Of a stretch of DNA of 30,333 nt, positions 1 through 30,333 are shown one piece after another. The translations under genes and the position numbers were made by a program. The stretch is from UHGV virus genome UHGV-0122274; one strand, written 5' to 3'. The notes below the pieces were generated by a model that saw nothing but the letters and a program-made list of their open reading frames with translations, was not told where the DNA came from and made no database searches. How positions within the stretch are numbered: position 1 is the stretch's first letter; every line of letters begins with the position of its first letter. The stretch is from a virus.

Positions 1-24
1 CTGTCTGGGAGTTTACTCACTTAG

Positions 25-390
25 TCGCGTGTCCACTATTCGCGGGTAGGATCAGTTGAACTTCTCACTACGCTAAGCTCTATCACCAAACCAGTATCAG
101 AGTTTGTTTTTGCCGGGCGCAACGATAAGAAAAAGCCAATCTGCGAGAACGCGGTATTGCTTGTGATCAAACAAATCGGCTATGAAGGTCTGGAAAGCGG
201 TCACGGATTCAGGCATGAATTCAGCACTATTATGAACGAGCACGAATGGCCTGCTGACGCTATTGAAGTGCAACTGGCACATGCCAACGGCGGATCTGTG
301 CGCGGGATTTACAACCATGCTCAGTATCTCGATAAGCGCAGAGAAATGATGCAGTGGTGGGCGGACTGGCTTGATGAAAAGGTGGAGTGA
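25..390 (+). CDS. int: Tyrosine integrase (P4/IntS-like), C-terminal catalytic fragment only; reading frame closed upstream by in-frame TAG at 22-24
   Basis: Frame 1 translation ...EFVFAGRNDKKKPICENAVLLVIKQIGYEGLESGHGFRHEFSTIMNEHEWPADAIEVQLAHANGGSVRGIYNHAQYLDKRREMMQWWADWLDEKVE contains the box II HGFRH, LAHA and Y-x-H tyrosine recombinase motifs. The N-terminal catalytic half is absent from the window. Confidence 0.6.
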   Translation, partial: SRVHYSRVGSVELLTTLSSITKPVSEFVFAGRNDKKKPICENAVLLVIKQIGYEGLESGHGFRHEFSTIMNEHEWPADAIEVQLAHANGGSVRGIYNHAQYLDKRREMMQWWADWLDEKVE

Positions 391-541
391 TCGACCTTAA
401 CCACTATCGAATATCACAAATCCTTGCAATCCAGTGCAAAGATTTGTGTGCCAGAGTTTTTCTCATCAACTACCGCAAGTATCGATCGATTGAGACTTGG
501 ATGATAGACTTCATGCCTTTGATTATTAGCTGATAGAAGAA

Positions 542-904
542 ATGTTAAAGCTATTTGCAAAGTACACCTCGATTGGTGTGCTGAACACACTTATACACTG
601 GGTGGTTTTTGGTGTTTGTATCTATGCCGCGCATACCAATCAGGCTCTGGCAAACTTCGCAGGTTTTGTTGTGGCTGTGAGTTTTAGCTTCTTCGCGAAT
701 GCAAAATTCACATTCAAAGCATCAACTACAACGATGCGCTACATGTTATATGTCGGGTTCATGGGAACACTGAGTGCAACTGTTGGATGGGCTGCTGATA
801 GATGTTCACTTCCTCCAATTGTCACTCTTGTCACCTTCTCCGCCATCAGCCTGGTGTGCGGTTTCGTCTATTCAAAGTTCATTGTCTTTAGGAATTCAAA
901 ATGA
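542..904 (+). CDS. gtrA: GtrA, bactoprenol-linked glucose translocase (flippase) of the O-antigen glucosylation cassette
   Basis: 120-aa small hydrophobic protein with about 4 predicted TM segments, directly upstream of and overlapping a GT2 glucosyltransferase; classic gtrA position and size. Confidence 0.85.
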
Positions 905-1818
905 AAATTTCGCTTGTTGTTCCGGTCTTCAATGAGGAGGCCGCAATACCAATCTTCTACAAAACGGTGCGAGAATTCGACAAGTTAAAGCAGTATGAAG
1001 TTGAAATAGTTTTCATCAATGATGGCAGTAAAGACGCAACAGAATCAATTATCAACGCGCTTGCGATGTCAGATCCTCTTGTAGTTTCACTGTCATTCAC
1101 AAGGAATTTTGGTAAAGAGCCAGCTTTGTTTGCTGGACTTGAACATGCAACTGGCAATGCAGTAATACCTATAGATGTTGATCTTCAGGACCCAATCGAG
1201 GTTATCCCGCACCTGATAGAGAAATGGCAGTCAGGATCTGACATGGTTCTTGCTAAGCGATCAGAACGTTCTACTGATAGTCTATTAAAGCGGAAAACAG
1301 CGGAGTGGTTCTACAAACTACATAACAAAATCAGCAATCCAAAGATTGAGGAAAATGTTGGTGATTTTCGGCTGATGAGCCGCGATGTTGTCGAAAACAT
1401 AAAGAGAATGCCAGAACGAAACCTGTTCATGAAAGGCGTGTTGAGTTGGGTTGGTGGCAAGACAGACGTCGTTGAATATGTCCGTGCTGAACGTGTTGCG
1501 GGAGATTCAAAGTTCAATGGCTGGAAATTATGGAACCTAGCACTTGAAGGTATTACCAGCTTTTCAACTTTTCCTCTCAAAATATGGACATATATAGGTT
1601 TGTTCGTCGCCGGTACAGCGTTCACGTATGGCTCGTGGATGATTATTGATACGTTAGCATTTGGTAACCCCGTTAGAGGTTATCCGTCAATTCTGGTATC
1701 GATTCTTTTCCTTGGAGGCATCCAACTTATTGGAATCGGTATTCTTGGTGAATATGTTGGCCGTATATATATAGAAACAAAAAAACGACCAAAATATTTT
1801 TTAAAGGATAAAAAATGA
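901..1818 (+). CDS. gtrB: GtrB, bactoprenol glucosyltransferase (GT2 family)
   Basis: 305 aa; N-terminal [13 protein letters not shown]...INDGSKD GT2 signature, DxD-like IDVDLQD, C-terminal pair of TM helices; start overlaps gtrA stop. Confidence 0.9.
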
Positions 1819-3299
1819 ATTTAAAAAAAGAAATAAACGCCAATAGCATTAAGATAATGGTTATAGCATTTATAACGTCTTTACTCGTTTATTTTCAAAA
1901 CCTAACCAACTTTTCTATATCAATAGACACAGAGTACGCTTTTTTTTCATGGCCTAATGAAGGTATTTTATGGTGGATTTCTCTAGGGCGGTGGGGTTCA
2001 GCAATAATCGACTATATATTTAGGGTAAACGCCTACACGCCGGGGTTTACAACTCTCGTAATGTTAGCGCTTAATGTTATAACTGCTTTCTTATTAGCTG
2101 TAAACACGTTTAAGCTCCTTAGTACAAGGATAATGTTTGCTATTATTTTTGTATCATTTCCGCAATTTGCTTATCAAGCTGAGTTTGCTCAGCAGTCCGA
2201 TACCGTTGCATTAGGTCAACTTCTCGCATGTATATCAGGTCTGATACTTTATTCTTCAATCTTTGGAAAAGACAAAGTAAATATAAAACTTCTATTTATT
2301 GGGGTTTTAGTGCTTACCTTTTCACTAGGAATATATCAATCACTAATCTCTTTCCCTGTCGTTGTATTTTTAATGCAATTCATTGCAAAATGTAATGAAG
2401 AATGCAAAAAGAGAATCATTAAATGTTTTTCAATATTTTCGCTTGCAATAATACTTGCTACATCCATTTATTATATAATAGTTTTTTTAAGTCATGCTAT
2501 ATTCAACGTAACCACACCCACATATCTTAAAGACACCTTTCACTGGCTAAAAGAACCTGTATACGAAACGCTTCAAAGGGTGAGTGAGGTTGTGATATCA
2601 ACACTCACAGGTGATTATTATTTTGGGGCTAGCATTATTCCGTTCATGGTGGTTCCCGTTGTTTTTCTTTCCTATAGTCAGGTAATCAATCATGATAAAA
2701 ATATTATAAAATTAATATCAATATTAACATTAGCAATCAGCCCCTTCTTTGTGGTTATCGGACTCGGGGGCATACAGGGCCCCAGAGTTTTGCTTGGGTT
2801 ATCTGTAACATTCGCTTTTCTATTTGCTTTCGCTATAGAAAAATTAAAAACATGCAGCAAAGTAAAAAGCACACTGTCAGCCCTAATTTGCACAATTGTA
2901 GTTTACTATAGTGCATCAACAGTAAATATGCTCTTTTACTCTGATGCAATGGCAAGAGAGATAGATTCCAACATAACTAACAGGATATTGTCCCAACTAC
3001 AAAGTAAGTATGGTAACTTTAATCCGTCAACGGATGTCGTAAGTTTCATCGGTGCGTATCCCACATACAACCCTTGGAAAAAAAATAATTCTGACACCTT
3101 TGGTGAGTCAATGTTTAGTTTTTCAGGAGGAGATCCTCGTAGAATTACAAAATATGCAGCAATGATAAGTGGGTTTTCTTTAAATTTACACATTGCAAGT
3201 AACGACGAAAAAGAAAAATTAAAACTCATTCCGTCATGGCCTGACGCGGACTCAATAACAGTTATGAATGGAATTTATTTCATTAAGCTAGGAGATTAA
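1815..3299 (+). CDS. Serotype-specific O-antigen glucosyltransferase (GtrC / Gtr-type family), polytopic membrane protein
   Basis: 494-aa highly hydrophobic protein, third gene of the gtr operon with ATGA overlap to gtrB; markedly AT-rich coding sequence. Confidence 0.75.
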
Positions 3300-3304
3300 T
3301 AAAT

Positions 3305-3331
3305 GGCAAGAGGTGGTTTCTACCTCTTGCC
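3305..3331. terminator. Stem-loop (9-bp perfect stem ggcaagagg / cctcttgcc) between convergent gtrC and tailspike genes; candidate bidirectional terminator
   Basis: Perfect inverted repeat read directly; lies between the gtrC stop (3297-3299) and the tailspike stop (3370-3372). Flanking U-tracts are weak. Confidence 0.35.
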
Positions 3332-3369
3332 TTACAAAGTCAACCAAACTTTTTATTATGAACAGAAAT

Positions 3370-5550
3370 TTAGCCTGATGCTAATCTAGCAACAATACCA
3401 GCCATAACAAAAACGATTATCTGGTCATAATTAAGTGCGTATGCATCATTCACTTCATCATGGTCTATCATTTTGTATTTTCTGTAATTAAGCCCATGTT
3501 TTTCCATTACTTTTATTACATCTTGAACTATGTACCCGATATTAATAGGTGAGTCATCGCCCATTTCCTCACAATCTTTAAGCCACATGAATGTACCAGA
3601 GCATAGTGCAAGCTCTTGTGCAGCAGCGATTTCATTCTCTGTAAATTTCTTAAGCTTGGTTTTCTTGCGTTCATCAGATGTTGTTAAAACCCCACCTGCG
3701 GAATACACAAGTTTCCATAAACGAGTTGAATCACCGTTGGTATATGTGTTGCTTATGTGAGGCCCGCAAGCGCCATTAATGTCTAGGGGAAATACTGGAT
3801 TATCTGTATTAACACCAACGTTACCACCGCGAGGATTAATAACTACTTGGTAGTTATTGCCGGATGCATCACTCCCCTGAATAAAGCCGCCGTTAGAGCC
3901 AGAGTTGCTCAAACATCCAAACTGTAGCTCTCTAGCACCGTCTGTGTATTGCGTCCTGAAAGAACCTAGCTTAAACATTGTGCCATCTGACATTGGTGCA
4001 TTGGTTTTATTACTAGCATATAAAAGTGCAGATGGAGATGACCCATCATTCATAATCCCAACAAGGCCGCTTGGTGTAATCTCCATTACTTTATGCGGTT
4101 TATAGGCACCATCGCCCCCGTTATAGAAACGGATAGGATAATATTTACCATCCCCGGAAATTCCTGCCCTTATTTCGTATTCACCAACTGCTTTAGCAGA
4201 GATAGTTAAATTCTCCTCATCCACGCCTGTAGTTTTCTGCACACGCAATGTACTTATTTGTGAGTTAATATCATCCCTCATTTTGTATTGCGCGTTTGTG
4301 GCATTTATAGAGGTATCCTGCAAAGTGCACGTATTGCCTTTATTAGATATACTGACGACGTTACGAAGTGTTCCGTTAAGCCAGAATTTATACGTACCAT
4401 TTCCATATCCGAAGAAAAAGAATGGATCTCCTGATTTTCTTGTACATACCCCATTTACCACGTCGCATATACCCCCACCTGTGGTATATACGTAATGGTA
4501 TCTAGAATGAGCACCTATGGCAGCAGTAAGGTTTCCCCCTCCAATTTCTGTAACAGAAATCTGGTCTGCTGAGGTTAATGCAGTAATTACCAGTGCCCTG
4601 TCAAAAGCATAAATTGCATCACCTACTGCCCAATTAGTAATGTCGAAAAGCGAGCCACTTTCACGTATCAGTACGTTCTGTGACTGATGTACAAGTTGAC
4701 CTTGTGCCGCAGAGCCATAAATAGCAACTTCTGATGGGTTATAATTTTTGCTAGTTTGAATGCGCATCCAGTTAGCGTGCCCATCTGATGATAAGAACAT
4801 TCCATCACCAGAATCCATAAGAGCGCCTCCACCAACTTTAAAGCCACCCATATTCGCAGTTGTTCCCGCAGAAACAATTCCCGCACCGAATTTAGTTTCG
4901 TCTCTTCGGCGGTACTGAACGTTTAAAAATGCAGAAAAGGATATGGCTGGCGTTAATATTGCCTCAGAGTCAACAATTAACGTGGGTAGTTTTGCCCACA
5001 CCAGGGCGATAGGAGTATTGCATACATAATTACCAGCAGGAACATATAGTGTTGTGCAACCGGAAGGAAGCGCAGCAATCATTGCTGCCCATAAGGAACT
5101 CTCGTCAGTGCCGTCACCCATAATCCCATAATCACGGACATTAATGAAATCAGCTAGCGCAAGCTTACCATTCCTGATAGTAAGAGGCCGATCAAGCAGA
5201 TTCTGTCTTAACTGGTCAGGGTCATACTTCAGCACATTAGGGAAATAGAACTGCTGCGTGCCATATGCATCATAAACAGCCATCGAATGACCTTGCACGG
5301 TAACGAATTTGGCAATCTGTCCGTTATATACAGGATATCCGGCAACGTTAATGATGATTGGCTGTGCAACAGGAATGTGAGAACCGTCTTCGTTCTCCAC
5401 ATAAACCTGAATCTGGTTTTCAGGATTTACCGGGTCAGTGTCAATTTTACCGATATAAATTTTGCCATTGGCTACGGCTTTAAAAGAACGAGCCATAGTG
5501 AAGAGTTGCGAAGGCATACTCACTACAACATTGGCTGTAATGTCTGTCAT
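3370..5550 (-). CDS. Tailspike protein: P22 gp9-like N-terminal head-binding domain, central beta-helix-like receptor-binding/depolymerase domain, C-terminal intramolecular chaperone (S74-like) region
   Basis: N-terminus [43 protein letters not shown]... matches the P22 tailspike head-binding domain from memory; [13 protein letters not shown] motif typical of pectate-lyase-fold beta-helix starts; C-terminal [10 protein letters not shown] resembles the S-D-x-R-x-K autocleavage motif; GGAG RBS upstream. Confidence 0.85.
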
Positions 5551-5608
5551 CTAATTTGCTCCAGATGCAAGGAATCGCCGCAGCATGGCTACGGTGAATT
5601 TTTGGCAT

Positions 5609-5631
5609 AAAAAAACCCAGCCGAAGCTGGG
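5609..5631 (-). terminator. Intrinsic terminator (cccagc-TTCG-gctggg stem-loop followed by U7) between gp16 and tailspike
   Basis: On the - strand, a 6-bp GC-rich stem with TTCG tetraloop followed by TTTTTTT; located between the gp16 stop (5738) and the tailspike start (5550). Confidence 0.55.
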
Positions 5632-5737
5632 TCGTTGCGTTGGTTATCTGTCAGTAGTTATGTACTGAAGGAGGTAATTCTTATTCTTAAGTCTTATCAG
5701 GATTTGGAAACACAGTTATATGCAACAGTAGATAAAA

Positions 5738-7900
5738 CTATTCATATTCATTCATACCGCTTAACGAGGCGACAATACCAGCTCTCGACAAGCGATTGAA
5801 TTCATCGCTACCAATAGCATCGCGTATTGCTTTTACGGCGGCTTTATTTGCCATAAATCTGCGTTCCGCCGCCGCTAATGCTTCTTTACTTCCGCCAGCT
5901 CTTACTGCTTTCGTGGCTTCCTGAACTGCTTTCTCTATCGCATATCGACCGCTACGCGTGGTGGCAATTTTAGATACAGCACCTTTTAACCCGGCGCCAA
6001 CTAAAGCACCTGCGGCAGCGCCTGCAATGCCCCCTCCTGCTCCACCAACAATGGCACCTGATGTTGAGTTGGCAATTGCATTTAACACTGTTGATGTGAC
6101 GCTGGATAAACCGGCATCCAGATCGCGTAGTACATTGGCAGTTCTCCCTGTTCTTTCAATATACTGCTGAGGTTTCACTGCTGCTCTTGCAAGAGTGCCA
6201 TATGCATCAGCAATTCTTCCGAGTTCTGAGGAATATCTGCTAATGGCTTTTACATTTTGTGGGGTAAGTATCCCTGCGATATGGTTAATTCCTGCTGCAT
6301 CAGATTTGCCACCACGTACACCATGCGAGATAGCATCCTGCAACATTGATGATATAGCAGGAACACGCTCTGATTCTGGCAGCGCGCGGATCATAGAATG
6401 GAATCCAGCAGGACCATTAAGACCTTTAGCTGACGATGATTGAAGAGATTTTACTCCATTCGTAATCAGTGCATCTGTTGCCAAATCACGCCCGAAAACA
6501 GACTCTGCACTCTCTTGTGCTGATAACCTCGCTTTAGACAGATCATTAGCTTTTTGCCAGTCATCAAGAAATCCGCCGTTTTCCGCCATTGTGCGCATAT
6601 CATCAGTAATTGCCCGGCGTATTTCCCCTGCTCTCCTTGCCGCATTTGCCTCTCCGCTACGCTTATATTTTTGCTCCGCATCAGCAAATTTCGCTCTCCA
6701 TGCTTTCATGCCATCAAATGTTACTCCACCTTGATTGTTTGCCTGAACAAACTGTTTCATTTCAGGAGTAAGCGGTATGCCAGCAGATCGCTCTGCCTGA
6801 ATAACGGCATTACCATTTAGCATTCTTGCTTTTTGATTTGGCATTGTTGACCGCACGTCATCCCATGCCGCGCGCTCAGCATCCTTCATCTGATCAAGAT
6901 TTTGAAGAATCCTTTGTTTTATAGCCACACTTTTTTCTGATGCCGTTCCAGATGCGGCCCCAAATTCATCAAGGTTTCGACTTAACTTTGATGATATTTC
7001 GTTAAATGCTGCCTGATGGGCATCCTGAACAATCCCTGGTGTTGATGCCAATGCGCCTTCGGCTTGTGCAATTCCACGACTTCCAGATCGCATTCCTGGT
7101 GTTAATGCGTTTATATCAATTCCAGCAGACTCAGCCGCTTTTGCTACATCTTCGGACACATTAGCGGCCTGACTGGCAATTGACTGACGCCCAGCACCTG
7201 ACTTTGCCATCCTGGAAACATCATTAGCAGAATTCAGTGCTGCACCACCAAGAGCCTGTGAAACCCTTGGCGCAATAACGCGCCCGACACCTGAAAGAAC
7301 GCCTTGAGCACCAATATTGATACCACCGTTAATGGCAGCATTTTGTGCAAAATCACCCTCCTGATTTGCAGCATCAGCAAGAGAACCTGCAATCATGTTT
7401 CCTGCGGAACCGATGTCTCCTGCGAGCTTTGCTGTCGCTCCAGCAGCTTTTGCCGCTGTGCCAATTGGCAGGAGATACCCACCAAATGTTTCACCGGCTT
7501 GCGCCCAACGGTCTGTCGGTCGATCGACAGGGCGATAAACATCATCCAAAACCTTGGGGCCACCAAGCCCCTGGCTGATTGCATTAATCAGACTTGCGCC
7601 ACCCTGCAATACGTCAAATGGTATGTTTACCAGACCACGACCAGCCTGTTCTGCAATTTGCCCTGCACTTTGACCACCTGTGAGCCAATCGCCAGCTTGT
7701 TGCATCAATGATGGTTCTTCTTTCTGCTGCTGATGCGGAGGGTATGCTGCATAAAACTGATCTCTTGCTTCAGCCCATTTGTCACCAGCCTTAGGGGCAA
7801 CAACCTCATCAAAATATTGCGCTTGAGCCTGTGCTTTCTGTTCTTCAGTTAACGCCTGATACTGTGGAGAGGCGATAACATCTTTCCATGCTTTAGCCAT
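5738..7900 (-). CDS. Ejection (injection) protein, P22 gp16-like, enlarged (720 aa)
   Basis: Position is last of three ejection genes before the tailspike; N-terminus [24 protein letters not shown]...; Gly/Ala-rich low-complexity stretches. Confidence 0.75.
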
Positions 7901-9240
7901 TAATCACCCCATAAAGACGAGAAACCGGACTTATTGCTGTCGCTTCCTGATTTTCGCTCACTAACATATGTGTCATAACCTGATGAACTATATCCCATTG
8001 ATTCAGCCTCCCTTGCTGCAACCTTTTGAAATACAGAATATTGCGATCGGATTTCAGATAACTGTTTTCTGACGACCTCTTCAGGCTGTGTTATATCGAG
8101 TTTCGCGATCAGGTTTTCCAGTTTTTGGCCTTCAGCATTGGAGAGGCTACCCATACCTCGCATAGTCTGCACGTTCTGGACAAACGCCCCCGACTTTAAT
8201 TCTTCTATCGCATTACGGTTTGCAAGCCCTTCAGCACTTGTGAAGCCATCTATATTTCTTCCTTCGAAGCGACCAATACCTTCAAGCTCCTTCTTACCAA
8301 GCAAAGAATCAATTTTCTCTATCCCTCGCTCACCAGTAATTAACGCATTGTTGTAATTATTGTTGCCATCAAGCCATCTCTTAGCCTGAGACATTCTGGC
8401 TGACGTTGCAGCTTTACCGGTTAGCGGATCAATTCCCGTCGCTGCTATCTGTGAGTTAAGAGACAAAACATCCATATCCTGAAGTTGTCCTGCTCTTTCA
8501 AGGGCCGCCTGTGACTGCTTAAACACATACTTGTCGTGATTCAGTCTTGCCATTTGAGCCTTATAGGAAAGATCCTGACCCCTAATAGTCCTCGCATTCG
8601 TCATGTCATTATTGCGGATTGTTTCGTTAATTCTTTGCTGATCCTGCTGGCGACCAACCATCTTGTCCTGAACATTGAAGTAATCAATCGGACCAAGAGC
8701 AGCCATCCCAAGGTGATCAACAAACTCACCAAATCCTGAAGGATTCTGCTGATACATCTGAGCAACGCTGTTAGGGTCAACACCGACGCGAGTCAGTTCC
8801 TTGGCGTTGTTTTGCAGCCATGATTGCATTGCTTCTGGAGACGATGACGCAAGGCGTGCGCCAGCCGCTAAGGTGCCGATAGAATTACGCTGCTCTTCAT
8901 CAATGAATCCCATGCCTTTACGAACGGATTCAATCTGGTCTGGATATTGAGTAGCCAACTGACGCAAAGCACCGCGATCACCAGACGCATAAGCATTAGC
9001 GTATGCCTGCTGAAATTCTTTCTGCCGCTGAGCCTGCTTTTCCTGCTGAAACACCCCCGCAATACCTGAAAGGCCTTGCAAAGCAGTCAGCCCAACATTG
9101 TTAGCGCCTGAACGCTCAATATCATTGTTCTGCCTGATAAGCTGAAGCGTATTGCCGATGTCATTTACGCTCGGAGCGTTTGAGTTGACACCACCGATAC
9201 CAGCCAACAATCCGCCATTTGTTCCTTGCCAAGTAGCCAT
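7900..9240 (-). CDS. Ejection protein, P22 gp20-like
   Basis: 446 aa, between the gp7-like and gp16-like genes, with start/stop overlap to neighbours; P22 synteny. Confidence 0.75.
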
Positions 9241-9249
9241 GATTACCCC

Positions 9250-9942
9250 TTAAAACAACGAACCAAGCAATCCGATACCAGCACCAATGCCAGCGCCCCA
9301 AGGTGTTGATGTTCCCAAAAGGCTGGCAAGACCTGCACCGGCAATCGCACCAGACGTGCCACCGCTAATTGCAGTCTGAAGACTTGATGGTTTATTGGCA
9401 TTAGCAGCGGCAAGTGCTGCACTTTGCTGTGCAATGCTGCTCATGTTGTTGGCGTATGTCTGCCCAGCGTTTGCCTGACCTTGCAGAGCACCAAGCCCAA
9501 CGTTTGCCAGATTGTTGTAATTGCTCATCTGGTTTGATAACCACGACTGACCGAGAGTCGGAGCAATCGTAGCCAGTTGATTGCTTGTAGCTGTCGAACC
9601 AAGTCCGCCAGTCGCCTCCGCAGCAGCAAGACTCTGGTAACGAGCCTGACCTGCAAGGTCTTTATACTGCTGAGAATTGTAATACTGATTAAGTGCCTGC
9701 CCCTGACCTTCTAAACTGGAAAGATTCTGAAGCTGGTTAACATACTGCTCTGCAAGAGGCGTGAACGGAGCAAGATTTTTCATGATCGTCTGCCACTGCT
9801 GATTTTGCAGGTCTGCGGCATACTTCTGAGCTTCTGCTGCATACTTTGCGCTTTTATCAGAGCTACCACCTTTCCCGCCTTTTTCAGGGCACCAAGGTTC
9901 CTCGCCGCGCAGTTTTCTGCCCAGCTTAAATGCATATAACAT
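9250..9942 (-). CDS. Ejection protein, P22 gp7-like
   Basis: 230 aa (P22 gp7 is 229 aa), Gly/Ala-rich C-terminal tail, in the syntenic position after gp14. Confidence 0.7.
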   Translation of the reverse strand: MLYAFKLGRKLRGEEPWCPEKGGKGGSSDKSAKYAAEAQKYAADLQNQQWQTIMKNLAPFTPLAEQYVNQLQNLSSLEGQGQALNQYYNSQQYKDLAGQARYQSLAAAEATGGLGSTATSNQLATIAPTLGQSWLSNQMSNYNNLANVGLGALQGQANAGQTYANNMSSIAQQSAALAAANANKPSSLQTAISGGTSGAIAGAGLASLLGTSTPWGAGIGAGIGLLGSLF

Positions 9943-9944
9943 GG

Positions 9945-10403
9945 CTATCTCCCGTGATTCAGGAAGTCGATTAGTTCTTCGCGTGTGGCGCTGTAAAACG
10001 TCACGTCATCCACGCCTTTAAAGTATTTCTTGATGGTTCCGACACGCTTAAGGCCAATCATTGCGCAGTAAATCTGCCCGTGGCGGAATTTGCGTGCGGC
10101 GAACGATGTGACGCACTGAACGGTGGTGTTAGTCAGAATGTATCGCCAGAACGCCATCCCGATTTCCTTGCTGAATCCGCGAATCTCTGGCAGGTACATG
10201 GCGTGGCAATCAAAGGTCAGCGGCTGAATCTCCTGATAGTAAACAATGCCGCCGAACTGCCCGTGCACGTTCACCTCAAAGTAACGGCAATCAGGTTTGT
10301 AGTCGTATCCATCGCCGTTATTGCTCCCGGCGATAATGTCAGGGTGATTTCCGACTGCTTCGATCAGGTCGATGTTTCGCGTTGGTTTGAACTGAATCAT
10401 CAC
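9945..10403 (-). CDS. Head completion / assembly protein, P22 gp14-like
   Basis: 152 aa, located between the tail needle and gp7 as in P22; translationally coupled overlap with the needle gene. Confidence 0.65.
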
Positions 10404-11248
10404 TGCTCCGCGATTATCTTGATGGTTGTGGCAGTAAACGCCGCACCATTTGACTGGATGGTTAACGTACTGCCATTTGCGGCAAGAAAGCCATCTTTAT
10501 CCACGCTGAAGAACGTAGCTAACAGGATGTTGTCGGTTGTTGTCGCAGCATTACGACTGCTGACCAACGTGTCAGGAACAGAGCCAGAGAATGTTAGTTG
10601 CATTGACCTGTTGGCGGTTCCGCTGGGCCACGTCCCGACGATCGACAGCTTGAAGAACAAGGTTTTGTTCTCGTTGAACACAACCATCTTGTTGTTAACG
10701 GTGTCGAAGAATGGTGCCAACGTGCCGGATGACGGTGTGAGCGTTTTCAGCAGGCTAACAAGGTTGGTCGGCGCTGTCGGGATGGTTACAGATACGCCAG
10801 AGTAAACAACCTCTGACTTCTTGCGAGTAGTGGCATACTCCAGAGCATCGATGCGCGTTTCATGGCCTGAAACCTGCGACTCCAGCGACTGAACTCTGGT
10901 ATCAAGAGACGCAATATCGCTTTCATTCTGAGCGATTCGCGTTTCATGTTCCTGAATAGTTGATTCTGCCTGGCTGATTCGCTCCTCATGATTAACAAGC
11001 GTTGCTTCCGCAGCAGAAATTCGCTGCTCATGGTCAGCGAGAATCACATCCTGCTCATCGTTCCTGACCTGTGCATCATAAGCGCCCTGTCCGGCCTCGT
11101 TGGCCTTGTTAGCCACGTTACCAACATCAGTACCCTGTGCGATAACGTAAAGCAGATACGACTGCGAGAAGATATTGCGTGGAAGGACTGATGTGTCGAG
11201 CCGTGTAGCCTGAATGATTACCGGCACATTGAGATTCGAATCCGCCAT
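10400..11248 (-). CDS. Tail needle (P22 gp26-like) with C-terminal knob extension (Sf6-type)
   Basis: N-terminal [25 protein letters not shown]... and heptad-repeat coiled-coil region match gp26; 282 aa versus 233 aa in P22 implies an extra C-terminal domain. Confidence 0.8.
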
Positions 11249-12666
11249 TACTCAATCCTTATCTGGCAACCTGACAGGGTGACAGGTGACTGCGTGATAA
11301 CACGCAATTTGAAGCCGACATTTTTCCTGATGCGTCCTACTCGCTTCCACAAAACGCGTTTGTCGTAAACGAACGGTTCATTCTGCTCAATCATCTGCTC
11401 ACGCCCGTAATTGATGCCGTCAGTGGTTGCAGAGAGGAACAGGCGGTCAGCGTACTGCGCAACGCCAGTTGAAGATTCAACCTCAAGGTCGAACACCCGG
11501 GCGTTATCCGCTTTGAACAACGGAGTAAACAGCAGGTGTTCCTGCTGCTTGTCGTACTGGCTGCTGATATCGAACTGCAATTTCCCGGTCACGGATTCCA
11601 GCTTATCGCCGCACGTTATCTGATTGCCTTCGTAAATGAAGTCGATAGCGCGGTACACATCGTCATACAAGCCAGTTTTCAACACACACCATTGCGGACC
11701 ATTGGCGCTTGAAGATGCGTCGTACACCAGAACATGGCGCGGAAGATGGATAATCAGCAGTTCATGAACATCAAATCGCAGCGATTCCATTACACCATCA
11801 GCCAGTTCATCAGCAGTGTAGGAGCGGAGGGTTTTCTCAATGCTCGCGCTGGCGATTGGTGACGCCTGACCGGAACCGATGATGTACACAGACGGCGCAC
11901 CTGTTGCCGGATTGCTGATAAACGCATAGGAATCAGCAAACGGCGTTTTGCAGTAAGTACCGGCAATTCCTTTCTGCACCATCAGTGATGGCTGTGCGAC
12001 ATACAAAGCTGCACCAACGGTGGTTGCACCAGTCAGGGAGAAATATTCAATCGTCGATGAACCAAAGCAGACGATGAAGTCTCGCCATGTTCCGATGCCG
12101 ATGATGCCGTCAGGCTGAGACTCGGCACGATATTGTGCGCTGTAACGGTCAGGATGCGATTCGTCTTCAAGGTCAGTGATAAACCATGAATCGGTGCCGT
12201 CTTTTGACCACGCATAACGGCCACGTAAGCGTGTAATGTCACGAACTGAACCTAACTCGTACTGTGTGAATCCGCTGTCTGTAGGCCAGTTTGAGACGGT
12301 TTTAACCGTGCCATCATAACGATACTCGACCAGTTGACCATTAACGCCTACCGCCTGTGATGTTCGACCATGCGCCATTGATACGCGACCACTTCCGGCA
12401 ACATCACCAACCTCGCTTTCTCCTTTGTACAGTTTGCCACCACACACGCGATAAACAGCACTCTGCGCAATGTTGTACTCGACGCCGCGAGATACACCGT
12501 TCACATCAGAACGTTTGGCAATGCCCGGGAATGAGCGAAGATATCCGCTGCCGTTCAGGATTTCTTTGGGTGTAGCCAGCATATTCACTGGCAGATAGTC
12601 GATATAGTCGGCGTTTCGAAAGTCTTTGCCGACACCTTTCATAAGCGGAAGTTGCTGAATCGGCAT
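11248..12666 (-). CDS. Tail accessory / head completion protein, P22 gp10-like
   Basis: 472 aa (same length as P22 gp10), syntenic between gp4 and the needle. Confidence 0.8.
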
Positions 12667-13166
12667 TATTCGCTCCTGTTATCGCAAGGTTCCTTTCGGT
12701 GGAAGTAATTCCAACCGTTCCACTTCGCCAACTGGTTACCGCTACCAACAGGCATACGGTTTGGATAACCGGACTTACATTTTGCGGCTTTTGCTCTGTC
12801 CATTGCAGACAGTTTGACGAGTCGCTCTTTCCCGTATCTGGCAGTGGTTATAAGTTTTGCAGACGCTTCCAGCGCATAATCCGGAGCAATGCGGCAGGCA
12901 AGGTTGAAAATGACGGCATTTATAGCGTTATTTGATAAGCCGTGCTCATCGCCCGGATCCGGAGCAACATCTGCATCAGCAAAAATGTAGCCAACGTTGA
13001 TACCAGGTGACGCATCACCGCCAAGCCATTCAGCCATCATCATTTCAAGGTCGTTGACGCCGTCTTCCATAGACTGCGGTTCGACATCGGTTAACGTGGC
13101 ATTTGATGCCACACCGAGCTTACGTAATGCCGCAAGAACTAAATCACCCTTCGTTGTCAGGTTCAT
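12666..13166 (-). CDS. Tail accessory protein, P22 gp4-like (166 aa from ATG at 13166)
   Basis: [33 protein letters not shown]... aligns with the P22 gp4 N-terminus. The longer ORF from 13259 has its AAGG abutting the ATG with no spacer, so the internal start was chosen. Confidence 0.75.
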
Positions 13167-13398
13167 CTGCTGCCGCCTTAGGTTTTCGACCAGGCTTTTT
13201 ACGCTGTTTTTCTTCTGGCTCTGGCTCTGACTCTGACTCTGACTCTGACTCTGCAACATCCTTCAGAAGGTCATCGGGATGTGCAAACCAGCCAGCATCC
13301 AGATATTCCTGAAGCTCTTCGGCTTTCACGATTTCAAAGTCGTATCCAACGCCTTTCCACTTCTTCATGTCTCCATGACGAAAGATCATGTGTGTCAT
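13144..13398 (-). CDS. Small hypothetical protein (84 aa) with acidic Ser-Glu repeat tail, between coat and gp4
   Basis: ATG at 13398 preceded by a GGAG RBS with about 6-nt spacing, directly after the coat terminator; the C-terminal tail [14 protein letters not shown] is encoded by the microsatellite. Confidence 0.55.
13216..13251. repeat. In-frame hexanucleotide microsatellite (tggctc x2, tgactc x4 on + strand) inside overlapping coding frames
   Basis: Six tandem 6-nt units read directly; on the - strand they encode [12 protein letters not shown] in the 84-aa ORF and [12 protein letters not shown] in the upstream extension of the gp4 frame. Confidence 0.9.
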
Positions 13399-13412
13399 GC
13401 TTGTCTCCAGAT

Positions 13413-13435
13413 AAAAAAAGGGAGCCGAAGCTCCC
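13413..13435 (-). terminator. Intrinsic terminator (gggagc-TTCG-gctccc followed by U7) immediately downstream of the coat gene
   Basis: On the - strand, a 6-bp stem with TTCG tetraloop followed by TTTTTTT, a few nt after the coat stop (13444-13446); same architecture as the hairpin at 5609-5631. Confidence 0.55.
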
Positions 13436-13443
13436 TCTGGTTA

Positions 13444-14739
13444 TCACGCGGTCTGGTTAGGCAGACCAACACCAATTGCCTCTGGTCGTACAGCACATGC
13501 TGAATACCACACAGCAATACGGCACTTACCAGACAGAGTGTTGATATCACCCTGCGTTGCGAAGATGCCGTTAACACCAATACCAGGAATGCTGAAGGAA
13601 GACGTTTTCATGCCAGCAAACAGTTCATGGGTTACCGGGATCGGCTGAGACAGCAGGCGGATTGAGTCATCAGCCCAGAACACGTTAGCGGTGGTTGTTG
13701 CCACGTTCAGAACGTTTACCGGAGTGGTATCAGCAAGAGAGGTGTTTACGTTAGCGTAAGCCTTCTCTTCTTTTGTCAGTGACGCGTCATCCAGTGCAAT
13801 CGGCTTCGGCGTGATTTCGATGTGAGTACCATCGATCACACGGGTGATTGAGAAAGTCGCATCATCAGTTAGCACGTTCTTCGCCATCTGAGACAGGAAT
13901 TTCACACCAGTGAAACTGATTTTGTCGCCGCGCTTAAATCCGGTGGTGGAGGATACGGTCACCGTTGCAACACGGTTGTCGACGTTCTCTTTGTTACCAT
14001 CGGTATCAAGGGTGTATGCCTGCGGCTTAAACTTCTGCGCACCAGAAACAGTTACCCCAGTAGCGGTTGACTTGGTAACTGCCGGAAGTTTCGGTGAGCG
14101 AAGAATTTCATCAAAGCCAGCAATCTGACGCTGAATAGTACCGTTGCGATACGCTTCTTCAGGAACGCGACCGAAGATGTCACCATCTACCAGGTTGCGG
14201 CCTGCTTTGCGGTAATCGTCAGGGTTCAGGAAGTAACTGATGCCCATGTCGCGATTTAGCTCACGGGAGAACATCAGGCGCTCTGCATCAGACACAAAAT
14301 CCCATCCAGACAGACCAGTAGATGGACCAATTGCGCGGGTATCGTGAACAACAAGTGAGCCCATTTCAGTTGCCTGTTTGGCAATTGCTGACTCAATGTT
14401 ATTCGCCAGTTTTTTAGCGGATGCCTGGATGCGGCGACGGTAAGAACGCTCATCACGCAGGTCATCTGCACGAAGCTCGAAGAAATCGTTATCCGGATCG
14501 CCCATGTTGCATTTCACGGACAGTTCCAGAATACCGGTAGCGTTGCCAGTTAAATCCCAGCCAGTCTGAGTTGGCGCTTCCTGCTCAACAGGCATCCACA
14601 CGGTGTTGCTTGAACGTTGCATGGATTCTGCCGGAGGGGTGTATTTTGTCACTTTAGACGCCATTGGCGTCAGGTTCTGGACGGTTTCGATTATTTCATC
14701 CAGAGCATACGTGACCAGTTGACCTTCATTTAATGCCAT
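13444..14739 (-). CDS. Major coat (capsid) protein, P22 gp5-like
   Basis: 431 aa; [29 protein letters not shown]... closely matches P22 coat protein from memory; syntenic after scaffold. Confidence 0.9.
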
Positions 14740-15650
14740 TATCGAATTCCTTTATTCAGTTGCGCCTTGAGCTTGCGGTATGTCTCTACATCCCCTTTGT
14801 TTGCTGCCGCTTCCATCTGCTTTTCAATCGCAGAGATATTTGCAGCAACAGCGTGTCCCTGAATGGGTTCATCAGGTAACGGGGCTTCTGAAACAGGCTT
14901 GGCTCGAGGCTTGAGAGTTAAACGTTCTGACAGTCGAGTGAGTTCAATCAGCGCGGATTGCCCGTCCATCGCCAGCAACTGGCGTGTTTTCTCAGGATTA
15001 GCACCAAGGTGATACATGAGAGCAGCGGATTTCTCCGGGAAGAGGCGCATGATGTCGGCACCGACTGCTGGCGGCACCAGTTGCATGAATGCATCCTCTT
15101 TCTCCTGATAGTCAGAGATATTGAGCTTTTCCGCTGCGTCGTAGTGCTTACGGGCTGCCTCGACGTATTGCGCTGATTGCTGGGTGAACTCCTGAGTTTT
15201 GCGGCCCTGCTCGGCTACAGCCTGGCTTCGTGCGTCCATAGCCTTGATCTGCCATTCACTGTTTGCCTGCTGGAAGGCAGCCAGTGCGCGGCTCTGGTCA
15301 TAGTCGTACTTAGCCAGCGCATCTTCGGAAAGATAATCGTTAGGGTCTGGTTGTTTTGGTAACTCAGGGTTCACCCGCAGGTGCTCCGGCAACTCTCCAC
15401 GCTTAACCGCTTCCATCTGTTGCTCAAGCTCACGCTGGCGTTTGCGTTCGATGCGGCGACGGGCAAATTCAGCATTAGTTGCCGGGTCTTGTTTTGGTTT
15501 CTCATCGTCTTTCAGGACAATCTCGAAGCCTTCTTCCTGACCTGCGTTGTCGTTGGCATTATCGACAACTAAGCCATCAGCAGATGCCGCTGCATGATTG
15601 CCTGGCAGGGTTAATTCTTCAGAAGCCTGAATGTCGGTGGTTTGGTCCAT
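14739..15650 (-). CDS. Scaffolding protein, P22 gp8-like
   Basis: 303 aa (same as P22 gp8), highly charged alpha-helical sequence ...[10 protein letters not shown]...[26 protein letters not shown]...; between portal and coat. Confidence 0.85.
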
Positions 15651-15663
15651 GATTAACTCTCTC

Positions 15664-17829
15664 TTATTGAGGTGTCTCGGCTACTCCGCCGGAGGGGATT
15701 TGAACTTGACGCATAAGATTCGCGAAATCCATGCGTTGTGAATGAGTCTGGTCTGCATCTTTAAGAAGCAGCTCAGCGTTAGCACGAGCATCTTTGCTGC
15801 GCTGTTGCTGGAATTGACCTACGAGCTTGAGGTACTCACGCAGTTCTGACTGCTTGTCGAGGTCCATATTGTTGAAGATTTCTGCAATCTTCGCGGCGTT
15901 GAGTTGGTTTTGGGCTTCAACCTTGGCGGCTTCAACCTGAATCTGCGCCTGTTGGTTCTCTGCCTTGAGCAATTCAGCCTGACCTTGCAGAAGGATACCC
16001 TGCGCCTGAATTTGCTCTGCTGATGGCTGCTGCGGCTGTTGTTGTGCCTGCTGTACCATCTCCATCTCTTCAGGTGTTTCTGGTTTCTTCAGCCCCATCA
16101 TCACCAGTTGCTTGTTCGCGTACTCTCGCATCATCTCGACGCCTTTACCGTCAAGCAGCGTGAAGTATTGCAGCATCAGCATCTGGAACTCTGGAGTACC
16201 TTGCGGAACCTTGGTGAGTAACTCCTGAATCTCTGCGCGGTTCTGTTCCTTCATGCTCTGGAAGGATGGCCCAACGTCCGTATAGCACTCATAGCGACCA
16301 CGAATGTCGTTGAGTGTGACCACATTGCCGGACTGGTAATCGACAACTTGCGCATAGAGTTGAACGTCTTTTTCGCTTCCATCTTCAAGTGTCAGCGTTA
16401 CATGACGAGGAACGTCATAAATATCGTTGACCATTGAGGCATAAATCTCGCCATCACGTCGCATTGCGGTAGCCAGGTTATCCTGAAACACGTATGTCTC
16501 AAGGTCTGCCCGCATGTTCAGTTGATTGACGGTATCGAAAGCGACCTGAGAGTTTGCTGCCTGCGCATCCACGCCAAGACTAGCCACCTCTTTCACTGCG
16601 TTGGTGGCTGCCTCAAGCATGTAAGCGTTGGCTTGCGGCACTTCAGGGTTTTCCATGTAGGAGATTGGACCAATCGGCAGGTCGTTACCGTTTTCATCGG
16701 TCCTATTCTGCAGATAGTACGGATAGTCATCATTTCCACCGTACATGTATTCGTAGCCTTCGATTTGCTCAGGGAAGAAGGTCGGTTTCTTCTTCGGTGA
16801 ACGAGCAACAATATCGGCGTTGAATGACATGATCATGTTACGAAGGCGTTGACCGTCTTTCGTCAGCCTTACCACTCCTTCGTAGCACTCCTTGTCACCA
16901 GCGAATGACCATTCGCCATACACTGGAACGATTGGAATATGCTCTCCGGCTATCTTCTCGCGGTCTTTCAGTATCTGCGTGCAGGTGATGATCGACTTAT
17001 ACACACGCCGACGCTTCACCTTGCGCTCTGCTACCTTAATGAATCCACGATTAGCCAGGTCGTCGATGACGTCTTTGATATCCTGCTGGTAATAGCTGAC
17101 CGGCTCACCTGTCAGCGGGTCGCGGTAGATGAAGACCTTCTCTTTCTTCTCTTCTACCTCGTAATACTCAGCGACGTAGACGACATCATTCGATACCCAC
17201 GGAAACAGCCATGTATCGTTTGGATTCTGGAAAGATGGCAGCGTGTCAGGATCAATACCGTAATCCTCTGCGAACTCTTTCCATCCATTGCGCGACAAGG
17301 CGTTAATCACCGTGCAGTGCTTAGCGTCGCTCTTATCCATCTGCTTGCTGTTGGCGTCCCATATGACGTGTGAGCAGGCTTCATGGATTGGCAGGCGTCG
17401 GATTACCTGATTGTTGCTTGTTGGATCGTTGTCTTCGTACTGCGTGACCAGACGCCATGCACCAACGCCGGACTCTATCTGCTCACGAACGCCAACGTTA
17501 ACGGCAATTTTTGCCGTGTTATGGCGCATATCAGTACGATACATCCCCATCAACACATCGGCTGCATCAGGATTAGCACCGTCTTTTGGTCGGAAGAGAA
17601 CGTCGATAGGGTTCCGGCGCATCTCTGCGACCAACTTCCTGACCACCGGGCGGACAACATCGAATTGTCCGCGATATTGCAGGGTGGTGTAGTTTGATAG
17701 CCAGTCATCCCATTGCGACACTCGGCTAAAATACAGGTCATTTGTCGCCTCGGTTCTGGCTTCATCGCTCGCCATCCAGTCTGCGTCAAACTTACACAGA
17801 ATGGAATTGAGTCTGTTTTCGTCGGCCAT
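15664..17829 (-). CDS. Portal protein, P22 gp1-like
   Basis: 721 aa; strong match to the P22 portal throughout (e.g. ...[11 protein letters not shown]...[16 protein letters not shown]...), C-terminal Gln-rich barrel region. Confidence 0.9.
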
Positions 17830-19329
17830 TTAAGTTCTCCGTGCGATGGGCCTGATTGGGGCTGGTATCTTTTTCTCTTTTGGCTTTTTGATGTCGCGCA
17901 TCATTTTTGCGAAGCGGCGCATCATGTATGCATAGCGAACGGCGGATAGCACGTCGTCGTTAAGCTTGACGATTTTCCCGTTTTCATCACGGTGATAGAG
18001 GCGGAACTCCTCAAAGAATGGCTCACAGGTGTTGAATACTTTGAAGCGACCGTCGAGCATCATGTCTCGCAATTCAGTGATGCCAGGCTCAACAGCGTTA
18101 CCGCCATCAGGCCATGTCGCATGCTCCTGCAACATCATAAAACCAGCATCTGCATACTGCCCTTTGAGCTGCTCACCGCCGCCCTTCTCGTGCTGGTTTC
18201 CGTCATGAGGCCATGCTGTTGGCACTTTATGCGCCCATGATTTAACAGCTCCCCATGCCTGAACGGCTGTTTTTTCTTTCGCCTTCCACACGCGTGAAAC
18301 GTAGATTGTGTCTGCGTCCTTATCCCACCAAAGCTGAACCTGCGCCTGCGGGTGATCCCATCCGAAATCCATCCCGCCAATTACGTAGAAGTGATCAGGA
18401 CACTCGAACGGCTGACACTTAATCGTCTCTTCCGGTATCTGGAAGATTCGCCCGCTACCCATCGTAGGAATACCGCGAGCACGCGCCTCTCTCTCATGCT
18501 CGGGATAGGATGCGATGATTTGCTCTTTCTGTTCGTCTGTGTAGTGCTCAGCGTCATAGATGGTCATGTTGACCACTTTCTGCGACTTGCTGGGATTCTT
18601 CAGGAACTTGGTAACAACGTCAGACATCCCCATCAGCGGGGTAAACGTCAGAATTGAGAATTGCCCGTATTTGTTGGTACGGGTAAGCCCTTCGCCATAA
18701 ATGCTGTATGGTGGCTCTTCGTCAAACCACACGCCGTGGATTGTGTCACCCTGCCAGCGAGCGCGGCCTTGCGAGTATGGTTTGAAGTAGCAGATTGAAA
18801 TGCCATCTTCAACGCCATCAGCCGTGTGATGCTTAACCAGAAGATGATCAACAAGGTTCGGAAAGAAAGGAGACTTCTTCCAGCTAATGATGTCCTCTTT
18901 CGGTATGGAACCGTAGCCCGGCTCATCATTCTCTTCAATACGACCGCACAGGATGCGTTGAGTCGTTTTGGTTACCGTCTCGTTTGTCTCGCCGCCAATC
19001 CAGAAGACAACAGGCTCATAGAAACGCTTCCCCTTCCACTCACCGCCATATTTACCATCAGCAGGATAGCCTTTTGTGCCCGGATAACGCCCTGTAAGGT
19101 GAAACGCGACTTCAGCAGCACCAGTAAATGACTTACCAAGCTGGTTACCAGCCATAAAACATCGCTCTGGATAGTCATGCCCGGCGTCGATGAACTCACG
19201 CTGTTTGCTGTATGGCGTAAATTCATATAGCAGGTGTGTGTTCCGGTAGTTCTCTTCTTCTTCGAGTAGCTCGAGCAATTCGATTTGCTCTTCATCGCTC
19301 AGGTTATCAAGAATCGCGTCCAGTTCCAC
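17830..19329 (-). CDS. Terminase large subunit, P22 gp2-like
   Basis: 499 aa (same as P22 gp2), [37 protein letters not shown]..., ATPase motif region GNQLGKSF; overlaps the terS 3' end. Confidence 0.9.
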
Positions 19330-19795
19330 GGTTGAATAGCTCCTTGATACGAGAGCGCCGCTTATCGCGATCTCCCTTATCAGGTGTCACGTCTTCAACT
19401 TGCGACTGCTCTTTGAGGCCCAAATCACGGGCGATAATGTTAGCGTTGAGAAGGTCAGCGGCTGCGCCAGAGAATTTCTGGTCGTAGATGACCTGCTCTG
19501 CTCGCGTAACGACTTCAGATAAATCTTCTCTCAGGCGATATGTGCGCCATGTTTCAAGCGTCACATCAATGAACAGAGTGAGACCTGTAATAGTCATCGC
19601 TCGCATCTTGGCGATAGGCTCTTGTATCACTTCACCCTGATACGAGAACGCCTTCATCTCCCATAGCGGGTTAGCTTCTACCCACTCGAAGTATTCACAA
19701 CAAGCAGCCCACAGCGCCTCAGGCGATTCGAATTTAGGGTTTCGCCCATGACTACTGCGGGCCTCCCAAAATCGGTTGCCCTTTGGTGCTGCCAT
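19307..19795 (-). CDS. Terminase small subunit, P22 gp3-like
   Basis: 162 aa; [50 protein letters not shown]... matches P22 gp3 from memory. Confidence 0.85.
19501..19528 (-). other. Candidate pac (headful packaging initiation) site inside terS
   Basis: The - strand sequence GAAGATTTATCTGAAGTCGTTACGCGAG, encoding EDLSEVVTR of terS, matches the P22 pac sequence as I recall it; in P22 pac lies inside gene 3. Confidence 0.45.
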
Positions 19796-19830
19796 ATTTA
19801 TCTCACTTAGTTGTTATTTCAGGTTGAGCA

Positions 19831-20073
19831 TCATGCTCCGGTAGTGAACAGGTCTAACGCTTCCTTCGATTTACGCACCGCTTCGATAGTGCGGGTCGTG
19901 ATATCTGAATTAGCGCCGCCTGACTGGAAGTGAATTTTGAATAGCTCAAGCTTCAGTTCGTCAGTGCCAATAAACTGAAATGCTTCCTCTGCGGCTGCGT
20001 TCTGGTTCATGACCAGTTTGTAAATCTCTAACTGGAATTTCTGTTCTTCAGTCATGGGAATAATCTCTGCCAT
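19831..20073 (-). CDS. Hypothetical protein (80 aa) immediately upstream of terS
   Basis: ATG at 20073 preceded by a GGAG RBS; no family recognised by eye. Confidence 0.55.
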   Translation of the reverse strand: MAEIIPMTEEQKFQLEIYKLVMNQNAAAEEAFQFIGTDELKLELFKIHFQSGGANSDITTRTIEAVRKSKEALDLFTTGA

Positions 20074-20376
20074 TGTTGGCTCCGTTTATCCGTTAAAAGG
20101 GATATCAGTTAAGTTATCCCGTGTAGGGTATAAGCCATTGTCGAGACCACTCATTGAATGGCCTCTGCAATAACCGATGTCTTTCCATCAGTCCGCCACC
20201 ACAAAGAATCTTTTTTGCCATAAGGCAGGAGGTTCATCTTTCAGTGGCTGCCAGTGTTATTTCCCCACTTACTGGCTTGGGTTGTATCGCTGTACTGCCG
20301 TTAATTAGTGACCAGAAATTAACTCCGGTTTCATTATCAAGCCAACCCGTAGATAGGCTTTGTAATGCCTACATGG

Positions 20377-20856
20377 TTAAATGATTTGCCAGTCTTCAGC
20401 CATCAGGTCGCCAATGGATGGAACCCATGTAGCAAGGAGGTTCTGTGAGTTTTTCAATACAAGCGTGTCATTGAAAGTTGGCTCGCCAACATATTCGCCA
20501 AAGCCATAACCCAACGCAGACGCTAATTTTTCCCCTTTCACGAGATAAACAAACTGGTCTTTCCCATTCCATCCTGCCCGCTGCAAACTTTTGCCCTGTT
20601 TTAACGCTTCCATGGCAAGGCCGAAACTTAGTCCTGATACCGGACGATAAGCCTTTTCGAATACTTCTTTTGGACTCCAGCTAACGTAGCCATCAAAGCG
20701 ATCGGTGTTAGGTTTTCCGCCATCCAGATATTCAACCAGATAGCCTTCGTCCTCGCCGTTTTCTCCGACAGGAAGCTGCCAGCCACGAAAATCGTTATAT
20801 GCCTGTCTCGTCATCGGAAAGGCGTTAATCAGTTTTACGCCAATATGCTGGGTCAT
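20377..20856 (-). CDS. Hypothetical protein (159 aa) downstream of Rz; accessory/moron-position gene
   Basis: Clean ORF in the late-strand orientation directly after a hairpin plus U-tract; C-terminal half carries an ALKQGKSLQRAGWNGKDQFVYLV-type motif reminiscent of small phage DUF-type proteins (unverified). Confidence 0.6.
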   Translation of the reverse strand: MTQHIGVKLINAFPMTRQAYNDFRGWQLPVGENGEDEGYLVEYLDGGKPNTDRFDGYVSWSPKEVFEKAYRPVSGLSFGLAMEALKQGKSLQRAGWNGKDQFVYLVKGEKLASALGYGFGEYVGEPTFNDTLVLKNSQNLLATWVPSIGDLMAEDWQII

Positions 20857-20880
20857 AAAATTACCTATGGAGTTGGGAAT

Positions 20881-20902
20881 AAAAAACCCCGCGAATGCGA
20901 GG
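20881..20902 (-). terminator. Terminator-like hairpin (6-bp stem with one G-U, ATTC loop, U6 tail) between Rz and the 159-aa ORF
   Basis: - strand cctcgc-attc-gcgggg followed by tttttt, about 175 nt after the Rz stop and about 25 nt before the 159-aa ORF start. Confidence 0.4.
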
Positions 20903-21077
20903 CTAAATCCTGGTGTTTGTAATGACTGGCTCTTATCTCAACGCAGCCCCTTACCGCGCGCCAGATGCTCAACTTCAAGCATCAGCAATGAGATGTTTAA
21001 TCTGGATTTACTCCAGAAGTGATCACCACCCTGTCTACAGAGCCAGATGTGAAGGATGATGAGTAAAATTATCGCTA

Positions 21078-21515
21078 TCATCGAAGGCATTGCGTCCTGA
21101 TGTACTCCTGCAGGTAGTTAACCTGCGCGGTTATCCTGTCGATTCCGCTTCGGAGACGGTAATAATTGAGTTCAGCATCTGCTGTAAGTCTTGGGCTTTC
21201 TCCATCGCCCATGCTGCTGGCTCCGGTCGTTGACTTTGCACAGGTGGCGGCGACTTGCAGGCGCTTACGACCAGCAGAAACATCAGCACGGAGACTTTCG
21301 ATAGTCGCGTTAGCATCAGCAAGCTCCTTTGTGTATCTGGCGTCAAGTTCTGCTACATCACGTTGACGCTTCTGCATGTCAGCGATTGTGGATGCGGCCT
21401 TATCGCGCTGCTCTTTGTAGGTGATGGCGTTATCACGGTAATGATTAACAGCCCATAACAGGCAGACGATGATGCAGATAATCAGAGCGGAGATAATCGC
21501 GGTTACTCTGCTCAT
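21078..21515 (-). CDS. Rz: Rz spanin, inner-membrane subunit (i-spanin)
   Basis: N-terminal [34 protein letters not shown] matches lambda Rz, then diverges; contains the embedded +1 frame Rz1; follows R. Confidence 0.8.
21131..21316 (-). CDS. Rz1: Rz1 spanin, outer-membrane lipoprotein subunit (o-spanin), embedded in Rz
   Basis: Embedded ORF with signal peptide [20 protein letters not shown] (lipobox VSAC) followed by a proline-rich mature region [13 protein letters not shown]; start chosen at the internal Met. Confidence 0.65.
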
Positions 21516-21988
21516 ACCTCAATCTCTCTGACCGTTCCGCCTGCTTCTTTGAATTTTGCAATCAGGCTGTCAGCCTTATGCTCGAACTGACCATAACCAG
21601 CGCCCGGCAGTGAAGCCCAGATATTGCTGCAACGATCGATAGCCTGACAGATATCACCGCGATCAATCATCGGTAAAGCGCCACGCTCTTTAATCTGTTG
21701 CAGTGCCACAGCGTCCTGGCTTTTCGGAGAGAAGTCTTTCAGGCCAAGCTGCTTACGATAGGCATCCCACCAACGGGAAAGAAGCTGGTAGCGTCCGGCG
21801 GCTGTTGATTTGAGTTTGGGGTTTAGCGTGACAAGTTTGCGAGGGTGATCGGAGTAATCAGTGAATAGCTCTCCGCCAACAATGACGTCATAACCATGAT
21901 TTCTGGTTTTCTGACGTCCGTTATCAGTTCCCTCTGACCACGCCAGCATATCGAGGAACGCCTTACGTTGATTATTGATTTCCACCAT
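21512..21988 (-). CDS. R: Endolysin R (lytic transglycosylase), lambda-type
   Basis: 158 aa, [51 protein letters not shown]... essentially lambda R from memory. Confidence 0.9.
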
Positions 21989-22295
21989 CTTCTACTCCGG
22001 CTTTTTTAGCAGCGAAGCGTTTGATAAGCGAACCTATCGAGTCAGTACCGATGTAGCCGATGAACACGCTCGTTATATAAGCGAGATTGCTACTTAGTCC
22101 GGCGAAGTCGAGAAGGTCACGAATGAACCAGGCGATAATGGCGCACATCGTTGCGTCGATTACTGTTTTTGTAAACGCACCGCCATTATATCTGCCGCGA
22201 AGGTACGCCATTGCAAACGCAAGGATTGCCCCGATGCCTTGTTCCTTTGCCGCGAGAATGGCGGCTAACAGGTCATGTTTTTCTGGCATCTTCAT
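21972..22295 (-). CDS. S: Holin S (class I, dual-start S107/S105), lambda-type
   Basis: 107 aa starting [39 protein letters not shown]...; Met1-Lys2-Met3 dual-start motif; matches lambda S from memory. Confidence 0.9.
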
Positions 22296-22692
22296 GTCTT
22301 ACCCCCAATAAGGGGATTTGCTCTATTTAATTAGGAATAAGGTCGGTTACTGATAGAACAAATCCAGGCTACTGTGTTTAGTAATCAGATTTGTTCGTGA
22401 CCGATATGCACGGGCAAAACGGCAGGAGGTTGTTAGCGCAACCTCTTGCCACCCGCTTTCACGAAGGTCATGTGTAGAAGGCCGCAGCGTAACTATCACT
22501 GATGAATTCAGGATAGCCAGTGGCTACGGCTCAGTTTGGGTCGTGCTGTTGCTGGGCGGCGATGACGCCTGTACGCATTTGGTGATCCGGTTCTGCTTCC
22601 GGTACTCGCTTAATTCAGCACAACGGAAAGAGCACTCAATGCATTTAAGCCAAGCCCCATAAGGGAGAATGCTCTTACCTGTTGCACAGATA

Positions 22693-22751
22693 TAAAAAAT
22701 CCCGAAACCGTTATGCAGGCTCTAACTATTACCTGCGAACTGTTTCGGGAT
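22693..22751 (-). terminator. tR' late terminator (compound hairpin tcccgaaac ... gtttcggga followed by U-tract)
   Basis: 9-bp outer stem with nested gcagg/cctgc inner stem followed by TTTTTTAT on the - strand, about 190 nt downstream of PR'; matches the lambda tR' sequence context as recalled. Confidence 0.6.
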
Positions 22752-22886
22752 TGCATTTTGCAGACCTCTCAGCCTGCGATGGTTGGAGTTCCAGACGATA
22801 CGTCGAAGTGACCAACTAGGCGGAATCGGTAGTAAGCGCCGCCTCTTTTCATCTCACTACCACAACGAGCGAATTAACCCATCGTT
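22693..22886 (-). ncRNA. Short PR'-initiated terminated transcript (equivalent of the lambda 6S RNA); 5' end approximate
   Basis: Interval from the inferred PR' start (about 7 nt after the -10) to the tR' U-tract is about 194 nt, the size of the lambda 6S RNA. Confidence 0.4.
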
Positions 22887-22921
22887 AGGTCAAATTTACC
22901 CAGCTTTATTCAAAAAGTCAA
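22886..22921 (-). promoter_or_regulatory. Late promoter PR' with overlapping qut (Q utilisation) site
   Basis: - strand TTGACT (-35, 22916-22921), 17-bp spacer, TAAATT (-10, 22893-22898); immediately downstream of Q and upstream of S; sequence context matches lambda PR' as recalled. Confidence 0.6.
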
Positions 22922-22963
22922 TATTATGCCGTTAATATGTTGCCATCCGTGGCAATCATGCTG

Positions 22964-23587
22964 TTAACGTGTGACCGCATTCAAAATGTTGTCTGCGATT
23001 GACTCTTCCTTGTGGCATTGCACCACCAGAGCGTCATACAGTGGCTTAACAGTGCGTGACCAGGTGGGTTGGGTAAGGTTTGGGATTAGCATCGTTACAG
23101 CGCGATATGCGGCACTTGCTGGCATCCTTGAATAGCCGACTCCTTTGCATCTTCCGCACTCTTTCTCGACAACTCTCCCCCACTGCTCTGTTTTTGCTAT
23201 ATCAACCGCACGGCCTGTACCGTGGCAATCTCTGCATCTTGCCCCCGGCGTCGCGGCACTACGGCAATAATCCGCATAAGCGAATGTTGCGAGCACTTGC
23301 AGTACCTTTGCCTTAGTATTTCCTTCGAGCTTTGCCACACCACGGTATTTCCCCGATACCTTGTGTGCAAATTGCATCAGATAGTTGATAGCCTTTTGTT
23401 TGTCGTTCTGGCTGAGTTCATGCTTACCGCAGAATGCAGCCATTCCGAATCCGGCTTGTGATTGCGCCATCCCCATAGCAGCCATCACATCAGTACCGGA
23501 AAGAGAGTCAGAAGCCGTAGTCCGTGGTGTGTCGCTCATCATCGGGCTTTTTGGCGAATGAAATTTAGCTACGCTTTCGAGTCTCAT
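22964..23587 (-). CDS. Q: Late-gene antiterminator Q (lambda-type)
   Basis: 207 aa, [48 protein letters not shown]...[11 protein letters not shown]...[10 protein letters not shown] (zinc-binding motif); matches lambda Q from memory. Confidence 0.9.
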
Positions 23588-24249
23588 GCGCCTTCTCCCT
23601 GTACCTGAATCAATGTGAGATTTCCGCAGAACACTGCTCCGGTATCGATATACATCTGGTTGGCAAATTTGAGTGGTTTCACTGCTGGCGTATGACCAAA
23701 GATGAACGTGTCCGCGCCTTTAATTTCTTTCACGATCCCGTCTTGTGAGTTGCTGATTCGTTCGCGGTTCCAGATTACCTGCTGATGATCAACTGGCTTT
23801 CCGAACTCGTATTCATCACAGGGATAATCGGCGTGGCAGATGACGTATTTTTTATCTTTGCTCACCAGTTCGATGATTAACGGAAGTTCATCTGCTTTAT
23901 GGGCAAGAGCTTTAGCCAGAATTTCTTTGTCGTAATCGAGATTAAAGAACCAGCCACCGCCATTAAGCAGCCAGTGATTGACGTTTCCGCGCTCTGATAA
24001 GCCATCAATCATCATTTGCTCATGGTTTCCACGTACAGCTCTGAACCAGGGGAATGTGATTAATTCCAGGCATTCAACGTTCTCTGCACCACGATCAACC
24101 AAATCGCCAACCGAGATAAGCAGGTCTTTTTTGGTGTCGAATCCTATCGTCTCCAGTTTTTTCATCAGGTTCGTGTAGCATCCGTGCAGATCGCCAACTA
24201 CCCAAATATTTCGGTATTTGCTGCCATCAATTTTTTCGTAATAGCGCAT
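23584..24249 (-). CDS. ninI: NinI Ser/Thr protein phosphatase (lambda PPase-like)
   Basis: From the internal ATG at 24249: [29 protein letters not shown]...[16 protein letters not shown]...GNHE metallophosphatase motifs; the ORF-track N-terminal extension was rejected. Confidence 0.85.
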
Positions 24250-24433
24250 CTCTTTCACTCCATCCGCGATGAACCATAAGAACGTCGTTGACGATGGCGT
24301 GCATTTTCCCGTCTTTATCATCAACGTATTTTCTGACCGTACCGCGACTACATTTCAGTCTGCGTGCCTCTTCTGTCTGGTTTCCGTATGCTTCAACGAG
24401 CATGTCTGGAATGGTTTTTACTGAGAACGTCGT
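24227..24433 (-). CDS. ninH: NinH-like protein; expected start codon position reads ACG instead of ATG
   Basis: Frame encodes (T)[67 protein letters not shown], lambda NinH from memory; GAGG lies 4 nt upstream of the ACG at 24433-24431; first in-frame ATG is codon 10 (24406). Confidence 0.6.
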
Positions 24434-25041
24434 GCGGCCTCACTTCTGCTATTTCGCAGGTCTTTGAGTTTCTGTTGGTACTCTGCCTTGATCGCCTTGC
24501 ACTCTTCGACAGTCCAGCGATGGCGGCTATGGTTTGATTCGATTTCGTCTACTGCTTCCTGCCCGATGCGGTTAATCAGTTCGACGCGATACGGAACGAG
24601 ATTTCCGCTTTTGTGCTGGTTGCACACCACGCATTGCTTGTGAATATTGCGTTCATCAAATCGGAGTTGAGGTGCCGCAGCAGTTGTCCGGTAATGTCCG
24701 GCATCCCACTGAGCAGACGTGAGCGTTCCGCACGAGATACATGGTAAGTCGCGGTCTCTTTCTCTGATGAAGGCGTTTACGGCTTGTTGGGCTTGTTTAA
24801 TCCAGTAACTGCGGGGCTTTAAGGCGAGTTTTCGAATCTTAAGTTTATCTTTCTGTTTCTGCTCCTCTCGTCGTCGTTTCTTCTCTGCTGCTTTTTCCGC
24901 TTTTTCGCGTTCTTTGCTTCGTCGTTCGAGTGCTATCTTGGTTCCACACTCTGGAGAGCACCACCACTGATTAGCGAATGCAGGGTGAAACCATTCCCGA
25001 CATTCTTCGTTTTTACATCGTCTTCGCGCTGGTTTAGCCAT
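24418..25041 (-). CDS. ninG: NinG (Rap) recombination-promoting endonuclease
   Basis: 207 aa, [47 protein letters not shown]... matches lambda NinG from memory. Confidence 0.85.
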
Positions 25042-25210
25042 CGTCTTCTTCCTCGTACATTGAGCTATTCGGATCGCTCATCAGTTCTGCGCAGCAGTGC
25101 TCACACACGTGAACTTCCAGCACATGCAGCTTCTGACCGCAGTTAGCGCACGTTAAAGCTCGCTCGACGCTTTCTTTCTGGTATTGAATGGATTGGGATG
25201 GGCTAAGCAT
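25034..25210 (-). CDS. ninF: NinF small Cys-rich protein (58 aa; below the ORF-track size cutoff)
   Basis: Hand translation: [58 protein letters not shown]; ATG overlaps the ninX-like stop and its stop overlaps the ninG start. Confidence 0.7.
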
Positions 25211-25592
25211 TATTGGCGTCCTGCATCATGAGAAAGACAATCATGGCGGCACGGAGTGGATTGTCATATGCGACACCAACATTCGGTCCGGCATCATCAA
25301 ACAAGTCCCTTGCGTTGTCTGTAGCGCACGGCATTGCGGGATTGTCTAAAATTATGCTGATGTTGTTTTCAGTGATAATCGGCCATGCGTCTGCTGGGTT
25401 TGCACATGGGTTAAAGGATCCGCGCTCAACTTCTACTTCAACTGCGTCTCCGTTTACAATGTCTCCCTCAAATGAGATAAACACCATCGCGCCATTCTCA
25501 CCTTCTTTGTAATCCGGTGATCCGTTATGAATGGCTTCGAATACTGCCACGTTAATTTCAAAATCACTTAACTGTGAATAATCCATTGTCAT
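25203..25592 (-). CDS. NinX-like nin-region protein (about 129 aa from ATG at 25592)
   Basis: Position between ninE and ninF as in P22; start chosen at the ATGA overlap with the ninE stop; family assignment tentative. Confidence 0.5.
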
Positions 25593-25765
25593 TTCCTCGC
25601 ACGATGTCTTAGCCACCGGATATCCCACAGGTGAGCCGTGTAGTTGAAGGTTTTTACGTCAGATTCTTTTGGGATTGGCTTGCGTTTATTTCTGGAGCGC
25701 TTCGTTGGAAGGTATTTGCAGTTTTCGCAGATTATGTCGGTGATACTTCGTCGCTGTCGCCTCAT
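25589..25765 (-). CDS. ninE: NinE protein
   Basis: From the internal ATG at 25765: [58 protein letters not shown], lambda NinE from memory; the ORF-track TTG-start extension was rejected. Confidence 0.75.
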
Positions 25766-26289
25766 GCCGCCCTCCTGACGCCCTGCCCGATCGCCATCAA
25801 TGCCGCTTTGGATACGGTAGTAAACATCCGTCGAGGACTGATGAACGGTCGCCAAATCAGCGGCATGGAACCTTTGCTGTTTCCCTTCTTCTCCAGCCCT
25901 GTCGATGGTTCGATAAAATTAATCCGTCCATCAGTGATAATGCGAACTTCGTCGACACTCTCCAGAGCCTTGCTGAACCATCCGACTGACATATCCTCTG
26001 GCACAAGCATAACTACCGTCTGTCGCTGTTGTATGCACTGCTCAGCGGCTTTTTCCACCCACGGCCTGATATTGCTGTACGGTGGGTTATTCCAGATTGC
26101 ACCGTGGCTTACCCACTCAGAATTGAGCGCGTCGTCGGCCTCAGTTAGCCAGTGAGCACACAGAGCATTTTTGTCGCTCGCTGCCGAATCCAGCCAGAAT
26201 CCAAACTCAATATCCAGTGCATCAAAAAGCCAGAGCGGCGTTTGCCAGCAGTCCTTGTCGTGTGCTGGCGTATTTGATTTGATAGTCAT
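25762..26289 (-). CDS. Orphan DNA N6-adenine methyltransferase (phage Dam-like, NPPY motif)
   Basis: From the ATG at 26289 (ATGA overlap with the ninB stop): [44 protein letters not shown]...WNNPPYSN; occupies the ninC/ninD position of lambda; no adjacent restriction endonuclease gene. Confidence 0.8.
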
Positions 26290-26726
26290 GCAGCCCGATC
26301 TCCCCATCGCGCTTTCCATTCGAGAGCCAGTCGCGCTTCGTCTGACCACTTAACGCCACGCTCTGTACCGAATGCCTGTATAAGCTCTAATAGCTCCGCA
26401 AATTCGCTTACACGCATCCTGCTGGTTGACTGGCCTATTACCACAAAGCCATTCCCGGCAAGGTTAGGAACAACATCCTGCTGCTTTAATGCTGCGGTAA
26501 ACACACACTTCCAGCTTTCTGCATCCAGCCAGCGACCATGCCATTCAACCTGACGAGAGACGTCACCAAGGCAAGCCCAAAGCTTTCGATTCTGGTCTAA
26601 GCTGCGGTTGCGTTCCTGAATGGTTACTACGATTGGTTTGGTTGGGTCTGGAAGAATTTGCTGTACCGCGTGAATAGCGTTTTGCTGATGTGCTGGAGAT
26701 CGAATTTCAAAGGTTAGTTTTTTCAT
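26286..26726 (-). CDS. ninB: NinB (Orf) recombination mediator
   Basis: 146 aa, MKKLTFEIRSPAHQQNAIHAVQQILPDPTKPIVVTIQERNRSLDQNRKLWACLGDVSRQVEWHGRW... matches lambda NinB from memory. Confidence 0.85.
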   Translation of the reverse strand: MKKLTFEIRSPAHQQNAIHAVQQILPDPTKPIVVTIQERNRSLDQNRKLWACLGDVSRQVEWHGRWLDAESWKCVFTAALKQQDVVPNLAGNGFVVIGQSTSRMRVSEFAELLELIQAFGTERGVKWSDEARLALEWKARWGDRAA

Positions 26727-26919
26727 GACTTCCCTCTCTAACAGATTTCAGGTTATTCCACTCCGTTACCGCACTGCGATAATTCGCGGCCGCCACAGCA
26801 GCGTGGTTAGCGCAGTAGATTTGGCACCCGTTCTCCATGTCGAATATTGTCGGTGATTTTCCGCATTTACATTTCTTGGCACGCGGTGCGTCTGAACACA
26901 TTCCGTTAACGGTGTCCAT
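26707..26919 (-). CDS. Small Cys-rich hypothetical protein (70 aa), possible zinc ribbon
   Basis: GAGGGG RBS 7-8 nt upstream of the ATG; Cys pattern C-x8-C-x-C-x13-C-x3-C; overlaps the ninB start by 20 nt; occupies the ren position of lambda. Confidence 0.5.
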   Translation of the reverse strand: MDTVNGMCSDAPRAKKCKCGKSPTIFDMENGCQIYCANHAAVAAANYRSAVTEWNNLKSVREGSHEKTNL

Positions 26920-26952
26920 CAGGATTCCCCTCGTTCTTAATCCAATAAGAAA

Positions 26953-26973
26953 GGGCTACTGTGTAAATAGCCC
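26953..26973 (-). terminator. Weak hairpin (gggcta / tagccc, 9-nt loop) followed by a U-rich tract after the primase-helicase gene
   Basis: Read directly in the 85-bp gap between the helicase stop (27005) and the 70-aa ORF start (26919). Confidence 0.3.
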
Positions 26974-27004
26974 CTGTTATTAGCTCAGTGATGTAGATGG
27001 TCAT

Positions 27005-28885
27005 TTAATACTCCGTCACGTTTTCCTGTCGCCACGCCTCGTCATATTCCGATTTCGGCATATTGGCGATGTAGCTATATGGCGATCCTGATTCAAGTTG
27101 CAGGAACTGGTGCGATTGCTCGTCAAGGAACAACGGGACGCCACCTTCCCAACCTTCGCCGTTACGTTGTTTTTCAAGCATCAAAACAGATGCCGGAGAC
27201 GCCAGTACCTGTTCGTCCTTCTCTGACATCTTTTCACCACTCTGAACTCTCTGTAACGCTCTCTCGCGAGCCTTGTTACGCCAGATGATGAAAAGGTTGT
27301 CTGTCAGGTCTGTTATCGCTCCAGAGCCTTTTACGTCCATTTTCCCGGTTGGTTTTTCTTCGCTGTCTCCTTTTCGCGAGTGAGTAACGAGAATGACGTG
27401 GGAGTTTGTTTTGTTTTTGAAGTCGCAAATCGAGTCAACAAACGCCTTCTGCCCGTTATAGTCATCGTCGCCTATGCCACATTTCATCAGGCTGTCGATG
27501 ATGAATAACTGGATCCCGTATCGGCGGCGAGCGTAGTCGAATATTTCGATCAGCCTGTCGGCTTTCGCCGTTCCGGTCAGGCCAAACACCCAAAGTCTTT
27601 CGTCATAAAATTTAAATGCAGAGTCAATTTCCAGCACTGGCGGCATCTTGCAGCACGTCGCCTGACGGGTAAGTCGCTTAAGGAGAATGCCTGGCTTCAG
27701 CTCAAGTGACGCGATGCACGTCTTCACACCCTGACGCATTGCCTCAAGTGCCATATGCCCGACAACCTCCGTTTTTCCGTGACCGTTCACACCATTGACC
27801 AGCGTCAACTCGGCCTCACGGAACTGGAATTTATCTGCCAGAGATTCCCACGGTGGATTAAACAGATACTGCTGCTTGCCGTAGAAAGCGTTGATAGTGT
27901 CCTGGTAAAACTCTCGCGCGCTGTAGAGTTCTTCAGGATCGAAGTAGGATGCCGTGCCGATGTACTGCCAGATTTCATCCTCGGTAACACCGTTCATCAG
28001 GCATTCGTTGATGTCTTTGTACGGCAGAGTAACAAGACGGCAACGATGTTCACCGAGTCGGCTTGCGATTTCCCTTGCGGCTTCACGACCAACATCATCA
28101 ACGTCCATCGAGATGAATATTTCCTCAAACCTGTCGAGATTGTGATACTCAAACTCAATCCACTGCTGCTTAGCGCCTTTCCCGCCACCAAACGGCACGG
28201 ATAACGCCGAGATGCCGTATTGCGCATAGCTCATACAATCAATTTCGCCTTCGCAAAGTACAACCGCCCTCACGCCAGCGTCCAGAGCCTGCCATCCGAA
28301 CAGACAAGGTTCGCAATCACCTTCTGCCATAATGACTTTCTTCCCGTCCGGGCGCTCAGTGCTGATTCGCTTGACCTGCAACAACTCACCATCGCGTTTG
28401 TACGGAAGCACCAGAGCATCCAGTTCTCGCTCTCCATTCCACACCTTGCCGCTGACAACCTCGTAGCGCTTTACGACTTCTGGCGATATGCCACGCGATT
28501 GCAGGTACTCAAGATGGGATTCTGTTCTGGTAACGTAGCGGGCGATTTTCTTGCGATCAGGTCTGGAGAATTTCTTCTCACGTTTGGCATCGAAATGGTG
28601 ATCGTCATCCTTGATACCGAGAAATGCTTTCGCTTCCTGCATAGCCTGATGCAGGTTAATTCCACGACATGCCATCCACAAATCAAGCATGTCACCGCCG
28701 TCTCCCTCAGCGAAATCAGCCCATTTTTTCTTGCCGCTAAGGTTGACCTTAAGGCTGTTTCCCTTGTCACCGTTGACGTTACCGGCAACCCACTCATGCC
28801 CATCTTTCTTGCCGTTTGGCAACAGGTGCGGAGCCACCCTGTCAACCTGCGCCCAAAGCAGGTCGCTAAGTTCACTTGGAGTCAT
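27005..28885 (-). CDS. Replicative primase-helicase (Toprim-type primase domain fused to a DnaB/RecA-like SF4 helicase domain)
   Basis: 626 aa; central acidic Toprim-like motifs (VVLCEGEIDCMSYAQYG, ISMDVDDVGREAA); Walker A GVNGHGKT, Walker B LFIIDSLMK, and ILVTHSRKG motif in the C-terminal half. Confidence 0.8.
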   Translation of the reverse strand: MTPSELSDLLWAQVDRVAPHLLPNGKKDGHEWVAGNVNGDKGNSLKVNLSGKKKWADFAEGDGGDMLDLWMACRGINLHQAMQEAKAFLGIKDDDHHFDAKREKKFSRPDRKKIARYVTRTESHLEYLQSRGISPEVVKRYEVVSGKVWNGERELDALVLPYKRDGELLQVKRISTERPDGKKVIMAEGDCEPCLFGWQALDAGVRAVVLCEGEIDCMSYAQYGISALSVPFGGGKGAKQQWIEFEYHNLDRFEEIFISMDVDDVGREAAREIASRLGEHRCRLVTLPYKDINECLMNGVTEDEIWQYIGTASYFDPEELYSAREFYQDTINAFYGKQQYLFNPPWESLADKFQFREAELTLVNGVNGHGKTEVVGHMALEAMRQGVKTCIASLELKPGILLKRLTRQATCCKMPPVLEIDSAFKFYDERLWVFGLTGTAKADRLIEIFDYARRRYGIQLFIIDSLMKCGIGDDDYNGQKAFVDSICDFKNKTNSHVILVTHSRKGDSEEKPTGKMDVKGSGAITDLTDNLFIIWRNKARERALQRVQSGEKMSEKDEQVLASPASVLMLEKQRNGEGWEGGVPLFLDEQSHQFLQLESGSPYSYIANMPKSEYDEAWRQENVTEY

Positions 28886-28995
28886 TACGCTGACCTCAGA
28901 TCGAGACGGTTAAACCAGAACTCAACGAATGCAGAACTAAGCCAGCCATGGTTATAGCCAGCGATAAGTAACGATTTGATTCTGGATTTCATGGT

Positions 28996-29856
28996 TCACC
29001 TGTCGAAAAACACGTAGCCAGTTTTCGATACGGTGATTGCGGATGATGGTTTGGATTGTGGTTGAATAGTTTCTGGCTTCTCGTCGTTCCAGCGTTGACC
29101 GTTCAGGTAGCTTGATGGTAACAACCTGTCGAATCCGAACTGCTTACCATTCCTGCATGCGATGTCTTCTGCCAGCATCGTGGCAAACTCGCTTGCCGTA
29201 CCCCTGGTAGTTTTACGCCATTCCCTGAACTGTGTTCTGAATGCCGAAGCTGCGTTTTTCTTCCCGGCTTTCCGCATGCCTGCACACCAGAATATTTCCT
29301 CGAATGCCTTGTCGGTTTCTTCGTGACGGTCAGATGATTTTTCACACTCAGTCCGAACACTTTCGGACATAGTGTTTTTATTATTTCTTTTTTCTTTTGT
29401 AATAGTTTCTTTTGTGTGTCCCTGTTTTGGTGACAGCGCTGTCACCGTTTTGGTGACACTTTTTGTCACCAATGCAGTGACATTATCACCAGAGTAGTGA
29501 CACCCTTCGATTTGCCATTCCTCGATGTTCTTGTTAGGCCCGATTTGCTGGCCTTCGCGAAGGATAACCTTCATCGCGATAAGCTCATTCTTGGCCTTGT
29601 TTACCTTCTGTCTTGGCAGCCTGGTAATTTGAGCTAACTGACTATCAGAGATGCGATCCATCTTTTTACCGTAGCCGTATGTTTTACGGCATATGGCGTG
29701 GGCAACCTTGCTCTGATTTTTCGTTAAATCTGCGCCGATAAGCTCTTCATACAGGGCATTTGCAAGACGGGTATAACCATCTTCAACTTCTGCCACACGA
29801 CGCTCCACAGGCCGTTGTGAAGGCCTTAAATGTGTTACGGTTGCAAGATTACTCAT
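28996..29856 (-). CDS. Replication initiator, lambda O-like (N-terminal iteron-binding domain)
   Basis: 286 aa; N-terminus ...[61 protein letters not shown]... resembles the lambda O N-terminal domain; origin iterons lie inside the gene. Confidence 0.8.
29371..29505 (-). repeat. Replication origin inside the O-like gene: four iterons (GGTGACA...TGTCACC inverted-repeat units, 20-24 bp period) followed by an AT-rich region
   Basis: Units at about 29425-29446 (perfect 18-bp palindrome ggtgacagcgctgtcacc), 29447-29470, 29471-29490 and 29491-29505; AT-rich tract 29371-29414; arrangement (iterons then AT-rich in the direction of O transcription) parallels lambda ori. Confidence 0.55.
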
Positions 29857-29995
29857 GACCTTTCTCCTTCTGCATCAGCTTCACTTTTTCCAACTCAGCC
29901 CGGAATCGACCAGGCTGCTTGAAGCTGGACAGGAAGCGATCACGTAGTATGTGTTTGTGAATTTTGTCCTGGTAAGGACTGAGTTGTTTTGTCAT
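29849..29995 (-). CDS. Small hypothetical protein (48 aa) between cII and the O-like gene
   Basis: Hand translation [48 protein letters not shown]; GGAG RBS 5 nt upstream of the ATG; its 3' end overlaps the O start. Confidence 0.4.
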
Positions 29996-30029
29996 AATGA
30001 CTCCTGTGGATTGATCCAGTCTTTCTACA

Positions 30030-30311
30030 TCAGGCCTCGAAGAATTCGCCGTTCTTCGGGGCTTTTTCTTTTGTCAGGTAATCGGCAAGCCGCTTAGTCA
30101 ATTCAGCCATTTCATCGTCTTCGATTCCGTATTCCAGAACAGCAAGCATCATGCTTACCTGCGAGAAGAAACCATTCTTCCATCGGCTTACCTGATATTC
30201 AGGAACCCCCATCGCTCGAGCGAATGTCTTCTGCCCCATCAGTGCCAGTTTGTTCAGCAAGGCTGACTCGATGCGAGCCGCTTTCTTGCTTTTAGTTGCA
30301 ATAGTACCCAT
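30030..30311 (-). CDS. cII: CII-like transcriptional activator of lysogeny
   Basis: 93 aa; ...[64 protein letters not shown]... parallels lambda CII (HTH region and C-terminal degradation tail) from memory. Confidence 0.8.
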
Positions 30312-30333
30312 AGATAATTTCCTTAATGATTAG

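Follow-up and report, generated by a model that had tools for sequence, protein, structure and literature searches.

Identification of gtrC in a gtrABC operon

The open reading frame at positions 1815 to 3299 of the viral genome UHGV-0122274 is likely to be gtrC, coding for the third enzyme, which determines specificity, of an O-antigen glucosylation operon (gtrABC) in a P22-like (Lederbergvirus-type) prophage of E. coli, and to be a module that was swapped into this operon. The window referred to below is the whole stretch of DNA that was analysed, 30,333 nucleotides in length. As judged from its sequence, the gtrC product is a distinct GtrC type within the GtrII (PF14264) family, an ordinary addition to a known kind of enzyme, and it would very probably add a glucose side-branch to the host O-antigen. 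The features in and around the operon are the following.

55 to 390, plus strand: 3' remnant of intS, last 112 codons or so (Pfam Phage_integrase match)
391 to 541, plus strand: gtr regulatory/leader region (alignment, GATC counts)
542 to 904, plus strand: gtrA, putative Und-P-glucose flippase, 120 aa (Pfam GtrA_DPMS_TM, E 1.8e-13)
901 to 1818, plus strand: gtrB, bactoprenol (Und-P) glucosyltransferase, 305 aa (Pfam Glycos_transf_2, E 2.7e-29)
1815 to 3299, plus strand: gtrC, type-specific transferase of the GT-C fold and GtrII family, 494 aa, with about 11 TM helices, D38-x-E40 and an α/β C-terminal domain at about residues 399-494
3305 to 3331, no strand assigned: stem-loop of 10-12 bp between two convergent stop codons (terminator scan)
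3370 to 5550, minus strand: tailspike, 726 aa (Pfam Head_binding, E 7e-67, and Peptidase_S74)

The gtrC gene starts with ATG, stops with TAA, and lies directly downstream of the conserved gtrA and gtrB genes in one operon of the P22-like prophage. The gtrA/gtrB and gtrB/gtrC junctions are both ATGA overlaps, which suggest that gtrB may be translationally coupled with both of its neighbours. The Pfam matches of all three products were above threshold. GtrA was 89-97% identical in amino acid sequence to GtrA of the Sf phages and HF4s and to K-12 YfdG, GtrB was about 87% identical to S. flexneri GtrB, K-12 YfdH, and P22 GtrB, and jointly the two proteins were 78-97% identical to those of Shigella, K-12, and P22. 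Upstream of the operon, an IS3-family element, the end of which occupies positions 1-54, truncates intS at position 55; from there on the window was 99.9% identical to intact intS loci but positions 1-54 were not, and these matched multi-copy IS3-like elements. Positions 1-54 were rejected as an attP or a tRNA because they are the end of this IS3-family element. The argW/intS integration context is common to K-12 CPS-53 and strain 74-2. Downstream of the operon, the tailspike gene was said in a preliminary description of this DNA to converge on gtrC, and it does so, the two genes being separated by a spacer of 70 bp in which there is a strong hairpin. As RNA this hairpin folds with -20.7 kcal/mol on the plus strand (z -5.4) and -17.6 kcal/mol on the minus strand (z -5.0), and in the P22 annotation there is a terminator at the equivalent place. 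It is the probable terminator of the tailspike transcript and possibly terminates the gtr operon as well.

The P22 gtr operon has the same organisation as that in the window, and the promoter-proximal block of the leader is conserved with the K-12 CPS-53, SfII, and P22 cassettes, including, in P22, the GATC at -58. This GATC, at 484-487, is the single one in the leader, and another is found at -153, at the end of int. A simple scan of positions 391-541 found no consensus sigma-70 promoter. Phase variation of gtr operons by Dam and OxyR involves four GATC sites, in two pairs within OxyR half-sites, in the stretch of roughly 115 bp that precedes the transcription start (PMC2909390, PMC3688519), and that of P22 gtr requires all four GATC sites (PMC2909390). 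In P22 the four sites lie in two pairs, -135/-122 and -71/-58, whereas the intergenic region in the window keeps only -58. P22-type Dam/OxyR phase variation was rejected for this operon since the signature is incomplete, with one of four sites present, and epigenetic ON/OFF switching is not predicted.

Base composition and origin of gtrC

It had been claimed that gtrC is far more AT-rich than the remainder of the window and indeed its GC content was 34.6% compared to 49.6% at positions 7901-30333. Relative to all 1485-nt segments downstream of position 5600 the GC content of gtrC had a z of -10.4, and in a sliding-window check the 1485-nt segment with the lowest GC in the entire sequence started at 1741. 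The long A/T runs said to persist throughout the gene were also found, with A/T-only runs of at least 8 bases at 14.1 per kb in gtrC and at 1.0 per kb elsewhere, and gtrA and gtrB were, as claimed, intermediate (43.8% and 41.0% GC, respectively). The number of G+C in the first 60 nt of gtrC, given as 14, is actually 13. That the morphogenetic genes are roughly balanced in composition was right for the genes past about position 7900, the only ones with a balanced GC3 of 0.43-0.66, but not for the gp16-like gene at 5738-7900, in which GC3 was 0.322; low GC3 was thus not confined to gtrC and was also found in gtrB (0.377) and in the tailspike gene (0.353).

The gtrC product is a very hydrophobic membrane protein rich in Ile (11.7%), Leu (10.5%), Phe (8.5%), Lys (5.5%), and Asn (5.1%), and the AT-richness of the gene could be a by-product of this rather than a signature of foreign origin. 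When the protein was recoded with the codon usage of the phage's morphogenetic genes the GC content reached just 43.8%, so that the amino acid content accounts for about 6 of the 15 GC points. We consider this explanation very improbable, however, because the recoded gene had a GC3 of 0.546 whereas that of gtrC as observed was 0.306, because gtrA, which codes for a membrane protein as well, had a GC3 of 0.467, and because host wzx/wzy genes showed a comparably low GC3 of 0.22-0.30. It also does not account for the homology to other cassettes breaking exactly where gtrC starts: DNA homology of seven other cassettes to the window ended at 1776-1820. A pure amino-acid effect is therefore largely refuted by the synonymous-site analysis, and the foreign origin that had been proposed from composition is upheld by GC3 and by the break at the start of the gene. 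Because the AT-richness extends to synonymous sites and the break falls exactly at the gtrB/gtrC junction, we regard gtrC as a swapped-in module. In compositional history it is unlike the phage backbone and similar to the wzx/wzy genes of O-antigen loci. The gtrC genes of SfI, SfII, SfIV, SfV, HF4s, K-12, and P22 had GC contents of 27.6-38.0%; AT-richness is generic for gtrC genes and for wzx/wzy, is to be expected, and is not diagnostic of anything special here. The role of the gene together with its AT-richness is the textbook pattern for gtr cassettes and leaves current understanding unchallenged.

Family, topology, and fold of the gtrC product

The sole Pfam match of the gtrC protein was PF14264, Glucos_trans_II (73.0 bits with a cutoff of 30, E 3.1e-20), with residues 29-334 on positions 3-316 of the 317 in the profile; GtrII itself, from the Shigella flexneri phage SfII (serotype 2), scored 106.6 bits. 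By BLASTP the gtrC protein was 25% identical to SfII GtrII with 48% positives (E 1e-28), and with residues 8-494 on 9-477 the two proteins, of 494 and 486 aa, were alignable end to end. GtrI, GtrIV, GtrV, K-12 YfdI, and HF4s GtrC gave nothing significant by BLASTP, and P22 GtrC gave a weak partial match (27.5% identity over 178 aa, E 9e-6). Near-identity to a characterised Gtr, named in the preliminary description as something that would refute it, was thus absent in this comparison, the best being GtrII at 25%. When phage records were searched by tblastn, GtrII was again the best match (25%, E 8e-22), followed by Enterococcus phage proteins at 22%, and nothing exceeded 25%. When the cassette was compared by megablast with 50,697 phage records, there were matches to gtrAB and int and none across gtrC, and among 1.84 billion representative proteins the closest relative outside the cluster of gtrC itself was 36% identical. 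GtrX and GtrIc were covered indirectly, by the phage-wide tblastn and the search of 1.84 billion proteins, which gave nothing closer.

Hydropathy predicted about 11 hydrophobic helices, with K4, K5, and K13 at the N-terminus and a hydrophilic C-terminus of 120 aa, and the secondary structure of the AlphaFold model agreed with this topology, so that the polytopic membrane topology expected of the protein is predicted by both. It has been shown experimentally that GtrI, GtrII, and GtrV have their N-terminus in the cytoplasm and a large C-terminal domain in the periplasm (PMC3259042), and the gtrC product is predicted to be a polytopic inner-membrane protein of the same topology. Its confident model has the GT-C transmembrane fold. 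No PDB chain had a detectable sequence match to the protein and no GtrC-family structure was among the PDB hits. The GT-C enzymes of known structure (Pmt4 9e61, STT3B 6s7t, AglB 3waj, ArnT 5f15, PglB 5ogl, AftA 8if8, and ALG9/ALG12) have, like the gtrC product, one or more conserved acidic residues in the first extracytoplasmic loop and use a polyprenyl-phosphate-linked donor, as the gtrC product would. The gtrC product differs from them in being smaller, with a short α/β C-terminal domain, and is only 7-13% identical to them. The earlier reading of the gene as coding for a type-specific glucosyltransferase agrees with the gtrA-gtrB-gtrC order, with the Pfam assignments, and with the GT-C fold. 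The Salmonella family II or BTP1-like 'GtrC' is of an acyltransferase type with an acyltransferase-3 domain instead of GT-C, and this type was ruled out here by PF14264 being the sole Pfam match and by the GT-C fold.

The D38-T-E40 motif of the gtrC protein aligned onto D38-G-E40 of GtrII, at identical positions. Among 103 homologues D38 was invariant and E40 was at least 90% conserved. Both residues lie in the loop at 33-77 between TM1 and TM2, which has short helices at 39-45, 48-56, and 60-69. Glu40, Phe414, and Lys478 are critical residues of GtrII according to experiments of Lehane 2005, as cited in PMC8509367. In the gtrC protein E40 is kept, F414 is opposite M433 with F434 adjacent to it, and K478 falls past the C-terminus and has no counterpart. 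A block FPQxxYQxEFxxQxD and a C-terminal block SWPxxDSI are also conserved between the two proteins. We infer a catalytic role for D38 and E40, and in a family without a solved structure the confident GT-C model and the invariant D38-x-E40 provide testable catalytic residues.

Like gtrC, gtrII in SfII occupies the slot after near-identical gtrA and gtrB and has a low GC content (31.8% compared to 34.6%). SfII differs in that gtrC is carried here by an E. coli prophage of a P22-like podovirus and in its hosts, as the gtrC carriers are not strains with S. flexneri-type O-antigen. GtrI, GtrIV, GtrV, YfdI (CPS-53), the HF4s/ε34-type GtrC (DUF6056), and P22 GtrC are likewise encoded by AT-rich genes in the slot after conserved gtrA and gtrB and share with the gtrC product a general role in the three-step Gtr pathway; unlike the gtrC product, none of those tested is in PF14264. 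In Salmonella, GtrC families are more than 96% identical within a family and have very low identity between families, less than 18% in one example (PMC3688519). By this criterion, 25% identity makes the gtrC product a GtrC type different from GtrII, and therefore its acceptor or linkage need not match that of GtrII.

Proposed mechanism

The general model of Gtr action has three steps (PMC7685785). GtrB would form undecaprenyl-phosphate-glucose at the cytoplasmic face of the membrane and GtrA would flip it to the periplasmic face, as expected from the roughly 87-97% identity of these proteins to characterised homologues; Und-P-Glc is the presumed donor because GtrB is 87% identical to the Shigella and K-12 enzymes. 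The fold, motif, and family of GtrC suggest that it would then move the glucose onto one particular sugar of the O-antigen repeat unit being built, with the acidic motif D38-x-E40 acting catalytically from the first periplasmic loop. Such a modification would alter the O-epitope of the lysogen and probably also mask the receptor of the phage's own tailspike, giving superinfection exclusion. The 'serotype-specific' label and the modified O-antigen on the lysogen are both things that we infer. Assigning the acceptor and linkage of the gtrC product would fill one small gap in predicting serotype from genotype, and the matched pair of tailspike and GtrC could be of use in studies of superinfection exclusion.

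Carriers of gtrC and the probable acceptor

This gtrC type is rare among complete genomes, being found in four of 5,426, all E. coli, and the exact gtrC protein, which belongs to a cluster of 83 members, was present in 121 collection blocks. Across the four complete genomes the ORF was intact at 494 aa with 0-4 nt differences; the substitutions were 1 synonymous and 2-3 non-synonymous, too few for an estimate of dN/dS. All four shared a block of gtrC and tailspike at 99% identity, as did most of a set of 10 contigs. The O-antigen loci of the four carriers were O32 in strain 74-2, O4 in strain ES9, an unnamed O-cluster, and a deletion with no O-cluster between galF and gnd, and only one of nine O32 genomes had gtrC. 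We rejected inferring the acceptor from these loci because the four genomes represent four different states; gtrC does not look tied to a strict one-serogroup acceptor. The tailspike combines a head-binding domain of the P22 type with a β-helix part for receptor binding and has a Peptidase_S74 chaperone at its C-terminus. Its strong match, phrog_28871, is without assigned function, and inferring the host glycan through tailspike homology was also rejected since the receptor-binding part was at most 25% identical to that of any isolated phage.

That one gtrC and tailspike block is found in hosts with O32, with O4, with another O-antigen locus, and with the O-cluster deleted could mean that the acceptor is something other than the O-antigen of one serogroup, such as a motif that many O-units have in common (the GlcNAc end initiated by WecA), the enterobacterial common antigen, the LPS core, or a capsule or colanic-acid-type polymer recognised by the co-inherited tailspike, which besides Peptidase_S74 has a match at residues 1-410 to a PHROG annotated 'colanic acid degradation'. 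This we think improbable, because every experimentally characterised Gtr(type) enzyme works on O-antigen (PMC7685785, PMC3688519), because frequent recombination at the O-antigen locus lets prophage remnants outlast a serogroup switch, and because the sample is of four complete genomes only. A related proposal, likewise improbable, is that the tailspike, in its receptor-binding part, and GtrC form one co-inherited receptor and receptor-masking module (about 1815-5200) that is mobile among P22-like backbones and integration sites and is directed at a glycan motif common to several O-antigens or at a non-O-antigen polymer; if true, this would explain the 99-100% identity across these four kinds of E. 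coli.

The cassette could also be a silent passenger, without a phenotype in many or most of its current hosts, either because the cognate acceptor is absent after a switch or loss of the O-antigen or because there is no expression, for example by H-NS silencing of AT-rich DNA, and the O-antigen of the lysogen would then be unmodified. The four O-antigen locus states, one with the cluster deleted, and the single gtrC carrier among O32 genomes are consistent with this, and in Salmonella no change of the LPS was detected for GtrC families II and IV (PMC3688519). The prophages are also often degraded: that of 74-2 has large deletions, ES9 retains remnants, 19451123 has an IS1 beside gtrC, and intS of the window has an IS3. 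We find it unlikely, however, given that none of the complete genomes has a shortened ORF, substitutions being very few and the catalytic residues conserved, and that gtrA and gtrB are intact too. In addition, the cassette persists even in prophages that have otherwise decayed, and this survival suggests that there is selection for its retention.

The gtrC product and its relatives

The gtrC product has a GT-C fold and belongs to the GtrII/PF14264 family, as an uncharacterised and rare GtrC type. The gene lies among the following features.

1-54, end of an IS3-family element (54 nt matching a multi-copy element)
55-390, intS remnant (last ~112 codons only)
542-904, + strand, gtrA (120 aa; Pfam GtrA_DPMS_TM)
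901-1818, + strand, gtrB (305 aa; Pfam Glycos_transf_2)
1815-3299, + strand, gtrC (494 aa in the ORF listing; Pfam Glucos_trans_II, PF14264)
3305-3331, hairpin of 10-12 bp between the convergent stops of gtrC and the tailspike gene
3370-5550, - strand, tailspike gene (726 aa; Pfam P22 Head_binding and C-terminal Peptidase_S74 chaperone)
5738-7900, gp16-like ejection-protein gene with low GC3

The Pfam match of the gtrC product to PF14264 scored 73 bits (cutoff 30) and PHROGs labels it 'GtrC-like O-antigen conversion'. GtrA and GtrB are 89-97% and about 87% identical, respectively, to the proteins of the Shigella phages SfI, SfII, SfIV and SfV, of coliphage HF4s and of K-12 CPS-53 (YfdG and YfdH), and 78% and 87% identical to those of P22. 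GtrC itself lacks the near-identity to a characterised Gtr protein that would have told against the preliminary description: BLASTP gave at best 25% identity, to GtrII of SfII (residues 8-494, E 1e-28), which is a full-length relative and the only characterised protein tested that also has PF14264. P22 GtrC matched weakly and partially, and GtrI, GtrIV, GtrV, YfdI and HF4s GtrC gave no significant BLASTP match. Salmonella GtrC families share >96% identity within and very low identity between families, <18% in the example given (PMC3688519), and by this criterion the window GtrC is a separate type. It is thus neither a previously characterised protein nor a new kind of system. Of 5,426 complete E. 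coli genomes, four carry its DNA, 99.7-100% identical. The 90%-identity cluster has 83 members, one of them (P0010) identical to the window protein, nearly all from E. coli with one Atlantibacter and one Klebsiella record, and all are named just 'glucosyltransferase domain-containing protein'. An exhaustive HMMER search of 1.84 billion representatives returned 682 proteins with E <= 1e-3, of which the nearest over its full length is 36% identical. A 32%-identical PF14264 relative lies behind gtrA and gtrB on the Kosakonia sp. H02 chromosome (locus L028, 3727-6455); this trio, which adjoins thrS-infC with no phage genes nearby, is a chromosomal, non-prophage form of the cassette.

In the alignment with GtrII, D38-T-E40 of the window protein falls on D38-G-E40, and Glu40 of GtrII is one of three experimentally critical residues according to Lehane 2005 as quoted in PMC8509367. 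Among 103 aligned homologues D38 is invariant and E40 is conserved in at least 90%. The critical F414 of GtrII corresponds to M433, with F434 adjacent, and the critical K478 lies beyond the end of the window protein. Hydropathy predicted about 11 hydrophobic segments, in keeping with the polytopic topology expected earlier, together with an N-terminus rich in Lys, two ~45-aa loops and a hydrophilic C-terminus of 120 aa; the last agrees with the 'large periplasmic C-terminal tail' that GtrI, GtrII and GtrV are known to have (PMC3259042). The AlphaFold2 model built on the homologue alignment was very confident (pLDDT 95.1, pTM 0.94). When it was used in a fold search the score dropped to 7.3 beyond the leading matches, and Foldseek agreed with that search; a PDB search with the sequence detected no chain. 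Under the established three-step Gtr model (PMC7685785), GtrB would load glucose onto undecaprenyl phosphate and GtrA would flip the loaded carrier, as their high identity to characterised proteins suggests, and GtrC, going by family, motif and fold, would pass the glucose on, in the periplasm, to one specific sugar of the O-unit.

gtrC and the tailspike as an exchanged module

DNA homology to seven other cassettes breaks off at 1776-1820, precisely where gtrB and gtrC overlap, and on the far side of gtrC it returns only in the head-binding domain of the tailspike, whose gene converges on gtrC as described before. The unit that was swapped therefore consists of gtrC and the tailspike's receptor-binding part. 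This supports the earlier view of gtrC as foreign and horizontally acquired, as the exchange fits modular acquisition; the low GC on which that view leaned is, however, seen in every gtrC examined. The gtrC-tailspike block is 99% identical across the four complete carrier genomes and occupies at least three contexts, namely intS at argW/yfdC, bioA-ybhB, and a thrW/proA-linked prophage. Comparison of the chromosomal contexts (loci L016, L017 and L021 against L018-L025, and L008) indicates that the gtrABC-tailspike module moved between P22-like backbones. The bioA-ybhB copy adjoins directly, without an adjacent integrase, and the thrW/proA-linked prophage has a different integrase. Among the proteins encoded by 50,697 deposited phage genomes, none is >25% identical to the receptor-binding part (3370-5205, residues ~115-726). 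This part matches phrog_28871, of unknown function, at E 6e-266, and its C-terminal Peptidase_S74 domain is an intramolecular chaperone.

O-antigen loci of the carriers and the acceptor

The O-antigen locus was in four different states in the four complete carriers: 'O32 family' wzx/wzy in 74-2, 'O4 family' wzx/wzy in ES9, only IS1 in the galF-gnd interval of E89 (L012, NZ_CP121157.1 2,892,912-2,894,296), and a third, unnamed rml-containing cluster in 19451123, in which wzzB is split by IS26 (L015). Among nine O32 genomes, just one contained gtrC. E89 is presumably rough; its gtrABC and tailspike block is intact despite the absent O-antigen cluster. The four states allow no inference of the acceptor from the hosts, nor is the linkage inferable, and a modified O-antigen on the lysogen, called probable earlier, is therefore plausible, although unproven. 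The acceptor may be a motif common to several O-units, or it may be something other than O-antigen. It is also possible that the carriers hold prophage remnants that outlasted O-antigen switching, and several of the carrier prophages are visibly degraded. We consider it rather improbable that tailspike and GtrC form a co-inherited module whose target is broad or is not O-antigen.

Base composition

The AT-richness of gtrC reported earlier was borne out: GC is 0.346 in 1815-3299 against 0.496 in 7901-30333, gtrA (0.438) and gtrB (0.410) are intermediate, the lowest 1485-nt window of the whole sequence starts at 1741 (z = -10.4 against windows beyond 5600), and stretches of 8 or more bases made up of A and T alone have 14 times the density in gtrC that they have elsewhere. 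The first 60 nt hold 13 G+C and not 14. When the same protein was written in the codons of the phage morphogenetic genes, GC rose from 0.347 to 0.438 and GC3 from 0.306 to 0.546, and so amino-acid composition explains only a part of the deficit; about 6 of its 15 GC points are due to the protein being rich in Ile, Leu, Phe, Lys and Asn, and the remainder to synonymous sites. The morphogenetic genes had been called roughly balanced, which is true only of genes beyond about 7900 and not of the tailspike and gp16-like genes, whose GC3 is 0.353 and 0.322; with gtrB (0.377) they fall below the 0.52-0.55 or so that the codon usage of the phage itself would give, and the atypical block therefore measures ~7 kb (901-7900). 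The GC of other gtrC genes is 33.4% in SfI, 31.8% in SfII, 32.6% in SfIV, 33.3% in SfV, 38.0% in HF4s, 27.6% in K-12 (yfdI) and 31.8% in P22. Low GC is thus the expected signature of the class, common to every gtrC examined, with nothing specific to this gene. The wzx/wzy genes of the carriers have GC of 27.6-36.2% and GC3 of 0.22-0.30.

Expression and prophage context

The gtrA/gtrB and gtrB/gtrC junctions each have an ATGA overlap, in keeping with translational coupling within the operon. The hairpin at 3305-3331 (folding energy -20.7 kcal/mol for the + strand and -17.6 kcal/mol for the - strand, z about -5 each) is likely a terminator, and P22 has an annotated terminator in the equivalent place. 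In 19451123, IS1A (L013, 14946-15643) is inserted between gtrC and the tailspike gene, where the right arm of this hairpin lies, corresponding to about 3329-3340. Upstream of gtrA (391-541) the promoter-proximal block is conserved with P22, SfII and K-12 CPS-53. Dam/OxyR phase variation of the P22 type requires four GATC sites (PMC2909390), at -135, -122, -71 and -58 in P22, whereas the window keeps only that at -58; we would therefore not expect epigenetic switching, and infer that expression of the operon is probably constitutive.

A P22-like (Lederbergvirus-type) prophage makes up the remainder of the window, and its structural genes are ~96% identical to those of coliphages APC_JM3.2 and IME10. 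Its truncated intS adjoins the IS3-family end, and the prophage is probably unable to excise with its own integrase.

What the first reader, a model, noticed from the sequence alone, without database searches (positions are those of the whole stretch)
3370..5550. Three-part chimeric tailspike: P22-type head-binding domain, beta-helix-like enzyme core, C-terminal autoproteolytic chaperone-like region
The first roughly 110 residues match the P22 gp9 head-binding domain, but the remainder is unrelated to P22 gp9. It begins with [13 protein letters not shown], typical of pectate-lyase-fold glycanase beta-helices, and ends with a segment containing [10 protein letters not shown], which resembles the Ser-Asp-x-Arg-x-Lys autocleavage site of intramolecular chaperone (peptidase S74-type) domains in tail fibres and endosialidases. 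The receptor specificity is therefore not that of P22 and is unknown, and the mature protein may be C-terminally processed.
Basis: partly seen in the sequence, partly recalled or inferred. Interest (0 to 1): 0.5.

Follow-up and report, generated by a model that had tools for sequence, protein, structure and literature searches.

The report
Mosaic prophage tailspike with chaperone domain
This is the host-recognition spike of a P22-like E. coli prophage, built from a standard P22-type attachment domain, an uncharacterised receptor-binding module that is probably not the usual beta-helix enzyme, and a C-terminal self-cleaving folding chaperone; this three-part layout is already known from phage CUS-3, so it is a new member of a known kind.

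Summary
The 726-aa ORF at 3370-5550 (minus strand) is real and has three parts. Residues 1-113 are a P22-type head-binding domain (Pfam E 7e-67). Residues 625-726 are a Peptidase_S74 intramolecular chaperone (30.7 bits, cutoff 22), with the Ser625/Lys630 dyad aligned to solved homologues. The middle is unrelated to P22 gp9.

The "beta-helix enzyme core" reading is not supported. Only about 45 residues after DYGIMGDG resemble a beta-helix N-cap (below the Pfam cutoff). The core profile hits no solved structure. An AlphaFold model (pLDDT above 90 for most of residues 245-495) shows long antiparallel strands and a duplicated small beta-barrel, and no significant fold match was found.

The core belongs to a large unannotated family (1,131 cluster representatives). 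These mostly lack S74 and occur behind P22-type, T7-type and other anchors.

Cleavage at Thr624|Ser625 is likely but not certain, because the helper Arg normally at -14 is Leu here.

Every temperate relative examined has an O-antigen-modifying gene (gtrABC or an acyltransferase) directly downstream, so the receptor is probably O-antigen. The serogroup could not be named, because the lysogens differ.

CUS-3 has the same head-binding, enzyme and S74 layout.

Verdict: new member of a known kind, modest interest.

The parts
3370..5550 (-). Tailspike / receptor-binding protein ORF, 726 aa (stop codon at 3370-3372).
   Evidence: ORF list. A 99%-identical cluster representative (75 member sequences) is named 'phage tailspike protein' by NCBI. 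The gene is full length in 3 of 5,426 complete E. coli genomes and 91% covered in a fourth.
5212..5550 (-). Residues 1-113: P22-type head-binding (tail-hub anchor) domain.
   Evidence: PF09008 at E 7.4e-67 with full profile coverage. Matches Sf6 gp14 (7sg7) and P22 gp9 (2xc1, 1lkt). DNA homology to other Lederbergvirus tailspike genes stops at nucleotide ~340-351 of the gene.
5149..5211 (-). Residues 114-134: linker between the anchor and the receptor-binding module, containing the recombination joint.
   Evidence: Homology to P22-like tailspikes ends near codon 117. Homology to the T7-anchor version begins at codon ~140.
5005..5148 (-). Residues 135-182: short N-cap motif ([10 protein letters not shown]...LYVPAGNY) of the kind that opens right-handed beta-helix enzymes and also the endosialidase N-terminal extension.
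   Evidence: PF12708 positions 1-51 of 213, 26.0 bits against a cutoff of 27. PDB hits cover only the first 40-50 residues of Lam55A, AlgE4 and RGase A. The motif aligns to the End_N_terminal region of CUS-3. pLDDT is 85-89.
4051..4818 (-). Residues 245-500: conserved central domain of a large unannotated receptor-binding family. It is all-beta and has conserved W261, E274, Y278, R436, E445, E446 and N447.
   Evidence: The exhaustive profile search found 1,131 representatives at E<=1e-3. Conservation was measured across 116 sequences. AlphaFold pLDDT is mostly above 90. There is no Pfam or PDB sequence hit. Only phrog_28871, of unknown function, matches.
4534..4710 (-). Residues 281-339: first copy of an internal duplicated small beta-barrel unit.
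   Evidence: hhalign of sub-alignments gives probability 97.6%, E 3e-12. Weak structural hits to riboflavin-synthase-type barrels.
4303..4482 (-). Residues 357-416: second copy of the duplicated beta-barrel unit (contains the SGDPF motif).
   Evidence: hhalign. G374, P376 and F377 are nearly invariant.
3679..4050 (-). Residues 501-624: Gly-rich distal region ending at the predicted mature C-terminus (Thr624). The last ~40-50 residues are homologous to the trimeric segment that precedes the cleavage site in T5 pb1 and similar proteins.
   Evidence: PDB matches start upstream of the Ser: 4uw8 covers query 584-701, 7y5s 605-703, 6eu4 597-723. pLDDT is low in the monomer model, as expected for an intertwined trimer.
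3373..3678 (-). Residues 625-726: Peptidase_S74 C-terminal intramolecular chaperone domain.
   Evidence: PF13884 at 30.7 bits against a cutoff of 22. Aligned to 7y5s, 4uw8, 6eu4, 9vvr, 3gud and 3gw6. Four predicted helices plus a hairpin. GC is 0.37 against 0.43 for the rest of the gene.
3661..3678 (-). Codons for Ser625-Asp-Glu-Arg-Lys-Lys630: the predicted catalytic dyad (Ser625, Lys630). The predicted scissile bond is Thr624|Ser625.
   Evidence: Alignment to T5 pb1 S1264/K1269, CUS-3 TSDGTLK and GA-1 3gud, which starts at SDERHK. Mechanism taken from PMC4690869 and PMC8326128.
3305..3331 (-). Hairpin terminator-like site in the 70-bp spacer between the convergent tailspike and gtrC genes.
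   Evidence: Consensus scan: 10-pair stem with 6 GC pairs. The spacer is 98.6% identical in the T7-like prophage.
5614..5633 (-). Hairpin terminator-like site upstream of the tailspike start, after the ejection-protein gene. It lies in a stretch homologous to the CUS-3 'boundary sequence' bsq1.
   Evidence: Consensus scan. Window 5203-5698 matches CUS-3 locus 3852-4348, which includes bsq1.
542..3299 (+). gtrA (542-904), gtrB (901-1818) and gtrC (1815-3299): an O-antigen glucosylation operon convergent with the tailspike. It is a functionally linked neighbour.
   Evidence: RefSeq annotation of the 99.3%-identical region in strain E89. Pfam families in related loci. GtrC is 25% identical to SfII GtrII.

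Best explanation
The ORF encodes the trimeric tailspike (receptor-binding protein) of an otherwise ordinary P22-like (Lederbergvirus-type) E. coli prophage. It was assembled by module exchange from three parts.

(1) Residues 1-113 dock the protein on the tail hub, as in P22, Sf6, HK620 and CUS-3. This is shown by homology.

(2) Residues ~135-624 form a receptor-binding module from a large, unannotated family of phage fibre/spike proteins. It opens with a short beta-helix-type cap motif. Its conserved centre (245-500) is a different all-beta structure that contains a duplicated small barrel and a conserved Trp/Glu/Arg/Glu-Glu/Asn cluster. This module most likely recognises O-antigen, and possibly cleaves or deacylates it. 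That is an inference from context, because every temperate relative examined has an O-antigen-modifying gene directly downstream.

(3) Residues 625-726 are an S74 intramolecular chaperone. By analogy with endoNF and T5 pb1, three copies nucleate folding of the preceding trimeric segment. Ser625, activated by Lys630, then cuts the Thr624|Ser625 bond. This would release an 11.6-kDa fragment, leave a 66.9-kDa mature spike and expose the distal tip.

The adjacent gtrABC operon then glucosylates the lysogen's O-antigen, presumably so that it is no longer recognised.
For: Architecture: Pfam, PDB sequence matches, and the same layout in CUS-3.

Backbone: 96-97% DNA identity to phages APC_JM3.2, IME10, HZ41 and Dewey, and the gene order is P22-like.

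Module exchange: the same core plus S74 occurs behind a Phage_T7_tail anchor (P0003, P0005), a third anchor type (P0009, P0012) and a short N-terminus with a separate adaptor gene (P0017).

Core family: 1,131 representatives. Only 9 of 140 distant representatives carry S74.

Core structure: pLDDT 75 overall and mostly above 90 for residues 245-495. Internal duplication at hhalign probability 97.6%. Conserved W261, E274, R436, E445, E446 and N447.

S74: the Ser/Lys+5 dyad is conserved in all relatives and aligned to solved homologues. Mechanism and cleavage position come from PMC4690869 and PMC8326128.

O-antigen context: gtrCBA or Acyl_transf_3 lies immediately downstream in five independent contexts.
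Against: No enzymatic fold or family could be assigned to the core, so catalysis is unproven.

The helper Arg at -14 (T5 R1250, endoNF R897) is Leu611 here. Arg610 sits at -15 and Lys613 at -12, so autocleavage could be slower or absent.

The distal 120 residues and the S74 domain were modelled only as a monomer and at low confidence.

The lysogens do not share one O-antigen type: ES9 is O4-family, 19451123 has a rare unnamed rhamnose-containing type, and E89 has lost its cluster.

The tailspike core and gtrBC have different divergence histories, 68-73% against ~99% DNA identity, so the linkage is recurrent rather than a single inherited block.
Confidence: 0.7

Rival explanations
1. The middle ~500 residues would form a pectate-lyase-fold right-handed beta-helix glycanase, like the P22, Sf6 and HK620 spikes, with a new specificity.
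Against: All sequence matches stop after ~50 residues of a 213-position model. The score is below the Pfam cutoff (26.0 against 27). The core profile finds no solved structure at E<=10. Foldseek against the PDB gives nothing at E<=1e-3 and no beta-helix near the top. The confident part of the model has 9-10-residue antiparallel strands and two barrel repeats, not short solenoid rungs. About half of the family lacks the cap region altogether (occupancy 0.5-0.7).
Confidence: 0.12
2. The protein would be a non-enzymatic, fibre-like adhesin. It would bind O-antigen without degrading it, using a site at the distal tip that is unmasked when the chaperone leaves, as proposed for T5 pb1.
For: No hydrolase, lyase or esterase family or fold was detected. 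The S74-linked distal segment is homologous to that of T5 pb1, where only the cleaved form blocks adsorption (PMC4690869). The family also occurs behind T7-fibre anchors.
Against: Three Glu residues, an Arg, a Trp and an Asn are over 85-95% conserved across a family whose members must see very different glycans. That pattern suits a catalytic centre better than a binding site, though it could also be structural. P22-like virions with short spikes usually need to digest their way through the O-antigen layer (established knowledge of P22, Sf6 and HK620).
Confidence: 0.35
3. The S74 domain would fold the trimer but no longer cut itself off, because the helper arginine is lost. The mature spike would then keep a C-terminal cap.
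For: Leu611 replaces the Arg at -14 that is present in T5, CUS-3 and nearly all close relatives. The substitution is shared by P0001, P0002 and P0008, of which P0001 and P0008 are full-length head-binding-type versions. In endoNF and T5 this Arg is described as key to cleavage.
Against: The Ser/Lys dyad is intact and the whole domain is conserved. Lys613 at -12 lies on the same strand face as -14 (inference). 6eu4 has Arg at -12 and 9vvr has Arg at -15, so the position varies among S74 proteins. A retained cap would block the tip, and in T5 an uncleaved cap prevents receptor binding.
Confidence: 0.25

Closest known systems
Phage CUS-3 endosialidase tailspike (SiaK1; Lederbergvirus, E. coli K1)
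   Same: It has the identical three-part layout: Head_binding (E 5e-66), a non-gp9 receptor module and a C-terminal Peptidase_S74. The first 120 residues are about 90% identical to this protein, and the alignment over residues 1-168 is 74% identical. The GDG motif region and the cleavage site also align (TSDGTLK against TSDERKK). The receptor module of CUS-3 is likewise shared with a T7-anchor phage, K1F (PMC5380687).
   Different: The middle of CUS-3 is a beta-propeller endosialidase (PF12217, PF12219, PF12195), and none of these families matches here. CUS-3 keeps Arg at -14. CUS-3 targets the K1 capsule and carries neuO next to the spike, whereas this prophage carries gtrABC.
P22 gp9, Sf6 gp14 and HK620 gp9 tailspikes
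   Same: They share the N-terminal head-binding domain (74-85% identity), the gene position after the ejection-protein genes, and a seroconversion locus next to the spike.
   Different: Their receptor modules are long right-handed beta-helix endoglycosidases without an S74 domain. Homology to this protein ends at residue ~115-121.
Phage T5 L-shaped tail fibre pb1 (4uw7, 4uw8) and endoNF of K1F (3gw6)
   Same: They carry a C-terminal intramolecular chaperone with a Ser/Lys+5 dyad. Homology starts ~40 residues before the Ser. The mature protein ends with Thr just before the Ser.
   Different: Their chaperones are longer (133 aa in T5, against 102 here). They keep Arg at -14. The receptor-binding parts are unrelated to this core.
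vB_EcoP-ZQ2 (N4-like coliphage) 'Peptidase S74 domain-containing protein' and phrog_28871
   Same: These are the only annotated phage relatives of the core. The BFVD Foldseek match is E 2.9e-22 at 22% identity, tblastn gives 24% over 82% of the query, and phrog_28871 matches at E 6e-266.
   Different: They are uncharacterised (function unknown), use a different anchor, and the ZQ2 protein is longer at 1,073 aa.

Membership tests
P22-type tailspike head-binding domain (Pfam PF09008) | Profile match above the curated cutoff over the whole domain. | tested here: met
   223.1 bits against a cutoff of 24; residues 1-113 cover 1-113 of 113 profile positions.
P22-type tailspike head-binding domain (Pfam PF09008) | Gene lies at the end of a P22-like virion module, after the gp7/gp20/gp16-type ejection genes. 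| tested here: met
   ORF order in the window. 96-97% identity of the rest of the window to Lederbergvirus phages. The relatives' loci show P22_gp7, Inj_translocase and Phage_P22_gp16 upstream.
P22-type tailspike head-binding domain (Pfam PF09008) | Binds the gp4/gp10 tail hub as a trimer. | not testable with these tools
   Requires virion cryo-EM or binding assays.
Peptidase S74 / C-terminal intramolecular chaperone domain (PF13884; MEROPS S74) | Profile match above the curated cutoff at the extreme C-terminus. | tested here: met
   30.7 bits against a cutoff of 22; residues 625-687 cover 1-58 of 58 profile positions. phmmer hits to 7y5s (E 8e-16), 4uw8, 6eu4, 9vvr and 3gud.
Peptidase S74 / C-terminal intramolecular chaperone domain (PF13884; MEROPS S74) | Catalytic Ser with Lys five residues downstream (endoNF S911/K916; T5 S1264/K1269). 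| tested here: met
   Ser625 and Lys630 align to the dyads of T5, CUS-3, 7y5s, 6eu4, 9vvr and GA-1. The dyad is conserved in every S74-bearing relative.
Peptidase S74 / C-terminal intramolecular chaperone domain (PF13884; MEROPS S74) | Helper Arg about 14 residues upstream of the Ser, contributed by the neighbouring chain (endoNF R897, T5 R1250). | tested here: not met
   Position -14 is Leu611, with Arg610 at -15 and Lys613 at -12. Most relatives have Arg at -14. 6eu4 and 9vvr also deviate. This is an accessory residue rather than part of the Pfam definition, but it affects the cleavage prediction.
Peptidase S74 / C-terminal intramolecular chaperone domain (PF13884; MEROPS S74) | Helical body with a beta-hairpin and a C-terminal helix that forms a trimeric coiled coil. 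| tested here: inconclusive
   The monomer model shows helices 638-649, 652-666, 675-684 and 708-724 and a hairpin at 695-706, but pLDDT is only 53-81. No trimer model could be made.
Peptidase S74 / C-terminal intramolecular chaperone domain (PF13884; MEROPS S74) | Trimerisation-dependent autocleavage that releases the domain. | not testable with these tools
   Needs SDS-PAGE or mass spectrometry of wild-type, S625A and K630A protein.
Pectin-lyase-fold right-handed beta-helix depolymerase (PF12708 and relatives) | Profile match above the cutoff that extends over the helix. | tested here: not met
   26.0-26.2 bits against a cutoff of 27, and only profile positions 1-51 of 213. PDB hits are confined to the first 40-50 residues.
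Pectin-lyase-fold right-handed beta-helix depolymerase (PF12708 and relatives) | Multi-rung parallel beta-helix in the structure. | tested here: not met
Endosialidase tailspike (PF12217, PF12219, PF12195) | Beta-propeller catalytic domain. | tested here: not met
   These families do not match this protein, while all of them match CUS-3. Only weak sub-threshold hits to the last ~30 positions of PF12219 appear in relatives.

The most novel reading that the evidence does not exclude
The core (residues ~245-500) would define a widespread, structurally new class of O-antigen-directed receptor-binding or depolymerase domain. It would not be a beta-helix. It would be built around a duplicated small barrel and a conserved Glu274/Arg436/Glu445-Glu446 centre. 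Across at least three unrelated temperate podophage backbones it would be systematically paired with a matching O-antigen-modifying gene, forming a recognise-then-disguise unit. In this P22-type lineage the S74 chaperone would also have lost its canonical helper arginine, so it would either use Lys613 or stay attached.
Probability: 0.3. Interest if true: 0.55.

Novelty: new member of a known kind. Interest (0 to 1): 0.32.

Why it matters
Tailspike receptor modules decide which strains a phage or prophage can infect, and they are the parts used for phage engineering, serotyping reagents and depolymerase therapeutics.

This one shows that a family with more than a thousand cluster representatives still has no Pfam model, no solved structure and no known activity. 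It is also likely to be misannotated as a pectate-lyase-type depolymerase because of a 45-residue motif.

If the core is an O-antigen-specific enzyme of a new fold, it would add a class to the depolymerase repertoire. The consistent pairing with gtr or acyltransferase genes offers a simple genomic rule for guessing the receptor class.

As a piece of biology, however, the anchor, swappable RBD and S74 chaperone design is already textbook (CUS-3/K1F), so the finding mainly extends a known pattern.

Tried and rejected
1. Full-length AlphaFold run with a 21-sequence alignment. Mean pLDDT was 52.5, so it was unusable for the core. It was replaced by a core-only run with 116 sequences.

2. phrog_8280, 'tail spike protein with colanic acid degradation activity', E 6.5e-109. 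Rejected: the score comes from the shared head-binding domain, and the core alone matches only phrog_28871.

3. Naming the receptor from the lysogens' O-antigen clusters.
   - E89 has gnd-IS1-galF, with no O-antigen cluster.
   - 19451123 has a rhamnose-containing cluster found in only 2 of 5,426 genomes.
   - ES9 is annotated as O4 family.
   - There is no common serogroup, so no assignment was made. Strain 74-2 was not examined.

4. Internal repeat by pairwise alignment of the single sequence. It was not significant, with score 25 against 23 +/- 4 for shuffles. It was significant only at profile level.

5. My first idea that the tailspike core plus gtrABC is one co-inherited 4.6-kb cassette (an 86.5% HSP). 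Rejected after per-segment analysis: the core is 68-73% identical, gtrA 76%, and gtrB/gtrC ~99%.

6. A second word-indexed homologue search with the core profile added only seven new proteins. The exhaustive search was needed to see the family.

7. Pfam scan of all 116 alignment members exceeded the size limit. It was replaced by a local S74 HMM search.

8. Literature on 6EU4 did not say whether that Arg(-14)-less S74 protein self-cleaves.
Full report
**Observation**

The window holds a 726-aa ORF on the minus strand at exactly 3370-5550.

- Pfam finds Head_binding (PF09008) over residues 1-113 with full profile coverage, E 7.4e-67.
- Pfam finds Peptidase_S74 (PF13884) over residues 625-687 at 30.7 bits, above the curated cutoff of 22.
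- Pfam finds a sub-threshold match (26.0 bits, cutoff 27) of residues 135-182 to only the first 51 of 213 positions of the pectate-lyase-like model PF12708.
- [13 protein letters not shown] starts at residue 140. The only SDxRxK in the protein starts at residue 625, where the S74 match begins.
- Solved P22 gp9 structures match residues 1-115 only, and Sf6 gp14 matches 1-121. Ungapped identity is 74% and 85% respectively.

**Context**

The ORF order in the window is:

- gtrA (542-904), gtrB (901-1818) and gtrC (1815-3299) on the plus strand;
- the convergent tailspike;
- ejection-protein, needle, coat, scaffold, portal and terminase genes on the minus strand.

The 24.8 kb to the right of the tailspike is 96-97% identical to the E. 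coli Lederbergvirus phages APC_JM3.2, IME10, HZ41 and Dewey. This is a conventional P22-like prophage.

At the DNA level, deposited phages share only the first ~340-351 nucleotides of the gene. The gene is full length at 99.0-99.5% identity in 3 of 5,426 complete E. coli genomes, and 91% of it is present at 99.9% in a fourth. More than 1,100 genomes share the anchor-coding part.

Hairpin terminator-like sites lie just upstream (5633-5614) and just downstream (3331-3305) of the gene. The tailspike and gtr region has lower G+C (0.35-0.43) than the rest of the window (about 0.46-0.52).

**The S74 module**

The C-terminal ~150 residues match solved proteins that carry intramolecular chaperone domains:

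| Structure | Protein | E-value |
|---|---|---|
| 7y5s | phage tail fiber | 8e-16 |
| 4uw8 | T5 L-shaped fibre pb1 | 7.5e-10 |
| 6eu4 | Acinetobacter phage AS12 spike | 9e-8 |
| 9vvr | tail spike protein | 4e-7 |
| 3gud | GA-1 neck appendage chaperone | 5e-4 |
| 3gw6 | endoNF | 0.27 (weak) |

The matches begin 20-50 residues before the Ser. The homologous unit therefore includes the last turns of the trimeric segment that the chaperone folds.

The released GA-1 domain in 3gud starts at SDERHKT, which aligns to SDERKKT here. The S1264A construct of T5 reads TADARLK, and CUS-3 reads TSDGTLK.

Published work defines the mechanism:

- A Ser-Lys dyad does the cutting (endoNF S911/K916; T5 S1264/K1269).
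- An Arg from the neighbouring chain's beta-helix helps (endoNF R897; T5 R1250), so cleavage happens only in a correctly folded trimer.
- In T5 the mature chain ends at Thr1263, and the Ser leaves with the chaperone.
- The uncleaved T5 fragment does not block adsorption (PMC8326128; PMC4690869).

By alignment, I predict cleavage at Thr624|Ser625. This would give a 66.9-kDa mature spike and an 11.6-kDa fragment.

One defining accessory feature is not met. Position -14 is Leu611, whereas T5, CUS-3 and almost all close relatives have Arg there. This protein has Arg610 at -15 and Lys613 at -12, and the same substitution is present in P0001, P0002 and P0008. 6eu4 (Arg at -12) and 9vvr (Arg at -15) show that the position is not fixed across the family. 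I could not find whether those proteins self-cleave. I therefore put actual processing at about 0.65.

**The core is not a demonstrable beta-helix**

The N-terminal ~45 residues of the core match the caps of right-handed beta-helix enzymes: Lam55A, AlgE4/E6, alpha-1,3-glucanase, rhamnogalacturonase A and a cyanophage spike. Every alignment stops after 40-50 residues. The same motif aligns to the End_N_terminal extension of the CUS-3 endosialidase, whose catalytic domain is a propeller. The motif therefore does not predict a beta-helix.

Other evidence points the same way:

- A profile of the core (A2) finds no PDB sequence at E<=10.
- No Pfam family matches beyond that cap.
- Only phrog_28871, of unknown function, matches any part of the core.
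- The full-length AlphaFold model was poor, with mean pLDDT 52.5.

An exhaustive HMMER search then showed that the core belongs to a large family: 1,131 cluster representatives at E<=1e-3 and 209 at E<=1e-30. A 116-sequence alignment gave a usable model of residues 125-624, with mean pLDDT 75 and pTM 0.66.

- Residues ~245-495 are mostly above 90.
- The cap at 135-175 is around 85-89.
- Residues 202-235 and 510-624 are low.

The confident part consists of 6-10-residue strands in hairpin-like succession. It contains an internal duplication, residues 281-339 against 357-416, at hhalign probability 97.6% and E 3e-12. That duplication was not detectable from the single sequence.

- Foldseek against the PDB gives nothing at E<=1e-3. 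The best hit is the phi92 endosialidase at E 1.7e-3 and TM 0.14, followed by riboflavin synthase, which is a tandem small barrel.
- The best viral structural match is an uncharacterised S74-domain protein of the N4-like phage vB_EcoP-ZQ2, at E 2.9e-22 and 22% identity.

Across the 116 sequences the conserved polar residues are W261, E274, Y278, R436, E445, E446, N447 and N514. Such a cluster could be a catalytic centre, but it could equally be structural. Enzymatic activity is therefore an open question. I put it at about 0.4.

**Modularity**

The same core plus S74 module, at 68-81% amino-acid identity, occurs behind several different N-termini:

- a Phage_T7_tail anchor in integrase-bearing T7-like prophages (P0003, P0005, P0014);
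- a second long anchor type (P0009, P0012);
- a short N-terminus with a separate T7-tail adaptor gene in a lytic-looking contig (P0011, P0017);
- a second P22-type allele (P0008).

Among distant members of the core family only 9 of 140 carry an S74-like C-terminus. About half lack the cap region. Cap, central domain and chaperone are therefore separable modules.

This is the pattern already described for CUS-3 (P22 anchor) and K1F (T7 anchor), which share an endosialidase (PMC5380687). It also matches what is described for E. coli RBPs in general (PMC10408124). CUS-3 itself scores Head_binding, the endosialidase domains and Peptidase_S74, so the three-part architecture is known.

**Receptor class**

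A single blastn HSP (window 541-5133, 86.5% identity) links the tailspike core plus gtrCBA of this window to a T7-like prophage. Per-segment analysis shows that it is a composite:

| Segment | DNA identity |
|---|---|
| Tailspike core | 68-73% |
| gtrA | 76% |
| gtrB, gtrC and the 70-bp spacer | ~99% |

It is therefore not one inherited block.

The informative fact is the recurrence. In every temperate context examined, the gene immediately downstream of this RBD family is an O-antigen modifier:

- the same 494-aa GtrC (window, E89, 19451123, P0005);
- a different 464-aa GtrC (P0008);
- an Acyl_transf_3 protein (P0009, P0014).

The lytic-looking contig has none. This is the P22 (gtrABC) and Sf6 (oac) logic, and it makes O-antigen the most likely receptor class. 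I put this at about 0.65, as an inference.

The serogroup could not be named:

- E89 has lost its O-antigen cluster, leaving gnd-IS1-galF.
- 19451123 has a rhamnose-containing cluster seen in only 2 of 5,426 genomes.
- ES9 is annotated as O4 family.

GtrC is only 25% identical to its nearest phage-encoded relative, SfII GtrII.

**Verdict**

- The processing claim needs the Leu611 caveat.

The object is a new member of a known kind: an anchor, a swappable receptor module and an S74 chaperone, as in CUS-3 and K1F.

The residual interest lies in the uncharacterised but widespread core family and its consistent pairing with O-antigen-modifying genes.

Noticed in passing
window 542-3299 (+), with L004/L005 10576-13333: The gtrB and gtrC genes and the 70-bp spacer are ~99% identical between this P22-like prophage and a T7-like prophage integrated next to dusA/pspG. 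The adjacent tailspike core is only 68-73% identical and gtrA 76%. The gtrBC pair therefore has a much more recent common history than its neighbours. GtrC is only 25% identical to its nearest phage-encoded relative, SfII GtrII, so its specificity is unknown.
   Followed up: partly
L015 7246-9554; L017 7614-8609; L018/L019 7567-8652: Other alleles of the same receptor-binding family are each followed by a different O-antigen-modifying gene: a 464-aa GtrC plus GtrB, or an Acyl_transf_3 protein of 331 or 361 aa. This holds across three phage backbones. A lytic-looking contig (L003) has no such gene.
   Followed up: partly
window 3709-3720 (codons 611-614 of the tailspike): The helper Arg normally 14 residues before the catalytic Ser of S74 domains is Leu611. 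The same substitution is seen in P0001, P0002 and P0008. The T7-anchor alleles keep Arg.
   Followed up: partly
window 5551-5737: Only 187 bp separate the ejection-protein gene from the tailspike, so there is no immI region (mnt/arc/ant). The same tailspike in strains 19451123 and E89 is preceded by arc-family genes, and in 19451123 also by an antirepressor gene. The stretch upstream of the start codon matches the annotated 'boundary sequence' bsq1 of CUS-3.
   Followed up: partly
L001 14140-15941 and L007 17764-19565 (E. coli E89): E89 has one IS100 copy next to gtrA and another inside a lambdoid prophage at sbcB, and the proA-thrW region is inverted relative to the his-gnd region. The P22-like prophage there appears to have been split by an IS100-mediated rearrangement.
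   Followed up: no
L007 41507-45190 (E. coli E89): In E89 the whole O-antigen gene cluster between gnd and galF is replaced by a single IS1, so this lysogen should be rough.
   Followed up: no
L008 10278-10975 (E. coli 19451123): An IS1A is inserted in the spacer between the tailspike and gtrC, where the predicted shared terminator lies.
   Followed up: no
L012 12442-26648 (E. coli 19451123): This O-antigen cluster (gne, rfbBDAC, wzx, a DUF6337 protein, three annotated glycosyltransferases and a hypothetical protein) has a wzx-wzy segment present in only 2 of 5,426 complete E. coli genomes. It is probably a rare or unnamed O-type.
   Followed up: no
window 1-4000: G+C falls to 0.35-0.39 across gtrB, gtrC and the tailspike 3' end, against ~0.50 in the virion genes. 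This is consistent with a foreign origin for this end of the prophage. Window 161-426 matches the integrase end of CUS-3.
   Followed up: no
proteins P0026-P0030 (distant relatives of the core): Relatives without S74 end in a different conserved C-terminal motif (G[FY]ITIKDAAGNT[RH]KLA). This suggests an alternative distal or assembly module for the same central domain.
   Followed up: no

Follow-up and report, generated by a model that had tools for sequence, protein, structure and literature searches.

Phage genetics relies heavily on the P22-like phages, temperate viruses of E. coli, Shigella and Salmonella. If such a phage carries two genes and a long non-coding gap between its lysis cassette and its terminase, then we can ask: Is this one cargo locus, and what could its genes do? 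We analyzed this question in the virus genome UHGV-0122274, of which a stretch of 30,333 nucleotides (the window) was available. The explanation that we favor, with a probability of about 0.78, is that the junction is a post-lysis cargo slot in which the 159-aa protein (ORF159) serves as a two-module sponge of the Thoeris signal, while the 80-aa protein (ORF80) and the gap belong to the phage backbone.

The post-lysis cargo slot

The gene order is Q, holin, lysozyme, Rz, ORF159, the gap, ORF80, terS and terL. Both ORFs, the gap and the upstream terminator lie on the minus strand within the Q-dependent late operon. The features are as follows.

22964-23587: Q, upstream of holin, lysozyme and Rz
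21078-21515, minus strand: Rz spanin, the upstream boundary of the locus (Pfam Phage_lysis, E 5.5e-37)
20938-21090, minus strand: small hydrophobic ORF of 50 aa, overlapping the Rz stop codon and preceding the terminator
20885-20904, minus strand: terminator-like hairpin after the lysis cassette, AGCCTCGCATTCGCGGGGTT then TTTTTTATT
20377-20856, minus strand: ORF159, 159 aa, with its stop codon at 20377-20379
20635-20856, minus strand: ORF159 residues 1-74, the N-terminal module
20380-20634, minus strand: ORF159 residues 75-159, the Tad2 (DUF2829) domain
20074-20376 (core 20074-20301), minus strand: non-coding backbone element
19831-20073, minus strand: ORF80, a DUF2560 protein of 80 aa, directly upstream of terS
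19307-19795, minus strand: terS of the P22 gp3 type, the downstream boundary of the locus (Pfam GP3_package, E 3.5e-33)

This layout agrees in most points with the original prediction. Both ORFs are present at the predicted places, the gap of about 300 bp is exactly 303 bp long, and the terminator-like structure expected before the locus was found as a hairpin with a T-run at 20904-20885. Good ribosome-binding sites had been claimed for both ORFs; this holds for ORF80 (GGAG, 8 nt before the ATG), while the site of ORF159 is moderate (AGGT). The 50-aa hydrophobic ORF at 20938-21090 was absent from that account of the locus. It is conserved, with near-identical 47-aa ORFs annotated in phages Huey and Kapi1, and the Kapi1 version has a predicted signal peptide. 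Searches of Pfam and NCBIfam placed it in no family. It is a backbone feature and lies outside the cargo.

Comparison of the junction across 77 related loci supported the earlier suggestion of a variable cargo slot, as gene content differs and the distance between Rz and ORF80 varies from 307 to 1916 bp. Cargo ORFs were counted on the sense strand only and from 70 aa upwards, antisense ORFs being spurious. An ORF159 homologue was detected in 7 of the 77 intervals. The other occupants are Rha (29 intervals), Acb4 (PF13876; 18), KilA-N (about 16) and Acb2 (PF24729; 1), and in nine intervals the late-transcript strand contains no cargo ORF reaching 70 aa. The gene for ORF159 is present in 45 of 5426 complete E. 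coli genomes, and of 229 matching phage records, only 2 contain the full locus at near-identity. HZ41 has a locus that is 98% identical. ORF159 is variable cargo, whose presence differs among otherwise collinear relatives. The slot itself is an anti-defense hot spot: its position is fixed, its flanks are conserved, and different known anti-defense genes occur in it.

Judged by sequence, P22-like phages carry sponge-type counter-defense genes (the Tad2 fusion, Acb4 and Acb2) in one predictable post-lysis place. The slot may therefore serve as a genetically tractable site for studying Thoeris and CBASS evasion and for mining unannotated ORFs that reside beside the known genes. GIY-YIG and DUF551 genes are also found there; like Rha and KilA-N, they are not known as anti-defense genes.

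The conserved backbone: ORF80 and the non-coding element

ORF80 matches DUF2560 (PF10834) over the full 72-position profile with 147.7 bits against a cut-off of 25. It is 99-100% identical to P22 orf80 and to hkbM of Sf6 and HK620, and is the same gene. The protein is a conserved four-helix one, almost invariant across P22-like phages; neither its sequence nor its predicted fold suggested a function. The original prediction had set against itself the case that its proteins are conserved core components with a known structural or packaging role. For ORF80 the first half of this is true, since it is conserved at this position in P22-like phages, while the second is not, as it has no known role in structure or packaging. 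ORF80 is backbone and not cargo. Our best guess for this strongly constrained small helical protein would be a late-expressed accessory factor that acts independently of terminase type.

The gap between ORF80 and ORF159 is interrupted by stop codons in each of the six reading frames, and its ORFs do not exceed 35 aa. It had been regarded as an oddity of a cargo region in a tightly packed genome. However, it matches 207 phage records, with 92 of the matches spanning 80% of its length or more, and is a conserved backbone element found in the late operons of both P22-like and HK97-like phages. Its core is near-invariant whichever cargo lies upstream; in other phages, Acb4 cargo is inserted at about 20174-20176. 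The nucleotide diversity of the core is 0.024 versus 0.070 at the third codon positions and 0.087 at the four-fold sites of adjacent ORF80, that is, about one third. In the explanation that we favor, the core is under purifying selection. Its role may be that of a structured piece of the late mRNA, immediately before the ribosome-binding site of ORF80. Should the element prove functional, lambdoid late gene expression would gain a new cis-element.

An even chance must be given to the reading that the gap is neutral DNA, either the remnant of a decayed gene or a recombination linker hitch-hiking with ORF80. The exchange points of the cargo modules border on the gap, and every copy of the gap is at least 80% identical, so the copies may simply be young. 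A search of positions 19700-21200 against Rfam (Rfam 15) gave no match at E<=1, and the covariation test detected 0 compensatory changes in 57 predicted pairs (covariation term -0.32), a test that has almost no power at a mean column identity of 98%. Besides the low diversity of the core, two observations speak against neutrality. The element is kept in loci without any cargo and also in HK97-like siphoviruses from which most of ORF80 is gone, and its predicted folding is well below that of shuffled controls (z-score -4.65 in the sense and -3.46 in the antisense orientation).

One-sided changes preserved the predicted pairing in 9 cases and broke it in 7 on the sense strand; the corresponding antisense numbers were 6 and 10. 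When wobble-preserving changes were counted post hoc in three hairpins, the result looked suggestive, whereas the full count was the 9 versus 7 given above. Scanning one-genome-per-species contigs for an exact 38-mer added no diversity, as all matches were to E. coli or mis-binned MAG contigs. Two candidate identities of the gap were rejected. The antisense RNA STnc6030 of BTP1 is located at the tailspike. Small ORFs inside the gap (35 aa; P22 "orf25") are not conserved and carry frameshifting indels and stop codons among relatives; "orf25" diverges from the small ORF of the gap after 9 residues.

The two modules of ORF159

The original prediction assigned no function to ORF159, yet its residues 75-159 are a Tad2 domain (Pfam PF11195 Tad2-like, 76.8 bits against a cut-off of 25, E 1.9e-21, profile positions 2-73 of 73). 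In the PDB, phmmer matched the same residues without gaps to the solved Tad2 of phage SPO1 (E 1.2e-25, about 54% identity), followed by ModTad2 (E 3e-18). The monomer prediction for this domain has the same fold as SPO1 Tad2. A GWNGK motif, described earlier as C-terminal, does exist; it occupies residues 95-99, at the start of the C-terminal domain.

SPO1 Tad2 (Bacillus phage gp34.65; PDB 8SME/8SMF/8SMG, 8WJE) is a proven sponge of the Thoeris signal, and ORF159 is a new carrier of that domain. Its ligand contacts include W25, N26, W73, S76 and D79 (10.1101/2023.05.01.538930). In the ungapped alignment all five are kept as W96, N97, W144, S147 and D150 of ORF159; among 44 two-domain homologues each of these positions is either invariant or conserved to at least 90%. 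Of the ten residues that form the SPO1 pocket, four are changed (T78 to G149, T65 to N136, D67 to Q138 and H71 to A142), and the changed positions include the sole hydrogen bond to the adenine base. The beta2-beta3 insert of ORF159 is of SPO1 length. HgmTad2/AcrIIA7 (PDB 8KBI etc.) differs in having a long beta2-beta5 insert which binds the cyclic dinucleotides cGG and cGAMP. SPO1, a lytic Bacillus phage, encodes its Tad2 as a separate protein of 89 aa; in contrast, ORF159 has an additional N-terminal module of 74 aa and the four pocket substitutions, and the temperate enterobacterial phage studied here encodes it in its late operon.

By homology with SPO1 Tad2, ORF159 most likely sequesters the Thoeris signal molecule. 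Its Tad2 domain would assemble, most likely, as a tetramer and hold 3'cADPR (1''-3' gcADPR), the Thoeris signal made by TIR proteins, in pockets between protomers. With the signal sequestered, the ThsA effector would never be activated and the phage would escape abortive infection. ORF159 is, through this domain, a strong anti-defense candidate, as had been hoped for at this locus.

The N-terminal module (residues 1-74) had no match in the Pfam search or in the PDB sequence search. The monomer model shows four strands and two helices, compatible with a domain-swapped dimer with a five-stranded sheet. At E<=1e-3 the module was matched by at least 1551 cluster representatives, in which it is N-terminal, internal, C-terminal or stands alone. 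Among the best 150 of the 1551, the partner domains are Tad2 (53), Sequestin (35) and Acb4 (20). Fusions found elsewhere join it to Tad2, Acb4, Sequestin, Lockin and RyR-Tad sponges, at least five families, and it is also present in the model phages N4 (gp49) and crAssphage. A profile built from 150 representatives gave 108 bits with N4 gp49, 36 bits with a Lockin fusion and 24.8 bits with gp68, the RyR Tad protein, and no match with four negative controls. Among P22-like alleles the module is better conserved than the Tad2 half (95-99% versus 38-41% identity), and about 18 of its residues are invariant, many of them aromatic or basic (K8, W26, Y43, N50, Y57, W60). Residues 1-74 are an autonomous module, recurrent in fusions with immune-signal sponges.

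Three known systems come close to this architecture. Coliphage N4 gp49 (EF056009, 160 aa) likewise consists of the module and a PF11195 Tad2 domain, with 43% full-length identity to ORF159 (E 9e-44). However, it belongs to a strictly lytic phage and lies in the N4-like "anti-signalling hotspot" beside the virion RNA polymerase gene, where it adjoins the Acb4 gene gp48. We found no experimental test of gp49 in the accessible literature. RyR Tad (gp68 of Pectobacterium phage vB_PatP_CB1) has an N-domain homologous to ORF159 residues 1-67 (BLASTP 34% identity, E 2e-6), but its sponge half is a helical domain of RyR repeats and not Tad2. According to a preprint, the gp68 N-domain is often encoded alone, forms a domain-swapped dimer, is dispensable for gcADPR binding and has no anti-Thoeris-I activity alone (10.64898/2026.06.04.730250). 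It also lacks the RGW and DGGKPN motifs, both nearly invariant in the ORF159-type module.

The third system is represented by sponge-sponge fusions: Acb4-Tad2 of Pasteurella phage Pm86, Tad2-Sequestin and Sequestin-Acb4 (10.1101/2025.07.12.664507). Here too Tad2 can be joined to a second small phage module, while the partner in ORF159 is no recognized sponge and has no Pfam family. For this reason the module has escaped fusion-based screens, including the Pfam-based one of the same study, although many rows of its homologue tables contain it. None of 18 tested Tad2 homologues (10.1101/2025.08.24.671296) has the module.

What could this recurrent, highly conserved module, common to at least five sponge families, add to a sponge? 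Its most likely role would be that of a dimerizing brace for even-numbered sponge oligomers, and it may additionally bind a second ligand. The extension joins helix alpha1, at the center of the Tad2 tetramer, which counts against the favored explanation. Broader proposals, that it represents a sixth sponge-type domain for a new host signal or a universal oligomerizing adaptor for any sponge, can be made only tentatively. We also find it rather doubtful that the module, and not Tad2, has the key activity as an undescribed ligand-binding domain for another signal. Its repeated fusion to other sponges would then be explained by its own binding of a signal. Sequestin was discovered by the same logic of guilt by fusion, and the module is joined to five sponge families and is also found alone. 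The excess of conservation over the Tad2 half and the invariant residues fit such a function, and the version that tested negative, that of gp68, is the one without the RGW and DGGKPN motifs. On the other hand, that homologous domain was inactive against type I Thoeris when alone and resembles a dimerization element, and an obligate protein-protein interface could equally account for the high conservation.

Unlikely, too, is a sponge whose pocket has drifted from 3'cADPR to another signal, such as His-ADPR, N7-cADPR or cyclic mono- and dinucleotides. Tad2 homologues can shift specificity to His-ADPR, N7-cADPR, cUMP/cCMP or cyclic dinucleotides, and ligand plasticity was wide across the 18 homologues tested. 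The SPO1 residues that are replaced in ORF159 contact adenine (T78 and T65) or coordinate water (D67 and H71). The Tad2 domains encoded at the same locus of Huey and Kapi1 are only 38-41% identical to that of ORF159 and have longer inserts, which suggests that specificity is being swapped. However, ORF159 retains the four principal contacts, its identity of 54% places it nearer to SPO1 Tad2 than to ModTad2 or HgmTad2, and its short insert is like that of SPO1 Tad2, which bound no cyclic nucleotides. His-ADPR is the signal of type II Thoeris and N7-cADPR that of type IV.

The original prediction treated ORF159 and ORF80 as one accessory locus, which is not supported. It is very improbable that the two genes work together as a unit, such as a sponge and its partner. 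They are adjacent on the same strand and were flagged together. However, ORF80 was present in 80 of 80 sampled loci at 100% amino acid identity, with or without ORF159, while homologues of the latter occurred in a handful; P22, Sf6 and HK620 have ORF80 without ORF159, and N4 has an ORF159 homologue without ORF80.

The least credible identity, an AcrIIA7-like anti-CRISPR, was rejected as a legacy label: the Huey and Louie homologues are named "anti-CRISPR protein" (PQ850609, PQ850616) and AcrIIA7 is a DUF2829 protein with a weak PDB match to ORF159 (9kzr, 8kbi), but the name descends from a metagenomic screen, and AcrIIA7/HgmTad2 was later shown to be a sponge of gcADPR and cGG whose anti-Cas9 activity was not reproduced. 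E. coli and Salmonella are not known to have type II-A Cas9 systems. Both current annotations, "DUF2829" in RefSeq and "anti-CRISPR" in some phage records, are misleading and are corrected here.

Expression of ORF159

Moron-like expression from the prophage had been envisaged for this locus. A lambdoid moron has its own promoter upstream and a terminator downstream, while here the sole terminator lies upstream of ORF159. A scan of the minus strand of 19700-21200 found no sigma-70-like promoter, which is weak negative evidence because only the sigma-70 consensus was used. With no promoter found upstream, expression of ORF159 from the prophage is unsupported. The lack of a promoter of its own and the position behind the post-Rz terminator indicate that ORF159 is probably expressed from late, Q-antiterminated transcripts in the lytic cycle and not in the repressed prophage. 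By analogy with lambdoid biology, Q-modified RNA polymerase would read through this terminator. Late expression is unusual for a sponge and counts against the proposed explanation; the Tad2 paper itself makes a case for early expression.

The hairpin at 20904-20885 lies 28 nt upstream of the ORF159 start, in a region where two terminator-like sites were found versus 1.5 expected by chance. In P22 an equivalent hairpin (GCCTCGCAGATGCGGGGCGTTTTTG) occupies the same place, after gene 15 (Rz).

Late gene order and transcription of the locus

The genome is of the P22-like (Lederbergvirus) type, with its late genes read on the minus strand. The 159-aa ORF (ORF159) and the 80-aa ORF (ORF80) lie in the interval between the lysis genes and the terminase.

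Features of the late region and of the gtr operon
22964-23587, minus strand: Q antiterminator, first in the late gene order
between Q and Rz, minus strand: holin and lysozyme
21078-21515, minus strand: Rz, upstream of the interval
20938-21090, minus strand: conserved hydrophobic ORF of 50 aa, overlapping the Rz stop codon and ending just before the terminator
20904-20885, minus strand: intrinsic-terminator-like hairpin with T-run, 28 nt before ORF159
20377-20856, minus strand: ORF159
20074-20376: non-coding gap
19831-20073, minus strand: ORF80 (DUF2560)
19307-19795, minus strand: terS, P22 gp3 type, downstream of the interval
after terS, minus strand: terL, then portal through to the tailspike with P22 head-binding domain
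542-3299, plus strand: gtrA-gtrB-gtrC type O-antigen glucosylation operon (Pfam GtrA, GT2, GtrII), adjoining the tailspike gene

Both ORFs were found where the original prediction had placed them, on the minus strand, and the roughly 300 bp said to separate them are exactly 303 bp with stop codons in all frames. The terminator-like hairpin described ahead of the locus is also present; because P22 carries the same kind of hairpin downstream of its Rz gene, it is a backbone feature. The 50-aa hydrophobic ORF, missing from the earlier description, received no family assignment. Phages Huey and Kapi1 have annotated ORFs of 47 aa that are nearly identical to it, and the Kapi1 copy carries a predicted signal peptide. 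The gtr operon, a classic module of lysogenic conversion, was the one cargo noticed in the window that is clearly expressed from the prophage.

A consensus scan of 19700-21200 found no sigma-70-like promoter on the coding strand. The lone plus-strand promoter-like site (20834-20861, TTTACG-16-TAAAAT) is antisense to the 5' end of ORF159, and one match against 1.7 expected is within chance. Since the terminator lies immediately upstream, with Q further upstream, and no coding-strand promoter was found, late, Q-dependent transcription of ORF159 is the parsimonious reading. The suggested moron expressed from the prophage gains no support, the consensus scan being weak evidence on this point.

The C-terminal domain of ORF159

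The 159-aa protein had been left without an assignable function. By sequence, fold and pocket, its residues 75-159 can be placed in the Tad2 family (DUF2829, PF11195), phage sponges that sequester the Thoeris signal; genes of this type were previously annotated merely as DUF2829 in this phage group. The "anti-CRISPR" label found on ORF159 homologues was rejected as a leftover from AcrIIA7, a protein for which the activity against Cas9 could not be reproduced.

According to the Tad2 discovery paper, SPO1 Tad2 touches 1''-3' gcADPR with W25 and W73 through van der Waals contacts, with N26 and D79 through polar ones and with I63 and T65 through non-polar ones; T78 makes a hydrogen bond to the adenine, and N26, D67, H71, W73, S76 and D79 hold waters (10.1101/2023.05.01.538930). 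These residues were transferred to ORF159 through an ungapped alignment. W25, N26, W73, S76 and D79 are conserved as W96, N97, W144, S147 and D150, which are invariant or at least 90% conserved in 44 two-domain homologues; I63 shows a conservative change to L134, and T78, T65, D67 and H71 are changed to G149, N136, Q138 and A142, respectively. The beta2-beta3 loop is short, of SPO1 length, without the long insert that HgmTad2 uses to bind cyclic dinucleotides. Because of the conserved contacts and the short loop, we file the domain as a putative Tad2-family sponge, with 3'cADPR as its most likely ligand. There is a real chance that its specificity differs: secondary pocket residues are substituted, and the family is documented to be plastic, binding His-ADPR, N7-cADPR, cUMP/cCMP and cyclic dinucleotides (10.1101/2025.08.24.671296).

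The N-terminal module and its partners

Residues 1-74 (the N-module) have no sequence match in Pfam, NCBIfam or PDB, and PHROGs families match either the whole of ORF159 or its N-terminal part alone. An exhaustive phmmer search of these 74 residues against 1.84 billion cluster representatives returned 1551 proteins at E<=1e-3, 819 of them at E<=1e-10. The proteins bearing the module are 72-354 aa long and carry it at the N-terminus, centrally, at the C-terminus or as a stand-alone unit. A Pfam scan of the best 150 of the 1551 gave as partners Tad2 (53), PF21825 (35) and PF13876 (20). PF13876 is Acb4, a CBASS sponge (10.1101/2024.12.30.630793); PF21825 is Sequestin, which acts as a sponge for 3'cADPR and owes its discovery to being fused to Tad2 and Acb4 (10.1101/2025.07.12.664507). 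In the Sequestin homologue table of that study, at least 85 rows contain the N-module motifs GYLVEY and SWSPK; a shorter relative is present in two Lockin homologues. The study's text does not take up the module. A profile built from 150 representatives scored 108 bits with N4 gp49, 36 bits with a Lockin fusion and 24.8 bits with gp68, and matched none of four negative controls.

Phage N4 gp49 (EF056009) has exactly the architecture of ORF159, with 43% identity over the full length, and its neighbour gp48 is Acb4. Thousands of unstudied proteins share this architecture. In the N4 locus (33,632-34,485) gp48 matches PF13876 and gp49 is the N-module plus Tad2; Pfam names PF13876 after "N4 Gp49", so numbering and naming are inconsistent between resources.

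Another relative is gp68 of Pectobacterium phage CB1, the "RyR Tad" of a June 2026 preprint. Its authors describe the N-domain as a fold of unknown function that frequently exists as a gene of its own, crystallises as a domain-swapped dimer and shows no anti-Thoeris-I activity when tested separately (10.64898/2026.06.04.730250). Residues 1-67 of ORF159 are homologous to this domain (34% identity, E 2e-6). The RGW and DGGKPN motifs, nearly invariant in the ORF159-type module, are absent from gp68, and the negative result may therefore not transfer. Two roles would fit the N-module: a dimerising brace, in line with the gp68 crystal and with partners that all form even-numbered oligomers, and a second ligand site, in line with its autonomy, its conservation and the pattern of sponges fusing to sponges. 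This sponge-associated module is one of two side questions that keep the locus of interest.

Within P22-like phages the N-module is 95-99% identical, whereas the attached Tad2 domain is just 38-41% identical, a domain-level mosaic seen when ORF159 (20377-20856) is compared with Huey (L001:997-1497) and Kapi1 (L002:2049-2570). Sponge alleles appear to be swapped behind a constant N-module. The beta2-beta3 inserts of the divergent Huey and Kapi1 Tad2 domains are also longer than in ORF159, and together these differences suggest an exchange of sponge specificity.

The cargo slot and the adjoining non-coding element

Of the 229 phage records that matched, just 2 are near-identical over the whole interval, with Escherichia phage HZ41 (98%) closest. 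Among the 5426 complete E. coli genomes, 45 carry the ORF159 gene, where its sole annotation is DUF2829. Through ORF80, 80 IMG/VR loci were collected. Among these, the window and three annotated phage loci, 77 had both anchors, and their Rz-to-ORF80 intervals span 307 to 1916 bp.

Occupants of the interval (sense-strand ORFs of at least 70 aa, 77 loci)
Rha: 31 loci (29 + 2)
Acb4: 18 loci
KilA-N: 16 loci (7 + 5 + 3 + 1)
85-aa protein: 9 loci
N-module-Tad2: 7 loci
DUF551: 3 loci
GIY-YIG / T5orf172: 3 loci
Acb2: 1 locus
no such ORF: 9 loci

Phage Huey has both the Tad2 fusion and Acb4. The variety of occupants makes the slot a cargo hot spot, in which three sponge families occur alongside regulators and nucleases, and the original prediction had chosen the right place to look. 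ORF159 is cargo; ORF80, which had been bundled with it, is a backbone gene. In locus L018 the Acb2-type sponge (PF24729) lies beside an unannotated 95-aa ORF (348-632 and 18-305 within its Rz-ORF80 interval), and L079 has another unannotated 95-aa ORF; both ORFs are candidates for further anti-defence genes.

The gap, earlier taken for slack DNA, is a conserved element matching 207 phage records at 80-99% identity, among them P22 (between rha and orf80), Sf6, HK620, Stx phages and lambdoid siphoviruses such as mEp235 and HK544. The HK97 copy is flanked by a KilA-N gene plus small ORF and by the HNH gene gp74. HK97-like siphoviruses (HK97 38,637-39,053; mEp235) retain the element but no more of ORF80 than its first 27-28 codons, between KilA-N plus small ORF and HNH/terminase genes; therefore a module boundary runs through ORF80. 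The 228-bp core adjoining ORF80 (20074-20301) is almost invariant whatever the upstream cargo and is retained also in loci without cargo. In many relatives, including Huey (L001:382-762) and about 18 of the 77 loci, Acb4 is inserted inside the element at gap position ~201-203 (window 20174-20176), splitting it into two conserved halves.

Core diversity is 0.024 against 0.070 at ORF80 third positions and 0.087 at four-fold sites, about one third; the difference in segregating-site counts between core and ORF80 sites is not significant (p 0.085). The predicted folding energy of the sense strand is -98.7 kcal/mol (z -4.65, compared with z -3.46 for the antisense strand). RNAalifold on 34 copies predicted 57 pairs (covariation term -0.32), with no compensatory changes among them, a test without power at 98% identity; one-sided changes (sense 9 preserving and 7 breaking, antisense 6 and 10) slightly favour the sense strand. 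The gap has no Rfam family, and the small ORFs within it are not conserved. We read the gap as non-coding backbone under selective constraint; it may be a structured stretch of the late mRNA that runs up to the ribosome-binding site of ORF80. A neutral linker hitch-hiking with ORF80 is a live alternative. The constrained element, common to P22-like and HK97-like late operons, is the second side question of interest. Four MAG contigs labelled Bacillota or Collinsella (L088, L090, L091 and L092) share an exact 38-mer with this element of enterobacterial phages; they are probably mis-binned or contaminating phage contigs.

Follow-up and report, generated by a model that had tools for sequence, protein, structure and literature searches.

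The UHGV-0122274 window (the whole stretch of DNA that was analysed, 30,333 nucleotides) is a P22-like E. coli prophage with an ES18-type replication cassette. Its three genes encode an origin-binding protein like lambda O, a very small conserved protein of 35 residues, and a primase-helicase like T7 gp4. As judged from sequence comparisons, the C-terminal domain of the O-like protein in this type of cassette probably recruits the phage primase-helicase directly, in place of host DnaB delivered by P. The pairing of an O-type initiator with a primase-helicase, which had been noticed in the original prediction, is real and was confirmed, but it is ordinary. The cassette is not new, as ES18 was annotated with the same gene set already in 2005.

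Gene content of the replication region

Both open reading frames (ORFs) on which the prediction was based, 28996-29856(-) and 27005-28885(-), lie where it had placed them. The following features were assigned to the region:

28996..29856, minus strand: O-like replication initiator, 286 aa (ORF; Pfam Phage_rep_O; TIGR01610; BLASTP with lambda O)
28885..28992, minus strand: conserved 35-codon gene MKSRIKSLLIAGYNHGWLSSAFVEFWFNRLDLRSA (translation; PHROG 21848; equals ES18 gp60 and epsilon34 gp51)
27005..28885, minus strand: predicted bifunctional primase-helicase of the T7 gp4/Twinkle type, 626 aa (Pfam; PHROG; T7 gp4 alignment; Foldseek)
29849..29995, minus strand: 48-aa DUF2740 ORF that overlaps the O start and is like ES18 gp58 and HK97 gp53 (Pfam DUF2740, 9e-29; ES18 annotation)
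26973..27005: 33-bp conserved junction, the downstream edge of the cassette (blastn matches)
30030-30311 and 22964-23587: cII and Q, respectively, the limits of the scan for loader genes

The predicted absence of a P or DnaC-like gene held up. The ORFs scanned from cII to Q, which comprised all but the smallest nin-region ORFs, included none for a lambda-P or DnaC/IstB-like protein, and Phage_lambda_P, IstB_IS21, and PHROG 109 had 0 matches in this set. The same searches do detect such genes at other loci. No Pfam model matched the 70-aa ORF located downstream.

A predicted origin within the initiator gene

The 286-aa protein has the N-terminal domain of a lambda O-type initiator, in agreement with the prediction. 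Phage_rep_O (PF04492) matched residues 20 to 114 (E value, 1e-37), NCBIfam phage_O_Nterm (TIGR01610) matched the protein at 1.6e-30, and BLASTP revealed 49% identity to lambda O that was confined to residues ~1 to 157. This winged-helix domain (residues ~1 to 157) is followed by a linker, which is encoded by the origin, and then by the C-terminal domain. The origin features are as follows:

29417-29435, 29440-29458, 29464-29482, and 29484-29502: putative origin iterons, four ~19-bp dyad repeats (repeat and inverted-repeat search)
29375..29415: A/T-rich tract aaagaaactattacaaaagaaaaaagaaataataaaaac adjoining the iterons on the O C-terminal side (sequence reading; blastn joints)

The iterons are of the type TGTCACC-N5-GGTGACA, have internal dyad symmetry, and fall inside O codons ~119 to 147. 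Together with the A/T-rich tract they cover codons ~119 to 160, in the interdomain linker of the initiator's own gene. GGTGACA is present 12 times in the window (3.4 expected), with 4 of the 12 copies in the iteron region (29417-29502). The A/T-rich tract, which is presumed to be the unwinding region, is also a mosaic joint with other phages. The position of the origin within the O gene matches that of the lambda iterons, and these features show that the gene contains a predicted origin of the lambda style, in which four dyad iterons are followed by an A/T-rich tract.

A primase-helicase without zinc ligands

Toprim-like primase motifs and Walker A/B helicase motifs had been reported for the 626-aa protein, and Pfam, PHROG 239 ("DNA primase/helicase," 3e-171), and an alignment with T7 gp4 all bore this out. 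In Pfam, Toprim_2 matched residues 209 to 296 (3e-12) and AAA_25 and DnaB_C matched the protein as well, DnaB_C over residues 355 to 594 with 23.9 bits, which is below the Pfam cutoff of 27 bits. The best solved relatives by sequence were T7 gp4 (3e-23) and Twinkle, and the top fold matches in Foldseek were Twinkle (3e-22) and T7 gp4 (7e-20). Three domains were delineated:

28616..28885, minus strand: zinc-ribbon-like N-terminal domain, residues 1 to 90 (TIGR01391; T7 gp4 alignment; AF2)
27998..28261, minus strand: Toprim catalytic core, residues 209 to 296 (Pfam Toprim_2; T7 gp4 alignment)
27104..27823, minus strand: SF4 (DnaB/gp4-type) helicase domain, residues 355 to 594 (Pfam AAA_25 and DnaB_C; T7 gp4 alignment)

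All five acidic ligands of the Toprim core (E212, D216, D261, D263, and D291) are present and align with the EGEID, DxD, and KD motifs of T7 gp4. The helicase motifs are Walker A GHGKT (368 to 372), Walker B D464, H502, KGSGA (519 to 523), and QRNG R574. Relatives at 58 to 94% identity show no variation in the Toprim ligands or in any of the SF4 motifs.

The dnaG model TIGR01391 matched residues 26 to 143, consistent with a domain like the zinc-binding domain (ZBD) of DnaG, and the AF2 model of residues 1 to 90 (pLDDT ~75 to 89) has beta strands followed by helices. Alignment with T7 gp4 revealed that the Cys4 zinc ligands are absent from residues 1 to 90, C17 and C20 of T7 being replaced by A34 and V37. 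Residues 50 to 65 contain no pair of Cys or His, and the sole Cys of residues 1 to 90 is C73. The Cys-less domain is strictly conserved across the primase-helicase family. The zinc domain of T7 gp4 is needed for template-directed priming. We infer primase activity for the 626-aa protein but do not regard it as assured, because the Cys4 ligands that T7 gp4 needs for such priming are absent.

The missing ligands, together with the presence of Twinkle among the closest structural relatives, could indicate that the 626-aa protein is a helicase only. Host DnaG would then prime, as with P22 gene 12, because a degenerate zinc ribbon could not recognise template sites, and the Toprim domain would have a structural or some other role, as in metazoan Twinkle. 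We consider this unlikely. The five Toprim ligands are invariant across relatives, and the strong conservation of the Cys-less N-terminal domain argues for retained function. Active Toprim primases without zinc fingers, such as RP4 TraC and P4 alpha, also count against a helicase-only protein.

A conserved 35-codon gene between the initiator and the primase-helicase

The supposed gap between the O and primase-helicase genes is filled by the 35-codon ORF (28885-28992, minus strand), which the original prediction had missed. The interpretation of the 110-bp spacer between the two genes as noncoding was rejected because this conserved gene is located there. It ends in a stop codon that overlaps the start codon of the primase-helicase gene (TAATG). 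The 35-aa protein is matched by PHROG 21848 (2e-28), its exact-sequence cluster includes epsilon34_gp51, and the ES18 annotation places gp60 at the equivalent position. The 21 distinct nucleotide versions of the ORF all have 35 codons, with a median dN/dS of 0.19, and the gene is under purifying selection. The earlier description of the module as self-contained and free of a loader was thus correct in that there is no P or DnaC-like gene, but it overlooked a conserved gene inside the cassette. No Pfam model matched the 35-aa protein, and profile searches, including PHROG, found no homology to any known loader.

The 35-aa protein might itself be what really links O to the primase-helicase, as an adaptor or a loader, or it might regulate the latter, in which case the module would not be loader-free. 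The invariant length and the low dN/dS would fit such a role, and the gene is always found between the O and helicase genes, is translationally coupled to the helicase gene, and is inherited within the cassette. However, in Vibrio phage ValSw3-3 the O-like gene overlaps a 58%-identical primase-helicase gene and there is no such ORF, no loader homology was found, and the ORF could mainly serve translational coupling. An adaptor function is therefore doubtful, and direct recruitment by the O C-terminal domain is the preferred reading.

The C-terminal domain of the initiator

28996..29385, minus strand: O C-terminal domain, residues 158 to 286 (no Pfam match; coinherited with the primase-helicase)

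No Pfam model matched this domain. Its conserved core (residues ~181 to 258) has the pattern AFE.IFW.AG.RK..K..A..AF...F..MLA.DI..R...QFGFD.L.P.SYLNG.RW.DE and beyond it lies a tail, GYVFFDR, that is specific to the clade. The AF2 model of O, built from a 22-sequence alignment, was poor (mean pLDDT, 50), the three-helix core at residues 179 to 234 alone reaching ~70 to 76. BLASTP found no similarity to lambda O past residue 157 of the 286-aa protein. A profile of 118 C-terminal sequences found nothing in the lambda O C terminus (hhalign probability, 0.2%); the template was a single sequence, so that very remote homology is possible. A search of representative sequences, which made the full family visible, yielded at least 366 clusters at 50% identity, and a plain homologue search gave mostly fragments of close relatives. 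These searches show that the domain belongs to a widespread, unnamed family, apparently unrelated in sequence to the lambda O C terminus.

A C terminus different from that of lambda had been described as consistent with a different partner. The difference itself was upheld by BLASTP and hhalign, but it is not diagnostic alone, because the same C-terminal family adjoins P-like, DnaC-like, and DnaB-like genes elsewhere. More informative was a census of 79 viral loci with the C-terminal family. A primase-helicase partner was found at 52 of the 79, all of them with C-terminal domains at least 51% identical to that of the window, and every domain at or above this identity had such a partner. The count was 0 of ~23 evaluable loci for domains at most 50% identical, and the more distant domains had DnaC-like, DnaB-like, or P-like partners. 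The census scan used a distant first sequence as the confirmation reference, as a close reference returned close relatives only. ValSw3-3 has a primase-helicase partner despite a C-terminal domain only 38% identical to that of the window.

In IMG/VR, loci with this helicase had the O C-terminal domain immediately upstream in 79 of 79 evaluable cases, ~22 of which had a different O N terminus before the shared C-terminal domain. The C-terminal domain and primase-helicase travel together as a cassette of ~2.4 kb, which is found behind N-terminal domains of at least three kinds. For example, in Stx2a_F403 the C-terminal domain (~95% identical to the window) and the primase-helicase (96 to 99%) stand behind an unrelated HTH_36 N terminus. 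By blastn, DNA homology begins at 29429 for ES18 and at 29380 for Stx2a_F403 and ends at 27001, and the 33-bp junction (26973-27005) is common to ES18, Stx2a_F403, and the lambda ren/ninB spacer. These alignments show that the O C-terminal domain is inherited with the 35-aa gene and the primase-helicase as one ~2.4-kb unit with its left edge in the A/T-rich linker of the origin.

The comparative data support the view that the O C-terminal domain and the primase-helicase are a matched pair, and the domain is proposed to be a docking domain for the primase-helicase. Matching of the C terminus to its partner is established for lambda O-P and P22 18-12 hybrids. The joints at the O linker and the clean split between partners are as expected if the C terminus and the helicase must stay matched. 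The C-terminal family also occurs beside P-like, DnaC-like, and DnaB-like genes; it is therefore a general module, and coinheritance could partly reflect simple linkage. It is quite improbable, however, that the domain has only a generic function (oligomerization, or binding of DNA or a host factor) and no contact with the helicase: its fusion to at least five N-terminal types beside four kinds of partner, or none, would suit such a role, but partner type tracks subfamily, as the census counts indicate, and the recombination joints coincide exactly with the O linker, not with the boundaries between genes.

Comparison with known replication systems

ES18 gp59-gp60-gp61 (GenBank AY736146; Casjens et al. 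2005) was annotated with the same three genes and with an origin, and the ES18-type arrangement has been described (PMC10307801 and PMC2629481). In ES18 and the window the C-terminal domain, 35-aa gene, and primase-helicase are contiguous and in the same order, with the origin inside the O gene, and nucleotide identity is 87% over 2.43 kb (29429 to 27001). The C-terminal domains of the ES18 group are 96 to 99% identical to that of the window (96% for ES18 gp59). The same cassette is present in epsilon34 (gp50-52), g341c, SEN22, Sf101, mEp043, and the P22-like STMP5/17; Sf101 and mEp043 are 98% identical to the window throughout. The O N-terminal domain of ES18 and epsilon34 is ~94% lambda-like, with lambda-type iterons (PMC2629481). 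Unlike these phages, the window has an O N terminus only 49% identical to lambda O, and its iterons differ.

The 'Eru5' replication region of the Stx phages Stx2a_F403, Min27, and phi24B (Fagerlund et al. 2022, PMC8951638) resembles the window in the O C-terminal domain (~95%) and primase-helicase (96 to 99%) but has an HTH_36 rather than a Phage_rep_O N-terminal domain. In the Stx phages the Walker A loop of the helicase is interrupted by a 342-aa Hint/LAGLIDADG intein, which the window gene lacks.

Lambda O-P shares the O N-terminal family, the four iterons and A/T tract inside the O gene, and the location downstream of cII. The window differs in that it has no P, an O C terminus with no relationship detected by BLAST or hhalign, and a phage helicase-primase as the apparent partner rather than a loader of host DnaB. 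In P22, an O-like initiator (gene 18) is likewise followed by a phage SF4 helicase (gene 12) with no loader (PMC8022706). P22 gp12, a DnaB-type helicase, has no primase domain and works with host DnaG, according to Wickner 1984 as cited in PMC8022706; the window helicase, by comparison, carries a fused Toprim primase domain.

T7 gp4 and mitochondrial Twinkle have the same domain order (zinc-ribbon-like domain, Toprim polymerase domain, linker, and SF4 helicase) with the catalytic residues kept, and an acidic tail that ends in a terminal aromatic residue, but identity is only 24% and the zinc ligands are lost in the window protein. T7 initiates at its origin by transcription and has its own polymerase; the window has a separate initiator protein and would presumably use host Pol III. 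P4 alpha and N15 RepA are temperate-phage replicons that supply their own origin recognition, helicase, and primase and need only the host polymerase. In each, one polypeptide combines an SF3 helicase with a primase domain of a different kind, and the analogy to the window is functional only.

Proposed replication mechanism

In the proposed mechanism, O would oligomerize on the iterons and destabilize the A/T-rich tract. The C-terminal domain of O would recruit the phage primase-helicase directly, perhaps together with the 35-aa protein, and this would substitute for the delivery of host DnaB by lambda P. The SF4 ring would unwind the DNA, its Toprim domain would lay primers, and synthesis would be carried out by the host Pol III holoenzyme, SSB, and gyrase. 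Host DnaB, DnaC, and DnaG would then be dispensable for replication, and independence of host DnaB and DnaG, as originally suggested, is plausible. No experimental work on the cassette (dnaB/dnaG dependence or biochemistry) was found in the literature searched. What stands of the original interpretation, which was partly supported, is a lambda-O-type initiator with a T7-gp4-like primase-helicase replacing P and a non-lambda O C-terminal domain.

A broader and rather speculative model, which we would not expect to hold, is that the O C-terminal family is a universal swappable "replisome-organiser" adaptor whose subfamilies coevolve with the helicase or loader recruited, and that, within the primase-helicase subfamily, the strictly conserved 35-aa protein is a very small loading factor or adaptor, hitherto unrecognised, which serves a gp4-type ring helicase at an origin of the lambda type.

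Implications

The window is one more copy of the cassette. Sf101 and mEp043 already carry it at 98% identity, and a search of 5,426 complete E. coli genomes found it in 166 (at least 80% query coverage); the specific finding therefore changes nothing. The literature searched contained no study of loader-free loading of a gp4-type ring by an O-type initiator, of Cys-less primase function, or of the role of the 35-aa protein. mEp043 grows on E. coli K-12, and the questions of loading, priming, and the 35-aa protein are therefore directly testable. The cassette class matters somewhat more than this copy, as replication, and with it the dosage of the toxin gene, is driven by this class in the 'Eru5' Stx2a phages of outbreak strains.

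Replication genes of the window

The window is a P22-like prophage with P22-like morphogenesis genes, and it contains the early-right operon from cII through Q, including a nin region with NinG, NinX, a Dam-like methylase, and NinB. On the minus strand the order is cII, a DUF2740 ORF, O, a 35-aa ORF, the primase-helicase, a 70-aa ORF, and NinB.

Features of the window (coordinates, strand, identity)
542-3299, plus: gtrA/gtrB/gtrII-like genes, O-antigen glucosylation operon type
3370-5550, minus: tailspike, P22 head-binding domain and C-terminal Peptidase_S74 chaperone domain
22964-23587: Q
26707-26919, minus: 70-aa Cys-rich ORF (C..C...C..C), PHROG 6308, directly downstream of the primase-helicase
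27005-28885, minus: primase-helicase, 626 aa, Toprim plus SF4 helicase
27005-27049: its acidic C-terminal tail (residues ~612-626), ending in aromatic Y626
28885-28992, minus: 35-codon ORF filling the 110-bp "spacer" between O and the primase-helicase
28996-29856, minus: O, 286 aa, Phage_rep_O N-terminus
29375-29415: A/T-rich tract, directly on the C-terminal side of the O-gene repeats
29417-35, 29440-58, 29464-82, 29484-502: O-gene repeats (putative iterons), spacing 20-24 bp
29849-29995, minus: DUF2740 ORF, 48 aa, overlapping the O start codon, ES18 gp58/HK97 gp53-like
30030-30311, minus: cII

The Gtr operon adjoining a P22-type tailspike marks a serotype-converting P22-like prophage. PHROGs calls the family of the DUF2740 ORF "tail protein," an implausible label given the position of the gene between cII and O. 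The 70-aa ORF had no Pfam match, and its position in ES18 is occupied by gp62, of unrelated length. The 33 bp at 26973-27005, which mark the downstream end of the replication cassette, show 91-97% conservation in ES18, in Stx2a_F403, and in the spacer between lambda ren and ninB; they look like a module boundary at which recombination links the replication module to the nin module.

The original prediction of a lambda O-type initiator followed by a self-contained primase-helicase was confirmed as an observation, with both ORFs on the minus strand at exactly the coordinates given, and as a reading of the module it is essentially right, but a third gene, the lack of zinc ligands, and the promiscuous O C-terminal domain family qualify it. 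The predicted absence of P or a DnaC-like loader also held: no lambda P or DnaC/IstB-type loader was matched among the scanned cII-to-Q ORFs (the smallest nin-region ORFs left out), and identical searches detected P- and DnaC-type proteins at other loci.

O and the putative origin

O residues 20-114 match Pfam Phage_rep_O (E, 1e-37), and the protein also matches NCBIfam phage_O_Nterm (1.6e-30). As predicted, its C-terminal domain differs from that of lambda O: BLASTP identity is 49% over residues 1-157, the alignment stops at the common motif TITKEKR, and nothing aligns thereafter. Within O codons ~119-147 lie four repeats of ~19 bp, each with a dyad inside it (TGTCACC-N5-GGTGACA); they hold 4 of the 12 copies of the heptamer GGTGACA in the window (3.4 expected). 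Judged from its sequence, the gene holds a lambda-style origin layout, in the same place in the gene as in lambda, whereas the iteron sequences differ.

The primase-helicase

The 626-aa protein matches PHROG 239 "DNA primase/helicase" (3e-171), with Toprim_2 at residues 209-296, AAA_25, and DnaB_C at residues 355-594 (23.9 bits, below the Pfam cut-off of 27 bits). The best solved relatives by sequence are T7 gp4 (3e-23) and Twinkle (6e-14), and a Foldseek search with a moderate-quality AF2 model (mean pLDDT, 63) placed Twinkle, T7 gp4, and Aquifex DnaG on top. Alignment with T7 gp4 showed all of the Toprim acidic residues (E212, D216, D261, D263, and D291) and all of the SF4 motifs (GHGKT 368-372, D464, H502, KGSGA 519-523, and QRNG with R574), which are invariant in relatives at 58-94% identity from E. 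coli, Vibrio, Proteus, and Xenorhabdus phages.

Its first 90 residues look like the DnaG/gp4 zinc ribbon, with a dnaG model matching residues 26-143 and the motif GNSL in common with T7 gp4, but the Cys ligands are missing (A34 and V37 stand where T7 has C17 and C20). This Cys-less domain is strongly conserved, with invariant W55, D57, F58, G61, G64, D65, and L67-W70. The main uncertainty concerns the activity of the Cys-less primase: the conserved catalytic residues argue for it, and the T7 requirement for the zinc-binding domain calls for caution. Y626, invariant in close relatives, lines up with the C-terminal Phe of T7 gp4, whose C-terminal tail binds polymerase. Since the phage lacks its own polymerase, the partner of the tail may be O or a component of the host replisome.

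A conserved 35-aa protein

The ORF between O and the primase-helicase encodes MKSRIKSLLIAGYNHGWLSSAFVEFWFNRLDLRSA and ends on a stop codon that shares bases with the helicase ATG (TAATG). The product matches PHROG 21848 (2e-28) and nothing in Pfam; the database entry for epsilon34 gp51 is identical to it, and gp60 is annotated at the matching position in ES18. Because the ORF is exactly 35 codons long in all 21 loci with distinct nucleotide sequences, with a pairwise median dN/dS of 0.19, it encodes a real protein under purifying selection.

Exchange of the cassette among phages

The "O" of Stx2a_F403 has an HTH_36 N-terminus unrelated to that of the window, followed by ~125 C-terminal residues that share ~95% identity with those of the window; the primase-helicase that comes next is 96-99% identical. 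Among 80 IMG/VR loci with helicases at least 98.7% identical, the O C-terminal domain was directly upstream of the helicase in all 79 with enough upstream DNA, in ~22 of them behind a non-window N-terminus. DNA homology extends to 27001 from 29429 (the end of the iterons) with ES18 and from 29380 (in the A/T tract) with Stx2a_F403. These limits show that the O C-terminal domain is exchanged together with the 35-aa gene and the primase-helicase as one unit, whose left joint lies in the origin linker.

In Stx2 phages the primase-helicase, otherwise 96-99% identical, is 968 aa long, with a 342-aa intein (L002, the Stx2a_F403 locus, 3770-4798, minus strand) exactly within the Walker A loop, GHGK/T, between K371 and T372 (window ~27772-27774). 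The Stx2-phage intein starts with Ala, ends HN/T, and has Hint and LAGLIDADG homing-endonuclease matches; the window is the intein-free allele. In some relatives a free-standing HNH homing-endonuclease gene (PHROG 59, 1e-50) separates the O-like gene from the primase-helicase gene (L197 4939-5463, L218 4929-5423, and L178 4930-5451), and loci L056, L064, and L069 have ~490 bp of extra spacer. The intein and HNH insertions make the cassette a hotspot for selfish endonucleases.

The O C-terminal domain family and its partners

No Pfam model covers the family defined by the O C-terminal domain (residues 158-286), which is large, with 366 clusters at 50% identity (E ≤ 1e-3). Members are almost always the C-terminal part of 250-340-aa proteins, and the N-termini among 118 of them included HTH_36 (20), Phage_rep_O (12), DUF1376 (12), DnaD_N (8), and Lin1244_N (4).

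When the downstream gene was classified at 79 viral loci with the family, the partner was a full-length primase-helicase at 52 (counting one locus where two ORFs make up the gene and one where it runs off the contig), DnaC/IstB-like at 6, an unknown 218-aa protein at 3, a DnaB-type helicase at 2, and Phage_lambda_P at 1; at the others no partner was recognizable or the contig ended too soon. Clustering of the C-terminal domains by identity gave a clean separation: at these loci all primase-helicase partners accompanied C-terminal domains at least 51% identical to the window, and none of ~23 evaluable loci at ≤50% had one. Most phages of the annotated collection agree with this. Fraca and LMessi (51-55%) have a primase-helicase, PVA1 and D59 (41-44%) have weak P-like partners, and the partner in Skulduggery (37%) is a DnaC-like loader. 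One phage departs from the pattern: Vibrio phage ValSw3-3 (38%) has a DUF1376 N-terminus and a primase-helicase without the 35-aa gene. These sequence counts, from loci linked by kinship, indicate co-inheritance and a correspondence between subfamily and partner, not physical contact.

The P-like genes of the Vibrio phages PVA1 (L086 3754-4395) and D59 (L087 3844-4365) match PHROG 109 (E, ~3e-4) and are unannotated or "hypothetical"; the PVA1 record leaves the stretch blank.

Proposed mechanism and significance

In the proposed mechanism, the O N-terminal domain would bind the iterons and open the adjoining A/T tract, the C-terminal domain, possibly aided by the 35-aa protein, would recruit the phage ring helicase, the fused Toprim domain would prime, and host Pol III would elongate. 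Host DnaB, DnaC, and DnaG would be dispensable in consequence. Such a mechanism would take the P22 18/12 logic one function further, and it resembles the P4 alpha strategy.

The arrangement is already known. The 2005 ES18 GenBank record describes gp59 as "similar to phage lambda gpO" with a rep_origin, gp60 as "function unknown," and gp61 as "putative primase/helicase; similar to phage T7 gene 4." Epsilon34 genes 49-53 match the ES18 replication region, with gp50 lambda-like in its N-terminal 162 residues only (PMC2629481), and the Stx-phage version of the cassette is the "Eru5" type (PMC8951638). Sf101 and mEp043 are 98% identical to the window region, and of 5,426 complete E. coli genomes, 166 had a match covering at least 80% of the query. 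The literature searched yielded no experimental study of the cassette. Only two leads are mildly novel: the unnamed O C-terminal adaptor family with its partner-specific subfamilies and the conserved 35-aa protein.
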